A DNA stretch of 64,000 nt from Rhodospirillaceae bacterium (GTDB lineage Bacteria > Pseudomonadota > Gammaproteobacteria > Burkholderiales > SG8-41), in contig JBLNBW010000044.1 in NCBI GenBank assembly GCA_050260255.1, positions 16,741-80,740 on the forward strand. The letters run 5' to 3'. Position 1 is the first letter of the stretch. Each line of letters starts with the position of its first letter. The notes beneath the pieces are model-generated. The model worked only from the letters and a program-made list of their open reading frames with translations. It ran no database searches and was not told the origin of the DNA. The translations under genes and the position numbers were made by a program. Below are positions 1 to 64,000 of the stretch, in pieces.

Positions 1-653
1 TCGTCCCAAGCGGAAGCGTCGTACAGGCTCGCGAGCTCGGGTGCAACACGCTCGAGCGCGCCGCACTCGCGCAGCACGGCGAGCATCCGAGAAGGCTCGA
101 GCTCCATCAACCCGCGCGCAAACTCCTGCCACACCCGCTCGGGCACGAGCGCGTCGACTTCGCCCGCCTCCGCCATGCTGCGCATCAGCGCCTGCGTGTC
201 GGTCGCGATTTCGAAGCCGAAACGCGCAGCAAACCGCGCCACGCGCAATATGCGAACCGGATCTTCGGCGAACGCGGGACTGACGTGGCGCAGTATGCCG
301 GCGCGCAAGTCGTCCTCCCCGCCGTACGGATCGATGAGCGTGCCGGCCTCATCGCGCGCCATGGCGTTGATCGTGAGATCGCGCCGCTCGAGGTCCTGCT
401 CCAGCGTCACGTCGGGCGCCGCATAGAACTCGAAGCCGTGATACCCCCGCGCCGTCTTGCGCTCCGTGCGTGCGAGCGCATACTCCTCGTGCGTATCCGG
501 GTGAAGGAAGACCGGGAAATCGCGGCCCACCGGCTTGTAGCCCAGGCGCCGCATCTCCTCCGGCGTCGCGCCCACGACGACGTGGTCGCGATCGCTCACC
601 GGCAAGCCGAGGAGCCCGTCACGCACCGCGCCGCCCACCACGTAAGTCTTCAT
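1..653 (-). CDS. cca: CCA-adding tRNA nucleotidyltransferase, N-terminal ~217 aa; the 3' end lies outside the window
   Basis: Absent from the ORF track because there is no stop inside the window. My own translation from ATG 653-651 gives [52 protein letters not shown]...RDLTINAMA...[16 protein letters not shown], a nucleotidyltransferase head domain. ATGA overlap with the stop of the upstream gene (650-652). Confidence 0.85.
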
Positions 654-1588
654 CGAGGTCCGCTAGAGCGTCGCGCCCGATCGCGGTACGGCTGAAACCG
701 CGTGCGCGGATACTGGGGAGCAAGCCAGTTTTGCGCGACGGACTCCAGCGCGGCGGGCTTTATGCCGAACGGAAATCGCGAGTTGCATACCGAGTCCACC
801 TTCATCGAGCGCACGTTGTCCCGGGTCATCATCTTGCCGGGCAGAGATTCGAGCACCGCTGCCTGCAGGTACGACAGGCGAGCACCCAACCCTATCACCG
901 GACGCGGATGTCCGCTCACTTCGCCTGCGTAGCGCACCAGCTCGCGCAGCGTGTATACCTTCGGCCCGCAAAGATCGTACGCGGCGCCTATCGCCTCGGG
1001 ATCTTCCAGCGCCGCGGCGTAAGCGGCGGCGACGTCTTCCACGTACACAGGCTGAAAGCGTGCATTTGCACACGCGAGTGGAACGATGGGCGCCATCGAC
1101 TGCATGCGTGCGAACACGGTGAGAAAGCGATCGCCGGGGCCGAACACGACCGAGGGCCGGAAAACGGTGTAGGCAAGGCCCGACTCCCTGACGACGATCT
1201 CCCCCTGGCCTTTGCTGCGCACATAGTCGCTAGGGCCGTTGACGTCCGCATTGAGCGCGCTCATGTGCAGCAGGCGCTGCACGCCCTGCGCCTTGCATGC
1301 GCCCACCACTTTGCGCGGCAGCTCGACGTGCACCTGCTGAAAATTGCCGTGAAGAATGCCGACGAGATTGATCACGGCATGCTGTCCGCGCAAGCACCAC
1401 GACAACGTTCGCGGATCGTGAATGTCGGCCTCGACCAGTTCGACGGTCGGCAGGACGGTGAGATGCTTCACCCGTTCGCGACGGCGCGTCGGGACACGCA
1501 AGCGATAGCCTTTTGCCGCGAGGACCTCGCAGATGTGCCGCCCAATAAAACCGCTGCCACCCAGCACGCAAACGTTTTCGATGTTCAT
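650..1588 (-). CDS. NAD(P)-binding extended SDR, NDUFA9-like/epimerase family
   Basis: ORF 650..1729 trimmed to ATG 1588, with GGAGG a few nt upstream. [19 protein letters not shown] is a Rossmann GxxGxxG motif and YVRSK is a YxxxK motif. Confidence 0.7.
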
Positions 1589-1768
1589 GATGCCTCCACG
1601 GCTTGGAGGGAATCGTTTCACCGCCAAGCACGCTAACCTCTTCGATGCTCGTGCCGCCCCTGCTGCATTCCATGGCGATTGTACAGCCTGGGCTGCAGGC
1701 GGATTGGTGCCACGTCGCCGAAACGGCAAGCGGGTATGGGGGAGCGACTGGGAGCGCAGCGAGCGCGC

Positions 1769-3703
1769 TCAGGGCGTATCGCCGAGCGGCGTCTCCCCGT
1801 TCGCGCGGCGCGGCGCGATGACGCCCAGCCTCTGCCGCAGCGATTGCAGCTGCTGAGTGAAGGTGTGCGCGTAGTATGTGGCGTTCGACATCACCTTCTT
1901 CACGTAATCGCGCGTTTCGTTGAACGGTATGGCCTCCGCATACACCGCCCCTTCGAGCGGCGCATCGGTGCGCCAGGCGCGCGCGCGTCCGGGACCCGCG
2001 TTGTAAGCGGCCGACGCGAGCACCGACGAGCCATCGAGCGTATCGAGCACGTGCTTCAGGTAGTACGTGCCCAGGCTCAGATTCGTGTCGATGTCGGTGA
2101 CCTGCGAAACGTGCCAGTTGCGCAATCCCAGCTTGGTCGCGACCCATTTCGCGGTGGCCGGCATGAGCTGCATGAGGCCGCCCGCGCCGGCGGACGAGCG
2201 GGCGCTCGCCACGAAACGGCTTTCCTGACGGATGAGCCCATAGACCCATGCTTCGTCGAGGTCGAGCTGGGTGGTGTACGTCTTCAAGTTCTGGCGGTAG
2301 GGCGCCACGTAGCGCAAGCTGAAGTCGTGCAGGCTCTCGGTGCGGTCGGCGGTGTTGATGGCGCGATCCCACAGCTCGTTGCGGCGCGCGACTTCCGACG
2401 CCGCGAGCAGCTGCTTGTCGTCGAGATTGCGTATCGTGTAGAACCATTCGCGCGTGCCGTCGACGCGCAGGTTCATCTTGTACAGCGCCAGCGCGCGCTG
2501 TATGCCGGGCAGCCCGCTGATTGCGCGTACTTCGTCGTTGCTCGGTTTGTACGCCACCGGTGGCACGGCAATTTTCTCGCCCAGCGCTTCGAGCGCAAGC
2601 TGGCCGTAGAAGTTGTACTCGCCCGACAGCGGCTTGAACAGCGCCAGGGCCTCCTCGCTTCGGCCCAGCGCTTCGAGGGCGCGCGCTTTCCAGTAGCGCC
2701 AGCTCGACTGTCCCCGTTCCTTTGCGGTCATCGCGTCTATCGCCGCCAGCACGTCCTTCCAGCTGCGTACGAGCAGCGCCGCTCGCACTTTCCACGCGAG
2801 CTGCAGATCGCTGAGATCGCCCGCTTTCGCATACCACTCGAGCGCCGCGGGGTCGTGCCGCATGGCAGCGAAATAAGCGAGCTGACCCCACACGTAGGCG
2901 CGATCGTCCTCGCTGAAGCGCGACTCGAGGCGCGCCCAGTAGCCCGCGGCCTGCGACGGCGAGCTGCGCGCGAGTCGATACACGGCGAACATCGCGGTCT
3001 CGCGCAGCGCCCGCGTCTTGAGATCGACCGGCTTGTCGAGGTAGCCAGCGGGATTGGACGACACCAGCATCAGCGTCCGCAGCTCGGGACCTGTGCCAGG
3101 CGGCAGGAACGTACCGACGCGCCACGCCATGTTGGTCTGACCGAGCTCCAGCGACAGGCGAACGCGGCTCCACACGTCTTCTTCCGACAGCTGCCCGGCG
3201 GCAGCGAGCGCCTTGAACAACGGGGTGCAGTTGTCCGGCAGCTCGCGGCCGACGAACCACAGGGGCCGCGCTTCCTGCAGGGCTTCGGTGGGCTTGGCGC
3301 GTGATTTCGCCTGCAGCGCATAACACGTGAGCTCGAGATCCTCGCCGACGCCCGCGCCAAGCTCGGCCTGGAAAGTGTCCCAGTCCTGATCGCGGGCAAG
3401 CGCCTTCAGCCATTCGGTGCGCAGCCGCTCGGCGAGCAGCGTGTCGGCGTTGTTGGCGAGGAAGGTGCGCACTTCGCCGGGTGTTGCATCATCCAGCCGC
3501 AGGCGCAGCTGCCAGTACGCGACGTACGGCTCGAGCACATGGCCGCGCAGCCGCTTGGCATAGAGGTCGAGCTTGCGCGCATCGCCCACACGGAATGCTT
3601 CACGCGCGGCCAGGAAGTCGTCTTCCTGCGGGCCGGCGTAGGCGCCAGCGGCGGCAACGGCGAGCGCCGCGGCGGCAACGATTCGTGTCATCGGAGAGAT
3701 CAT
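1769..3703 (-). CDS. slt: soluble lytic murein transglycosylase (Slt70-like)
   Basis: ORF 1769..3766. Signal-like N-terminus MTRIVAAAALAVAAAGAYA, a long superhelical repeat region, and a C-terminal SLT catalytic block ESRFVASARSSAGAGGLMQLMPATAKW...AAYNAGPGR. The start (3703 or 3691) is uncertain. Confidence 0.85.
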   Translation of the reverse strand: MISPMTRIVAAAALAVAAAGAYAGPQEDDFLAAREAFRVGDARKLDLYAKRLRGHVLEPYVAYWQLRLRLDDATPGEVRTFLANNADTLLAERLRTEWLKALARDQDWDTFQAELGAGVGEDLELTCYALQAKSRAKPTEALQEARPLWFVGRELPDNCTPLFKALAAAGQLSEEDVWSRVRLSLELGQTNMAWRVGTFLPPGTGPELRTLMLVSSNPAGYLDKPVDLKTRALRETAMFAVYRLARSSPSQAAGYWARLESRFSEDDRAYVWGQLAYFAAMRHDPAALEWYAKAGDLSDLQLAWKVRAALLVRSWKDVLAAIDAMTAKERGQSSWRYWKARALEALGRSEEALALFKPLSGEYNFYGQLALEALGEKIAVPPVAYKPSNDEVRAISGLPGIQRALALYKMNLRVDGTREWFYTIRNLDDKQLLAASEVARRNELWDRAINTADRTESLHDFSLRYVAPYRQNLKTYTTQLDLDEAWVYGLIRQESRFVASARSSAGAGGLMQLMPATAKWVATKLGLRNWHVSQVTDIDTNLSLGTYYLKHVLDTLDGSSVLASAAYNAGPGRARAWRTDAPLEGAVYAEAIPFNETRDYVKKVMSNATYYAHTFTQQLQSLRQRLGVIAPRRANGETPLGDTP

Positions 3704-3824
3704 ACGGTCACGGGCATTGTACGGATTTTCGCGCTCAACAGAAGGCAATAGTAAGCATGAACGCACGACTGTGCCCGCCCGATTACCGTACCATGCCTCG
3801 ACCCTGGCTTTGCCGGGACGCCGA

Positions 3825-5339
3825 TCAGGCCAGGAACAGCCGATACGCCGGATTGTCGCTCTCGTTGCGGTACGGGTATCCGAGCTCCTCGAGAAAAGCG
3901 CTGAACTTGCGCTTGTCCTGCGGCGGCACCTGCATGCCGACCAGCACCCGGCCGTAATCGGCGCCGTGATTGCGGTAGTGAAAAAGACTGATGTTCCACC
4001 CGCGGCTCATGGCATTCAGGAACTTGAGCAGCGCGCCGGGCCGTTCCGGAAACTCGAAGCGATAGAGGATTTCGTTGTCTATGGGCGGGGCGTGGCCGCC
4101 GACGAGGTGCCGCACGTGCAGCTTGGCAAGCTCGTTGTCGCTCAAGTCGTGGGTCGTCAAGCCGTGGCGACGCAGATCCCGCACCAGCCGCCCGGTTTCA
4201 GCGCGATCGTGCACCTGCACGCCGACGAAGACCTGCGCCTGGCGCGGATCGGCGTAGCGGTAATTGAATTCGGTGATGTTCCGTGGCCCGAGGAGCGCGC
4301 AGAATGCCTTGAAGCTGCCCGGCGTTTCGGGAATCGTCACCGCGAGTATGGCTTCGCGCTTCTCGCCGAGCTCCGCCTGCTCGGCGACGAATCGCAGGCG
4401 GTCGAAATTCATGTTCGCGCCGCACGCGACCGCCACCAGCGTTTCGTTGCGCACGCGCGTCTGCTCGACGTAGGCCTTGGCGCCCGCGATCGCCAGCGCG
4501 CCGGCCGGCTCGAGTATCGCGCGCGTGTCCTGGAACACGTCCTTGATCGCGGCGCAGATCGCGTCGGTGTCCACGAGGATGATGTCGTCGACCAGCTCCC
4601 GGCACAGGCGGAACGTCTCTGCGCCGACTTCCTTCACGGCCACGCCGTCGGCGAAGAGGCCAACTTGATCGAGCCGCACCCGACGCCCCAGCTTGAGCGA
4701 GCGGTACATCGCGTCGGCGTCCTCCGGCTCCACGCCGATGATGCGCACCTCGGGACGCAAGCGCTTAACATACGCCGCGATGCCGCTGATCAGTCCGCCG
4801 CCGCCGATCGCAACGAAGATCGCGTGTATCGGATCGCTGTGCTGTCGCAGGATCTCCATCCCTATGGTGCCCTGCCCCGCGATGACCTCCGGATCGTCGT
4901 AGGGATGCACGAACGTGAGGCCGCCTTTTTCTTCGAGCTCCCGCGCATGGCTGTAAGCCTCGTCATACGAGTCGCCGTGCAGCACCACACGGGCGCCGCG
5001 CGCCTGAACGGCCTCGATCTTGATTTGCGGGGTGGTGACCGGCATGACGATCGTCGCTTTGCACTTGAGCCGCTGCGCGGCGAGCGCGACGCCTTGCGCG
5101 TGGTTGCCGGCGGAGGCCGCGATCACCCCGCGGCGCAGCGCCTCACGCGGCAGCTTGGCCATCTTGTTGTAGGCGCCGCGCAGCTTGAACGAGAACACTG
5201 GTTGCATGTCCTCGCGCTTGAGCAGCACGCGGTTGTGCAGACGGCCGGAGAGCACCGGCGCATCTTCCAACGGCGATTCGATGGCGACGTCGTAGACCCG
5301 CGCATTGAGGATGCGCTCGAGGTAGTCGATTTTTTTCAT
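3825..5339 (-). CDS. ilvA: biosynthetic threonine dehydratase
   Basis: ORF 3825..5393 trimmed to [21 protein letters not shown] lysine motif [12 protein letters not shown], and a C-terminal pair of ACT-like regulatory repeats. Confidence 0.9.
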
Positions 5340-5458
5340 GGTCGGGTAATCCGGAGAGGGGCTTAGCGTATCAGGAATGGCCACGAGCGACACGCCCTGC
5401 CTTGCCGCGGAGCCTACGGCCGTTTACCGGCAAGGCCGATACGGCTACCATCGGGCGC

Positions 5459-6121
5459 ATGAACCAGGACGAACAGAAGCGCGCCGCTGCGCTCGCCGCG
5501 CTGGACCATATTCCGGATGGATGCATGCTCGGAGTGGGGACCGGATCGACGGCCAACTACTTCATCGCAGCGCTCGGGCAGATCAAGCACCGACTCGCCG
5601 GCGCGGTGGCGAGCTCGGAAGCAAGTGCGACACTCCTCAAGAAAGTGGGGATAGACGTGCTCGATCTCAATGCGGTCAGCGACGTGCCGGTGTACGTCGA
5701 CGGCGCCGACGAGATCGATCGCGACCTGTCGATGATCAAAGGCGGCGGTGGAGCGCTCACGCGCGAGAAGATCGTCGCGGCCGTCGCCCAGCGCTTCGTC
5801 TGCATCGCGGACGAGACCAAGCTGGTCGACAGGCTCGGCAAGTTTCCGCTGCCCATCGAAGTTATTCCGATGGCCCGCCGCTACGTGGCCTCGCAGATCG
5901 AACAGCTCGGCGGGCGACCGGTATGGCGCAAGGATTTCTTGACCGACAACGGGAACGTAATACTGGACGTGCACGGCCTCGCCATCGACGACCCGGCCGC
6001 GCTCGAAAGCACGCTCGACCATATCGCGGGCGTCGTCACCAACGGACTCTTTGCGCGGCGCGGCGCGGACGTGCTCGTCCTGGGCACGGTCGATGGCGTA
6101 CGGACCATCGACCGCCGCTAA
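5459..6121 (+). CDS. rpiA: ribose-5-phosphate isomerase A
   Basis: ORF 5402..6121 trimmed to [11 protein letters not shown]. Contains [19 protein letters not shown] and [11 protein letters not shown] motifs. Confidence 0.9.
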
Positions 6122-6205
6122 TGCGCTTGGTCAGGAGCCAGGGCTGGAACTGATGCTGGGCTGAACCGCATCATACGGTGACATCCGCGGCAAAGCGACG
6201 TCACT

Positions 6206-6652
6206 CTATAACAGGTCTGGCGCCAACACGGCCCGCACTACTGTCTCGCGGCTGTGCTCCGCGCGGACGAGCCACCAGATCGAGCCCGTGCTCATCGGCC
6301 AGCCGTCGATCTTCCCGGTGAGCGCGAGCGCGGCCACGGCGCCCAGGGTCGGCTGGTGCCCCACGACAACGACCGTCTCGTCGCCATACGGCCAGCCGAC
6401 TTTGTCCATCACCTGCTCCGGCGTTGCCGCCGTGCCGACCGCCTCTTCGGTACGGAAGTCCGCAGTGAGCGCACGGGCCGTTTCCTGCGCGCGGACGGCA
6501 GGGCTCACCATGATGCGATAGGCGTCGGGCAGCCGCGGCCGCAGCCATGCGGCCATCGTTTCGGCCTGGCGCCTACCCGTAGCGCTCAACGTGCGCTCAC
6601 TGTCCGGATAGCCGGGCGGAGCATCGGCATGCCGCCAGAGTATCAGCTGCAT
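6206..6652 (-). CDS. sixA: phosphohistidine phosphatase, SixA/histidine-phosphatase family
   Basis: MQLILWRHADA (RHG-type catalytic motif) and a later VVVVGHQP motif; 148 aa. Confidence 0.75.
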   Translation of the reverse strand: MQLILWRHADAPPGYPDSERTLSATGRRQAETMAAWLRPRLPDAYRIMVSPAVRAQETARALTADFRTEEAVGTAATPEQVMDKVGWPYGDETVVVVGHQPTLGAVAALALTGKIDGWPMSTGSIWWLVRAEHSRETVVRAVLAPDLL

Positions 6653-6658
6653 GGACGA

Positions 6659-6931
6659 TCACGGCTTGGGCGGCACGTAGCCTGCCGCGGTTTCCGCGCC
6701 CTCGCCGAAGAAGTGCTTCTCCATCTGCTGCGCGAGATAGTCGCGCGCTTTCTTGTCGGCAAGGTTCAGGCGGTGTTCGTTGACGAGCATCTTCTGGAGC
6801 TCCAGCCATTGCTTCCACGCTTCCTTGGAAACGTTGGCATAGATCTTCTTGCCCAGCTCGCCCGGATACGGCGGATAGTCCAGCCCTTCCGCCTCGCGGC
6901 CCAGTTTCACGCAATGCACGGTGCGCGCCAT
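6659..6931 (-). CDS. yggX: Fe(2+)-trafficking protein YggX
   Basis: ORF 6659..7132 trimmed to [42 protein letters not shown] (90 aa). The upstream part of the ORF is Arg/Pro-rich junk. Confidence 0.85.
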
Positions 6932-6993
6932 CGCTGACCTCGTCTCGAAATGTAGCCGCGTATTATCGCAAATCCGCGCTGCCCACGGCAGCG

Positions 6994-9822
6994 TCAGGCA
7001 GCCCGGGCGCGCGCCCTGTGCGCGGCGACGATGAGTGGATGATCGTCCCGGGGGCGCTCGAGGAAATAGCCCTGGGCGCAGTCGACGTCGAAGCCCTTGA
7101 GCATTTCCAGCGTGGCTTCGTCCTCCACGCATTCGGCTATGGTGGTTTTATGCAAGCCGCGTGCGACCGCGACGATGGCCTTCACGAAGAGCTGGTTGTC
7201 GTGGTCGTGCGGCAGGTTGCGGATGAAGAGGCCGTCGATCTTCACCGAGTCGGCCTGCAGGTGCTTGAGATATGCGAACGACGAGAAGCCCGTGCCGAAG
7301 TCGTCGAGGCACACGCCGCATCCCGTCTCGCGCAACGCCTCGATGAAGCGCTGCGCATCGTGAAGGTCCGACACCGCCGACGTTTCGGTGAGCTCAACCA
7401 GCAGGCGGCGCGGCACTACGTTGCAGCGCCTCAGCTCTTCGGCAATGAACTGGGGCAGCGCCGGCTCGTCGAACGAGCGCCCGGAGATGTTCACCGCGAT
7501 GGCGGGGATGTGTTCGTTGTGCGCGAGCATCTCTATCGCTTCGCGCACCACCCAGCGATCGATGTCGAGAATCTTGCCGGATTTCTCCGCCATCGGAATG
7601 AATTCCGCGGGCATGAGTATGCGGTCCGGGTTGTCCTTGTCGCGCATGCGCACCAGCGCCTCGAAATGCGCGAGCTCGCGGCCGTGCGCCGTGTAGACGC
7701 CCTGGTACTGCAGATGCATGAGCCCGCTCTCCAGCGCGTGCAGGATGCGGTCGTTCCACGAAAGGCGCGAGATCATCTGCTGCGACGTGTCGATGTCGCT
7801 GCGATAAATGCGCCAGGCGTTTTTGCCGGCTTCTTTCGCCTGATACATCGCGGTGTCGGCGCGCGCAATCAGCTCCTCGGCGCTGTCCGCATGATCCGGA
7901 AACACCGCGATGCCGAGGCTGGACGTGAGACGCAGGCTCTGGCCTTCGAACTGAAAGCGCACCAGCGATATCGAGCGCGTGATCCGCTCGGCGAGCACGC
8001 GCAGCATCTCGTTCGAGATCTCCGGCACCAGTATGGCGAATTCGTCACCGCCGAGGCGGCTGAAGATCTCGTTGCGCCGTACCTGGCCCGCCACTTCGCC
8101 GGCCACGCGGATCAACATGGCGTCGCCCGCCCGATGGCCGAAGGTGTCGTTGATGTACTTGAAGTCGTCGAGATCGAAGAACAGCAGCGCAAGCCGCGAG
8201 TCGTGGCGTTGGGCGTCGGCGATCATGCGCGCCAGCTCTTCGTTGAAGCGATGGCGGTTGTAAAGCCCGGTCAGCGCATCGCGCTCGGCGAGGTAGACCA
8301 GCTGATCGGCGGTCTGCCGCTCGCGCGTCACGTCCTCGAACAGCCACAGATGGCCTACCGGCCGGCCGTACACGTCTTCTACGGCGTGCCCCTGCTGCGT
8401 GATGAGACGGCCGTCGGCGAGCTGGATTTCGAGCGTCCCGAAAATCTCGCCCAGGCGCGGCTGGCGCAATATGTGCCGCCCCTGGTCTTCGGGCCGCGCA
8501 AGCGCGGTCGCGGAGCTCGCGAGCACTTCCTGCGGATTGCGCCCGATGAGGCGCGCGCCCGGCGGCAGCGCCCAGATGCGGGTGAACGCGGGATTGCTGT
8601 ACACGACCTTCTGATCCGGCGACACGAACAGAATGCCGATGTCCATCGCGGCCAGCAGCGCGGACAGGCGCGCATGCTCGTTCTGCGCCCGCGTAAGGTA
8701 ATCCTGCTGCACCGCCTGCGCTTCGCGCAGTTCGATCACCGTCGCCTCGAGACGCTGCTCCGCCTGCTTGCGCTGGGTGATATCGCGGATGCTGATGCGA
8801 ATGCCGAGGTATGCGCCGTGGTTGTCGTAGATCGGGCGCCAGTCGGCCGCCGCCCAGAATTCCTGACCATTCTTGCGGCGCACGCGAAACTCGTAGTCCT
8901 GGCCGCTGTTGCCGCGCAGCGCGCGACGGATCTGGCGCATCGTCCGCACGACGTCCGGTTCGCTGATGAACGGCGCGGGAAAATTGTCGGTCGCAAGGCA
9001 CTCCTCGGGCGTATAGCCGAACATATCGGTGACGCGCGGATTGATCCAGATGAGCTTGCCGTCCGGCCCTATCCACAACTCGCAGTCGTAGCTGTAGTCC
9101 GCGATCGCGGTAAACTTCGCCTCGCTTTCCGCGAGCGCCTTGATACGCCCCTCGAGCGTCGCCGCCATCGCATTGAACGCCCCGGTGAGCTGCCCGACCT
9201 CGTCTTCACCGCCCACGGGCAGGCGCACGTTGAGATCGCCCGCGGCGAGCTGCGCGCTCGCCGCCGTGAGCTGGCGCAAGTTGCGCGTGAGCCAGTACGA
9301 GACCGCGACCATCGTCACGGCGGAGAGCATGAGCACGAGAGCGCCTATGAGCAGGCTCTCGCGTATCAGGTTCGCGCGCGCACCCTTCAAAAACGCGGTG
9401 GACCAGCCGAACTTGAGCGTGCCGTATTTCTGCCCGGGCGATGCGATATCCATCTCCGTCTGGAAACGGGCGTCGAACTTGCGCATCGTCCCGTCCGGCC
9501 CACCGGTGGGTGACGGCCCGCTCGCCGCCACCAGCTTGCCCTCGCGGTCGAACAGCAGCAGATAGGAGCGCTCCTGCTCGCGTCGCACCTCGAGCAACAG
9601 CTTTTGCGCGGCCTCGTAATCGCGGTTGGTAAGGAGCGGCACGAGCGCCGCGTTGAGCAGCGGCTTCTGCTCCTCGAGGTGGACGCGAGCGCGCTCCGCG
9701 AGCGTCTCGTCCAGCGTGTTGATGCTATTGGCGAGCAGCAACACGAGCATGACGGCCTGCACGAGTACGCTCGCGAGCAACAGCCGCACACGCAGCGATA
9801 ACCCCATACGCCAGCGGGTCAT
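6994..9822 (-). CDS. membrane sensor with HAMP, two PAS domains, GGDEF and EAL (c-di-GMP turnover protein)
   Basis: 942 aa. TM segments at the N-terminus and near residue 160. Intact GGDEF ([12 protein letters not shown]), EAL (HFEALVRMR) and DDFGTG ([12 protein letters not shown]). Confidence 0.9.
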
Positions 9823-9906
9823 GGTGCAACAATCGCGCGGTGTGTGCGGCGGCCTTCGCCTGCCGCGCCTGCACTGCGGGGTGAATGAGTCACGAGGCCT
9901 CGACTG

Positions 9907-11361
9907 CTAGATGCGCTTCACGAGCACGACCGAGCGGCGCTGGAAGTTGTACAGCGCGCGCTTCGGACCGGGGAGCTCTTCGAGCCCGGTTTCCACGAAG
10001 CCGCGTTCGACGAACCAGTGCTCGGCCCGCGTAGTGAGCACGAAAAGGCGCTTGAGTTTCATGCGGCGCGCGCGAACTTCGATGTCGTGCAGCAATCGCT
10101 CTCCCGCACCCTGGTTGCGGAAATCCGGCCGCACGGCAAGACACGCGAGTTCCGCCGCGCGCTCCTCGGGGAAGGGATAGAGCGCAGCGCACGCCACGAC
10201 GATGCCGTCGTGCTCGATGACGACGAAGCGGTTCACTTCGCGCTCGAGCAGCCGCCGGTTGCGCTTGACCAGGATGCCTTCGGCCTCGAGCGGCTCTATG
10301 AGCTGCAGGATGCCGCCGATGTCCGAGAGCCGCGCCGGACGCAGCGTCTCGATCGGATCGGGCGTGACGAGCGTGCCTACGCCTTTGTGCGTGAACAGCT
10401 CCAGCAGCAGACCATCGTCGATATGGCCCGAGATGAGATGCACGCGCTTCACGCCGTTCTGGCACGCACGCACCGCCTGCGGCAGATAAAACCGCACATC
10501 GCCCTCGGACAGCGTGCCGCGCGCGATTCGCGTCTGCGCCTGATGCACCGTGAGCTCGCGCAACAGCTCGCCGCGGCGCCCGGTGACGCCGACCGCGTCC
10601 ATCATGAAAATGAGCTTCTCGGCCTGTAGCGCGACCGCCGTCGAGGTCGCGACGTCTTCCAGCGACAAGTTGAACACTTCCCCGGTCGGCGAGTAACCGA
10701 CGGGAGAAACGAGCACGAGCTCGCTGTCGTTGAGCCGCCGCTGTATCGCGAGGCCATCGACCTTGCGCACTTCACCGGTGTGCATGAAATCGGTGCCTTC
10801 GAGAACGCCGAGCGGCTTCGCCGTGATGAAATTGCCGCTGGCGACGCGGATGTCCGCGCCCGCCATCGGTGAGTTCGGCAGACCCATCGATAACAGCGCT
10901 TCGATTTCGACGCGCAGACGGCCGCTCGCCTCCTTCGCCGCGACGAGTGCTGCGTCATCGGTGACGCGCAGGCCGGCGTGGAAGCGGCTGCGCTGCCCTC
11001 GCTCCTTGAGCTGCGCCTCGATTTGCGGGCGCGCGCCGTGCACGAGCACGAGCTTCACGCCCAAGGCGGCGAGCAGGTTCAAGTCATGGGTGAGATCGAA
11101 GAAGCGGCCGTCGGCCACCACTTCGCCGCCGAACGCGATGACGAACGTCTTGCCGCGGAACGCATGGATGTACGGCGCGACGGATTGAAACCAGTCGATG
11201 AACCGATCCTGCGTCGACAACCGGGCCCGACGCTGCCCGCGCGCAGGTGGCGTGCCGTCGCTGTCGATCTCGGCCGGCTTGTCGTTCGTATCGTTAATGT
11301 TCCACCTCTCGCTGTGCTGCAGGCCCTCGTCGAGTGGTGCCGATATTATGCGAGTTTGCAT
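9907..11361 (-). CDS. argA: amino-acid N-acetyltransferase (N-acetylglutamate synthase)
   Basis: FIDWFQSVAPYIHAFRGKTFVIAFGGE (amino-acid kinase fold) plus a C-terminal GNAT domain (RNQGAGERLL). The ~45-aa N-terminal extension has coding-like GC3. An alternative TTG start lies at 11220. Confidence 0.85.
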   Translation of the reverse strand: MQTRIISAPLDEGLQHSERWNINDTNDKPAEIDSDGTPPARGQRRARLSTQDRFIDWFQSVAPYIHAFRGKTFVIAFGGEVVADGRFFDLTHDLNLLAALGVKLVLVHGARPQIEAQLKERGQRSRFHAGLRVTDDAALVAAKEASGRLRVEIEALLSMGLPNSPMAGADIRVASGNFITAKPLGVLEGTDFMHTGEVRKVDGLAIQRRLNDSELVLVSPVGYSPTGEVFNLSLEDVATSTAVALQAEKLIFMMDAVGVTGRRGELLRELTVHQAQTRIARGTLSEGDVRFYLPQAVRACQNGVKRVHLISGHIDDGLLLELFTHKGVGTLVTPDPIETLRPARLSDIGGILQLIEPLEAEGILVKRNRRLLEREVNRFVVIEHDGIVVACAALYPFPEERAAELACLAVRPDFRNQGAGERLLHDIEVRARRMKLKRLFVLTTRAEHWFVERGFVETGLEELPGPKRALYNFQRRSVVLVKRI

Positions 11362-11385
11362 ACCAGGGAAAGTTAGGAAGTTCGC

Positions 11386-12114
11386 TCAGAAGTCGCCCCA
11401 CAAGGCCTGCATGGCGGCGAGCGCCGCGACGGCCGCAGTTTCGGTGCGCAGCACGCGAGGACCTAAGCGCACGCCATGAAAGCCCGCCTGCTCCGCATCG
11501 CGCTGCTCCACGGGGGCGAGTCCGCCTTCGGGACCGCACAGCAACCATACCGCGCCTGCAGGGCGCTTAAGATCGTGAAGCCGGTTTGCAGCGAGCGGAC
11601 TCAGCATCAGGCGCACGTCACGCTCGGACTCTAGGCCGCCCAGCCACGTTCTGTAGTCCATGACCGGCGCGATTGCCGGAACCTCGTTGCGCCCGCATTG
11701 CGCGCATGCGGCTACGGCGATCGACTGCCAGTGCGCGACACGCTTCGCGGCGCGCTGTTGATCGAGGTGCACGACCGAGCGCTCCGTCGCGAGTGGTTGT
11801 ATCCGCGTGACGCCGAGCTCGACCGCTTTTTGCACGGTGTAGTCCATGCGATCGCCGCTCGATATGCCTTGTGCAATGTGGATCGCGAGCGGCGATTCGC
11901 GGCTGACCGCGATGCGCTCCGCGACGTTGAGGCGCACCACGCTCCTCGCAATGGCTGTCACCGTCGCCGGATATTCTCCGCCGCGTCCATCGAAAAGCAC
12001 CAGTGCATCACCCGGTTCCACGCGCAGCACGCGCGTGAGGTAATGCGCTTGCTCGCCGTGCAGCTCGCACACGCCGTGCTCGGCGATCCTGTCCGGAAAA
12101 TATATGCGCGTCAA
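11386..12114 (-). CDS. rsmE: 16S rRNA (uracil1498-N3)-methyltransferase
   Basis: Only the C-terminal 243 codons of ORF 11386..13077 look real: (M)TRIYFPD...LTRVLRV..GD...DG.GGEY...GPEGGL..E. TTG start at 12114; alternative ATG at 12159. Confidence 0.8.
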   Translation of the reverse strand: MTRIYFPDRIAEHGVCELHGEQAHYLTRVLRVEPGDALVLFDGRGGEYPATVTAIARSVVRLNVAERIAVSRESPLAIHIAQGISSGDRMDYTVQKAVELGVTRIQPLATERSVVHLDQQRAAKRVAHWQSIAVAACAQCGRNEVPAIAPVMDYRTWLGGLESERDVRLMLSPLAANRLHDLKRPAGAVWLLCGPEGGLAPVEQRDAEQAGFHGVRLGPRVLRTETAAVAALAAMQALWGDF

Positions 12115-12225
12115 AGGCTTGCCCTGCTTCTTCTCTGGTAAAATTATGCCACATGCCATCATGTTCACCGCGATGCGCCCCGCTTTTCTGCCCGCATCTG
12201 CCTCGTGCGACGTAAGGGAGTGCTC

Positions 12226-13008
12226 ATGCTGAGCGCTTTGCAGGAGGTCGTGCGCGAAGTGGCGATGACCGAAGTCATGCCACGCTTTCTCAAAGTCGCG
12301 CACGAGCGCAAGGCCGACGGCAGTCTTTTTACGACGGCCGACGTCGCCGCACAGGATGCGCTGCTCGAGCGGCTGCCGGCCATCAGCAATTCTCCCATCG
12401 TCGGCGAAGAAATGAAGCACGAGCACCAGCTCGGCCAGTGGCTCGCCGGCGACCAGGGGCTGTGGTGCGTCGATCCTATCGACGGCACGTCCAATTTCGT
12501 GAACGGCCTGCCGTATTTCGCGGTGTCGGTCGCATTCATGCGCGGCGGACGCACCGAGCTCGGCGTCGTCTACGATCCGGTCGCGGACGAAATGTTTTAT
12601 GCGCAATGCGGGCAGGGCGCGTTCCTCAACGGCGAGCCGCTGCCGATACGCGAGCGCGTGCCGGCGCTCGCCGAAGCGATGGCCGGCGTGGATCTGAAGC
12701 GTCTGCCGCGCAGGCTGGCGCGCGCGATCGCCGATCATCCGCCGTTTTTCTCCCATCGCAATTACGGGGCCAGCACGCTCGAATGGTGCTACACCGCCGC
12801 GGGACGCTTCGACGTGTACCTGCACGGCGGCCAGAAACTGTGGGACTACGCGGCCGGTTCGCTCATCCTCGCGGAGGCGGGCGGCGTAATGTGCAGCCTG
12901 GAACACGACGATTTCTGGACCGCGCCGCTGTGGCAGCGTTCCGTAGTGGCGGCGCGCGACCGGGCACTGTTCGAAGCGTGGCGCGACTGGCTGCGCCGCC
13001 AACCCTAG
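12226..13008 (+). CDS. inositol monophosphatase family protein
   Basis: ORF 12205..13008 trimmed to MLSALQEV, with AAGGGAG upstream. Contains EE...WCVDPIDGTSNF and WDYAAG motifs. Confidence 0.8.
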   Translation: MLSALQEVVREVAMTEVMPRFLKVAHERKADGSLFTTADVAAQDALLERLPAISNSPIVGEEMKHEHQLGQWLAGDQGLWCVDPIDGTSNFVNGLPYFAVSVAFMRGGRTELGVVYDPVADEMFYAQCGQGAFLNGEPLPIRERVPALAEAMAGVDLKRLPRRLARAIADHPPFFSHRNYGASTLEWCYTAAGRFDVYLHGGQKLWDYAAGSLILAEAGGVMCSLEHDDFWTAPLWQRSVVAARDRALFEAWRDWLRRQP

Positions 13009-13098
13009 CACCTCGTCACGCGGCGGGCATAGAATCGCGGTTTCGCAAAAGTGCCGCCCGGTCCTTCCGTGCGGCATGCTGAGCTAGGGGAAGCGTCC

Positions 13099-14514
13099 TT
13101 GCGTATCGTGATACTCGGCGCCGGCCAAGTCGGTTCATCGGTCGCGGAGAGTCTGGTTTCGGAAGCGAACGACATCACCATCGTCGACGTCAACGCCGAA
13201 CGCCTGCGTCAACTCCAGGACCGGCTCGACTTGCGGGTGGTGAACGGCAATGCAGCGCATCCGGCGGTGCTCGAGCAGGCCGGGGCGCGCGACGCAGACA
13301 TGATTCTCGCCGTCACGCAAAGCGACGAAACGAACATGGTCGCGTGCAAGCTCGCTGCGGCGATGTTCAACATCCCGACCAAGATCGCTCGCATCAGATC
13401 GGCCGACTACCTTTCCCATCCGGAAATCTTCTCCCCCGAGAACTTCGCCGTCGACGTGGCGATCTGCCCCGAGCAGGTGCTGACCGATTACATCGTCAAG
13501 CTGCTCGAGTTTCCCGAATCGCTGCAGGTGCTCGAGTTCGCCGAAGGGCAGGTGAGTCTCGTTGCCGTCCGCGCTTTCCATGGCGGCCCGCTCGTCGGGC
13601 ACCAGATCGCCCATCTGCGCGCGCATATGCCGCAAATCGATGCGCGCGTCGCAGCGATCTTCCGCCAGGACAGTCCCATCATTCCCGAAGGCGACACGGT
13701 GGTCGAAGCGGGCGACGAAATATTCTTCCTCGCCGCGACCGAGAACATCCGCGGCGTGATGCGCGAACTGCGCCGCATGGACAAGGCGATACGCCGGGTG
13801 ATGATAGGCGGGGGCGGCAACATCGGCCGGCGCCTCGCGAAGGCGATCGAAGACCGCTATCAGGTCAAAGTAATCGAGTACAACAAGTCCAACGCCGAGC
13901 GTCTCGCCATCGAGCTCAACAAGACGCTCGTGCTGGCCGGCGACGTCACCGACGAAGAGCTGCTCGAGTCGGAGCACATCGGGCAGATGGACGTGTATTG
14001 CGCACTCACCAACGACGACGAGAACAACATCATGAGCGCGCTGCTCGCGAAGCGCATGGGCGTGCGCAAGGTGATAGCGCTCATCAACCGCCGCTCGTAC
14101 GTCGACCTGCTGCAGGCCGGGCAGATCGACATCGCGATTTCGCCGGCTCAGGCCACGATAGGCACTTTGCTTGCGCGGGTGCGGCGCGGGGACTGCGTCG
14201 CCGTGCATTCGCTGCGGCGTGGCGCCGCCGAAGCGCTGGAACTCGTCGCCCACGGCGATGCAAAGTCGTCACGCGTCGTCGGCCGGCGCATCGAGGAAAT
14301 CGATCTGCCCAAAGGCGCGACGATAGGCGCCGTGGTGCGGCGGCGCGTGGCCGAAGGTTCGGCCGAGCATGTCATGACACATGACTACCAGGTGCTCATG
14401 GCGCATCACGATCTCGTCATAGAGCCGGACGATCACGTCATCGTGTTCGTCGTGAACAAGCGCATCGTGCCCAAGGTCGAGAAGCTGTTCCAGGTCGACA
14501 TGAGCTTCTTCTAG
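13099..14514 (+). CDS. trkA: Trk potassium uptake system NAD-binding subunit
   Basis: ORF 13051..14514. The TTG at 13099 gives MRIVILGAGQVGSSVAE. A second Rossmann motif, MIGGGGNIGRRLA, marks the second RCK module. Confidence 0.85.
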   Translation: MRIVILGAGQVGSSVAESLVSEANDITIVDVNAERLRQLQDRLDLRVVNGNAAHPAVLEQAGARDADMILAVTQSDETNMVACKLAAAMFNIPTKIARIRSADYLSHPEIFSPENFAVDVAICPEQVLTDYIVKLLEFPESLQVLEFAEGQVSLVAVRAFHGGPLVGHQIAHLRAHMPQIDARVAAIFRQDSPIIPEGDTVVEAGDEIFFLAATENIRGVMRELRRMDKAIRRVMIGGGGNIGRRLAKAIEDRYQVKVIEYNKSNAERLAIELNKTLVLAGDVTDEELLESEHIGQMDVYCALTNDDENNIMSALLAKRMGVRKVIALINRRSYVDLLQAGQIDIAISPAQATIGTLLARVRRGDCVAVHSLRRGAAEALELVAHGDAKSSRVVGRRIEEIDLPKGATIGAVVRRRVAEGSAEHVMTHDYQVLMAHHDLVIEPDDHVIVFVVNKRIVPKVEKLFQVDMSFF

Positions 14515-14525
14515 ACGGCGGCAGG

Positions 14526-15983
14526 ATGAACCCGTTCCTCGCCGTCGCGCCCCATCTCGGGCTCATCGCCATGACGATGAGCGCTTTTCACTTGCTGCCC
14601 ATCGCCACGTCGCTGATATACCGCGACGGCGCCGCTCACGCGTTCGCCGCCTCCATGGCAGTCAACATCGCGACCGGGTGGGTAATGTGGATCATCACAC
14701 GCCGCTACAGAGGCTCGCTGGGTGCGCGCGACGGCATGCTGCTCGTCGTGCTGGCGTGGGCGGGCGGCGCCGCTTTCGCGACGCTGCCGCTGCTGCTCCT
14801 CATACCGGGCTTGAGCTTCACCGATGCGTACTTCGAAACGGTGTCCGGCCTCACCACTACGGGCGCCACGGTGCTCAGCAATCTCGACCGGCTGCCGCCT
14901 TCGGTCAATCTATGGCGCTGTCTGCTCGTGTGGCTCGGCGGCATGGGGTTGATCGTGCTCGCCGTCGCCGTATTGCCGCTGCTCGGCGTCGGCGGCCGCC
15001 AGATCATGCGCGCAGAGACGCCGGGGCCGCTCAAGGACACCAAGCTCACTCCGCGCATCAACGAGACGGCGAAAGCGCTGTGGGTAGTGTACGCGATCAT
15101 TTCGCTCGCCTGCGTGGTGGCCTATGCCGCTGCGGGCATGAGCTGGTTCGATGCGATCCTGCACATGTTCTCGACCATGGGGCTTGGCGGATTCTCCAGT
15201 CACGACGCGAGCTACGGCTACTGGAACTCTCCCGCGGTCGAGATGGTCGCCATCGTCTTCATGCTGCTCGCCGGCATCAATTTCGGCACGCACTTCCTCG
15301 CGTTTCGGGCGCGCCGCGCGGAGCCGTATCGGCGCGATCCCGAGGCGGGACTGTTCGTACTTGTCACACTCGCGAGCGCCGTCGGCATCGCGGCATACCT
15401 CCATTTCAGCGGTGTGTATCCGGGCTATTTCACCGCCCTGCGTTACGCGTCGTTCAACGTCGTATCGATCGCGACCACGACCGGATTTTCCAACACCGAT
15501 TTCAACGAGTGGCCCATATTCGCGCCGATGTGGATGCTGTTCCTCTGCAGCTTCGTGAGCTGCTCGGGATCCACCGGCGGCGGCGTGAAGATGATTCGCG
15601 CGCAGTTGCTCGCGGTGCAGGTCTATCGCGAGTTCGTGAAACTGCTCCACCCTCGCGCCATGACGCCGCTGAAGATCCGGGACCAGGTGGTCGAAAACAA
15701 GGTGATCTTCGCCGTGCTGGCATTCATGTTCGTCTACATCTCGCTCATCGTCATCATGACGCTCCTGCTGCTCGCGACCGGTGTAGACGCGATCACCGCC
15801 TTCACCGCCGTCATCGCGTGCATCAACAACACCGGGCCGGGACTCAACGAAGTGGGGCCGGCAACGACGTATGCATCGCTGGGCGATTTTCAGACGTGGG
15901 TGTGCACGTTCGCGATGCTGGTCGGGCGGCTGGAGCTCTTCACGCTGCTCATCGTCTTCACGCCCGCGTTCTGGCGCAAGTGA
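14526..15983 (+). CDS. trkH: Trk potassium uptake membrane subunit
   Basis: 485 aa, polytopic. Repeated selectivity-filter-like motifs TTTGAT, GLGGFS, TTTGFS and GSTGGG. Confidence 0.9.
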   Translation: MNPFLAVAPHLGLIAMTMSAFHLLPIATSLIYRDGAAHAFAASMAVNIATGWVMWIITRRYRGSLGARDGMLLVVLAWAGGAAFATLPLLLLIPGLSFTDAYFETVSGLTTTGATVLSNLDRLPPSVNLWRCLLVWLGGMGLIVLAVAVLPLLGVGGRQIMRAETPGPLKDTKLTPRINETAKALWVVYAIISLACVVAYAAAGMSWFDAILHMFSTMGLGGFSSHDASYGYWNSPAVEMVAIVFMLLAGINFGTHFLAFRARRAEPYRRDPEAGLFVLVTLASAVGIAAYLHFSGVYPGYFTALRYASFNVVSIATTTGFSNTDFNEWPIFAPMWMLFLCSFVSCSGSTGGGVKMIRAQLLAVQVYREFVKLLHPRAMTPLKIRDQVVENKVIFAVLAFMFVYISLIVIMTLLLLATGVDAITAFTAVIACINNTGPGLNEVGPATTYASLGDFQTWVCTFAMLVGRLELFTLLIVFTPAFWRK

Positions 15984-16023
15984 CGCCAGCGCGAGCCGGC
16001 GCTCGGGCAACGTCGTGAGGGCG

Positions 16024-16051
16024 GGCGCACCGTCCGGTGCGCCGAAATTTT
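16024..16051 (+). terminator. rho-independent terminator downstream of trkH
   Basis: GGCGCACC-GTCC-GGTGCGCC: 8-bp perfect stem, 4-nt loop, followed by GAAATTTT. Confidence 0.6.
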
Positions 16052-16510
16052 CCGAGCGGAGCATCACACCGGCTCGATGGACCCATTGTCAGCCGCTTGC
16101 GGCAAGAAGCCGATAAGACCTAAAGAGAGGCTGCTTTTACCGGCCTCGCGTCAGGATTTCATTCCGCTCGATATGGCTTGATCCTGATAGAGGCGTGTCA
16201 TGCCCCGGACATCGAGCCCGCGCACGGCAGCGTAACGCGCAATCGAGCCCGGCAACGCTCCCACGGAAGGGCTGGACGCGCCATCCTGACTCTCGAAGCT
16301 TATGCAGGGTTTCGGTGTCAAAGAACGCGTGATGCGCCTGGCCGCTTGCGCACGCGGCGACGTGCGAAGCGGCGTGATCGTCGCAGCGCACCTCACCGCG
16401 CGTGCCGGCAGCGTGCCGTGGAGAAGGCGCAATTCCTGCCAGCCGGCAGGCATAGTGCGTGCGATTGTGGCGGCCGGTAGCGGCCCTTAAAATAACCTGC
16501 AAGGCGGCAA

Positions 16511-17077
16511 GTGCATAACGTGAACGTGAATCTCACCCACCATTTCCTCATCGCGATGCCCGCGATGACGGACCCCCATTTCGCGAAGACGCTCACTTTC
16601 GTGTGCGAGCACAACGAGCAGGGCGCGCTCGGGGTCGTCATCAACCGGCCGATAGAAATGAATCTGCACACGCTGCTGGAGCAGGTGAGCATCCCCACGG
16701 GATCCGAAGCGCTGAAGTCCGTGGCCATCCACTTCGGCGGCCCGGTGCAGGTCGACCGCGGCTTCGTGCTCCACACGCCGATCGGGGAATGGCAGTCGAC
16801 GCTCGCCGTCGGCGCCGAAATCGGCCTGACCACGTCGAAAGACATCCTCAAGGCCGTCGCGCGCGGCGCGGGCCCGCGGGACATCCTCGTGACGCTCGGC
16901 TACGCCGGCTGGGCGCCGGGACAGCTCGAGCACGAGATCGCCCAGAACGCCTGGCTCACCGTGCCGGCCAAGCGTGAGGTGATCTTCGATGTGCCTTCCG
17001 AAGAGCGCCTCTCGGCCGCGATGGGACTGCTCGGCGTCGACTATGCAACACTGTCGGATGTCGCGGGACATGCCTGA
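16511..17077 (+). CDS. yqgE: YqgE/AlgH family protein (UPF0301)
   Basis: [43 protein letters not shown] start. Confidence 0.85.
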
Positions 17078-17552
17078 ACGGCAGCCCACACCGACGCCCT
17101 CCTCTCCCGCCCTTCCGGCCAGCGTCACAGTCCTCGCGTTCGACTTTGGTGAAAAGCGCATAGGCGTCGCTGTCGGTGAAACGGCGATCGAAAGCGCGCG
17201 CCCGCTGGAGCTCATCGCCGCCGAAGACAACAAATCGCGATTCGCGGTCATCGAGCGACTGATCGCCGAATGGCAGCCCAAGCTCCTCGTCGTCGGTCTG
17301 CCGGCATACGCCGACGGCACCGAGCACGAGCTTACCCGGCTGGCGCGGCGCTTCGCACACAGACTCGAGGGCCGCTTCCGCCTCCCGGTCGCGCTGGTCG
17401 ACGAGCGCTACACCTCGGTCGCCGCCGAAAGCGCTCTGCGCGAGCGCGGCATCACCGGCCGCGGCCTGAAGGACGTTCTCGACGCGGAGTCCGCCGCGGA
17501 GATCCTGCGCAGCTACTACTCGTATTGCCGTGCACAGAGCCGCGGCGCTTAA
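17070..17552 (+). CDS. ruvX: Holliday junction resolvase-like protein RuvX/YqgF
   Basis: ORF 16989..17552 trimmed to MPERQ. Contains [17 protein letters not shown] and [11 protein letters not shown]. Overlaps yqgE by 8 nt. Confidence 0.85.
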
Positions 17553-17601
17553 GCGCCACACGCGAATGTGATACCCTAGCCGCGTCTCAAAAGAAGCGAT
17601 C

Positions 17602-18105
17602 ATGCCGGGCAATCCGCTACCCGACGCCGAGCAGCTGCTGAAGGCACTCACCGACCAGATGCGGGCCGATGTCGGCCCCGATACCGGTCTCATCGGCATT
17701 TACACCGGCGGTGTCTGGATCGCCGAACGGCTGCATCAAGCGCTGGGCTTGAAAGTCCCCTGCGGCACCCTCGACGTGTCGTTCTATCGGGACGACTACG
17801 AAAAAATCGGCCTGCATCGCGACGTCAAGCGTTCGCAGATTCCTTTCGATGTCGAAGGCCGCCATCTCGTGCTGGTCGACGACGTGCTCTACACCGGGCG
17901 CACGATACGCGCCGCCATGAACGAGCTGTTCGACTACGGCAGGCCGGCGAGCATACGGCTTGCGGCATTGGTCGATCGCGGCGGTCGCGAGCTGCCCATC
18001 GCCGCGCAATATCTCGGCACGACGATCGTGCCTCCCCCCGGAACGAGCATAGAGCTACAACGCAACGATGCGGGCCGCCTCGCGCTCGCCTGGCACAAGG
18101 ACTAG
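17602..18105 (+). CDS. pyrR: PyrR (pyrimidine regulatory protein/uracil phosphoribosyltransferase family)
   Basis: PRPP-binding motif LVLVDDVLYTGRTIRAA; 167 aa. Confidence 0.85.
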   Translation: MPGNPLPDAEQLLKALTDQMRADVGPDTGLIGIYTGGVWIAERLHQALGLKVPCGTLDVSFYRDDYEKIGLHRDVKRSQIPFDVEGRHLVLVDDVLYTGRTIRAAMNELFDYGRPASIRLAALVDRGGRELPIAAQYLGTTIVPPPGTSIELQRNDAGRLALAWHKD

Positions 18106-18108
18106 AAA

Positions 18109-19068
18109 GTGTGGTTGGATCCCGGTAATCCGCAGCTCAACAAAAACGGGGAACTGCATCACCTGCTGTCGCTCGAAGGCCTGCCCGCCGCGGTGATGTG
18201 GCAGATACTCGATACCGCCCAATCGTTCGTCGGCGTGACCCAGCGTGAGGTGAAAAAAGTCCCTCTGCTGCGCGGCAAGGCCGTGTTCAATCTGTTCTTC
18301 GAGCCATCCACGCGCACGCGCACGACGTTCGAGATCGCTGCGAAGCGCCTTTCGGCCGACGTCATCAATCTCGCGATCAACGTCTCTTCGGCCACCAAGG
18401 GCGAAACGGTGCTCGATACCGTCGCGAATCTGTCGGCGATGCAGGCCGACATGTTCGTCGTCCGGCATGCGGCAAGCGGGGCGCCGTACCTGATCGCGCG
18501 TCACGTCGGGCCCGAGATCCATGTGATCAACGCCGGGGACGGCCGGCATGCGCACCCCACCCAGGGGCTGCTCGACATGTTCACCATCCGCCACTACAAG
18601 AAGGATTTCTCGCAGCTTCGTGTGGCGATCGTCGGCGACATCCTGCATTCGCGCGTGGCGCGCTCACAGATACACGCGCTCACCACGCTGGGCTGCCCCG
18701 AAATTCGGGTCATCGGTCCGAAGACGCTGTTGCCGGACGATGTCGACACGCTCGGCGTGCACGTCTACCACGACATGGCAAAAGGGCTGAAGGACGTCGA
18801 TGTCGTGATGATGCTGCGGCTGCAGAACGAGCGTATGCAGGGCGCGCTGCTGCCGTCGGCGCAGGAGTTCTACAAATACTACGGCCTCACCGACGAGAAA
18901 CTCGCGCTCGCAAAGCCGGACGCCATCGTGCTGCACCCCGGCCCGATGAACCGCGGCGTCGAGATCGACTCGAGCGTGGCCGACGGCCACCAGTCCGTCA
19001 TCCTGCCGCAGGTGACGTTCGGCATCGCGGTGCGCATGGCCGTCATGAGCATCGTGGCGGGCAACTGA
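18109..19068 (+). CDS. pyrB: aspartate carbamoyltransferase catalytic chain
   Basis: [21 protein letters not shown] and HPGPMNRG motifs. Confidence 0.9.
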
Positions 19069-19106
19069 CGGCATCACCAGCACAGCGGCATGACGAGCGA
19101 AACCCG

Positions 19107-20384
19107 ATGAAGATCCATATCAAGAACGGCCGCCTCATCGATCCGCGCAACGGTATCGACCGCCACGCGGATGTCTACATCGCCGCCGGCAGGGTCGTCG
19201 GGATCGGAGAAGCGCCCAAAAGCTGGAGCGCGAATCGGACGATAGACGCCTCGGGGCTCATCGTCTGCCCGGGGCTCGTGGACATCGCGGCGCGGCTGCG
19301 CGAGCCCGGGTTCGAATACATGGCCACGCTCGAATCGGAAATGGAGGCGGCGGTGGCCGGCGGCGTAACGAGCCTCGCATGCCCGCCCGATACGGATCCG
19401 CCGCTCGACGAGCCGGGGCTCGTCGAGATGCTCAAGTTCCGCGCGAAGAATCTGAACCAGGCGCACGTGTATCCGATAGGCGCGCTCACCACGGGACTCA
19501 AAGGGCAGCGGCTCACCGAAATGGCGGAGCTCCGCGACGCCGGTTGTGTCGCCTTCTCGCAGGCCGACGCATCGATTGCCGACAACAGCGTACTGCTGCT
19601 CGCGCTCGAGTACGCGTCGACGTTCGGCTTCTCGGTGTGGCTGCGGCCGCAGGATCCCGCGCTCGCGCGCCACGGCGTTGCGCACGATGGGCAGGTGGCC
19701 ACGCGACTGGGCCTGCCCGCGATACCGGTGGCGGCGGAAACGGCCGCGCTTGCGACTATCCTCATCCTTGCGCGGAAAACCGGCGCCCGCGTGCATATCT
19801 GCCGGCTCTCCAGCGCCGAGGCCGTCGACATGGTGAGGACGGCGAAAGCGCAAGGCGTTCCGGTGACCTGCGACGTCTCGGTGCATCACGCGCATTTGTG
19901 CGAGCTCGACATCGGCTTCTTCGACCCCAATTGCAACCTCATGCCGCCGCTGCGCAGCCAGCGCGACCGCGACGCGCTGCGCCGCGGCCTCGCCGACGGC
20001 ACGATAGACGCGCTGTGCTCGGATCACACGCCGATCGACGACGACGCGAAACAGCTGCCCTTCTCGGAAGCGGAGCCGGGCGCAACCGGACTGGAGCTCC
20101 TATTGCCCCTGACGCTCAAGTGGGCGGAAGAATCGGGCCTCGATGTGGCGCAGGCGCTCGCCAAGGTCACGTCGATGCCCGCCAGCCTGCTCGGCATCGA
20201 TGCCGGGCACCTCACGGCGGGCGCCATGGCCGACGTGTGCATCTTCGATCCCGAACGCTATTGGAAAATCACGCCAGCCGCCTTGAAAAGCCAGGGAAAG
20301 AACACACCTTTCCTCAACCTGGAGCTCAAGGCTAAGGTTTGCTATACGCTGGTCGAAGGCCAGGTCGTCTACGAAGCGCGCTAG
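19107..20384 (+). CDS. dihydroorotase-like protein lacking the HxH metal ligands (PyrC'-type, probably non-catalytic)
   Basis: Amidohydrolase fold. The position of the PG.D.HVH.R.PG motif reads PGLVDIAARLREPG (residues 55-68), so both His residues are replaced. Confidence 0.8.
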   Translation: MKIHIKNGRLIDPRNGIDRHADVYIAAGRVVGIGEAPKSWSANRTIDASGLIVCPGLVDIAARLREPGFEYMATLESEMEAAVAGGVTSLACPPDTDPPLDEPGLVEMLKFRAKNLNQAHVYPIGALTTGLKGQRLTEMAELRDAGCVAFSQADASIADNSVLLLALEYASTFGFSVWLRPQDPALARHGVAHDGQVATRLGLPAIPVAAETAALATILILARKTGARVHICRLSSAEAVDMVRTAKAQGVPVTCDVSVHHAHLCELDIGFFDPNCNLMPPLRSQRDRDALRRGLADGTIDALCSDHTPIDDDAKQLPFSEAEPGATGLELLLPLTLKWAEESGLDVAQALAKVTSMPASLLGIDAGHLTAGAMADVCIFDPERYWKITPAALKSQGKNTPFLNLELKAKVCYTLVEGQVVYEAR

Positions 20385-20392
20385 CGTTCTGG

Positions 20393-20410
20393 CGGCCGGA
20401 ACTCCGGCCG
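20393..20410 (+). terminator. hairpin after the pyrC-like gene (weak terminator candidate)
   Basis: CGGCCGG-AACT-CCGGCCG: 7-bp stem, no T-run. Confidence 0.3.
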
Positions 20411-20454
20411 TCAGCCGTGTTCACATTCAGCGTCCATTTCCGGAACCCCGCACC

Positions 20455-22488
20455 ATGAATCCATTGCTCGATTTTGCCGGCCTGCCCCGGTTTGCCGATT
20501 TCAAACCCGAGTACGTCACGCCGGCCGTCGACACCTTGCTCGCGGAAAACCGCGCGCTGATCGAGCGCCTGGTGGCGGACAATGGGCCCGTCTCGTGGGC
20601 GAGCTTCGTGCAGCCGCTGGAGGACGCCAACGAGCGCCTGTCCCGCGCGTGGGGACAGGTAGGTCACCTCAACGCCGTGATGAACAGCCCCGAGCTGCGC
20701 GATGTCTACAACGCGAATCTGCCGAAGATCACGCAGTACTACACCGAGGTCGGGCAAAACCAGGCGCTGTACGCGAAGTTCAAGGCATTGCGTGCCTCAT
20801 CCGAATTCGCGCAGATCGATCACGCGCAGCGGAAGATCATCGAGAACGAGCTGCGCGATTTCCGCTTGGGCGGCGCGGAGCTTCCTGCCGAGCACAAGGC
20901 ACGCTTCACGGAAATCCGGGAACGGCTTGCGAAGGCTTCTTCGCGTTTCAGCGACAACCTGCTCGATGCAACCAACGCGTTCTCGCACTACGTTATCGAC
21001 GAGCGCGAGCTCGCCGGCATGCCGGACGACGTGGTCGAAGCCGCGCGCGACGCGGCGCGGGCCGACAAGCGCGAAGGCTGGAAATTCACGCTGCATGCAC
21101 CGTCCTACTTGCCAGTGATGCAGTACGCCGATCACCGACCGCTGCGTGAGCTCATGTACAAGGCGTACGTCACGCGCGCGGCCGAGTTCGGCCCGCCGGA
21201 ATGGAACAATACGCCGCTGATTGCCGAGATCCTCGAGCTGCGCAAGGAAATGGCGCAGCTGCTGGGCTTCGCGAATTACGCGGAATACTCGCTCGAAGCC
21301 AAGATGGCGGAGTCGCCGCGCCAGGTGCTCGATTTTCTCGAGCAGCTCGCCGCACGCGCCAAACCGTATGCCGAGCGCGATCTGGAAGAGCTCAAAACCT
21401 TTGCACGCGATGCCTTGGGCATGACGCAGCTCGAAGCGTGGGACTATGCCTATGTGTCGGAGAAACTCCGTGCTGCGCGCTATTCCTTCTCGGATCAGGA
21501 AGTGAAGGAGTACTTCCCCGAGACGACCGTGCTGCCGGGTATGTTCAAACTCGTCGGCACTTTGTACGGGCTCAGCATAGAGCCCAGCGAGGCGCCGTTG
21601 TGGCATCCCGATGTACGGTTCTATTCGATACGCGACCGGGACGGCGAGCTGGTCGGCCAGTTCTACGCCGATTTGTACGCGCGCCCGAGCAAGCGGGGCG
21701 GCGCATGGATGGACGAAGCGATTGCGCGGCGGCAGAAGGACGGCGGCGTGCAAAAGCCGGTCGCGTATCTCAACTGCAATTTTTCCGGCCCGGTCGGCGG
21801 CAAGCCCGCGTTGTTTACGCACGACGAAGTGATCACGCTGTTTCACGAGTTCGGCCACGGTCTGCACCATCTGCTGACCCGGGTGAACCACCTCGGCGTC
21901 TCCGGCATCAATGGCGTGGAATGGGACGCGGTAGAGTTGCCCAGCCAGTTCATGGAGAACTTCTGCTGGGAATGGGACGTCGTCGAGCCGATGACGAGGC
22001 ACTGCGAGACGGGAGCGAAGCTTCCCCGGGCGCTGTTCGACAAGATGATAGCGGCGAAGAATTTCCAGAGCGGCATGCAGATGGTGCGGCAGCTCGAGTT
22101 CTCGTTGTTCGATCTGCATCTGCACTATGACTACGATCCGGCGTCCGGCAAGACTGCGCTCGAGCTGCTCGACGAGATCCGCAAGCAGGTGGCGGTCGTC
22201 ATACCGCCGGCATACAACCGCTTTCCGAATAATTTCTCGCACATCTTTGCGGGAGGGTACGCGGCAGGCTATTACAGCTACAAGTGGGCGGAGGTGCTGT
22301 CTGCGGACGCTTACAGCCTGTTCGAAGAGAACGGCGTGCTCGATCCGCTGACCGGCAAGCGCTTCTGGAACGAGATCCTCGGCGTCGGCGGCAGCCGACC
22401 GGCGATGGAGTCGTTCGTGGCGTTCCGCGGCAGGGCGCCGAAAATCGACGCGCTGCTGCGGCACAGTGGGCTCGCCGAAGCGTTATAA
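20455..22488 (+). CDS. prlC: oligopeptidase A (M3 metallopeptidase)
   Basis: 677 aa. Zinc motif FHEFGHGLHH. Confidence 0.9.
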   Translation: MNPLLDFAGLPRFADFKPEYVTPAVDTLLAENRALIERLVADNGPVSWASFVQPLEDANERLSRAWGQVGHLNAVMNSPELRDVYNANLPKITQYYTEVGQNQALYAKFKALRASSEFAQIDHAQRKIIENELRDFRLGGAELPAEHKARFTEIRERLAKASSRFSDNLLDATNAFSHYVIDERELAGMPDDVVEAARDAARADKREGWKFTLHAPSYLPVMQYADHRPLRELMYKAYVTRAAEFGPPEWNNTPLIAEILELRKEMAQLLGFANYAEYSLEAKMAESPRQVLDFLEQLAARAKPYAERDLEELKTFARDALGMTQLEAWDYAYVSEKLRAARYSFSDQEVKEYFPETTVLPGMFKLVGTLYGLSIEPSEAPLWHPDVRFYSIRDRDGELVGQFYADLYARPSKRGGAWMDEAIARRQKDGGVQKPVAYLNCNFSGPVGGKPALFTHDEVITLFHEFGHGLHHLLTRVNHLGVSGINGVEWDAVELPSQFMENFCWEWDVVEPMTRHCETGAKLPRALFDKMIAAKNFQSGMQMVRQLEFSLFDLHLHYDYDPASGKTALELLDEIRKQVAVVIPPAYNRFPNNFSHIFAGGYAAGYYSYKWAEVLSADAYSLFEENGVLDPLTGKRFWNEILGVGGSRPAMESFVAFRGRAPKIDALLRHSGLAEAL

Positions 22489-22546
22489 AGCACCTGTTCG
22501 CGCGCGACTCTGCGGTGTTAGAGTCCACCGCGGAGGTGAATCCATC

Positions 22547-23014
22547 ATGAAAAGAATCGTCGCCATACTTGTGCTTTTGTCATGTGGCGTGGCGCCGCTG
22601 CACGCGGCGCAACTGTACCGCTGGGTCGATGCCCAGGGCCGCGTCGAGTGGCGCGACACGCCGCCGCCGGAGAACGCCAAGCAGGTAGAGCAGCGCCGCG
22701 TGCAGGGCAACCTCACGCCCAGCACCGGGCTGCCTTACGCCGTGCAGCAGGCGGCGAAGAATTTTCCCGTGACGCTGTGGACGACCGCCTGCGGCGTGGT
22801 GTGCGACAAGGCCAAAAGCCATCTCGTCGCGCGCCGCATTCCGTTCGTCGAGAAGGACGCCAAGGCAGACAACGAGGAGTTCCGCAAAATCACGGGCACG
22901 ATGGAAGTACCGGTGCTGCTCGTGGGACGCCAGCAGCTCAAAGGGTATTCGGCGGCCGACTGGGATGCAGCGCTCGACGCGGCCGGCTACCCGCACGCTT
23001 CCGCTACGCCCTAG
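22547..23014 (+). CDS. secreted DUF4124 domain fused to a glutaredoxin-like fold
   Basis: ORF 22466..23014 trimmed to MKRIVAILVLLSCGVAPLHAA (signal peptide). LYRWVDAQGRVEWRDTPPP is DUF4124-like. VTLWTTACGVVCDKAKSHL...EVPVLLVG is thioredoxin/glutaredoxin-like. Confidence 0.65.
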   Translation: MKRIVAILVLLSCGVAPLHAAQLYRWVDAQGRVEWRDTPPPENAKQVEQRRVQGNLTPSTGLPYAVQQAAKNFPVTLWTTACGVVCDKAKSHLVARRIPFVEKDAKADNEEFRKITGTMEVPVLLVGRQQLKGYSAADWDAALDAAGYPHASATP

Positions 23015-23016
23015 TC

Positions 23017-23787
23017 ATGCGCATCGCGACCTGGAACGTCAATTCGCTGAAGATTCGTCTGCCGCACCTGCTGCAGTGGCTGGCATCGCACCAGCCCGAT
23101 GTCATGTGCCTGCAGGAGACGAAGCTCGAAGACGCCGCGTTTCCCAGGGATGACATTGCGGCAGCGGGCTACCAGGTGCTCTGCTGCGGGCAGAAGACAT
23201 ACAACGGCGTTGCCATACTGTCGCGCCAACCGGCGAGCGATGTCGTCGATGCGCTGCCCGACTTCGACACCACGCACAAGCGCCTGCTCGCCGCCACGAT
23301 CGCTGGGGTGCGCTACGTCTGCGTTTACGTGCCGAATGGGGAGAGTCCGACGTCGGACAAGTATCCGTTCAAGCTCGGCTGGCTCTCGGCATTGCGAGAC
23401 TGGCTGAAAGCCGAACTCGGCCGCCATCCGCGGCTCGCGGTGCTGGGCGACTTCAACATCGCGCCGGAAGAGCGCGACGTGCATGATCCGGCGCTGTGGG
23501 CAGGGCGCATACATTTCACCGAGCCGGAGAAAGCGGCGTTGCGCGAGCTCTACGCGCTCGGTCTCAAGGACAGCTTCCGCCTGTTCGAGCAGCCGCCCGG
23601 CTCCTACACGTGGTGGGATTACCGCATGAATGCGTTCCGTCGCAAGATGGGGCTGCGCATCGATCACATCCTGGTGTCGCCGGCGCTCGCGGCATCATGC
23701 AAAGCCTGCACCGTAGACGTCGAGCCGCGACGGCTGGAACGGCCTTCGGATCACGCTCCGGTCTTTGCCGACTTTTCAGCGGCGTGA
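23017..23787 (+). CDS. xthA: exodeoxyribonuclease III
   Basis: Only the last 256 codons of ORF 22582..23787 are real: MRIATWNVNSLKIRL...DVMCLQETK...GDFNIAPE...RIDHILVS. Confidence 0.9.
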   Translation: MRIATWNVNSLKIRLPHLLQWLASHQPDVMCLQETKLEDAAFPRDDIAAAGYQVLCCGQKTYNGVAILSRQPASDVVDALPDFDTTHKRLLAATIAGVRYVCVYVPNGESPTSDKYPFKLGWLSALRDWLKAELGRHPRLAVLGDFNIAPEERDVHDPALWAGRIHFTEPEKAALRELYALGLKDSFRLFEQPPGSYTWWDYRMNAFRRKMGLRIDHILVSPALAASCKACTVDVEPRRLERPSDHAPVFADFSAA

Positions 23788-23817
23788 ACCGTGAGTTCTG
23801 ACTGGTGACTGGAACGC

Positions 23818-23834
23818 GAACGGCCGCACCGTTC
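23818..23834. terminator. short hairpin between the convergent xthA and ntrC genes
   Basis: GAACGG-CCGCA-CCGTTC: 6-bp stem, no clear U-tract. Confidence 0.3.
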
Positions 23835-23876
23835 TCTGGCCTCACCCCTTACTCCTCACTCTTCACCGCGTAGCGC

Positions 23877-25277
23877 TCACTCCTCACTGTCTTTCGCATC
23901 GATCTTGAGCTCCTGCACCTTGCGCGTAAGCGTGTTGCGGCCGACGCCGAGGAGATGCGCGGCCTCGATGCGCCGCCCGCCCGTGTGGGCCAGCGCACGC
24001 AGGATGAGCGTCTTCTCGAACTGGCGCGTGAGCTCGTCCATGATCGCCGTCTCGCCGCGGTTGAGCCGCTGATCCGCTTCGCGGTCCAACGCAGCGGCCC
24101 AGTCTTCGCCCGGCGTGCTCGCGTTGTCGCCTCGCAGCTCGGGCGGCAGGTCGGTTACTTCGATGTTCATCGCCGGCGCCATCACGGTCAGCCAATGGCA
24201 CACGTTTTCCAGCTGGCGCACATTGCCGGGCCAGTCCTGCCCCTGCAGGTATTTGAGGGCGGCATCGGATAGACGCTTGGCTTCCACACCGAGCTCGCGC
24301 GCACTTTTCTGCAGGAAGTGGCGGGTAAGCAGCGGAATGTCTTCGCGTCTTTCGCGCAACGGCGGCAGCCGCAACCGTATGACGTTCAGGCGGTGAAAGA
24401 GATCTTCCCGGAACAAACCCTGCCGAACACGGGCCTCGAGATCCTGGTGTGTCGCGGCGATGACGCGCACGTTGGCCTTGATGGGCTGATGGCCGCCGAC
24501 GCGATAGAAATTGCCGTCCGAGAGCACGCGCAGCAGCCGCGTCTGCAGCTCCGCCGGCATGTCGCCGATCTCGTCGAGAAACAGCGTGCCCCCTTCCGCC
24601 TGCTCGAAACGCCCGCGGCGCATGGTTTGAGCGCCCGTGAATGCGCCACGCTCATGGCCGAACAATTCGGACTCGAGCAGCTCCTTGGGTATCGCCGCCG
24701 TGTTGAGGGCGATGAACGGCCGCGATGCACGCGGGCTGTGCTTGTGCAGCGCGCTCGCGACGAGCTCCTTGCCCGTCCCCGACTCACCGGTGATGAGCAC
24801 CGTCGCCTGCGATTGCGACAGTCGACCGATTGCGCGAAATACCTCCTGCATCGCCGGCGCCTGACCCAGCATTTCGGGCGTGGCATCGGTCGTCTCGGCC
24901 GCAGTCTCGTGCGAAAGGCTCTCTTCGGTCGCGCGCCGTATCAGCTCCACCGCATGATCGACGTCGAACGGCTTGGGCAAGTACTCGTACGCGCCCCCTT
25001 GAAACGCCGCCACCGCGCTCTCGAGATCCGAGTAGGCGGTCATGATGATCACGGGCAGCCCTGGATAGCGCTCCTTGGCCTTTTGCAGCAGCTCCAAACC
25101 GGATTCGCCCGGCATGCGGATGTCGCTCACGATCACTTGCGGCGTCTCGCTGTCCAGCGCCACGAGCGCCTGACGCGCCGATTCGAAAGTCTTGAACGAA
25201 ATATTCTCGCGGGTGAGCGCTTTCTCGAACACCCAGCGTATCGACCGGTCGTCGTCTATGATCCACACCGGCTTCAT
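23877..25277 (-). CDS. ntrC: nitrogen regulation protein NR(I), sigma54 enhancer-binding response regulator
   Basis: ORF trimmed to [16 protein letters not shown] (receiver domain). AAA+ motifs GESGTGKE and ERGAFTGA, plus a C-terminal Fis-type HTH. Confidence 0.9.
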
Positions 25278-25299
25278 GAGCACCGCCTTTCGTTGATCA

Positions 25300-26394
25300 T
25301 CATGCTGTCGCCGGGCCGGCACGGTGCGCCTCGCACACCGGCAGCAATATCGTGAACACGGTGTTGCCCGGCACGCTCTCGAGCGTGAGGGTCCCGTGAT
25401 GCTGCGAAATGAAATTCTGCGCGAGCGTGAGGCCAAGCCCCGTGCCGCCTTCGCGTCCCGAGACGAGCGGATAGAACACGCGCTCCTTCATGGCCTCCGG
25501 TATGCCGGGCCCGTTGTCCCTGATCGTCACTTCGATGGCATGGCGATAACGCTTGCGGGCCAGCGTCACCTGCCGAGCGATGCGGGTGCGCAACGTGATT
25601 TCTCCGGGTTCGGCATCCGTCCCGCGTCCGACGATCGCCTGCGCTGCGTTGCGCACGATATTGAGCACCGCCTGTATCAACTGCTCGCGGTCACCGGTGA
25701 TCGACGGCAAGCTCGTGTCGTAATCGCGCTTCACCCGGATGCCGCGCGGATATTCGGCGAGGATCACGCTGCGAACCCGCTCCAGCACTTCGTGAATGTT
25801 GACCTGCGTCGGCTGCGGCAGGCGGTGCGGCGTGAGCAGGCGATCCATGAGCGCTTGGAGGCGGTCGGCCTCCTTCATGATCACCTGGGTGTATTCATGA
25901 AGATTGGGACGCTCGAGCTCACGATCGAGCAATTGCGCGGCGCCGCGTATGCCGCCCAACGGGTTCTTGATCTCATGCGCGAGATTGCGTATCAGCTCGC
26001 GATTGGCGTGAGTCTGATCGAGGATGCGCTCCTCGCGCGCGATCTTGAGCTGCTGCTCGATGTGACGGAGTTCGAGGATGAAGCCTGGCTCGTGCGCCGG
26101 CTCGGTGAGCTCCACGGGCGTGACCGTACACGATAGGCGCAGCTTGCCGTCCTCCATGGCGAACTCGAGGTCGTGCTCGGTGTATGTCGCCTTGTCCTGG
26201 CGCGCATGCTCGATCGCGCCGTGGAGCACGCCATTGCCGGGGAAGACTTCGTCGAGCGGGACGTCCTGCGCATTGCGGCTGGATACCTTGAAGAGGTTCT
26301 CGGCGGCGGGATTCATGTAGCGCACGAAGCCGTCTTCGCTCACGAGCACGACCGCCGTGGCAAGGAGTTCCAGTCCAGCGAGCACGGCGATCAT
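25300..26394 (-). CDS. ntrB: nitrogen regulation sensor histidine kinase NR(II)
   Basis: N-terminal PAS domain, H-box LAHEIKNPLGGIRG, N/G boxes VRNAAQA and GTGLGL. Confidence 0.9.
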   Translation of the reverse strand: MIAVLAGLELLATAVVLVSEDGFVRYMNPAAENLFKVSSRNAQDVPLDEVFPGNGVLHGAIEHARQDKATYTEHDLEFAMEDGKLRLSCTVTPVELTEPAHEPGFILELRHIEQQLKIAREERILDQTHANRELIRNLAHEIKNPLGGIRGAAQLLDRELERPNLHEYTQVIMKEADRLQALMDRLLTPHRLPQPTQVNIHEVLERVRSVILAEYPRGIRVKRDYDTSLPSITGDREQLIQAVLNIVRNAAQAIVGRGTDAEPGEITLRTRIARQVTLARKRYRHAIEVTIRDNGPGIPEAMKERVFYPLVSGREGGTGLGLTLAQNFISQHHGTLTLESVPGNTVFTILLPVCEAHRAGPATA

Positions 26395-26458
26395 GTCCGT
26401 GCGCCCGACACAGGGATGCAGCCGGATTCACCCGGCTGGGAAGGAAGGAGCGCCGGTC

Positions 26459-26938
26459 TTAACGCAGACCGGAAAGCTCTTTCTTGAGATTCGCGATATT
26501 GTTCTCGTGGAGCTGCACGCGCTTTTGATAGGGCTCGAGCCGGTCCAGCACCCGCTGATAGTTGCGTTCGTTGCCCTGCCGTATGCTTTCCTGCTCCGCA
26601 AGCTCCTTCTTTGCCTGCTCCAGCAGCTTCTGCTCGTTGGTGAGCTCCTGCTCGAGGATCTTGCGCCGATCGATGTCCCGCTGCTGCTGCGTTTGCGCGT
26701 CCACTTTCGGGAAATTCGACGGTGTCGCCGCTGGTGCCTTTGCGGCCGGCTTCGGCGGCGGAGGCACCGAATTGATCGGCCCCACGTTGAGCTGCTTGCA
26801 GCCGCGCGCTTCGGCCTTGATGTTCGTGAAGCGGCGGTTGCCCCCTTCGTCGGTACACTCCCAGATCTCGGCGCGCAGCGACGAGGCGCAGGCGCCGAGC
26901 AGCAGTGCAAGGATGAGTGTACGCATGGGCATCGTCAT
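26459..26938 (-). CDS. secreted DUF4124-like protein with a Pro-rich spacer and a coiled-coil tail
   Basis: Signal peptide MRTLILALLLGACASSLRA, then EIWECTDEGGNRRFTN, PPPPKPAAKAPAA, and a heptad-rich tail ILEQELTNEQKLLEQAKKELAEQE. Confidence 0.65.
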   Translation of the reverse strand: MTMPMRTLILALLLGACASSLRAEIWECTDEGGNRRFTNIKAEARGCKQLNVGPINSVPPPPKPAAKAPAATPSNFPKVDAQTQQQRDIDRRKILEQELTNEQKLLEQAKKELAEQESIRQGNERNYQRVLDRLEPYQKRVQLHENNIANLKKELSGLR

Positions 26939-27044
26939 TGTCGGTGTTATAGGCTGCCGCAGGAAGGACGCGGTTCACGGCACGCGTCACTGGGCGACAG
27001 TCTAAGTCAGCACTCGTCATATGACAATGCACGTGCGCTTTTCC

Positions 27045-27076
27045 AAAAAAGAAGGCGGGCGCGAGGGCCCGCCTTC
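27045..27076 (-). terminator. rho-independent terminator of glnA
   Basis: Minus strand reads GAAGGCGGGC-CCTCGC-GCCCGCCTTC followed by TTTTTT. 10-bp perfect stem, 22 nt after the glnA stop. Confidence 0.75.
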
Positions 27077-27097
27077 GCTTCGTGCCGCAGGCCCGGG

Positions 27098-28510
27098 TTA
27101 CAGGCTGTAATACATCTGGAACTCGACCGGGTGAGTCGTCATCCGGAACAACGTGACTTCTTCCATCTTCAACGCGATGTACGCGTCGATCATGTCGTTG
27201 GAGAACACGCCGCCGCGGGTGAGGAACTCGCGGTCCTTGTCCAGGTGCTCCAGAGCCATGTCCAGCGACGAGCACACATTCGGCACCTTCTTCGCCTCTT
27301 CCGGCGGCAGATCGTAGAGGTTCTTGTCGATCGGATCGCCGGGGTGGATCTTGTTCTGGATGCCGTCGAGGCCGGCCATCATCATTGCGGTGAACGCGAG
27401 ATACGGGTTCGCCGTCGGATCCGGGAAGCGCACTTCGATGCGGCGCGCTTTCGGGCTTGTCACGTACGGAATGCGTACCGAGGCCGAGCGATTGCGCGCG
27501 GAGTAGGCGAGGTTGATCGGCGCTTCGAAGCCGGGCACCAGGCGCTTGTACGAGTTCGTGCCCGGGTTGGTGATGGCGTTCAGCGCCTTGGCGTGCTTGA
27601 TGATGCCGCCGATGTAATACAGCGCGAGCTCCGACAGCCCGGAGTAGCCGTTGCCGCTGAACAGGTTCTGGCCGCCTTTCCACAGCGACTGGTGTACGTG
27701 CATGCCGGAACCGTTGTCGCCCACGACAGGCTTCGGCATGAAGGTCGCAGTCTTGCCGTAGGAGTGCGCAACGTTATGCACCGTGTACTTAAGGATCTGC
27801 ATCCAGTCGGCGCGCTTCACCAGGCTGTTGAACTTGGTGCCGATCTCGCACTGTCCCGGCGCCGCAACCTCGTGGTGATGAACTTCGACTTCGACGCCCT
27901 GCTCTTCGAGCGCAAGGCACATCGCCGAGCGGATGTCCTGCAGCGAATCGACCGGCGGAACGGGGAAATAGCCGCCCTTCACCGGCGGGCGATGGCCCAT
28001 GTTGCCGCCCTCGAAGTCTTCCGCCGTGGACCACGGCGCTTCTTCGGACTTGATCTTCACGTACGAGCCCGACATGTCGACGTTCCAGGTGACCGAGTCG
28101 AAAATGAAGAACTCGGGCTCGGGACCGAAGTAAGCGGTATCGCCTATGCCGGTGGACTTGAGATACGCCTCGCCGCGCTTGGCGATCGAGCGCGGATCGC
28201 GGTCATAGCCCTTGCCGTCGGCAGGCTCGATGACGTCGCAGGTGAGAATGAGCGTGGCTTCGTCAGTGAACGGGTCCATGCGCGCGCTCTCGGGATCCGG
28301 CATGAGCAGCATGTCGGACGCCTGGATGCCTTTCCATCCGGCAATGGACGAACCGTCGAAGGCATGGCCGTCAGTGAACTTGTCTTCCCCGAAATGTTTG
28401 GCTGGCACCGACACGTGCTGTTCCTTGCCCCGGGTGTCGGTGAAGCGCAGATCAACGAATTTCGTTTCGTTGTCTTTGAGCATTTTCATTACATTGGCAG
28501 CGCCTGCCAT
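27098..28510 (-). CDS. glnA: glutamine synthetase type I
   Basis: 470 aa. FDGSSI and GSGMHVHQS motifs, and the adenylylation loop [10 protein letters not shown]. Confidence 0.95.
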
Positions 28511-28564
28511 CGTATTCTCCTAATAATTGAAGCTGCGAGTCCCGTACTGACGGGAGCCCGGTTC

Positions 28565-28580
28565 AGCACGATCTGTACCA
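28565..28580 (-). promoter_or_regulatory. sigma54 (-24/-12) promoter candidate for glnA
   Basis: Minus strand reads TGGTACAGATCGTGCT: GG-N10-GC spacing, matching TGGYAC-N5-TTGCW at most positions. About 55 nt upstream of the glnA ATG. Confidence 0.5.
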
Positions 28581-28641
28581 CGCCCATGCACCAAAAAGGC
28601 GTTGTGCCACAAGGGGTTGTACACGAGCCCATGCGCGGTTA

Positions 28642-28658
28642 TGCACCGTATTGGTGCA
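28642..28658. promoter_or_regulatory. NtrC enhancer site (perfect palindrome)
   Basis: TGCACCGTATTGGTGCA equals the TGCACC-N5-GGTGCA consensus. Weaker related sites are TGCACCAAAAAGGCGTT at 28587-28603 and TGCGCC...GGTGCGCA at 28670-28690. Confidence 0.55.
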
Positions 28659-28746
28659 CTCACCCTGCATGCGCCTCATTTTGGTGCGCAGCGAGCTTTC
28701 CGGCAAGCTGTGTAGAATACCCCGCATCGTCGTTGGAGTCTCTGTC

Positions 28747-29196
28747 ATGACTGTGGAAGAAATACTCAAGGCGGCGCGCGACCGCGCCCGCGACATGGGG
28801 CTACCCTATGAAGGAGCGCTACTGCCGCGCGAAGCTTACGAGCTGATACAGCAGACGCCCGCCAAGCTGGTGGACGTGCGCACGCGCGCCGAATGGGACT
28901 GGGTAGGCCGTATCCCCGGTGCGGTCGAAATCGAGCTGCTCCAGTACCCCGGCAGCCGTCCCAACCCGAATTTCATGCAGGAGCTGCAGCGCGCCGTGGA
29001 CCCCGCCAAAAACGACCCGCTGCTTTTCATCTGCCGCAGCGGCGGACGGTCCCACAACGCGGCGATGCTCGCGCATGAGGCGGGCTACGAGGCGTACAAC
29101 GTGCTCGAGGGCTTCGAAGGCGATAAGGACGCGACCGGGCATCGGAACACCAAAGGCGGCTGGCGCGCTGCCGGCCTGCCCTGGGTGCAAAGCTGA
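28747..29196 (+). CDS. rhodanese-domain sulfurtransferase
   Basis: ORF 28651..29196 trimmed to MTVEEILKAARD. Contains LVDVRT..EW and the active-site loop FICRSGGRS. Confidence 0.8.
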   Translation: MTVEEILKAARDRARDMGLPYEGALLPREAYELIQQTPAKLVDVRTRAEWDWVGRIPGAVEIELLQYPGSRPNPNFMQELQRAVDPAKNDPLLFICRSGGRSHNAAMLAHEAGYEAYNVLEGFEGDKDATGHRNTKGGWRAAGLPWVQS

Positions 29197-29204
29197 CCCA
29201 GCAA

Positions 29205-30416
29205 TCATGAGCGTTGCGGCGACGAGCTTCGACTCGCGTCGTGCAACGTCAAACATCCGGTCAATGCGGCACCGAGGGCGGTGATGGCCGCAGCTGTGGC
29301 CATCGTGCCGCTCGGTGCGGCGCGCTCGACCAATACACCGCCTGCCGCGAGCCCGCCGCTGATGCCGCCGAGCAGGCACGTCGTCCCCCACGTGAAGCTT
29401 TCGGCCAGCATCTCGCGCGGCGTCAGATGCGAGACCAGCAGCGACTGGATTGAAATGACCGTCGCCATGGGCACCCCGGCAATCACCGAAATCACGACGA
29501 AGAGCGCAATGTTCTCGAGCGGCGTCATCAGCATGATCGATGCTGCCATGCCGAGCAACGCCCACAGAAACTGACGCGGCAGAGGCATCGTCCAGTGCCG
29601 GCTGCCGTACGTCAGCGCTCCCGCCGCACTGCCCACGCTCGCCATCGCGAGCGCCACGCCCGCAATCCCGGGCCGCCCATGATTAGCGGCGAACGCGGTG
29701 ACCGCCACTTCGAATAGTCCGAACGCGATCGAATAGCACACGGTAATGGCAAATACGAGCAGCAGCTGGGGTCGACGCAACAGCCCGCGCCGCGTCGATG
29801 GCCCGCCTCGCGTCGGACGCCACGCGCGAACCATTTCAGCCCGCAGGAATATCGAGCCGCCCGCTGCGGCGCACACTGCCGCCGATGCGACGGCGACCGC
29901 CGGATAGCCGGCACCGACGCATGCTGCAACGAGCGCGGGCCCGACGATGAAGATGAACTCCACCAGCGCGGAGTCCAGCGAGTACGCCGTCGGCAGCAGC
30001 GCGGGATCTTCAACGACGCGCGGAAACAGCGCGCGCATGCAGATGCTCACCGGCGGCAACGCAGCGCCGGCGGTCAGCGCGCTCAACGCTATCCAGGCCG
30101 GATGCGCGCTGCGCTCCACGGCATAAATCAGCACCAGCAATGCGGCCGGGTAGATCGCGCTGCACGCCATCATGATCGGGCGGGGCCCGAGGCGGTCGAT
30201 GAGGCGGCCCAATACCGGGGCGACCGCTGCGAGCCCCAGCACGTACAGCGCGCTCGCAAGCCCGGCCTGCACGAAGGAGTGCGAGCGAGCCTGAACGTAT
30301 AGAAGGATGGCGAGACCCGCCACACCAATCGGCAGACGCCCGAGTACGGAAGCGACGAATGCTGCGCGCAGGCCGGGAATGGCGAACAGCGAGCGGTAAC
30401 GACTCAGCGTGAACAC
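29205..30416 (-). CDS. MFS transporter
   Basis: 403 aa, about 12 hydrophobic segments. The GRLIDRLGPRP motif lies between TM2 and TM3. Confidence 0.8.
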   Translation of the reverse strand: MFTLSRYRSLFAIPGLRAAFVASVLGRLPIGVAGLAILLYVQARSHSFVQAGLASALYVLGLAAVAPVLGRLIDRLGPRPIMMACSAIYPAALLVLIYAVERSAHPAWIALSALTAGAALPPVSICMRALFPRVVEDPALLPTAYSLDSALVEFIFIVGPALVAACVGAGYPAVAVASAAVCAAAGGSIFLRAEMVRAWRPTRGGPSTRRGLLRRPQLLLVFAITVCYSIAFGLFEVAVTAFAANHGRPGIAGVALAMASVGSAAGALTYGSRHWTMPLPRQFLWALLGMAASIMLMTPLENIALFVVISVIAGVPMATVISIQSLLVSHLTPREMLAESFTWGTTCLLGGISGGLAAGGVLVERAAPSGTMATAAAITALGAALTGCLTLHDASRSSSPQRS

Positions 30417-30437
30417 AGGATTTATCGCGCCCGAGCG

Positions 30438-31259
30438 CTAGCGCGCCCAGTCCACCAGCCCGCCGTACGCGGTGGCGAGAACCACGATGCCGAACGCGAT
30501 GCGGTACCACGCGAACACGGTGAAATCGTGAGTGGCCACGTAACGCACCAGCCAGCGGATGACGACAAATGCCGAAATGAACGAGACCACCAGCCCCACC
30601 GCGAACACCGGCGTATCGGAGACGGAAAAGAGAGTGCGGTGCTTGTAGAGATCGTACGCGCCCGCCGCCATGAGTGTAGGGACCGCCAGAAAGAATGAGA
30701 ACTCGGTGGCCACCCGCCGCGACAAGCCGAACAGCATGCCGCCGACAATCGTCGCGCCCGAGCGCGACGTGCCCGGTATCAGGGCGAATGCCTGCGCGAA
30801 GCCCACCTTGAGCGCATCGGACCAGCGCATGTCGTCGACGTGCTCGACACGCGGGCGATGTTTACGGCGCTCGACAAACAATATCAGCAGCCCTCCGGCG
30901 ATGAAGGCAATCGCGACTGGCACGGCATAAAACAGATGCGCTTTGATGAGCGACCCGAATGCAAGGCCGAGAACGGCGGCCGGCACGAACGCTATGACGA
31001 GGTTGGCGAGAAAGCGCCGCGCCGCCGCGTCGTGCGCTGCGTGCACGATTGCGCCGAAAAACCGCGCGCGATATTCCCAGATCACCGCAAGCATGGCGCC
31101 GCTCTGGATGACGATATCGAACACCTTGCCTTTGTCGTCGTGGAAATCGAGCAGCTGCGCGGCGATGATGAGATGTCCCGTGCTCGAGATCGGCAGGAAT
31201 TCGGTCAAGCCTTCGACCAGGCCCAGCACGAGGGCCTTCACGAGTAGCACGGCGTCCAT
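30438..31259 (-). CDS. uppP: undecaprenyl-diphosphate phosphatase
   Basis: [18 protein letters not shown] and [10 protein letters not shown] motifs. Confidence 0.9.
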
Positions 31260-31317
31260 GGGGGCGTCATTGTAGCAGCGGCAACGCCGCTGCTACGCGG
31301 AACTCGTAGCGCCTCGT

Positions 31318-31700
31318 CTACGAGCGCTGATAGGGAGGAACCGGCGCCGGGGTGCCGGACGGCGGCTGCGTATCTCTCAGAAGCTGCCGGATTTCCGCTT
31401 CCAGGCTCTTCAACATCATGAGGCCGGCGAGCGTGCCGCGCAGCTTGACATCGGCATCGATACGATCCAGCTCGCGGCGCAGAATTTCCGGCACCGGACC
31501 TTCGCGTCCTTCGGCCGCTGCGATGAGGGCGTTGCGCAAATACTCGAACATCGCCGCCACCTGCTCTTCGGTCACCAGCGAATGCAGCAGCACGCGCGGA
31601 TCGACGACCTGCGGGATCTGCGCTTCGGGCGGCGCCGCCGCGGCACCGCCGCACAGCACCGAGCCGAGCAGCAGCACCGCAGCATCGAGGCGCGGCTTCA

Positions 31701-31701
<1 letters not shown>
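31318..31701 (-). CDS. small secreted hypothetical protein, translationally coupled to thiC
   Basis: The last 127 codons of ORF 31318..32127. Signal peptide MKPRLDAAVLLLGSVLCGGAAAAPPEA. The ATG overlaps the thiC stop (TGATG). GC3 looks coding. No family recognised. Confidence 0.55.
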
Positions 31702-33700
<1,999 letters not shown>

Positions 33701-33778
33701 ATCTGGCAAACTAATTGAAATATGGGATAATTGCAAGCTCGCGGACCTGCCTTTTACGTCCCTTCCACGAGTGAAAAA

Positions 33779-34444
33779 ATGACGCCACAAGCCGATGTGG
33801 AACGTGCGCGCTTCAACATGGTCGAGCAGCAAATCCGACCCTGGGAAGTGCTCGATCAGCAGATTCTCGATCTTCTCTTCAGCGTGCATCGCGAAGACTA
33901 CGTGCCGGCGCCGTACCGCGCGCTCGCCTTCGCGGACATGGAGATACCGCTGGGGCATGGTGAAAAGATGCTCGCCCCCAAGATCGAAGCCCGCATCCTG
34001 CAGGAGCTGCGCATCAAGCCGACCGACCGCGTGCTCGAAGTAGGCACCGGCAGCGGCTACATGACCGCCCTGCTCGCGAGCCTCGCCTCGCACGTGTACA
34101 GCGTGGATATCGTCCCGGAGTTCACCGAAGCGGCGGCCTCGAAGCTGCGTGCGCATGGCATACACAACGTGACCGTCGAGACCGGGGACGCCGCGCGCGG
34201 CTGGGACAAGCACGGTCCGTATGACGTCATCGTCGTCACCGGCTCGCTGCCCGTTCTGCCGCTCGGTTTTCAGAACAGCCTCCAGCCCGGCGGCCGGCTG
34301 TTCGCCGTCGTGGGCGAGCCCCCCATCATGGAAGCGCGGCTCGTCACTTGCATCTCGCGCGGGGTTTATAACTCGATGGCTGTGTTCGAGACGTGCATAC
34401 CTCCGCTGCGCAACGCCGTACAACCCGAACGGTTCGTTTTTTGA
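33779..34444 (+). CDS. protein-L-isoaspartate O-methyltransferase family protein
   Basis: ORF trimmed to MTPQADVERARFNMVEQQIRPW. SAM motif VLEVGTGSGYMTALLA. Confidence 0.8.
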   Translation: MTPQADVERARFNMVEQQIRPWEVLDQQILDLLFSVHREDYVPAPYRALAFADMEIPLGHGEKMLAPKIEARILQELRIKPTDRVLEVGTGSGYMTALLASLASHVYSVDIVPEFTEAAASKLRAHGIHNVTVETGDAARGWDKHGPYDVIVVTGSLPVLPLGFQNSLQPGGRLFAVVGEPPIMEARLVTCISRGVYNSMAVFETCIPPLRNAVQPERFVF

Positions 34445-35781
34445 CGCCCGCCCGCCTGAAGCTTGCGGTCGCAGCAGCGCTCGCAGCGTCGCTGCATGCC
34501 CACGCCGCGGACTTGCTGGATGTTTTCCGCCAGGCGCAAACCGCCGATGCAGTCTATGCCAGCGCGCGCGCCCAATGGGCCGCCGCGCAAGAGCGGATCC
34601 CGCAGGGCCGCGCCGGCCTGCTGCCTCAGGCCAGCATCTCGGCCAATACCTTGTACAACGATCGTTCGGTGACGTTTCGGGTTCCGGGGATACCGGGCAG
34701 CAGCACGCAATTCAATTCCAACGCCATCACGCTCACGGTCACGCAGCCGATCTTCCGGCGGCAGAACATGATCGCGTACGATCAATCGCGCACGCAGGTC
34801 GACCAGGCGGAAGCTCAGTTTGCGCTAGCCGCTCAGGACCTCATACTGAGAGTCGCGCAAGGCTATTTCGACGTGCTGCTCGCTCAGGACAACGTCGCGC
34901 TGTCGCAAGCACAGAAGGCCGCGATCGGCCAGCAGCTCGAACAGGCCAAGCGCAACTTCGAAGTCGGCACGGCGACCATCACGGACACGCACGAGGCGCA
35001 GGCGCGCTACGACCTCACGGTGTCGCAGGAGATCGCCACCCAGAACGACCTTGAGCTGAGGCGCCGCAGCTTAGAGCAGATCATCAATCAGTCCGCTCCG
35101 CCGCTCGCGCCGCTCAGCACGCGCCTCGCGCTGAAGGCGCCCGAGCCCGCCACGATGGACACGTGGGTGGATGAAGCGCGCCGCACGAATCTGCAGGTGC
35201 GCGCCGCCGAAGCGGGACTGCGGTTCGCCAGCCAGAACATCGAGCGCAACCGCAGCGGGCACTATCCGACGCTCGATGCGATTGCGAGCTATCAGGATCA
35301 AGCCCAGGGCGCCGGCATCTCCGGCGTGCAAAGTCCCGGCTTCGATGCCAGGGTGCGCGCCATCGGTCTGCAGGTGACGATACCGCTCTACCAGGGCGGG
35401 CTCGTCAACTCCCAAGTACGTGAAGCGATAGCCAACGAGGATCGCGCGCGGCAGGATCTGGAGAACGCGCGGCGCACCGCCGAGTTCAATGTCCGGCAAT
35501 CGTACCTCGGCGTCACCAGCGGTCTTGCCCAAGTGCAGGCCTTGCAGGCGGCGCTCGTGTCGAGCGAGAGCCAGCTCGAATCGACGCGCCTCGGTCAGCA
35601 GGTAGGGGTGCGCACGCAGGTGGACGTGCTCAATGCGCAGCAACAGCTCTATACCGCACGCCGCGACCTCGCGCAGGCGCGCTACAACTACGTGATGTCC
35701 CTGTTAAGGCTCAAGGCGGCCATCGGTCAGCTGACCGAAGACGATCTCGTGGATATCAACCGCTGGCTGGGCGCCTCGTAG
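34441..35781 (+). CDS. tolC: TolC-family outer membrane channel
   Basis: The TTG at 34441 gives MTPARLKLAVAAALAASLHAHA (signal peptide). Two repeated coiled-coil/beta-barrel halves. Ends ...INRWLGAS. TTGA overlap with the upstream stop. Confidence 0.85.
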   Translation: MTPARLKLAVAAALAASLHAHAADLLDVFRQAQTADAVYASARAQWAAAQERIPQGRAGLLPQASISANTLYNDRSVTFRVPGIPGSSTQFNSNAITLTVTQPIFRRQNMIAYDQSRTQVDQAEAQFALAAQDLILRVAQGYFDVLLAQDNVALSQAQKAAIGQQLEQAKRNFEVGTATITDTHEAQARYDLTVSQEIATQNDLELRRRSLEQIINQSAPPLAPLSTRLALKAPEPATMDTWVDEARRTNLQVRAAEAGLRFASQNIERNRSGHYPTLDAIASYQDQAQGAGISGVQSPGFDARVRAIGLQVTIPLYQGGLVNSQVREAIANEDRARQDLENARRTAEFNVRQSYLGVTSGLAQVQALQAALVSSESQLESTRLGQQVGVRTQVDVLNAQQQLYTARRDLAQARYNYVMSLLRLKAAIGQLTEDDLVDINRWLGAS

Positions 35782-35785
35782 CGCA

Positions 35786-37030
35786 TCAAAAGCGTACGAG
35801 CTCGAGCACGCGCTGCACCGCGCCCTGGTGTGCCCGGCAAAACGCCACGCCTGCTTCCCCCATCCGCCGCGCCCTGTTCCGATCGGTAAGCAGCTCACTC
35901 GCCTTATGCGCGAGATCCTCGACATCGGCGACCGATAACGCAGCCCCGCTTTCGACCGCGAGCTCGGCCGCTTCGGCGAAGTTATACCTGCTGGGGCCGA
36001 TCAACACCGGCTTGCCGACCGCGCAGGGCTCGATGAGGTTCTGGCTGCCGTACGGGAGCAGGCTGCCGCCGATGAAGGCGACATCGCACGCGGCGTAATA
36101 CGCGAACATTTCTCCGAGACTATCGCCGAGCAGCACTTCCGTATCGGGACGCACGGCAGCGTTCGCGCTGCGCCGCTGAAAGGCAAACCCGCGACGCTGC
36201 AATATGCCGGCGACTTCCTCGAAACGGTCCGGATGGCGCGGGACGATTACGAGCAACAGGTGCGCAACAGCCATGCGCTCCAGCGCGTCAAGCAACAGCT
36301 CTTCCTCGCCGTCGCGCGTGCTCGCCGCGAGCAGCACCGGACGCACGCCATAGTTTTCGCGCCACTGCACGCCCTGTTGCACGAGCGCGGGTGGCGGGAC
36401 GATATCGAACTTGAGGTTCCCCGAGATGCGCGGCGCGGATGCGCCCAACGCTGCGAGGCGCTTCGCGTCCGCTTCGGTTTGGGCTGCGATGCCGGCCAAA
36501 CCTCGCAGCGCCTCGGCCACGAGACCGGCGTGACGACGATAACCCGCGTACGATTTCTCCGACAGCCTCGCGTTGATGAGATATACCGGCACGTGCGCCG
36601 ATGCTGCTGCATGGATGAGATTCGGCCACAGCTCTGTCTCCATCAGCAGGCCTGCCGCGGGCTTGAAGTGCCGAAGAAAGCGGCGGACCGCGCCCGGATA
36701 GTCGTACGGCAGATAACATCGGTCTACGTTGGCACCGAACAAGAGCTGGCTCGTTTCGCGCCCCGTCGGGGTCATATGCGTAATGAGCAGGCGGTGCTGC
36801 GGATAGCGCTCGCGCAGCGCACGCACCAAGGGCTCCGCAGCCCTGGTCTCGCCCACGGATACGGCATGTATCCAGAGGTACGGCTGCGCGCTGCGCACGC
36901 CGCCGTAGAATCCGAACCGCTCCGGAACGTGGCTCAAGTACTCGCGCTGGCGACGCGCGCGCCACAACAAGCGCAACGGAACGAGCGGCAGCAACAGATA
37001 CAGCAACGCCGTATAAAGGGCGCGTCTCAT
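35786..37030 (-). CDS. waaA: 3-deoxy-D-manno-octulosonic acid (Kdo) transferase
   Basis: MRRALYTALLYLLLPLVPLRLLWRARRQ...ERFGFY...WIHAVSVGE. Confidence 0.9.
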   Translation of the reverse strand: MRRALYTALLYLLLPLVPLRLLWRARRQREYLSHVPERFGFYGGVRSAQPYLWIHAVSVGETRAAEPLVRALRERYPQHRLLITHMTPTGRETSQLLFGANVDRCYLPYDYPGAVRRFLRHFKPAAGLLMETELWPNLIHAAASAHVPVYLINARLSEKSYAGYRRHAGLVAEALRGLAGIAAQTEADAKRLAALGASAPRISGNLKFDIVPPPALVQQGVQWRENYGVRPVLLAASTRDGEEELLLDALERMAVAHLLLVIVPRHPDRFEEVAGILQRRGFAFQRRSANAAVRPDTEVLLGDSLGEMFAYYAACDVAFIGGSLLPYGSQNLIEPCAVGKPVLIGPSRYNFAEAAELAVESGAALSVADVEDLAHKASELLTDRNRARRMGEAGVAFCRAHQGAVQRVLELVRF

Positions 37031-37980
37031 GCCGAGCTCAGCACGTCACTGACCGCTTGCATCACTTCGCCGGTCGAAGGCGGGCGTCGCTTGCCGCCGA
37101 GATTGACGCCGCGCGGGCAGCCGTACAATCCGGTCGCGGCGGGATCGGTCGCGACGTACAGCGCGACCGTGGGCACGCCGAACGCGCCGGCGAGATGGGT
37201 GAGCCCGGTGTCGAGGCCGATTACCAGCGCCGCTCCGGCGAGCAGCTGCGCAGCCGCGTCGAGAGACAACCGCTCGGGCACGGCTGCGTTCGTCATCGCC
37301 GAAGCAAGACGCTCGCTGCGCGCTCGCTCCGTGGTGTTACCCCATGGCAGCACGATCCGCATACCATTAGCCACCAGCCGCTGCGCGACCGTTACCCAAT
37401 CGTCTTCGCGCCACAGCTTCGCCCGCGCGCTGGTGGAATGCAGCAACACGGCGTAGGGCGAGCCCGTCCGCACAGCGCAGCCATGCGATTCGACGCCGTA
37501 ATCAATCATGGATGATCGTCGGTACCCCAAGGCCTGCGCCACCAGCTCGCGGTTGCGCTCCACGGCGTGCAGCGTCCACGGCACGCGGAACGTCCGGTCG
37601 TACAGCCATCCCAGCGGCTCGCGTGCGCTATGCCAGTCGAGACCGTAACGCGGTCCGTGGGCCGCTCGGGCGACGAGCGCGCTTTTCATCAGTCCCTGCG
37701 TGTCGATGATGGCGTCGTAGTGATTGGCCCGAAGCCGTGCGATCGCCATGTGAATGTCGGCACGCGTTTCGGCGCGCCACCACCCCGTGCGCCACCGGCG
37801 GACGTTGACCGGAATGACGGTCCGCACGCCCGGATGCAAGCGCGGTATCGCGTCGTAGCTCTGCTCGACGAGCCAATCGATCGCCGCACCGGGTACGTTG
37901 CGTCGGATGTCGGAGATGACCGGAAGATTGTGGACGACGTCCCCGAGCGAAGACGTCTTCACGAGCAGTATGGAAATCAT
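37027..37980 (-). CDS. waaC: LPS heptosyltransferase I
   Basis: ILLVKTSSLGDVVHNLPVISDI, a GT9 family signature. ATGA overlap with waaA. Confidence 0.85.
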   Translation of the reverse strand: MISILLVKTSSLGDVVHNLPVISDIRRNVPGAAIDWLVEQSYDAIPRLHPGVRTVIPVNVRRWRTGWWRAETRADIHMAIARLRANHYDAIIDTQGLMKSALVARAAHGPRYGLDWHSAREPLGWLYDRTFRVPWTLHAVERNRELVAQALGYRRSSMIDYGVESHGCAVRTGSPYAVLLHSTSARAKLWREDDWVTVAQRLVANGMRIVLPWGNTTERARSERLASAMTNAAVPERLSLDAAAQLLAGAALVIGLDTGLTHLAGAFGVPTVALYVATDPAATGLYGCPRGVNLGGKRRPPSTGEVMQAVSDVLSSA

Positions 37981-38035
37981 GCGGTCATGTCGTCATCGCG
38001 CGGCGCGGCAGCCGCGATTGTAACCGCGCCGGCAT

Positions 38036-38062
38036 AAAAAAAGGCCGCCCGGAGGCGGCCTT
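38036..38062 (-). terminator. rho-independent terminator after the protease/FG-GAP gene
   Basis: Minus strand reads AAGGCCGCC-TCCG-GGCGGCCTT followed by TTTTTAT. 9-bp perfect stem, 23 nt after the stop at 38085. Confidence 0.8.
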
Positions 38063-38084
38063 CGCAAGTCGCGTTGCGTTGCGC

Positions 38085-39887
38085 TTACGACACGACCCAG
38101 TCGCTGCCCACCGTGCCGATGGTCGCGGAAGCGATGGTGTGGAGCTGATCCATGAGCTCGATCTTCTGCGCGCCGCTCGTGTCCTGCCACAGCAAATCGG
38201 AGCGGTGATCGTTGTTGAAGTCGCCCACGCCGGCGAGCTTCCATCCGGGCTGCGTTCCGGTGATGCTGCCCCAGCCGCCGACCGCGTGTTCGCCGTCCAT
38301 CAACCAGATGCTCACCGCGCCGCCGTCCTGCTGCCACACAATGTCGCTGTGATGGTCGCCGTTGAAATCGCCGATGCCGGCGACATGCCAGTCGAGAGGT
38401 GCGCTCGCCATCGCGCCGCCGCCGCCGTGCGACGTGCCGTCCATCAGCCACATCGCGACGGTGCCATTGTCGTTGCGCCAGAGCACGTCGGCTTTCGAGT
38501 CGCCGTTGAAGTCGCCTGTGCCGGCAACCTTCCAGTCTGCCGACATGCTGCCGGCCGTGCCGCCGCCGGTGATGCTGTGGTCGCTCATCTGCCAGGTGCT
38601 TACCGTGCCGTCGTCGCCGCGCCACAGCACGTCGGCTTTCGAGTCGCCGTTGAAGTCGCCCACGCCTTCGATGTGCTGGCTGGTCGGCGCGCTCGATACC
38701 ATGCCGCTGTCGATCGCAGAGGCGCCGTTCATGGTCCAGAGCGCCACACCGCCGTTGTTGTTGTGCCACAGGATGTCGCCCCGGCCGTCGCCATTGAAGT
38801 CGCCGTTGCCTGCGACCGACCAGTCGTTGCCCGCGCCCAGATTGGTGCCGCTCGTGCCAACCACCGAGGTGCCGCTCAGGCTGTGGATCTGCAGTGCGCC
38901 GGTGTTGACGTTACGCAGGAGCATGTCCGCGTTGCCGTCGCCGTTGTAGTCCACGAGGGTGGCCGCGAGGTCGGCGGCGAGCGCGTGCTGCGATCCGCTC
39001 GCCGGCTGCGTCGTCGTGGTCGTCGACGTCGATGCATCGTAAGTCGGCGTGGTGGTCGTCGTAGGCGTAGCCGACGTATCCGTTGTGGTCGTGGACGTCG
39101 TGTCCTGCGTCGGAGTCGTATGAGTGTCGGTCGTCGTGGTCGTCGTCGTGCTCGTCGATGTGCTCGTCGATGTGCTCGCGCTGGGCGCCGGCGTGCTGCT
39201 CTGGCTGCCGCTGATCATGTAATCGTTGCCATTGATCCAGTTGACGAGATCGTTGTAGACGCCTTTCACCGAGGCGCCCCAGCCCGACGTCGAAACCACG
39301 CCCGCTACGTGCCCCTGGCCGTCAGCGCCCTGGTACCACACCGGGCCGCCCGAATTGCCCGGGTTCAGCTGTATGCCGGAGTAGTTGATGATCGATTCGC
39401 CGCTCTGCGACGCAGAGGTGTAGTCGTTCACCATCTGCCAGCCGTACGCAGCCGGGAAGCCCGTGACGTTGACGTTGCCGCTCGTGAAGTTGGGATCGAG
39501 CTGCATCCAGCCCGTCTGGTTGCCCACCGCAGTACCGAGATCCACGAGCGCGATGTCGTGTTCCGAGCCGGTCAGCGTGGCAAGACCATCGTTGCCGCCC
39601 GGCATCAGCATGTGGCTGTTGTTCGGGTCGAAGTCCGTGTAGTAGTGGAACGAAGTGGACGTGTACTGACCGTAGGGCGCCTGTCCCCAGTTCGCGGGCG
39701 TGACGGTCACGCTCGTTGCAGCGCCGCCTTGATCGGGCATGTACAGCGCGTGGCTCGCCGTGAGCACGTCGTTGGGTCCAACCATGACGCCCGTGCCGCC
39801 GTACGATGCGCCCGACGGGAAGTTGATCTGGATGAAGACGATGGACCGCCAGAGTTCGGCAGTGGGATCTGATACTGCAACTGACAT
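38085..39887 (-). CDS. S1-family (chymotrypsin-fold, V8/Trypsin_2-like) serine protease fused to a Thr/Ser linker and six FG-GAP/VCBS Ca-loop repeats; no signal peptide; candidate T1SS cargo
   Basis: 600 aa. Catalytic triad in canonical order: TASH46AL, EHD111IALV, GNS179GGPV. Linker at residues 227-298. Six repeats carry DYNGDGNADMLL / GDFNGDGRGDILW / GDFNGDSKADVLW (twice) / GDFNGDHHSDIVW / GDFNNDHRSDLLW. Ends GSDWVVS. AGGGG SD 6 nt upstream of the ATG. Confidence 0.85.
   Translation of the reverse strand: MSVAVSDPTAELWRSIVFIQINFPSGASYGGTGVMVGPNDVLTASHALYMPDQGGAATSVTVTPANWGQAPYGQYTSTSFHYYTDFDPNNSHMLMPGGNDGLATLTGSEHDIALVDLGTAVGNQTGWMQLDPNFTSGNVNVTGFPAAYGWQMVNDYTSASQSGESIINYSGIQLNPGNSGGPVWYQGADGQGHVAGVVSTSGWGASVKGVYNDLVNWINGNDYMISGSQSSTPAPSASTSTSTSTSTTTTTTTDTHTTPTQDTTSTTTTDTSATPTTTTTPTYDASTSTTTTTQPASGSQHALAADLAATLVDYNGDGNADMLLRNVNTGALQIHSLSGTSVVGTSGTNLGAGNDWSVAGNGDFNGDGRGDILWHNNNGGVALWTMNGASAIDSGMVSSAPTSQHIEGVGDFNGDSKADVLWRGDDGTVSTWQMSDHSITGGGTAGSMSADWKVAGTGDFNGDSKADVLWRNDNGTVAMWLMDGTSHGGGGAMASAPLDWHVAGIGDFNGDHHSDIVWQQDGGAVSIWLMDGEHAVGGWGSITGTQPGWKLAGVGDFNNDHRSDLLWQDTSGAQKIELMDQLHTIASATIGTVGSDWVVS
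38088..38990 (-). repeat. intragenic tandem array of six ~144-nt (48-codon) FG-GAP-type units
   Basis: The periodicity is visible in the protein. Two units share a 42-nt block with 1 mismatch (38475-38516 vs 38619-38660, 35 nt identical). Confidence 0.7.
38994..39209 (-). repeat. low-complexity Thr/Ser/Pro linker coding region
   Basis: Encodes SQSSTPAPSASTSTSTSTSTTTTTTTDTHTTPTQDTTSTTTTDTSATPTTTTTPTYDASTSTTTTTQPAS. Includes the tandem 12-mer gtgctcgtcgat, about 2.6 copies, at 39148-39178. Confidence 0.7.
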
Positions 39888-40052
39888 AGCTACCCCTACT
39901 TTGTTTGATGTGCATTACGGCGCGTCCGGATCACCGGCATGCCGCCATTACTGATGAATGGAGCCGACAACGCGGCTGACAAAGCTGCTTCATCTTCTGT
40001 TCATGTCTTATCCTTTCTTTTCTCGTCGGTGCTGAGCCGCTGGCGCGGTTTG

Positions 40053-40751
40053 TCACGACGTTTTATGCGCAACGCATGTAGCGGATTCGGTGTCCCGGCC
40101 ATCGGCTGCTGAGCGGCGTGGCCCACGGCGATGCGGTGCGCTTGGGCTCCTCGAGAGCCGCGCAGCTAAAAGCAAGATGCATGCAACAGCGAGGATTGCC
40201 GCAACGAAAACGATGGTGATTAGCAATGCGCCATCGTCATGGACGCGGCATTCTTCCCTATGTACATCGCGGTGCTCAGTGCATTTGTCACGCTGCGATT
40301 CGATTGCATTGGATCGTCGGCGAGTCGCATGTTCGGCGGCGATTTTTGTCGGGCCGCCCCGACGCCTCGACGGCCGATTTCGCGCGAATGCACAGCGCGT
40401 GCCGCGAGCGTAATCGGGATGCTTTCCCTCTCATGACGAATGATCTTTAGCGATCATTTCAAGCGCGGCCCGTTGTCGCAGGACAGCGACGGCAGCATTG
40501 CACATCCCGCCAAGCGCGCCGCAGTGACATGCGAAACGCTTCGGTGCAATGGCATGAATATGCGCATATGCCCATACAGTGTCATGATTTCCCTCTTGAA
40601 TCGCGCTTCGCTCGACATGCCGGACGCATGGCACGCGAGGAAGAGCGAGTGCAATGTCATCGATATGGGTGTCTGTGATGCCCGACAGTGCAGGTGTTAC
40701 ATGCCACGTCGCCGATCGTGTGGGCGCTGCGTTCGGCGGACCAGCAGCCAT
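40053..40751 (-). pseudogene. possible interrupted gene: a 233-codon frame open except for one in-frame TGA (40431-40433); alternatively two small ORFs (106 aa and a 57-aa TM peptide)
   Basis: The track ORF 40431..40751 (MAAGPPNA...AKDHSS) continues in the same frame after the TGA. The continuation runs through HREECRVH and a clear TM helix LLITIVFVAAILAVACILLLA to the stop at 40053. GC3 is much lower than in neighbouring genes, there is no SD, and I recognise no family. Confidence 0.25.
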
Positions 40752-40815
40752 GACGCACGCATGTGCGGCTCACACAGCAGGTGAACAATTGAGCAAGAGC
40801 GCGCGCGAGACTGCT

Positions 40816-40839
40816 GCGCGCAGCGCATTGGCTGCGCGC
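40816..40839 (-). other. 9-bp perfect GC hairpin 36 nt downstream of the hlyD-family gene stop
   Basis: GCGCGCAGC-GCATTG-GCTGCGCGC, with no U-tract. Possible attenuator, processing site or rho-dependent pause site. Confidence 0.3.
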
Positions 40840-40874
40840 CAGCGTTCCGCGGGTTACGGCGAGTGCCGCGCGAG

Positions 40875-42206
40875 TTATTTCTCGCGCATCGCCTTGTTGA
40901 TCGACTCGGTGAGCGGTCTTAGCAGGTAGTCCAGCACCGTGCGCTCGCCCGTCGGTATGACGAGCATTGCCGGCATGCCGGGGAACAGCTTTACGTTGCT
41001 CTGCGCGGCCAGCTCGTCGGCTGGAATCTTTGCCTGCACCGCGTAGTAGCTCTGCCCGCTGCGGCTGTCGGTGAGGCGATCCGCCGACACCTGCGTGATG
41101 TGCGCTCGCATACTGGGAGTACTTCGCTGGGTATACGCAGTGAGGCGTACCTGCGCGTCCATGTCCGGATGCACGCCGTCGATGTCTTCGACGTTGACGG
41201 TTGCTTCGACCGCAAGCGCCTGGGTGTCCGGTACGATATCCATGATCTTCTCGCCACGCCCTATCACGCCGCCCACGCTGAAGACGGTCATCCCGACGAC
41301 GTAGCCGGAATACGGCGCGCGGATCTCGGTACGTGCCAGCGTGTCCTCGGCGACCTTGAGCTTGGGGCCTAGCTCAGCGAGCTTCGCCTGCACTTCGCGC
41401 AGATCACCGGCGACCTGTGCGGCACGATCAGCCTGCAGCTGCTGGATTTGCAGCGTCGCCTCGTTGATCACCTGGTTGGCCTTTGCGACATTCGCCTTGA
41501 CTTCGCCGACCTGCCCTTCGAGCTCGGCGGCGGAGCGCTCGAGCTCGAGCATGCGCTGACGCGGCACATAGCCTTTCTTGAACAGGTCGCGCAGCCCCGT
41601 CACCTCGCCGCGCGTGGATTCAAGCTGCTGCTGACGCGACACGAGGACCGCCCTGGAGCCTGTGATCTGCTCGCGCGTCTGCGCCACTTTCTGCTTGAGC
41701 AGCGATACCTGACCGGCGAGCGCCGTCTGCCGGCTTACGAACAGGTTCTCCTGTGCGCGCAGCAGTGTATCGACATCCGAATCGCTGCGGCGTGCGAGAA
41801 GCTCGTCGGGAAACGACACCGCCGCCGCGCCGTCCCTCTCGGCGAGCAGCCGCGCTTCCTGCGCGCGCAGATCGTCGTGCTGCTTGCGCAGCACACCGAC
41901 CGCGCCCAGCGCCTGCGTATTGTCGAGAACGATGAGCGTCTGGCCGGTTTCGACCTTGTCGCCCTCCTTCACGCGCAGCTCCTTCACGATGCCGCCGTCG
42001 AGATGCTGCACGCTCTTACGGTTGCCTTCGACCTTGACCACCGCGGGTGCGATGACCGCGCTGCTCACCGGGGCGACGGCGGACCAGATGCCGAGCGCCA
42101 GGACGAAAGCGCCGACTATGGCAAGACCGGTGAGTATCGGACGCCGCGCGTCGTCTTCGACTTGCGGAGCGGCCTCGCTCACGTATGAACTCAGAGTATT
42201 GGACAT
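40875..42206 (-). CDS. HlyD-family type I secretion periplasmic adaptor (membrane fusion protein)
   Basis: 443 aa. A single N-terminal TM (ILTGLAIVGAFVLALGIWSAV), a long coiled-coil, and a C-terminal beta-barrel ending VLDYLLRPL. Confidence 0.9.
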   Translation of the reverse strand: MSNTLSSYVSEAAPQVEDDARRPILTGLAIVGAFVLALGIWSAVAPVSSAVIAPAVVKVEGNRKSVQHLDGGIVKELRVKEGDKVETGQTLIVLDNTQALGAVGVLRKQHDDLRAQEARLLAERDGAAAVSFPDELLARRSDSDVDTLLRAQENLFVSRQTALAGQVSLLKQKVAQTREQITGSRAVLVSRQQQLESTRGEVTGLRDLFKKGYVPRQRMLELERSAAELEGQVGEVKANVAKANQVINEATLQIQQLQADRAAQVAGDLREVQAKLAELGPKLKVAEDTLARTEIRAPYSGYVVGMTVFSVGGVIGRGEKIMDIVPDTQALAVEATVNVEDIDGVHPDMDAQVRLTAYTQRSTPSMRAHITQVSADRLTDSRSGQSYYAVQAKIPADELAAQSNVKLFPGMPAMLVIPTGERTVLDYLLRPLTESINKAMREK

Positions 42207-42225
42207 GTTTATTCGATGCTTGTGG

Positions 42226-43935
42226 TTATGCGTGGCCCGCGACCGCGGTACGCGTCGGCGGTGCAGACAATCGGGCCATGATCTCCTGGCGGGGGCCGAA
42301 GCCCTTCACGACGCCGCCATCGAGGAACAGGAGTTTGTCCACCGCGTTGAGCGCCGCCATGCGGTGCGAAATGACCACGACGGTGGTGCCCATGTTCTTC
42401 AGGCGCGAGAGGCACTCGAGCAATGCCGCCTCGCCGTTGCTGTCCAGGTTCGAATTGGGCTCGTCGAGAACAACGAAGCGCGGCGCGCCGTACACGGCGC
42501 GCGCAAGCGCGATCTGCTGGCGCTGACCGGCGGAAAGCAGCATGCCCTGGTCGCCCACCTCGGTCTCGTAGCCGTTCGGTAATCGCAGAATCATCTCGTG
42601 CGCGCCGGCAAGGTTCGATGCACGAACGACCTCTTCCGGCACCAGCGAGCCGAAACGTGCAATGTTATCGGCAACGGTGCCGGGGAACAGTTCCACGTCC
42701 TGCGGGAGATAACCGACGTGCCGGCCGAACGCATTGCGATCCCAGGTCCAGACGTTCGCGCCGTCCAGACGCACGACACCGGCCGTAGGCGGACATACAC
42801 CCACCAGCAACCGCGCAAGCGTCGACTTACCCGCCGCGCTCGGGCCCACCAGGCCGAGCGCTTCGCCGGGCGTGAGCGCGAAGCTGACTTTGTTGATCAC
42901 CATGCGGGTAGTGCCGGGCGGCACGAACACCACCTCCTCCACCGAGATGTGTCCAGTCGGTTCCGCCGGCGAGATGGTCGGACGGCGCGGCGGACGCGTG
43001 GCGAGCAGCGCGGACACGTTGTAGAGGGATTGCTTGGCTGCAATCAGTTGACGCCATAATCCCACGACTTGCTCTATCGGCTGCATCGCCCGCCCGAGCA
43101 ATATGCTGGCCGCGAACATCGCGCCCGGTGTGATGGTGCGATCGATCGCGAGATAAGCCCCCACACCGAGGACCAGCGCCTGCGCCGAGAAGCGCACGAA
43201 GCGTATGCCGCTCAGCACCGTCGATCCTTGATCGACCGCCGCCGTCTGCGCCTGCAGCATGCGGTTCCTATCCTTGCGCCAGCGATCGAGCAGACCGTCC
43301 ATCATGCCGCTTGCATGGATGATCTCCGCGTTTTTGAGGCTCGATTCGGCAAAGGCATAGCTGCGCGCGGCGGCATGCGTCGATTCCGCGAGCGGCTTGC
43401 GGCTCACATACTCGTTGAGCACCGCCAGTCCGAGCAGTATGCCCGCGCACAAGACCGCTGCGCCGCCGATCGCAGGATGGATGATGAACAGCACGCCGAG
43501 GAAGAGCAGCGCCCACGGCATGTCGAGCAACGCAACAAGACCCGGACCGGCGATCAGCGAGCGGAAAGAATCAAGCTCGCGCAGCGGCTGGGTCCGCTGC
43601 AGCATCGGTACGATCAGCGACTGCTCCACCGATGCGGAAATCACGCGACGCGCGAGCAGCGCGTCGAGTCGCATGCCGCTTCGATTCAGCACGCGGGCGC
43701 GAACGCTTTCCAGGCCGGCGAGCGCGGCGATGGCAAATACGAATGCGATGCTCAGCATCACGAGTGTTGCCATGTTCCCGCTCGCAAGCACCCGGTCGTA
43801 CACCTGCGAGGTGTAGATCGGCAGCGCGAGATACAGAAGATTGGTCGCCATGCTAAACAGCACGGCAGCAATGAAGTGCGTGCGGCAAGCACGTAATGCG
43901 GTGACGATTTCGTCCGGTAATTTTCTTAACTGCAT
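42226..43935 (-). CDS. type I secretion ABC transporter (PrtD/AprD class: TMD+NBD, no C39 or C39-like N-domain)
   Basis: 569 aa. The first ~300 aa form six TM segments. Walker A GPSAAGKST, signature LSAGQRQ, Walker B VVLDEP. Confidence 0.9.
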   Translation of the reverse strand: MQLRKLPDEIVTALRACRTHFIAAVLFSMATNLLYLALPIYTSQVYDRVLASGNMATLVMLSIAFVFAIAALAGLESVRARVLNRSGMRLDALLARRVISASVEQSLIVPMLQRTQPLRELDSFRSLIAGPGLVALLDMPWALLFLGVLFIIHPAIGGAAVLCAGILLGLAVLNEYVSRKPLAESTHAAARSYAFAESSLKNAEIIHASGMMDGLLDRWRKDRNRMLQAQTAAVDQGSTVLSGIRFVRFSAQALVLGVGAYLAIDRTITPGAMFAASILLGRAMQPIEQVVGLWRQLIAAKQSLYNVSALLATRPPRRPTISPAEPTGHISVEEVVFVPPGTTRMVINKVSFALTPGEALGLVGPSAAGKSTLARLLVGVCPPTAGVVRLDGANVWTWDRNAFGRHVGYLPQDVELFPGTVADNIARFGSLVPEEVVRASNLAGAHEMILRLPNGYETEVGDQGMLLSAGQRQQIALARAVYGAPRFVVLDEPNSNLDSNGEAALLECLSRLKNMGTTVVVISHRMAALNAVDKLLFLDGGVVKGFGPRQEIMARLSAPPTRTAVAGHA

Positions 43936-44030
43936 GCTGCTCCCTGTAACCTACGGGAAAGGTCGACAACGTGGTATGTGGCGCGCGGCGAGCCGCGATG
44001 AGATTTGAAGGGCGCGCCGGAAAGGCGCTT

Positions 44031-44059
44031 TTTATAGCACGCACGTCATAGCGTCCCAA
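44031..44059 (-). promoter_or_regulatory. sigma70 promoter candidate for the T1SS operon
   Basis: Minus strand reads TTGGGA-N17-TATAAA with an extended TG (TGCTATAAA). About 95 nt upstream of the ABC gene ATG. Confidence 0.4.
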
Positions 44060-44182
44060 GCAAAAATAACTATGGCGTGCACGTTTTACCCGAGCGTCGC
44101 CATCGTGCGACAGCCGTACGATAAGCGCTTCACGCGCGGCCTCGCATTCGAGTAATTCTTGCATGGGGCCCGTGGGGGTCGA

Positions 44183-44191
44183 TGCTATAAT
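44183..44191 (+). promoter_or_regulatory. extended -10 promoter candidate for the plus-strand glycan operon
   Basis: TGCTATAAT, a perfect TATAAT with a TGn extension, about 160 nt upstream of rfbA. No good -35 element. Confidence 0.45.
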
Positions 44192-44352
44192 CCGCCCCGG
44201 TTTCATAGGCTGGCGCGATGACGTTTTCGCTGCGGCCGACCGAGCAGCGCGCGCCCCGTGGCACGACACTTCGCCAGAGGCCGGCATATGAACTACACCT
44301 CAACCCGCTCTCACGAGCATCTGCGCCGCACGCTATCGTCATCGGGGACACA

Positions 44353-45243
44353 GTGACCCATACCATACGCAAGGGCATCGTCCTCGCCGGCGGCGCCGGC
44401 ACGCGCCTCCATCCGGTTACACAGGTCGTATCGAAGCAGCTGCTGCCGATATACGACAAACCGATGATCTATTACCCGCTCTCGACGCTGATGCTGGCCG
44501 GCATACGAGACATACTTGTTATCACGACGCCGGAGGATGCTTCGCGCTTCAAGACGCTCCTAGGCGATGGCCGCAAATGGGGAATAGAACTGTCCTACGA
44601 GGCGCAACGAGCACCCGAGGGGATTGCCCAAGCGTTCCTGCTCGGCAAAGAATTCATCGCTGGAGAGCCGGTCGCATTGATCCTCGGGGACAATCTCTTC
44701 TATGGACACGATCTCGTGAGTCAGCTCGGGCGGGCGGTACGCCGTAGCGAAGGCGCGACAGTATTTGCTTACCCGGTAAACGATCCGGAACGTTACGGCG
44801 TGGTCGAGTTCGACGCCGACGGGCAGGCGCTATCTATCGTCGAGAAGCCGACGCAACCGCAGTCGCGGTACGCAGTGACCGGGCTCTATTTTTACGATGA
44901 CCGCGTGGTCGACATCGCAGAGACGCTCAAGCCGTCACAGCGTGGCGAGCTCGAGATCACCGATCTCAACAATCACTACCTCGAGCGCGGACAATTGCAC
45001 GTCGAGATCATGGGCCGTGGCATGGCGTGGCTGGATACCGGGACCCATGACGCGCTGCTGCAGGCCGCTCAGTTCATCGAGACAGTGGAAAAACGCCAGG
45101 GACTGAAGGTGGCGTGCCCGGAAGAGATCGCCTATCGCAAGGGCTACATTACCGCCGCGGAACTCAAAGCGCTTGCCGCGTCGCTCGGCAAGACGAGTTA
45201 CGGCAACTACTTGTCGCGTCTGCTCGAGGAGAAGGTGTTCTAG
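44353..45243 (+). CDS. rfbA: glucose-1-phosphate thymidylyltransferase
   Basis: ORF 44218..45243 trimmed to the GTG at 44353: (M)[43 protein letters not shown]. Confidence 0.9.
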
Positions 45244-45788
45244 TGAAGGTCATCGAGACCGAGCTACCCGGCGTGCTGATCATCGAGCCGAAAATCTTCG
45301 GTGACGCGCGCGGCTTTTTCTACGAAAGCTACAACGAGCGCGAGTTTCGCGCCAATACGGGCGTCGATGCGCACTTCGTTCAGGACAATCACTCTCGCTC
45401 CGCCTGCAATGTGCTTCGGGGTCTGCACTATCAAGTGAAGCGGCCGCAGGGCAAGCTCGTGCGCACGACCGCTGGAACGGTGTATGACGTCGTCGTCGAT
45501 GTACGTCGGAGCTCGAAGACGTTCGGCAAATGGCTCGGACTCATGTTGTCAGCAGACGACAGGCGAATGCTGTGGATCCCGCCCGGATATGCGCATGGGT
45601 TCCTCGTGACATCGGACTACGCCGAGTTCCAGTACAAGACCACTGAATATTGGGCACCGGAACACGAGCGGTGTATCTGCTGGAACGATCCAGAGCTCGA
45701 TATTCGCTGGCCTTTAGCTGTACAGCCGATACTTTCCAGTCGGGACCAGGCCGCCCCGCGGCTGCAGCTTGCCGAGGTCCTCCCCTAG
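45243..45788 (+). CDS. rfbC: dTDP-4-dehydrorhamnose 3,5-epimerase
   Basis: GTG at 45243 (TAGTG overlap with rfbA): (M)KVIETELPGVLIIEPKIFGDARGFFYESY...LRGLHYQ...GYAHGF. Confidence 0.9.
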   Translation: MKVIETELPGVLIIEPKIFGDARGFFYESYNEREFRANTGVDAHFVQDNHSRSACNVLRGLHYQVKRPQGKLVRTTAGTVYDVVVDVRRSSKTFGKWLGLMLSADDRRMLWIPPGYAHGFLVTSDYAEFQYKTTEYWAPEHERCICWNDPELDIRWPLAVQPILSSRDQAAPRLQLAEVLP

Positions 45789-45913
45789 ATCGGTAATTTT
45801 TACCCGACACGCAGTTGGGTTGTAAGTTTTACCGCGGTTCGCGCCAACGAATCGGCCCACGCTCGGTATTTGCTGCCCTATGGTGAACCCGCATCGGTAA
45901 CTCTTCCACCATT

Positions 45914-45929
45914 TGGCACGGATAATGCT
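45914..45929 (+). promoter_or_regulatory. sigma54-like -24/-12 element in the GC-poor gap upstream of a GT2 gene
   Basis: TGGCACGGATAATGCT: GG-N10-GC spacing, 59 nt upstream of ATG 45988. About one such match is expected by chance in a window this size. Confidence 0.3.
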
Positions 45930-45987
45930 TCCCGCCAGGCGCCTTTGCCATCTTTCCTTTGCCGAGCTCGCGAGAGTTTGACCCCGT

Positions 45988-46743
45988 ATGCCGCTTCCAC
46001 AGATCACTGTCTCTATCGTCAGCCACAGGCAGAACGGGATGTTGAATTTTCTGCTCTCCGAGCTCGAGCGGCATTGCGCGGAGAACATCCGGCTGGTGAT
46101 TACGGAAAACGTTCCGGATCCTATCCCGTTACACACGGCGCAATTAACGTGTCCGGTCCACGTCATCCGGAACCAGCACCCCAAAGGTTACGGCGCCAAT
46201 CACAATGCGGCGTTCGCTTACTGCGATACCGAGTTCTACTGTGTCTGTAACCCGGACGTGACGATAACCTCCGACCCGTTCAGGCAGCTTCTCAGTACCA
46301 TGCAAGCCGGCCCGCGCGTCGGTGTAGTGGGCCCGCTCGTACGCAGTCCGACGGGCAACGTCGAGGACAGTGCACGTTGCTTTCCCACCGTGTCGATCCT
46401 GCTTCGTAAGTTGATTGGCTTGCCCGTGCAGCTCGATTACCCCATAGACCGCGGATGCGTGCCGGTGGAGTGGGTGGCCGGCATGTTCATGCTGCTTCGC
46501 TCCGAGGCATATCGGGCCGTGAACGGCTTCGATGAAGCGTATTACCTGTACTACGAGGACGTGGACATCTGCCGGCGGCTGCATGAAGCGGGATGGTCCG
46601 TCCTCTATGAGCCCGGTGCGCAGGTGGTCCATGAAGGCCAGCGTGCCAGCAGAAAGGACGGACGCCTCGCGTTGCAGCACCTGGCAAGCATCGTCCGCTA
46701 TTTCACGGGGCCAAGACCCCGAAGTGCCAATCAAGTGAACTAA
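45988..46743 (+). CDS. glycosyltransferase family 2
   Basis: [14 protein letters not shown], then NPDV (DxD-like), then [33 protein letters not shown]. Confidence 0.8.
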
Positions 46744-46793
46744 GAATCGGGCGAGCGTTGCTCGCTTCAGTTTTTCAACATAAAGACGACAAC

Positions 46794-47567
46794 ATGACCA
46801 AGGCAGTCTTACTTGCCGGAGGCTTGGGCACGCGCCTTTCCGAGGAAACGACAGTCAAGCCGAAGCCCATGGTGGAAATCGGTGGCAAGCCGATACTCTG
46901 GCACATCATGAAGATTTATGCGGCACACGGGATCAACGAATTCGTCGTTTGCCTCGGCTACAAGGGGTATGTCATCAAGGAATACTTCGCCAATTATTTC
47001 CTGCATACCTCGGACGTCACGTTTGACATGAAAAAGAACGAGATGACGGTGCATCATAACTATGCCGAGCCGTGGCGGGTGACGCTCGTCGACACCGGTG
47101 AAGATACAATGATCGGCGGCCGCATCAAGCGAGTGCTGTCCTATGTGGCAGACGACCCTTATTTCTGCCTCACATACGGCGACGGCGTCGGTGACGTAGA
47201 CATTAGCAAGAGCATCGATCTGCACTGCAGTGAAAGGCGACTCGCGACTGTGACGGCGACCCAACCGCCCGGCCGATTCGGTGCGCTGCGCTTCGAAGGC
47301 TCGAAAGCGCTGGGCTTCCAGGAAAAACCGCAGGGGGACGGCGGCTGGATCAATGGTGGTTTCTTCGTCCTGTCGCCAAAGGTCGGCAAATACATCGAAG
47401 GCGATGCCACGGTGTGGGAACGAGAGCCCATGGAGAATCTCGCCCGGGATGGCGAGCTCTCCGTGTATTTCCATCATGGCTTCTGGCAGCCGATGGACAC
47501 GCTGCGCGACAAGCGACACCTGGAAGAGTTGTGGGCGAGTGGCAAAGCGCCCTGGAAAGTTTGGTAA
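46794..47567 (+). CDS. rfbF: glucose-1-phosphate cytidylyltransferase
   Basis: [71 protein letters not shown]. Confidence 0.9.
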
Positions 47568-47591
47568 GTCACGCCCAACGAGGAATAGAGG

Positions 47592-48653
47592 ATGAAGATC
47601 TTAATTACGGGCAATATGGGTTACATAGGGCCGGTACTGGTTCAACACCTGCGCTCGGCTTTCAAGGACGCGCAGCTGATCGGATACGATTCCGGCTTTT
47701 TCGCCCATTGCCTTACGGGTGCCGTGGCACTGCCCGAGCGCAGCCTCCACATGCAGCTCTTCGGCGACGTGCGCGATGTATCGCCCGAAATGTTCGCGTC
47801 CGTGGACGCGGTCGTGCACCTTGCCGCTGTCTCGAACGACCCGATGGGGAAACGCTTCGAGGAAGTGACCGAGGCCATCAACTACGCTTCCAGCGCGGAC
47901 ATTGCCCGTAAGGCCGTCGCGGCGGGTGTCAAGCGCTTTGTGTTCGCCTCCAGCTGCAGCATGTACGGGTACGCCGAAGGGGGGCCTCGTAAGGAGACCG
48001 ACGCGCTCAATCCATTGACCGCGTATGCGAAATCGAAGGTTGCGACGGAAAAAGCGCTCGCCCAGCTCGACGCACCGAACGCGGTGGTCACGGCACTGCG
48101 TTTTTCGACCGCGTGCGGCATGTCCGACCGGCTGCGGCTCGATCTCGTCCTGAACGATTTTGTTGCCGGCGCCATGGCGTCACGCGAAATTACGGTTCTG
48201 AGCGATGGCACGCCGTGGCGGCCGCTTATCGACGTAAAAGACATGGCGCGTGCAATACACTGGGCGCTCACCCGGGATCCCGGCAACGGCGGCCGCTATC
48301 TCGCGGTGAACGTGGGGTCGGACGAGTGGAACTACCAAGTCCGCGATCTTGCGCTCGCGGTCGCGGCCGCGATCCCGGGCACTCGGGTGAGCATTAACGA
48401 AAACGCGCCGCCGGACAAGCGCTCGTATCGCGTCGATTTCAGCCTCTACCGGCAACTCGCGCCGACGCATCAGCCGCAGGTGGACCTCAAACAGTCCATC
48501 GAGGAATTGAAGCGCGGCATGGAGCGGATGAATTTCAGCGACGCTGATTTCCGTGGCTCCCAGTTCATGCGGCTGAAAGTCCTGGAAAAGCACATCAGCG
48601 AGGGTCGGCTCAGCAATGCGTTACGCTGGACACATGAGTCGATGGGCCGCTAA
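47592..48653 (+). CDS. extended SDR (NDP-sugar dehydratase/epimerase family); not the canonical RfbG-type CDP-glucose 4,6-dehydratase
   Basis: MKILITGNMGYIGPVL (Rossmann fold), SSCSMYG, YAKSK (YxxxK). Confidence 0.8.
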   Translation: MKILITGNMGYIGPVLVQHLRSAFKDAQLIGYDSGFFAHCLTGAVALPERSLHMQLFGDVRDVSPEMFASVDAVVHLAAVSNDPMGKRFEEVTEAINYASSADIARKAVAAGVKRFVFASSCSMYGYAEGGPRKETDALNPLTAYAKSKVATEKALAQLDAPNAVVTALRFSTACGMSDRLRLDLVLNDFVAGAMASREITVLSDGTPWRPLIDVKDMARAIHWALTRDPGNGGRYLAVNVGSDEWNYQVRDLALAVAAAIPGTRVSINENAPPDKRSYRVDFSLYRQLAPTHQPQVDLKQSIEELKRGMERMNFSDADFRGSQFMRLKVLEKHISEGRLSNALRWTHESMGR

Positions 48654-48655
48654 TC

Positions 48656-49222
48656 ATGAAATTCAATAAGACGCCGCTCCATGGCGCGTACACGATAGAG
48701 CTCGAGAAGCGCGGCGACGATCGCGGGTTTTTTGCACGGCTCTTCTGCGAGAAGGAATTCGCGGACGCCGGGCTCGTCAATCATTTTGTACAGATAAACA
48801 ATTCGCTGAGCAGCAGTAAGGGCACGCTTCGCGGCATGCACTATCAACTGCCTCCGGCCGCCGAAGTGAAAGTCGTACGCTGCGTAAAAGGCGCGCTGTT
48901 TGACGTCATCGTGGATTTGAGGCCCGATTCGCCGACTTTCCGCCGTGCTTTCGGTGCAGAGCTTACTGCCGAGAACCGGCGCATGATGTATGTTCCCAGA
49001 GGCTTCGCACACGGCTTCGTGACGCTTACCGACAACGTGGAAGCGTTCTACCTTGTCAGCGCATTTTATTCGCCCGAGAACGAGCGCGGACTTCGATTCA
49101 ACGATCCTGCCGTGGAGATCGAGTGGCCCATCGAGCCCGTCGAGATTTCCGACAAGGATCGCAAATGGCCCGATTTGAACGCCGACTTCCACGGCCTGGA
49201 AAGGATGCGGGGGCTCGTTTGA
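48656..49222 (+). CDS. RmlC-fold NDP-4-keto-6-deoxyhexose 3,5-epimerase paralogue
   Basis: GDDRGFFARLF, LRGMHYQ and PRGFAHGF motifs. Starts 3 nt after the preceding gene. Confidence 0.85.
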   Translation: MKFNKTPLHGAYTIELEKRGDDRGFFARLFCEKEFADAGLVNHFVQINNSLSSSKGTLRGMHYQLPPAAEVKVVRCVKGALFDVIVDLRPDSPTFRRAFGAELTAENRRMMYVPRGFAHGFVTLTDNVEAFYLVSAFYSPENERGLRFNDPAVEIEWPIEPVEISDKDRKWPDLNADFHGLERMRGLV

Positions 49223-50178
49223 GGATCGTTCTTACCGGCGCCAGCTCATTCACGGGACTTTGGCTCACGCGCGCGCTGCTCGAAGCGGGGCACGAGGTGG
49301 TTGCGCCGCTGCGAGGTGAAGAAGGCTCCTACAGCGGGGTTCGCGAGCAGCGGGTGCTATTGCTGCAATCGGCCGGAGCGCAGCTCGTGTGGAGTTGTCC
49401 GTTCGGAAGCGACGCTTTCATCGCCGTGATGGATGACGGAGCCGATGTCCTATGCCACCACGCAGCGCGCGTCGAGAACTACAAGAGCATTGATTTCGAT
49501 GTCCACGGCGCGGTTCACGAAAATACGCGCGGCCTTCAGCAGGTTTTGGCCGTTGGCAAGGCGAACGGCCTGCGGGGGATCGTCGCGACCGGAAGCGTGT
49601 TCGAATATGGCGAGGGCGCAGGGGAAGCGCCGCTGCGCGCGTTCTCGCCGTACGGCCTTTCCAAGGGACTCACGTACGAAATCCTCAGGTTTTGGGCCGG
49701 CCATTTTCAACTGCCGCTGGGGAAGTTCGTTATCCCCAATCCATTTGGCCCGTACGAGGAACCGCGTTTTTGCGCTTACCTGCTCCAGTGCTGGGCTCAG
49801 GAAAAGACGGCGGTCGTGAAAACGCCGGACTACGTGCGCGATAATATCCACGTTTCGCTGCTTGCCAAGGCATATGCGGAGTGGGTGACGAACTTCGACT
49901 CGCGGTGTCGCGAGACCCGCTTGGGGCCGTCGGGGTACGTGGAAAGTCAAGGCGCGTTCGCCCTGCGATTCGGACGAGAAATCGGACGGCGACTCGACAT
50001 CGCGACGCCACTCGAGCTCGCCGTGCAAAGCGAGTTTTCCGAGCCGTTTGCGCGAATAAATACCGACCGTCTGCGGCATGGCGAGCTGGGCTGGAACGAG
50101 GAAGAAGCGTGGGATGAGCTCGCAGAATACTATCGACAAGTCTATCTGCCGGGCACCCGGCGACGCGCCTCCGCCTAG
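49219..50178 (+). CDS. SDR family NDP-sugar reductase/epimerase
   Basis: The TTG at 49219 (overlapping the previous stop) gives (M)RIVLTGASSFTGLWL. Contains YGLSK (YxxxK). Confidence 0.75.
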   Translation: MRIVLTGASSFTGLWLTRALLEAGHEVVAPLRGEEGSYSGVREQRVLLLQSAGAQLVWSCPFGSDAFIAVMDDGADVLCHHAARVENYKSIDFDVHGAVHENTRGLQQVLAVGKANGLRGIVATGSVFEYGEGAGEAPLRAFSPYGLSKGLTYEILRFWAGHFQLPLGKFVIPNPFGPYEEPRFCAYLLQCWAQEKTAVVKTPDYVRDNIHVSLLAKAYAEWVTNFDSRCRETRLGPSGYVESQGAFALRFGREIGRRLDIATPLELAVQSEFSEPFARINTDRLRHGELGWNEEEAWDELAEYYRQVYLPGTRRRASA

Positions 50179-50334
50179 ATCGCCTTCGATGGCCGGTCGC
50201 GCGCCCACGCGGCCTCGAAACGCCGATAGAAACCGCGTTCACAAAAACGAGCGACCCACAGCCTGCGTTCATGCATCATTGCAAGCTCGAACAACGGCCG
50301 CTCCCATGAAGCCCGGCGGGCAAGGAGAAACACG

Positions 50335-51747
50335 TTGAAACTGACATGGTTCAGCGACCGGGCCTCGGGCGTAGGCGCCTGTCCGGCATGCGGGCACGCC
50401 CACTCCACTCGCGTCTTGAAGATCGAGAATCCGGGGAGCGAGGTCGACGGGGCAGTGCTCTCGCAGTGTAGCAACTGCTCGTCCTGCTTCTACGAGGACG
50501 CCGCCCGTTTCATGGTGAATCACTATACCGAAGACCGCGGCGGCGTGACGCTGGCGCATTATCTTCAGATCGGCGCCGGCATCGATTCCATGTTGCGCCC
50601 GATTCATGCCGTCGAAATGCCGGCCGGCAGTTCGTTGCTTGAAGTCGGCTGCGGTGTGGGATTCTGCGTGGATTACTGGTCGCGCGTTGCAAAAGGCGAG
50701 GCACTGGGCCTGGAGAAGGCGGCGTACGGCAAGGAAGGCGCGCGGCGTCTGGGAGCGAATATACGCGCGGCGTACTTGGGCGAGCCGGGCGCCTTGGACG
50801 GACGCAAATTTGACATCGTCTTCAGCAGTGAAGTGATCGAGCATGTCGCGAATCCTGCGGACTTTCTCCGCCATCTGGCCAGTGCCGCATCCGACAACGG
50901 CGTGGTCGTCTTGACCACACCAGCGGCAAGCTACATACAGCCGAAGAATCCGCAATCCTCGGTTCTCGCGCAGCTCGCACCCGGATTTCACTACTTCGTG
51001 CTGTCGCGCGAGGCACTGGCCGCCTTACTGAGCTCAGCAGGCTTTCGCTTCGTCAACGTTCAGGAGCAAAACGAGCGGCTGGTTGCGTGGGCGAGCAACA
51101 GCCCGTTCCCAGAACCGGACATGAACCGTCTCGGGATGCCCCGTTATCTCGAGTACCTCGAGCTGTTGTCGCAGCGCACCGACAAGGATCTGCGCAGCGG
51201 CGCGCTTTACCGGCTTTTCAAGGAGCTGGTGAATCTCGGCCAGTATGAGAGAGCGCAGGGGGTTTTCGAGGCGCTGCGCGCACTATCGCGCGAGGCCTAC
51301 GATCTCGATATCGTCGATGTGCCCGTCAATCGCGTGCTCCAGACGTCGAGCTTCGAGGAGCACATGAAGCGAGTGCCGGCATGGTTGGGAGGGCTGACCT
51401 ACTACGCCGGCATGCTTTTCGGTAACCACCATCACGACACTCGCAAGCGGCTCACATACTTCGAGGCGGCCACCCGCATACTGCGCCACGAGATCGAGCT
51501 CAACGAGATGTTTGCACAGGAAGCGCAAAGCCTGTTGCAGACGTCGGATTTCCATTATCGCCAGTCGCTCATTGACAACCTGGTTGAGGAATTGCCGCGT
51601 GCCTTGGAGGGCAGCTGGGAGACGCGGCTGCGCGCGGAGTTCGCAAAATTGGCGAACAATCCGTTCGTGGCACCACCCGCGGATGCGGAGCAGCAGCCGC
51701 CCCGAAAAATACGCCTGTTCGGGCGCAAGCGAATGAACGGTGAATGA
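50335..51747 (+). CDS. class I SAM-dependent methyltransferase with an N-terminal Cys4 zinc ribbon and a ~210-aa helical C-terminal extension
   Basis: TTG start with AAGGAG 7 nt upstream. CPACGH...CSNCSSC (zinc ribbon), LLEVGCGVGF (motif I), DIVFSSEVIEHV. The C-terminal half is rich in amphipathic helices. Confidence 0.75.
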   Translation: MKLTWFSDRASGVGACPACGHAHSTRVLKIENPGSEVDGAVLSQCSNCSSCFYEDAARFMVNHYTEDRGGVTLAHYLQIGAGIDSMLRPIHAVEMPAGSSLLEVGCGVGFCVDYWSRVAKGEALGLEKAAYGKEGARRLGANIRAAYLGEPGALDGRKFDIVFSSEVIEHVANPADFLRHLASAASDNGVVVLTTPAASYIQPKNPQSSVLAQLAPGFHYFVLSREALAALLSSAGFRFVNVQEQNERLVAWASNSPFPEPDMNRLGMPRYLEYLELLSQRTDKDLRSGALYRLFKELVNLGQYERAQGVFEALRALSREAYDLDIVDVPVNRVLQTSSFEEHMKRVPAWLGGLTYYAGMLFGNHHHDTRKRLTYFEAATRILRHEIELNEMFAQEAQSLLQTSDFHYRQSLIDNLVEELPRALEGSWETRLRAEFAKLANNPFVAPPADAEQQPPRKIRLFGRKRMNGE

Positions 51748-51771
51748 CATCGCAAAAAGTGAGTCGAGGCA

Positions 51772-52572
51772 ATGAGCGTGTTTAGGCAGCGGCTCGTGGC
51801 CGCCATTCGCGACGTTCGCGACGGCATAGCGAGTATCTACGTGTGGCCGATGCTCGGATGGCTGGAGATCAAGCAGCGCTACCGCCGCTCGACGCTCGGG
51901 CCCTTTTGGCTCACTCTGAGCACGGCCGTCGTGATCCTGGGAATGGGTCCCCTTTACGGCAGGCTGTTCAACCAGGACTTGTCTGCGTACTTTCCGTTTC
52001 TCGCGGTTAGCATCGTCCTGTGGTCGCTCATGAGCACGCTGATTACCGACTCGTGCACTGCATTCATCTCGGCCGAGGGGTACATCAAGGACCTCAAGCT
52101 GCCGTACACCGTGCATGTGCTGCGTATCGTCTGGCGCAATCTCATCATGTTTGCGCACAACCTCATAGCGGTCCTCGTCGTACTGGCAATTTTCCGTCCC
52201 CATTGGGGTCCGAGCCTCGTGCTCGTTCCCGTCGGTGTGCTGCTCATCGCGATAAACGGCGTGTGGTTCGGCATTCTGCTCGGGCTCCTGTGCACGCGTT
52301 TTCGTGACATACCGCAGGTGGTTGCGAGCCTGCTGCAGCTTGCGTTCTTTCTCACGCCCATCTTGTGGAGACCGACGATGCTCGGAAAATACCAGTGGGC
52401 GCTCGACCTCAATCCGCTCTACGTCTTCATGGAAATCGTGCGCGCTCCGTTGCTCGGCGAGGAAACCCGCGTGAAGCTCTGGCTGCTTGCATTGCTCATC
52501 ACGGGAATAGGCTGGGTCATCTCCATGCTATTGTTTGCTCGCTTCCGCACCCGCATCGCATACTGGTTGTAA
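51772..52572 (+). CDS. wzm: ABC-2 type polysaccharide export permease
   Basis: 266 aa, six TM segments. N-terminal LEIKQRYRRSTLGPFW motif. Confidence 0.85.
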   Translation: MSVFRQRLVAAIRDVRDGIASIYVWPMLGWLEIKQRYRRSTLGPFWLTLSTAVVILGMGPLYGRLFNQDLSAYFPFLAVSIVLWSLMSTLITDSCTAFISAEGYIKDLKLPYTVHVLRIVWRNLIMFAHNLIAVLVVLAIFRPHWGPSLVLVPVGVLLIAINGVWFGILLGLLCTRFRDIPQVVASLLQLAFFLTPILWRPTMLGKYQWALDLNPLYVFMEIVRAPLLGEETRVKLWLLALLITGIGWVISMLLFARFRTRIAYWL

Positions 52573-52575
52573 CAG

Positions 52576-53325
52576 ATGGCGCATATCAAAGCCGAGGATG
52601 TCACGGTCGAGTTCCCCATTTACGACGGGGTAAAGAGCCGCTCTCTCAAGAAGCGCTTCATCCATGCAGCGACCGGCGGCCTGGTCGCGCGTGATGTAAG
52701 CGAGCGGGTGGTGATCCGTGCGCTCGACAAGGTGAGCTTCGAATTGAAGGATGGCGATCGCCTCGGACTGGTCGGACACAACGGCTCGGGCAAATCGACG
52801 TTGCTCCGCACTATAGCGGGCGCGTACGAGCCGGTCGGCGGAACGATGCAGGTGACCGGGCGCATCGCCTCGATGCTCAGCATCACCCTCGGGATGGATC
52901 CGGAGGCGACCGGCTACGAGAACATCTTTCTGCGGGCGACGGTGATGGGCTTCAAGCCCCGGGAGATCGCGCCGCTCGTTGATCAGATCGCCGAATTCTC
53001 GGATCTCGGTGAGTACATCAACATGCCGCTGCGCACTTACTCGAGCGGCATGTCGATGCGCCTGGCCTTCGCAATATCGACCAGCGTCGATGCGGATATC
53101 GTTTTAATGGACGAATGGCTGAGCGCTGGAGATGCGGCTTTCGCCGAAAAAGCCCACCAGCGCCTGACTCGCATGATCAGCAAAGCGAAAATTCTCGTCC
53201 TCGCGTCTCATGATGAAAACTTGTTGCGCAATAACTGCAGCCGGATCATGCGTCTGGAGCACGGTCGCATAGCGCACCTGCAGAATATAGAGACGAACGG
53301 GACCGGCGCTGTGGCGACAGCGTAG
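52576..53325 (+). CDS. wzt: polysaccharide export ABC ATPase (NBD only, no C-terminal carbohydrate-binding domain)
   Basis: Walker A GHNGSGKST, signature YSSGMSMRL, Walker B IVLMDE. 249 aa. Confidence 0.9.
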   Translation: MAHIKAEDVTVEFPIYDGVKSRSLKKRFIHAATGGLVARDVSERVVIRALDKVSFELKDGDRLGLVGHNGSGKSTLLRTIAGAYEPVGGTMQVTGRIASMLSITLGMDPEATGYENIFLRATVMGFKPREIAPLVDQIAEFSDLGEYINMPLRTYSSGMSMRLAFAISTSVDADIVLMDEWLSAGDAAFAEKAHQRLTRMISKAKILVLASHDENLLRNNCSRIMRLEHGRIAHLQNIETNGTGAVATA

Positions 53326-53432
53326 TATTCCGGGGCCGCTCGACGGCGCGACGCGAGGCGGCTCCGCGTGCGGCGCTGCTGCGTTACCGCGGGCGAAAAA
53401 AAGGTCGGCAATAGAGGAATACAGAATCAATT

Positions 53433-54554
53433 ATGAGACTTCCGCGTCCACTCCGCCGCTTCGGTCTTTTGCTGCTCGCTCCGATGATGGTCATCATCGT
53501 CGGTTATTACTACGCCATCGCGTACCTGCGATATTGGTTGACGCCGAGGGAGCCGCTGCCGCAATCGGCCCGTGCCGTCACCGCCTCCCATTCGCACATG
53601 GCGATCGTCGCCCTTCATCAGGTAGGCGTGCTCTGCCGGAACTGCGAACAAATGCTCGTCGAACTCGCCGCGCGGGGTGTCGGCCTCATCGTCATCAACA
53701 ACGGTGCGTTACCGGACAGCGAGGCCCGCGGTATACGAGGTCTCGCGCTCATGTACCACGAACGCAAGCCGGGGCTGGGCCGGGATTTCGCCTCCTACAA
53801 GCTCGGGGTGCGCATCATCCAGCACATGATTGAACGAGGCGCTGCGGATCCGACGCGCATCATTTTCGCCAACGATTCGGTACTTGTGCTGCGTGCGCGC
53901 TATCGCGCGTTTCTCGAACGCTTCCTTGCGGAAGCTGCCCCTGTGGTTGGCGTAACGGAAACGACGGAAAAGAACTACCACATATCCTCGTGGTTGTTTT
54001 CGGTATCCCGCGACGTGTGGGAGCAACCCTTTTTCAAGCGTTACTGGGCCAAGCTGCGCCCGATACATTGCAGACTGCACACGATTCGAGCGGGCGAGCT
54101 GCGTTTCTCCGCCATGTTGACGTACAACAAAGTGCCCATCTCGCTCATGTATCCGGCGTCCGTGTTCATCAAGGCGCTCGCGCAGCTGCCCCAGACCAAT
54201 ATAGAAGAGACGCTGCAGTATCTGCCCTACGGGTTCCTTCGGGCTGAGCCCGGCGTCCTTGCGGCAGAAAAGTTCAAGGACGTCCGATGGACTCTGCTCG
54301 CCGCGCAGCACGGCATCAATCAGACGGCCTTCTGGCAGCTCGCCGGCCTTTTGCACGTCGATTTTCCTTTCGTGAAGAAGGACGTCTATTACCGGGGCGT
54401 CTTTTCGCTCACGCAGATGCGCCTTTTTTTCGACGCGTTCAACGGCCTGCCGGAAGCGGACAAGCAATACATCATGGACAAGGTCATGGCAGTGAGGGAT
54501 CCGCACACCTTCCGGCCACTGGAGAAGCTGCGGTACCTCGCCGGCCTCGAATGA
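53433..54554 (+). CDS. RgpF-like (rhamnan synthesis protein F family) glycosyltransferase, N-terminally membrane anchored
   Basis: TM segment FGLLLLAPMMVIIVGYYYAIAYL. GRDFASYK, IFANDSV, YHISSWLF and YWAKLRP resemble the blocks I remember for proteobacterial RgpF-like proteins. Confidence 0.6.
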   Translation: MRLPRPLRRFGLLLLAPMMVIIVGYYYAIAYLRYWLTPREPLPQSARAVTASHSHMAIVALHQVGVLCRNCEQMLVELAARGVGLIVINNGALPDSEARGIRGLALMYHERKPGLGRDFASYKLGVRIIQHMIERGAADPTRIIFANDSVLVLRARYRAFLERFLAEAAPVVGVTETTEKNYHISSWLFSVSRDVWEQPFFKRYWAKLRPIHCRLHTIRAGELRFSAMLTYNKVPISLMYPASVFIKALAQLPQTNIEETLQYLPYGFLRAEPGVLAAEKFKDVRWTLLAAQHGINQTAFWQLAGLLHVDFPFVKKDVYYRGVFSLTQMRLFFDAFNGLPEADKQYIMDKVMAVRDPHTFRPLEKLRYLAGLE

Positions 54555-55561
54555 GCGAAGCACGCGTGGAGCCTTACCGACCGGCCAGCGGCGAATCAGC
54601 CGCCATCGTCATCGTGAACTGGAACGGCGGCGGACTGCTCCATCGATGCCTCGCCGCCGTGTCGGCGCAAACGGTGCCGCCTGCACGCGTGCTCATCGTG
54701 GACAACGCGAGCACCGACGGATCTTGCGACGATCTCGCCGCTCGCTATCCGCAGGTCGAACTGATCAAGCTCGACCGGAATGTCGGCTTCGCCGCTGCCA
54801 ACAATGTCGCAGCGTCGCGTGCGACGGACTGCAAGTGGCTTGCGTTGCTCAACCCGGACGCTTTTCCAGACCCAAGCTGGCTCGAGGCGCTTTTGCTCGC
54901 AGCAAGCAAGCACCCGAACGATGTGTGCTTTGGTTCCAGGCTGCTGCAGGCCGATGCGCCGCAAATGCTCGATGGCGTGGGGGATGTCTATCACTTCAGC
55001 GGTCTCGTATGGCGCGAGGCGAGGGGCCGCACCATGTCCGACCGGTACCTTAAGGAGCGCGAGATCTTCTCACCCTGTGCCGCGGCCGCACTCTACCGAC
55101 GCGACGTCTTCGTCGCGCTCGGCGGCTTCGACGAGGACTACTTCTGCTACGTCGAAGACGTCGATTTCGGCTTCCGGCTAAGGCTTATGGGTCACCGCTG
55201 CCTGTACGTGCCGGGCGCCGTCGTGCTGCACAAGGGGTCGGCGCTCTCGGGCCGGCGGAGCGAGTTCGCGATTTATCACGGCCATCGCAATTTGATGTGG
55301 ACGTTCGTGAAAAACATGCCGGGTGCCTTGTTCTGGCTTCTGCTGCCCGTGCACGTGATCGTTGAAGTGGTGACCGTTTTGCTGCTCGCGTGCCTGGGTC
55401 ACGGTCGGGTGGCGCTGAGGGCGAAGATCGACGCGCTCCGTGGGCTGCCCCACATATGGAAAAAGCGCACTGCCCTGCAATCGGCACGCGTCGTGCGGCC
55501 AGTAGACCTCGCCCGCGCACTGCATCTGTCGATCAGGCGTTCCGACCTGTCGCTAAGGTAG
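54551..55561 (+). CDS. glycosyltransferase family 2
   Basis: ATGA overlap with the upstream gene. [41 protein letters not shown], and a C-terminal TM segment. Confidence 0.85.
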
Positions 55562-55694
55562 CTTCCCCACCGCCGCCATATCGACGGCTTTGACCCTTCC
55601 TCGCGCTTCGCCGCTTTTCAAACCAGAAGCGCGATCGAGGCGCCGGTTCGTGTTTGCTTTATACTTCGGGCGCTTATTCGACGAAGTACTACTG

Positions 55695-56654
55695 ATGAAA
55701 ATCGCCAACAGAAAAAGGGTGCTTGTCACCGGGGGAGCCGGATTCCTGGGTTCGCACTTGTGCGAGCGCCTGCTCAACGACGGCTGTGACGTCCTCTGCG
55801 CCGACAACTTCTACAGCGGAACGAAGGACAATATCGCGCACATGATCGGCAATCCGCGCTTCGAGCTGATTCGGCACGATGTGACCTTTCCGCTGTACGT
55901 GGAGGTCGACGAGATCTTCAATCTCGCATGCCCCGCGTCGCCGGTTCACTATCAATTCGACCCGGTGCAGACCACTAAAACCAGCGTGCACGGTGCCATC
56001 AACATGCTGGGATTAGCAAAGCGCGTGCATGCGAAGATTTTCCAGGCATCGACGAGCGAGGTTTACGGCGACCCGACCGTTCATCCCCAGACCGAAGCGT
56101 ACTGGGGCAATGTGAACCCGATCGGCATCCGCTCGTGTTACGACGAAGGCAAGCGCTGCGCCGAAACGTTGTTTTTCGATTACTACCGCCAGCATGGCGT
56201 CACCATCAAGGTCGCACGGATCTTCAACACCTATGGTCCGCGGATGCATCCCAACGACGGCCGGGTCGTATCGAACTTCATCGTTCAGGCTCTGCGGGGC
56301 GAGGACGTCACTATTTATGGCGACGGCTCCCAAACCCGCTCGTTCTGCTACGTCGACGACCTCATCGACGCCTTTGTGCGTTTCATGGCGACCGATAGAG
56401 ACTTGCCGGGCCCCATTAACCTCGGTAATCCGGCAGAGTTCACCATCCGGGAGCTCGCCGAACTGGTCATCGAGCTCACCGGCTCGCGCTCGCGCCTGGT
56501 CGTAAAGCCGCTGCCTTCGGACGATCCCAAGCAGCGCCAGCCCGACATCACGCTTGCGCGCGAAAAGCTCTCGTGGGAGCCGAAAACTGCACTACACGTA
56601 GGCCTGCGACGTACCATCGGGTATTTCAAGGACCTGCTGGCTGGTAATGCCTGA
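55695..56654 (+). CDS. uxs: UDP-glucuronate decarboxylase (UDP-xylose synthase)
   Basis: ORF trimmed to [36 protein letters not shown]. Also STSEVYGDP and YDEGKR. Confidence 0.9.
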
Positions 56655-56720
56655 TGCGTCGTCCCCGCTGCGCCGCACGCGCGGCAGCTCACGTGAACCA
56701 AACGCCTGCATATTGATTCC

Positions 56721-57725
56721 ATGAACAAAATACTCGTCACCGGTGGCGCTGGGTATATCGGCTCACACACCGTCGTTGAGCTGCTCGATCGCGGCTGGGA
56801 TGTCATCGTCCTCGATAATTTTGCCGGCAGCAGACGCAGTGTCATCGAACGACTCAAGCAAATCGCAAAGCGGAGCTTCGACCTGGTTGAAGCCGACGTG
56901 CGCGACAAGAGCGCAATCGACTCGGTGTTCAGCACGCACCCTATCGACGCCGTAATCCATTTCGCAGCGCTGAAGGCGGTCGGCGAATCGTTCGACCTGC
57001 CGCTCGACTACTACGAAACCAATGTAGCGGGGACACTCAATGTGCTGAAGGCCATGCGCGATCACGGCGTGAAGCGCTTCGTGTTCAGTTCGTCGGCAAC
57101 CGTATACGGCCATCCACGCGAGAACCCGATTCGCGAGGATTTTCCGTTATGCGCTACCAATCCTTACGGCCGCACCAAAATCGTCGTCGAGGACGTGTTG
57201 CGCGACGTTTACGCTTCGGACAAAACCTGGAGCATCGCCCTGCTGCGTTACTTCAACCCGACCGGGGCGCACAGCAGCGGACTCATAGGGGAAAACCCGC
57301 GCGGTATTCCGAACAACTTGATGCCGTACATCGCGCAAGTCGCCTCGGGGCGCCTGTCGCAACTGACCGTCTTTGGAAACGACTATCCGACCGCGGACGG
57401 CACCGGCGTGCGCGACTACATACACGTCGTCGATCTCGCGATAGGGCATGTCAAAGCGCTCGAGCTGCTCAACAGCGGGCCCGGGCTTCGTACATACAAT
57501 TTGGGCACCGGCCGCGGCTACAGCGTGATGGAAATGATCGCCGCATTCGAGACCGCTACGGGCAGTCCCATTCCGTACAAAGTGGTCGGACGCCGCCCGG
57601 GTGATATCGCGACCTGCTATGCCGATCCCACACTCGCCCAGAATGAGATGGGCTGGAAAGCGCAACGTGGCATCGTCGAGATGTGCGCCGATGCCTGGCG
57701 CTGGCAACAGAATTGTCCCGACTGA
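56721..57725 (+). CDS. galE: UDP-glucose 4-epimerase
   Basis: MNKILVTGGAGYIGSHT, SSSATVYG, YGRTK and DYIHVVDLA motifs. Confidence 0.9.
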   Translation: MNKILVTGGAGYIGSHTVVELLDRGWDVIVLDNFAGSRRSVIERLKQIAKRSFDLVEADVRDKSAIDSVFSTHPIDAVIHFAALKAVGESFDLPLDYYETNVAGTLNVLKAMRDHGVKRFVFSSSATVYGHPRENPIREDFPLCATNPYGRTKIVVEDVLRDVYASDKTWSIALLRYFNPTGAHSSGLIGENPRGIPNNLMPYIAQVASGRLSQLTVFGNDYPTADGTGVRDYIHVVDLAIGHVKALELLNSGPGLRTYNLGTGRGYSVMEMIAAFETATGSPIPYKVVGRRPGDIATCYADPTLAQNEMGWKAQRGIVEMCADAWRWQQNCPD

Positions 57726-57749
57726 GGAGCCGACGGCGTGAGGGCCTAC

Positions 57750-58925
57750 TTAGCGCCGGCCAAGGCCCGGGCGCACGACCATACGTTTGCGGCGCCGCGC
57801 ATTTCCACTGTTGAGTAGAGATTCGTAAAGACGCAACGTCGCGTCGATCACGATGCCGCTGTGGAACTCCTGTTCCGCACGGCGACGCCCCGCGGCGCCA
57901 TAGCGTGCGCGGCGACCGGGATTGGCGATAAGCTCTGCCAGCGCGCGCGCCAGCGCCGCCGCATCCCGCGGTGGCACGAGGATTCCGTTCTCGCCGTTCT
58001 TGACCAGTTCCCGGCATCCCGGAACATCGGTCGTCACGATCGGACGGCCAGCAGCGAGTGCTTCGACGAGCGCCTTCGGCAATCCCTCGCGGTAGGACGG
58101 CAGGCATACGATGTGACTCGCCGCGAGGAGCTCCGGTATGTCGGTCCGGTAGCCCAGCCAGTCCACGATCCCCTCGTCGCGCCAGCGCATGAGCTGTTCC
58201 GGTGGAATGCTGGCGGGGTTGCCGGCGTCGGGCGCTCCGATGAGTACAAAACGAGCAGCAACGCCTTGTGCGCGCAGCAGACGCGCTGCCTGCACGAATT
58301 CGCCCACTCCCTTGTCCCACAACATACGCGCCGTCAGCACGACGGTCGGTGTCCCGGGCGGCTCGGCCGCGACGCGAAACCGCGACAGCTCCACGCCGCT
58401 ACCAGGCACGAGCGCGGCGTCGCCTCTATGCACGAGTCCACGATCAACGAAATGTTCGAGATCGTCCCGATTCTCGAAGACGACGCGGCTGCCGGGCGGA
58501 TTCATGAGCCAACGCATGGCGCCGAGGATTACACGCCGGAGGAGCCACGTGTTGACACCCGCGGAGGTGAATGCGTAGCCCAATCCCACCGGTGCGTTGA
58601 CCACGCGCGCGATCCCCGTGATGCGGGCTGCAAGCGAGCCGTAGATGATCGGCTTCAGCGCAATGTGATGCACGATGTGCGGCCGTTCGCTCGCATAGAT
58701 GCGACAGACCTGGAGCAACGTGCGCAACTCGCGCAGAGGATTCGTGCTGCGCCGTTCGATCTTGAGTGGCAACAGCCTCAAGCCGGCCTCGCGTATGCGT
58801 CCGCCGTGCTCGCTTTCGCGGGCAGCGATCACAACATCGTACCCGGCTGCTTTCGCCGACCGCGCATGATCGATGAAGTGCGAGCAGAAGAACCAGTCTT
58901 CGGTTATGAGATAGAGCAGCTTCAT
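57750..58925 (-). CDS. glycosyltransferase family 4 (GT-B)
   Basis: ORF trimmed to MKLLYLITEDWFF. PSYREGLPKALVEALAAGRPIVTTDVPG is an EX7E motif. Confidence 0.85.
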   Translation of the reverse strand: MKLLYLITEDWFFCSHFIDHARSAKAAGYDVVIAARESEHGGRIREAGLRLLPLKIERRSTNPLRELRTLLQVCRIYASERPHIVHHIALKPIIYGSLAARITGIARVVNAPVGLGYAFTSAGVNTWLLRRVILGAMRWLMNPPGSRVVFENRDDLEHFVDRGLVHRGDAALVPGSGVELSRFRVAAEPPGTPTVVLTARMLWDKGVGEFVQAARLLRAQGVAARFVLIGAPDAGNPASIPPEQLMRWRDEGIVDWLGYRTDIPELLAASHIVCLPSYREGLPKALVEALAAGRPIVTTDVPGCRELVKNGENGILVPPRDAAALARALAELIANPGRRARYGAAGRRRAEQEFHSGIVIDATLRLYESLLNSGNARRRKRMVVRPGLGRR

Positions 58926-59815
58926 GATTTTGTCGAAGCACCGGCCGATAAGCACGAGTTTAACTGCGCCAGGACCTCCGCTGAAACAGCATGTCGGGCA
59001 GTCCCCATGTACGGTTTCTCGAAGCCCGCGGCACAGGCGACATCCGCCGCCATCTTGGCACATGCGAGGACGGCCGCGCGCACCCCATTGAGCAATTCAC
59101 GGCGCTCGAAAAAAATACGAAGCTGCGCGCGGAGCAATGACCGCCGTGCCGCAAACGCGCTGCTCAATCGAAAAGCGTTCAGCCGGTAACCGAGAAGCAC
59201 TTCGTCCAGGCAGGCAAAGCGACTCACCGGATAAGCGCGCAAGAGCAGTTCCTGGTCCTCGGCGCGCGGCACGGGCCGGTAGAGATGGCGTTCGAACCAC
59301 GCCCGGCGACCCATCCAGCCCGGGTGCGGAAGCGGAATGTGACTCCATGGACGCTTGCACAGCGCTTCATGCGTCGGCGCAAAGGGCAGGATGCCGAGCA
59401 CTGCGCCATCTTCACGGAAGGCGACCGCTTTGCAGCCCACCAGATCGACGTCGGGATGCGCGTCGAGGAAGGCCACCTGCCGTCCCAGCCGCAACGGAAA
59501 GCTCACGTCGTCGGCATCCATGCGGGCGATATAACGACCGCGGGCGAGCGCGATGCCCTGATTGAGGCGCGCCACCAGCCCGCGCTCGGACGTCGGACCG
59601 ATGTACCGCACCCGAGCATCGCAAAGCGCAGTCACCAGATCGGGGGTGCCGTCGCGTGAGTGATCGTCCAGCACGAGGAGCTCCCAATTGGTGAACTGCT
59701 GAGCCAGCACCGACGTGATCGCGCTTCCGAGCGTCAGCGCGGCGTTATAAGACGGCAGAAGGATCGACACGACGGGCGTGCCCGCGGCGCTACCCGCGGC
59801 CTCGCTACGTGGCAT
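58922..59815 (-). CDS. glycosyltransferase family 2
   Basis: VSILLPSYNAALTL, VLDDHSRDGT and ARMDADD motifs. ATGA overlap with the downstream GT4 gene. Confidence 0.85.
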   Translation of the reverse strand: MPRSEAAGSAAGTPVVSILLPSYNAALTLGSAITSVLAQQFTNWELLVLDDHSRDGTPDLVTALCDARVRYIGPTSERGLVARLNQGIALARGRYIARMDADDVSFPLRLGRQVAFLDAHPDVDLVGCKAVAFREDGAVLGILPFAPTHEALCKRPWSHIPLPHPGWMGRRAWFERHLYRPVPRAEDQELLLRAYPVSRFACLDEVLLGYRLNAFRLSSAFAARRSLLRAQLRIFFERRELLNGVRAAVLACAKMAADVACAAGFEKPYMGTARHAVSAEVLAQLNSCLSAGASTKS

Positions 59816-61091
59816 GCTCGCTCCTTCGCGTGTCCACCGGCGCAAGCAGCGCCTCGTATTGCGCGGCAATCGTTGCCCACGTAAAGCGCTCACGCCAAGC
59901 ACGTCGGCCAGCCTCGCCGAGTTCGCGCAATCGCTGCAGGTCGCTCATCGCCTCCCGCATCTTCATCGATAGCACGCGGGGATCGACTCGCGTATAGCCG
60001 CGTCCGTCGCACGGCGCCGGACATATCATGCCGGCGCCGGTCCAGCGTGCGATTTCCTCGGCATTGCCCGCCGGCACGCTGAGAAACGGCGTCCCGGCGG
60101 CGGCCGCTTCGAACAGCACCAACGGCGAGTACTCGATGTGCGACGCGAAGACGAACAGATCTGCCGCCATGTAAGCCTGGACCAGCGCTTCGCGGGGCAG
60201 TTCGAGGGCGAGCACGCGCTTGCCCGGCTGTGCCCCCGCGTGTTCGGTCCACCGCGTAATCGGCTCAGGCTTGAACGCCTCGAGCGCCCGCTTCGCGGCG
60301 GCGACCGGCCCCAGCCGCCGCAAGGCCCGCACTGCGCGCGTCGTGAACCGCGCCGCTTGCACGCCGCCCAGCGCCGCGGCGCGGGGCACGGGCCGGTTGC
60401 CGTTGAGGATGAGAACGGTTGGCTGATCGGCGGCCAGCAGCGCGTACGCCTCGGCAACCTCGGCATGGCCCTTGAGCCCGGTATAGGCGCCGACGGTAAG
60501 GAACAGGAAACTCTCTTCCGGTATGCCGTAGCGTGCGCGAAAGCCGCTATCGCGCGGCACCGAGAACTCGGTCTCGCTGGCCCCGTTCGGCACGACGCTC
60601 CAGTGGGTAAGACCATGGTCGCGCGCGAAATCGATGTCGCGATAGCGTTCGGCATAGAAGATAAGATGATCGAACTTCTTCAGCACCCCCGGCATTTGCG
60701 CATAGTAATCCCGGTAGTCGGGCTCCTTGAGGCCCGAGAAGCCGCACGGCACAAACACCTTGCGTGCGCGAATTCGGTCGAGCACTGGCCACAGTGCGTC
60801 AAACGTCCATTGCTGTGCCGCCTTCACGAGAATGGCGTCACCGTCGAAAGCGGCGACGTACTCGCGATAACGCTCGACCTCCCCCGTGCACCCGTAAACG
60901 GCGTTGCCCGCGACGTCGAACTCTTCGATCCGCACGCCGTTGTGCACCAGCGCGCGGCGCTCGGGGAGCCGCGTCGTCGCGACCACGACCTCGTGGCCTC
61001 GCTGCACCAGCCGCTCGGCAATCTCGCGCATCACGACCTGAACGCCGCCCAGGCTCGGATGGTAGAACTCGCAGCAGATCAGCACGCGCAT
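59805..61091 (-). CDS. glycosyltransferase family 4-like (GT-B)
   Basis: ORF trimmed to MRVLICCEFYHPSLGGVQ. ASHIEYSPLVLFEAAAAGTPFL is an EX7E-like motif. Confidence 0.75.
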   Translation of the reverse strand: MRVLICCEFYHPSLGGVQVVMREIAERLVQRGHEVVVATTRLPERRALVHNGVRIEEFDVAGNAVYGCTGEVERYREYVAAFDGDAILVKAAQQWTFDALWPVLDRIRARKVFVPCGFSGLKEPDYRDYYAQMPGVLKKFDHLIFYAERYRDIDFARDHGLTHWSVVPNGASETEFSVPRDSGFRARYGIPEESFLFLTVGAYTGLKGHAEVAEAYALLAADQPTVLILNGNRPVPRAAALGGVQAARFTTRAVRALRRLGPVAAAKRALEAFKPEPITRWTEHAGAQPGKRVLALELPREALVQAYMAADLFVFASHIEYSPLVLFEAAAAGTPFLSVPAGNAEEIARWTGAGMICPAPCDGRGYTRVDPRVLSMKMREAMSDLQRLRELGEAGRRAWRERFTWATIAAQYEALLAPVDTRRSEHAT

Positions 61092-61110
61092 GAAGTCGGC
61101 CCTCCCGCCG

Positions 61111-64000: not shown

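Follow-up and report, generated by a model that had tools for sequence, protein, structure and literature searches.

A leaderless S1B serine protease with an FG-GAP propeller, the probable RTX-less cargo of an adjacent type I secretion system

Introduction

An ABC exporter gene and a membrane-fusion adaptor (MFP) gene are followed on the same strand by a gene whose product joins a serine protease to a calcium-loop propeller, and the locus raises the question of whether this protein is the cargo of the type I secretion system (T1SS) beside it, and by what route a cargo without RTX repeats arose. An earlier sequence-only reading had proposed such a cargo, with the FG-GAP loops as a possible calcium ratchet in place of RTX repeats. 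The window, that is the whole stretch of 64,000 nucleotides analyzed here, comes from an uncultured, soil-type bacterium. All of the open reading frames named in that reading were found where it had placed them, and their translations hold the motifs that it had quoted. The features are collected in Table 1.

Table 1. Features of the T1SS and cargo locus, in coordinates of the window.
Feature	Position	Strand	Basis
TolC-family outer-membrane channel	34393–35781	+	TIGR01844, Pfam OEP
Intrinsic-terminator-like hairpin and T-run, directly 3' of the cargo gene	38040–38063	-	Sequence
Cargo gene, 600 aa: leaderless S1B protease, linker and FG-GAP propeller	38085–39887	-	ORF list, Pfam
GSDWVVS, extreme C-terminus of the cargo: last beta-strand, candidate part of the T1SS signal	38088–38108	-	Alignment, models
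Six-bladed FG-GAP beta-propeller, lectin-like, residues 300–600	38088–38990	-	Pfam, AF2, PDB matches
Disordered Thr/Ser(Pro)-rich linker, residues 226–299	38991–39212	-	Composition, pLDDT, alignment A2
S1B (V8/Glu-endopeptidase-like) serine protease domain, residues 1–225	39213–39887	-	Trypsin_2, Trypsin, fold
Non-coding spacer, 988 bp, adaptor to cargo gene	39888–40874	-	No convincing ORF
T1SS membrane-fusion adaptor (HlyD/AprE-type), 443 aa	40875–42206	-	TIGR01843
T1SS ABC exporter, PrtD class, 569 aa, TMD+NBD, without C39/CLD N-domain	42226–43935	-	TIGR01842, Pfam

Results

Exporter, adaptor and outer-membrane channel

The exporter had been placed in the PrtD/AprD class without a C39-like N-domain, and this was borne out by the TIGR01842 model (type_I_sec_PrtD, 657 bits against a cutoff of 510), positions 1–544 of which match residues 14–556 and so leave no space for a C39 or CLD N-domain. 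Pfam placed ABC_membrane at residues 22–280 and ABC_tran at 348–494, and the motifs GPSAAGKST, LSAGQRQ and VVLDEP are present in the translation. The neighboring gene, read as a HlyD-type adaptor, matched TIGR01843 (type_I_hlyD) with 382 bits (cutoff 209), and by these profile matches the ABC/MFP pair is classed as a PrtD-class T1SS. All orthologues of the exporter at 64% identity or above came from metagenomes or from MAGs of uncultured, Burkholderiales-type bacteria. With respect to the outer-membrane channel, the proposed tolC gene was confirmed as such (TIGR01844, 342 bits, cutoff 225; OEP, E=2e-61), although its start was moved from 34441, which stays a plausible alternative, to the earlier codon. 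This gene is convergent with waaA and does not share an operon with the other T1SS genes; its synteny is kept in loci L006, L008 and L012, and its product is the probable third component of the T1SS.

Start and surroundings of the cargo gene

A corrected start might have revealed a signal peptide in the cargo, which had been read as lacking a Sec/Tat-like N-terminus. Upstream of the ATG the frame stays open for just 9 codons, which makes a hidden signal peptide impossible, and an AGGGG Shine-Dalgarno sequence precedes that ATG. The N-terminus is acidic and lies in strand 1 of the protease fold. The spacer in front of the gene holds a 106-aa ORF without a Pfam match and gave no Rfam match, and islands within it are conserved with L012 and L008; presumably it serves as promoter, leader or regulatory region of the cargo gene. 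The hairpin beyond the stop codon has a stem of 10 bp, 7 of them GC pairs, and then TTTTTAT, and together the gap and this terminator suggest an independent transcription unit.

Protease domain

The catalytic triad H46, D111 and S179 is present as described in the sequence-only reading and is invariant in 14 homologues (alignment A1). A Pfam scan had been expected to return an S1 family at the N-terminus and FG-GAP at the C-terminus; the latter was obtained, whereas Trypsin_2 appeared only when residues 1–227 were scanned alone (44 bits, cutoff 27.6, E=4e-11; Trypsin, E=1e-5), no trypsin family being listed at E<0.01 for the full-length 600-aa protein. The family profile found 1p3c as its top match in the PDB (E=1.6e-8), and Foldseek gave TMt values of 0.73 for 1p3c and 0.71 for 1qy6. 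By profile and by fold, the nearest catalytic-domain relatives are the S1B glutamyl endopeptidases (V8 protease, Esp, Bacillus intermedius GluBI, Spl, exfoliative toxins), with TMt values of 0.67–0.73. Those enzymes are Gram-positive and Sec-exported, with signal peptide and propeptide, whereas the cargo has no leader and ends in a propeller. The domain is probably an active serine protease.

Linker, propeller and C-terminal strand

The linker, about 75% Ser, Thr and Pro and with pLDDT below 30, sits where homologues have an RTX block plus cap. In the propeller, the six D-x-N-x-D-x-x-x-D calcium-type loops previously counted were recovered (residues 313, 363, 411, 459, 507 and 556), with Pfam scores of 89 bits for FG-GAP_3 and 81 bits for FG-GAP, and the propeller modeled alone by AF2 reached a pLDDT of 93.7 and a pTM of 0.91. 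Its best matches in the PDB were the UmbA4 propeller lectin (TMq 0.73, E=5e-12) and then the PVL/PAL lectins (0.61–0.64). From the predicted structure, a lectin role is the first to consider, and the propeller is probably a lectin-type module which targets or anchors the protease to glycan, a function at least as likely as that of a calcium ratchet.

The tail GSDWVVS had been likened to the ends of protease and lipase substrates of PrtD-class exporters. An acidic residue followed by a hydrophobic tail is indeed present, and G[ST]DW[VIM]V[SA] is conserved at the C-terminus across the cargo family, but SDWVVS lines up in register with the repeat strand A, "DWxVAG", and so its conservation cannot count as evidence of a PrtD-type signal. 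The last strand was predicted at residues 596–598 of the full model and 298–300 of the propeller model, and strand A is missing from the first repeat unit. Going only by repeat register and DSSP, DWVVS is probably the velcro strand that closes blade 1.

Conserved neighborhood

Wherever the flanks of an orthologous ABC/MFP locus are long enough (L012, L006, L044 and L045, with only the MFP in L008), a member of the protease family lies beside it, with cargo identities of 42–93%; this is the opposite of a pattern in which homologous ABC/MFP pairs are never linked to S1/FG-GAP proteins. The order ABC-MFP-cargo is found in L012 (ABC 91%, MFP 91%, cargo 80% identity) and in L044 and L045 (ABC 67–68%), and L008 shows MFP-cargo (MFP 81%), while in L006 the ABC-MFP and cargo genes are divergent (ABC 66%, MFP 64%, cargo 42%) and the cargo bears RTX repeats. 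No T1SS was found within the available flanks of eight family loci (L004/L013, L007, L009, L010, L016, L018, L020, L023), and the linkage is therefore the property of one lineage and not of the whole family. Such missing linkage is usual for T1SS cargo, yet it weakens the argument.

RTX repeats in the family

The scan for GGxGxD was empty for the cargo, as had been claimed, and for all other ORFs in the window with 100 codons or more. Homologues at 42–57% identity, however, carry genuine RTX nonapeptides exactly at the position of the linker; in alignment A2 (columns ~340–430) these repeats are present in P0009–P0021, whereas the clade of the cargo has a gap or low-complexity sequence. HemolysinCabind scored above its gathering threshold in P0009, P0014, P0020, L016, L020 (178 bits) and L023, and the family profile matches the RTX blocks of CyaA, a lipase and AlgE. 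In the neighbor-joining tree the RTX-less proteins are monophyletic (72% bootstrap), nested in a group (81–87% support) in which RTX is found in the other FG-GAP-bearing members, in P0021 only as a degenerate, unscored stretch; support at the key node is only moderate. The RTX-less state of the cargo is therefore derived. Among 150 family representatives, 122 have the catalytic His within the first 70 residues and no Sec-like hydrophobic segment, and 42 carry at least two RTX repeats.

By sequence comparison, then, the cargo is a derived, RTX-less branch of a large, uncharacterized, leaderless family of "RTX serine proteases", and its clade has lost the RTX block, gained a low-complexity linker and kept the T1SS linkage. 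The earlier reading knew of no described example of this architecture; the absence of RTX stands, while an origin as a de novo non-RTX architecture is ruled out by the RTX-bearing homologues and the nesting of the RTX-less clade.

Discussion

The leaderless N-terminus, the conserved adjacency and the RTX repeats of homologues all back the proposal of a T1SS with a serine protease cargo; very probably that cargo is the S1/FG-GAP protein. We consider likely a fuller account, in which a PrtD-class T1SS serves a dedicated, leaderless protease-tether-propeller protein with the RTX-less origin described above and lectin-type targeting. The exporter and adaptor would use the TolC encoded 2.3 kb past the cargo gene. 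As in T1SS generally, the cargo would be held unfolded in the low-calcium cytoplasm, recognized via its uncleaved C-terminal region, threaded C-terminus first through ABC-MFP-TolC, and folded outside the cell, where the six DxNxDxxxD loops would be filled by Ca2+ at millimolar levels. Since blade 1 seems to be completed by the last strand (DWVV), closure of the propeller would have to wait until all ~300 residues are out. The disordered linker would tether the protease to the propeller, which by its fold similarity may anchor or target the enzyme to glycan.

It is possible, if not favored, that the propeller of this T1SS cargo is purely a lectin or targeting module without a part in translocation, and that secretion competence comes from slow folding of the whole chain, from a Ca-dependent loop of the protease domain, or from a cytoplasmic anti-folding chaperone, such as SecB in the export of HasA (PMC3034196). 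The top structural matches of the propeller bind carbohydrate, family members without any propeller (protease only or protease plus RTX) are common, a protease-only one (L024) adjoining a PrtD-like ABC gene, and short T1SS-linked variants have just two FG-GAP loops. However, RTX loss is confined to the clade that keeps FG-GAP-type calcium loops (2, 3 or 6), and in a broader set of proteins with C-terminal FG-GAP repeats a hydrophobic, T1SS-like tail goes together with a leaderless N-terminus, several of these proteins also being without RTX. Ca-loop propellers, moreover, should not fold at cytoplasmic Ca2+ concentrations.

Rather unlikely is a variant of the main explanation in which the exported propeller attaches to LPS or O-antigen of the producing cell itself and the protease is held on the cell surface instead of being released, much as the T1SS-secreted S-layer protein RsaA is anchored to O-antigen. 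The lectin-like predicted fold would suit such display. So would the gene neighborhood, in which waaC/waaA of the LPS core lie on one side of the T1SS and cargo genes and an O-antigen cluster of the Wzm/Wzt type on the other; waa and rml genes are still linked in L012, L008, L006 and L043. This synteny may, however, just mean one insertion site inherited vertically, and in L045 the cargo gene is followed by tctC in place of waaC.

A coincidental adjacency, with the ABC/MFP pair exporting proteins encoded elsewhere (e.g., RTX-bearing paralogues) and the S1/FG-GAP protein no substrate, is improbable. T1SS such as PrsDE do export many dispersed substrates (PMC9298526), in one metagenome sample an RTX-less copy with T1SS linkage (L012) co-occurs with an RTX-bearing paralogue without it (L013), and the cargo gene has its gap and separate terminator; but the genes stay adjacent at every informative orthologous locus despite changed orientation and neighbors, the cargo has no other export signal, and RTX repeats occur in its homologues. 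Very improbable is a likeness in function to UmbA of the Streptomyces umbrella toxin particles, a peptide-binding adaptor that acts with UmbB and UmbC (PMC11062931), in which the trypsin fold would bind a partner peptide without cleavage and the propeller lectin would steer a multi-protein toxin particle to target cells: UmbA4 is the top PDB match of the whole modeled protein (E=3.9e-15) as of the propeller alone, the Umb1 particle is also matched, and the domain order of trypsin-like domain, linker and six-bladed Ca-type propeller lectin is alike, but UmbA has a degenerate, incomplete triad and is inactive (PMC11062931) whereas H, D and S of the cargo are invariant, the family profiles detected no likeness to UmbA at the sequence level, the neighboring genes belong to LPS and the T1SS and none resembling UmbB or UmbC was seen among them, and Umb systems are described in Streptomyces whereas the cargo is linked to a Gram-negative T1SS.

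Such a T1SS with a protease-propeller cargo resembles the serralysin-type systems (PrtDEF/AprDEF, with PrtB, PrtG and AprA as cargo), which share a PrtD-class ABC protein without C39/CLD, an adaptor, TolC, and a leaderless protease encoded beside the exporter with an uncleaved C-terminal region (PMC3034196). The relatives of the cargo also share the RTX repeats of serralysins. The cargo itself, in contrast, has none and is an S1B serine protease instead of an M10 metalloprotease, its RTX-bearing homologues have a ~300-aa FG-GAP propeller between the RTX position and the C-terminus, and an inh inhibitor gene is absent from the locus. A 2010 review of RTX proteins makes no mention of FG-GAP or trypsin-fold RTX proteases (PMC3034196). 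Calcium-folding non-RTX cargo already has a conceptual precedent in the Rhizobium leguminosarum proteins RapA2, RapD and PlyA/PlyB, exported by the PrtD-class PrsDE. Their cadherin-like (Ra/CHDL) lectin domains need Ca2+ at millimolar levels to fold and are polysaccharide binders, and in the Ply enzymes a catalytic part is joined to a C-terminal lectin domain (PMC9298526). The putative calcium-dependent domain of the present cargo is an FG-GAP beta-propeller and not a cadherin-like sandwich, its enzyme is a protease whereas Ply is a glycanase, and its gene adjoins the exporter whereas PrsDE substrates are dispersed. Having lost the RTX repeats that its relatives keep, this cargo would offer a natural test of the need for RTX in export.

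The exporter genes and their surroundings

The sequence-only reading of this DNA had proposed that a PrtD-class ABC exporter and a HlyD-type adaptor (MFP) constitute a type I secretion system (T1SS) whose cargo is a 600-residue protein combining an S1 serine protease with an FG-GAP propeller. All three minus-strand reading frames were recovered at the coordinates it gave, and every motif it quoted was present in the translations. The 569-residue ABC protein scored 657 bits (cutoff 510) against the NCBIfam model TIGR01842 (type_I_sec_PrtD), with residues 14-556 aligned to model positions 1-544 and the transmembrane domain beginning at about residue 22. As the HlyB and LssB models align only from model positions 134 and 142 onward, and TIGR01842 is covered end to end, the protein carries no C39 or C39-like N-domain, and its placement in the PrtD class without such a domain was borne out above the curated cutoff. 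The adaptor was likewise of the type proposed (TIGR01843, type_I_hlyD; 382 bits, cutoff 209), the gap between the two genes being 19 bp. The predicted tolC gene was also found, and a strong terminator-like hairpin lies 3' of the cargo gene. Coordinates are collected in the table below.

Positions of the genes and features discussed in the text (window coordinates unless another locus is named)
Feature	Position (strand)	Remark
TolC-family gene	34393-35781 (+)	
waaA (LPS core)	35786-37030	between tolC and cargo gene
waaC (LPS core)	37027-37980	between tolC and cargo gene
Cargo gene	38085-39887 (-)	
Cargo as deposited, MGE5522706.1	38088-39887	
His-Asp loop of cargo	39573-39635	residues ~85-105, low confidence
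Adaptor/cargo spacer	39888-40874	988 bp, without credible ORF
Spacer ORF, rejected as gene	40431-40751	106 aa
HlyD-type adaptor gene	40875-42206 (-)	
PrtD-class ABC gene	42226-43935 (-)	
Polysaccharide/O-antigen cluster	44218-~57000	lower GC, 0.58-0.61
Wzm/Wzt-type ABC-2 exporter	51772-52572 and 52576-53325	in O-antigen cluster
IS element	L008:238-1241	at expected ABC position
Protease-only homologue	L024:2111-2803	230 aa

With waaA and waaC on one side and the O-antigen cluster on the other, the exporter, adaptor and cargo genes stand between genes for LPS core and genes for O-antigen. Besides the ABC-2 exporter, the cluster, which starts immediately past the ABC gene, encodes rmlA-like nucleotidyltransferases, GT2 glycosyltransferases, epimerases/dehydratases and one methyltransferase. 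The same linkage of T1SS and cargo to LPS-core/O-antigen genes recurs in the homologous loci L012, L008, L006 and L043.

The spacer between adaptor and cargo may be a regulatory leader. It has islands of sequence shared with L012 and L008 (on the minus strand, for example, GCGTGACAAATGCACTGAGCACCGCG...TACATAGGGAAGAATG, CGTTGCATGCATCTTGCTTTTAGCTGCGCGGCTC and CAGCCGCGTTGTCGGCTCCAT), and its counterpart in L045 is only 260 bp long. An Rfam scan of 37900-44300 gave no match, and a promoter scan of the same region gave one consensus match, which equals chance expectation. A sigma-70 promoter read by eye in one conserved island was dropped for its wrong spacing, and the spacer ORF was rejected as a gene, having no Pfam match and not being conserved as an ORF.

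The probable cargo protein

The cargo reading frame cannot be extended upstream, since only 9 codons of open frame precede the ATG, which has an AGGGG Shine-Dalgarno sequence 5' of it. The N-terminus (MSVAVSDPTAELWRS...) is acidic, its 12-residue hydropathy peaks at about 1.3, and it contributes to strand 1 of the protease fold; Sec, Tat and lipoprotein signals are thus absent. The protein is therefore leaderless, as had been claimed, and the closed frame excludes a corrected start that would reveal a signal peptide.

Of the Pfam assignments expected for the cargo, a C-terminal FG-GAP match (residues 300-600; FG-GAP_3 89 bits, cutoff 27; FG-GAP 81 bits, cutoff 22) and the absence of HemolysinCabind were obtained directly, but the trypsin assignment was obtained only when residues 1-227 were scanned alone (Trypsin_2 44.1 bits, cutoff 27.6, E=4e-11; Trypsin 26.0 bits, cutoff 20.6); neither model matched the full-length protein at E<0.01. 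The S1 triad, in the order H46, D111, S179, is invariant in 14 homologues of 51-89% identity. Residues 226-299 are about 75% Ser/Thr/Pro and are predicted to be disordered (pLDDT <30), in agreement with the Thr/Ser linker described between protease and repeats, and the six DxNxDxxxD motifs, putative Ca loops, recur in residues 300-600 at a spacing of 48-50 residues. The cargo has no PF00353 match and no GGxGxD motif, which confirms that it is free of RTX nonapeptides; the other ORFs of the 64-kb window, examined down to a length of 100 codons, have none either.

The loop between catalytic His and Asp reads YDPDGDGYLMPGD, a DxDxDG-type calcium-loop motif, in RTX-bearing homologues and FDPNNSHMLMPGGNDG in the window cargo. 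Its position corresponds roughly to the trypsin calcium loop, and for this reason the protease domain itself may be Ca-dependent.

The protein is deposited at NCBI as MGE5522706.1, from a metagenome-assembled genome (MAG), with "FG-GAP-like repeat-containing protein" as its sole annotation. The taxonomic labels of the MAGs conflict: the source of MGE5522706.1 is given as Rhodospirillaceae, and Burkholderiales is given both for the closest ABC orthologue and for a partial protein of 248 aa that shares the 90%-identity cluster of the cargo.

Predicted structure and the C-terminus

In the full-length AF2 model the propeller had a pLDDT of 85-97 and the protease one of 75-88, with the linker disordered; the propeller modelled alone from 61 sequences reached a pLDDT of 93.7 and a pTM of 0.91. 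DSSP assigned six four-strand units, as expected of a closed propeller, with strand A missing from the first. The final strand, WVV of the terminal ...SDWVVS, is in register with strand A, whose "DWxVAG" stands ahead of each Ca loop motif, and we infer that blade 1 is closed by a 1+3 velcro arrangement. The ending ...GSDWVVS had been read as an acidic residue followed by a hydrophobic tail of the PrtD substrate type. That likeness holds, and the C-terminus is conserved in the family as G[ST]DW[VIM]V[SA]; it coincides, however, with the structural repeat strand, which offers a structural reason for the conservation, so that the conservation by itself does not prove, or independently attest, a PrtD-type signal of the "D plus hydrophobic" kind. 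An NCBIfam scan of the cargo matched no T1SS C-terminal target domain.

With the whole cargo as query, the best Foldseek match in the PDB was UmbA4, a Streptomyces umbrella toxin protein (9oee_A, E=3.9e-15), followed by the S1B glutamyl endopeptidases 1p3c (TMt 0.73) and V8 (0.71), Esp, Spl and the exfoliative toxins. The protease is accordingly predicted to be an S1B-like member of peptidase family S1, its Glu-endopeptidase likeness coming from these fold matches. The propeller alone best matched the six-bladed propeller lectin of UmbA4 (TMq 0.73, 21% identity), then KICSTOR-complex chains at lower TMq and then the integrin-like fungal GlcNAc lectins PVL and PAL. Searched by sequence, it had no PDB match at E<=0.01.

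The cargo shares with UmbA a domain order in which a trypsin-like domain is followed by a beta-propeller, which in UmbA is a lectin. UmbA has an incomplete triad and an adaptor role with UmbB and UmbC (PMC11062931; PMC13274773), whereas the triad is invariant in the 14 homologues of the cargo, only T1SS and LPS genes lie near the window gene, and family profiles revealed no sequence-level relationship. The resemblance is therefore one of architecture, and membership of the UmbA family was dropped on these grounds; at the level of modelled folds it suggests that the propeller may bind glycans.

Linkage of the probable cargo and the exporter

All orthologues of the ABC protein at 64% identity or more came from uncultured Burkholderiales-type assemblies; beyond these, PrtD homologues were at most 56% identical. 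In every orthologous locus with sufficient flank, a member of the protease family adjoins the ABC/MFP genes. Linkage was observed in the window, L012, L006, L044 and L045, and to the MFP gene only in L008; L043 and L046 were left out because on their contigs too little DNA flanks the T1SS genes for a cargo gene to be visible. It had been stated that the proposal would fail if homologous ABC/MFP pairs were never linked to S1/FG-GAP proteins, and the opposite pattern was found.

Orthologous loci with a linked cargo gene (percentages are identities to the window proteins)
Locus	Exporter proteins	Cargo	Arrangement
L012, contig Ga0255338_1000076, 427-kb	ABC 91%, MFP 91%	80%, RTX-less	full synteny: rmlA, ABC, MFP, ~1-kb gap, cargo, waaC, waaA, tolC, thiC
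L008	MFP 81%	67%	ABC gene replaced or cut by IS element
L006	ABC 66%, MFP 64%	42%, three RTX repeats	divergent orientation; neighbourhood thiC-tolC-waaA-waaC, as in window
L045	ABC 68%	385-aa short form, two FG-GAP loops, ends DWIAA	ABC, MFP, 260-bp gap, cargo
L044	ABC 67%	L045-type short form, cut by contig end	as L045

The IS element of L008 encodes an HTH protein and a DDE_3 transposase, with the adaptor and cargo genes intact. Outside the orthologous group, the protease-only homologue of L024, which ends NDYLLV, adjoins a divergent PrtD-like ABC gene. Eight other loci of the family have no T1SS within the available flanks; T1SS cargo genes unlinked to their exporter are common. A scan of genome contigs with the cargo returned only L001-L003, which are FG-GAP-only, with an S1 domain in none and neighbouring ABC genes 28% identical. 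One metagenome sample contains both the T1SS-linked RTX-less cargo of L012 and an unlinked RTX-bearing homologue, P0014, on L013 (Ga0255338_1000122). The GC content is 0.667 for L012 and 0.649 for L013, and the neighbours on L013 are PAS/HisKA kinases and a multihaem cytochrome gene.

The protease family and the loss of RTX repeats

A family search covered 5.8 billion proteins. Close full-length relatives (P0001-P0008, 58-93% identity) have the architecture of the window cargo. The more distant P0009-P0021 (42-57% identity) have the same protease and six-loop propeller, and at the position of the Thr/Ser linker they carry two to five RTX nonapeptides and a post-RTX segment of about 60 residues. 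PF00353 scored 31-43 bits (cutoff 23) in P0009, P0014 and the L006 cargo P0020, and 40, 178 and 107 bits in propeller-less relatives at L016, L020 and L023. Against the PDB, the profile of the family alignment matched the RTX blocks of CyaA, T1SS lipases and AlgE epimerases.

A protease-domain profile was then run exhaustively over 1.84 billion cluster representatives (50% clustering), giving 186 clusters at E<=1e-30 and 1,742 at E<=1e-10. Among the best 150 representatives, 122 have the catalytic His at or before residue 70, and a Sec-like hydrophobic N-terminus occurs in none of these; 42 of the 150 have at least two RTX repeats (maximum 32), and only three have at least three FG-GAP loops. 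These counts place the S1 domain of the cargo within a large family of leaderless, often RTX-bearing S1 proteases, apparently undescribed so far, of which the FG-GAP fusion is, by these domain matches, a small branch. FG-GAP and trypsin-fold RTX proteases both go unmentioned in a 2010 RTX review (PMC3034196), and literature on FG-GAP with T1SS or RTX and on RTX serine proteases yielded no account of this cargo architecture.

Protease-only members of about 220-260 aa (at L024, L025, L018 and L021; P0245, P0274, P0369, P0384) have their C-terminus just past the terminal helix, with the ending ...W[IM]xxND[YGAH]L[LI][VA], an acidic residue and then a hydrophobic tail. In the window cargo this motif is internal (WINGNDYMISG, residues 217-227).

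In a neighbour-joining tree of the protease domain, with propeller-less S1-RTX proteins as outgroups, all RTX-less FG-GAP proteins, including the two- and three-loop short forms, formed one clade (72% bootstrap). This clade sits inside a larger group, supported at 81-87%, in which RTX is present in the remaining FG-GAP-bearing members. The simplest history would run from S1-RTX to S1-RTX-FG-GAP proteins, followed by a single loss of RTX. The protein earlier described as a non-RTX cargo is better described as an RTX-less derivative of an RTX serine-protease family.

C-terminal FG-GAP modules in other proteins

The tails of the best 120 FG-GAP matches of the cargo search were surveyed at the level of regular expressions. 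In this set the six-loop module is always C-terminal and ends in a W-x-[IV] strand 44-57 residues past the last loop. Where the N-terminus is Sec-like, RTX is absent and the protein ends ...QGxNA[DE]; RTX-bearing proteins are leaderless and have hydrophobic tails (DWIVS, WKIAAPIL, HHYDFV, QFDYI), and several leaderless WKIAAPIL-tailed proteins are without RTX. Judging by this pattern, T1SS cargo would make recurrent use of the FG-GAP propeller as a C-terminal module, with upstream RTX optional. Across P0022-P0120 the C-terminal tail classes track export route, and a great variety of domains is found at the N-terminus (M10/serralysin-like, subtilase, kumamolisin, DUF4347, glycoside hydrolase).

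Discussion

Comparison identified the exporter as a T1SS and the adjoining product as a leaderless protein whose triad is intact and whose linkage to the exporter is conserved; its relatives carry RTX, which its own clade has apparently lost. Conserved linkage, the leaderless N-terminus and RTX in relatives support the proposal that the S1/FG-GAP protein is the cargo of the ABC/MFP pair, and we consider the reading of the window locus as a T1SS with its own cargo well supported by this comparative evidence and probably correct.

During export the unfolded chain would pass C-terminus first through ABC-MFP-TolC, its folding would be triggered by Ca outside the cell, and the propeller would act as a lectin. 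If the cargo does exit C-terminus first, the propeller could close only once all ~300 of its residues are outside. The RTX beta-roll is the accepted calcium ratchet, and T1SS research has been built on few cargo types. That the propeller may replace RTX as the ratchet is plausible and consistent with the data; the lectin role has the better structural support of the two, from modelled folds. A precedent for the principle of Ca-folding non-RTX cargo is given by the Rhizobium PrsDE substrates RapA2, RapD and PlyA/B; their cadherin-like lectin domains need millimolar Ca2+ to fold (PMC9298526).

A broader proposal, which we hold to be rather unlikely, is that the six-bladed C-terminal FG-GAP propeller serves widely as a module for T1SS export and folding and has so far gone unrecognised as such. 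Its Ca loops would keep the cytoplasmic form unfolded, its velcro strand would double as part of the secretion signal, and extracellular Ca-driven closure would drive or lock translocation without an RTX beta-roll; RTX would thereby have become dispensable and been lost in the window lineage, and the module would also be a lectin aiming the protease at a glycan.

The main value of the locus lies in a natural comparison within one orthologous locus type, between a cargo with RTX (L006) and cargos without (window, L012, L008, L045); the exporters of L006 and the window are orthologous and 64-66% identical. This pair makes it testable whether RTX is needed when another Ca-dependent beta-structure sits C-terminally. 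Leaderless S1 serine proteases, a large uncharacterised family, appear to be T1SS cargo, and the C-terminal FG-GAP module is recurrent in leaderless and RTX proteins. The predicted fold kinship to UmbA lectins suggests glycan-targeted proteolysis, which may bear on interbacterial or surface biology.
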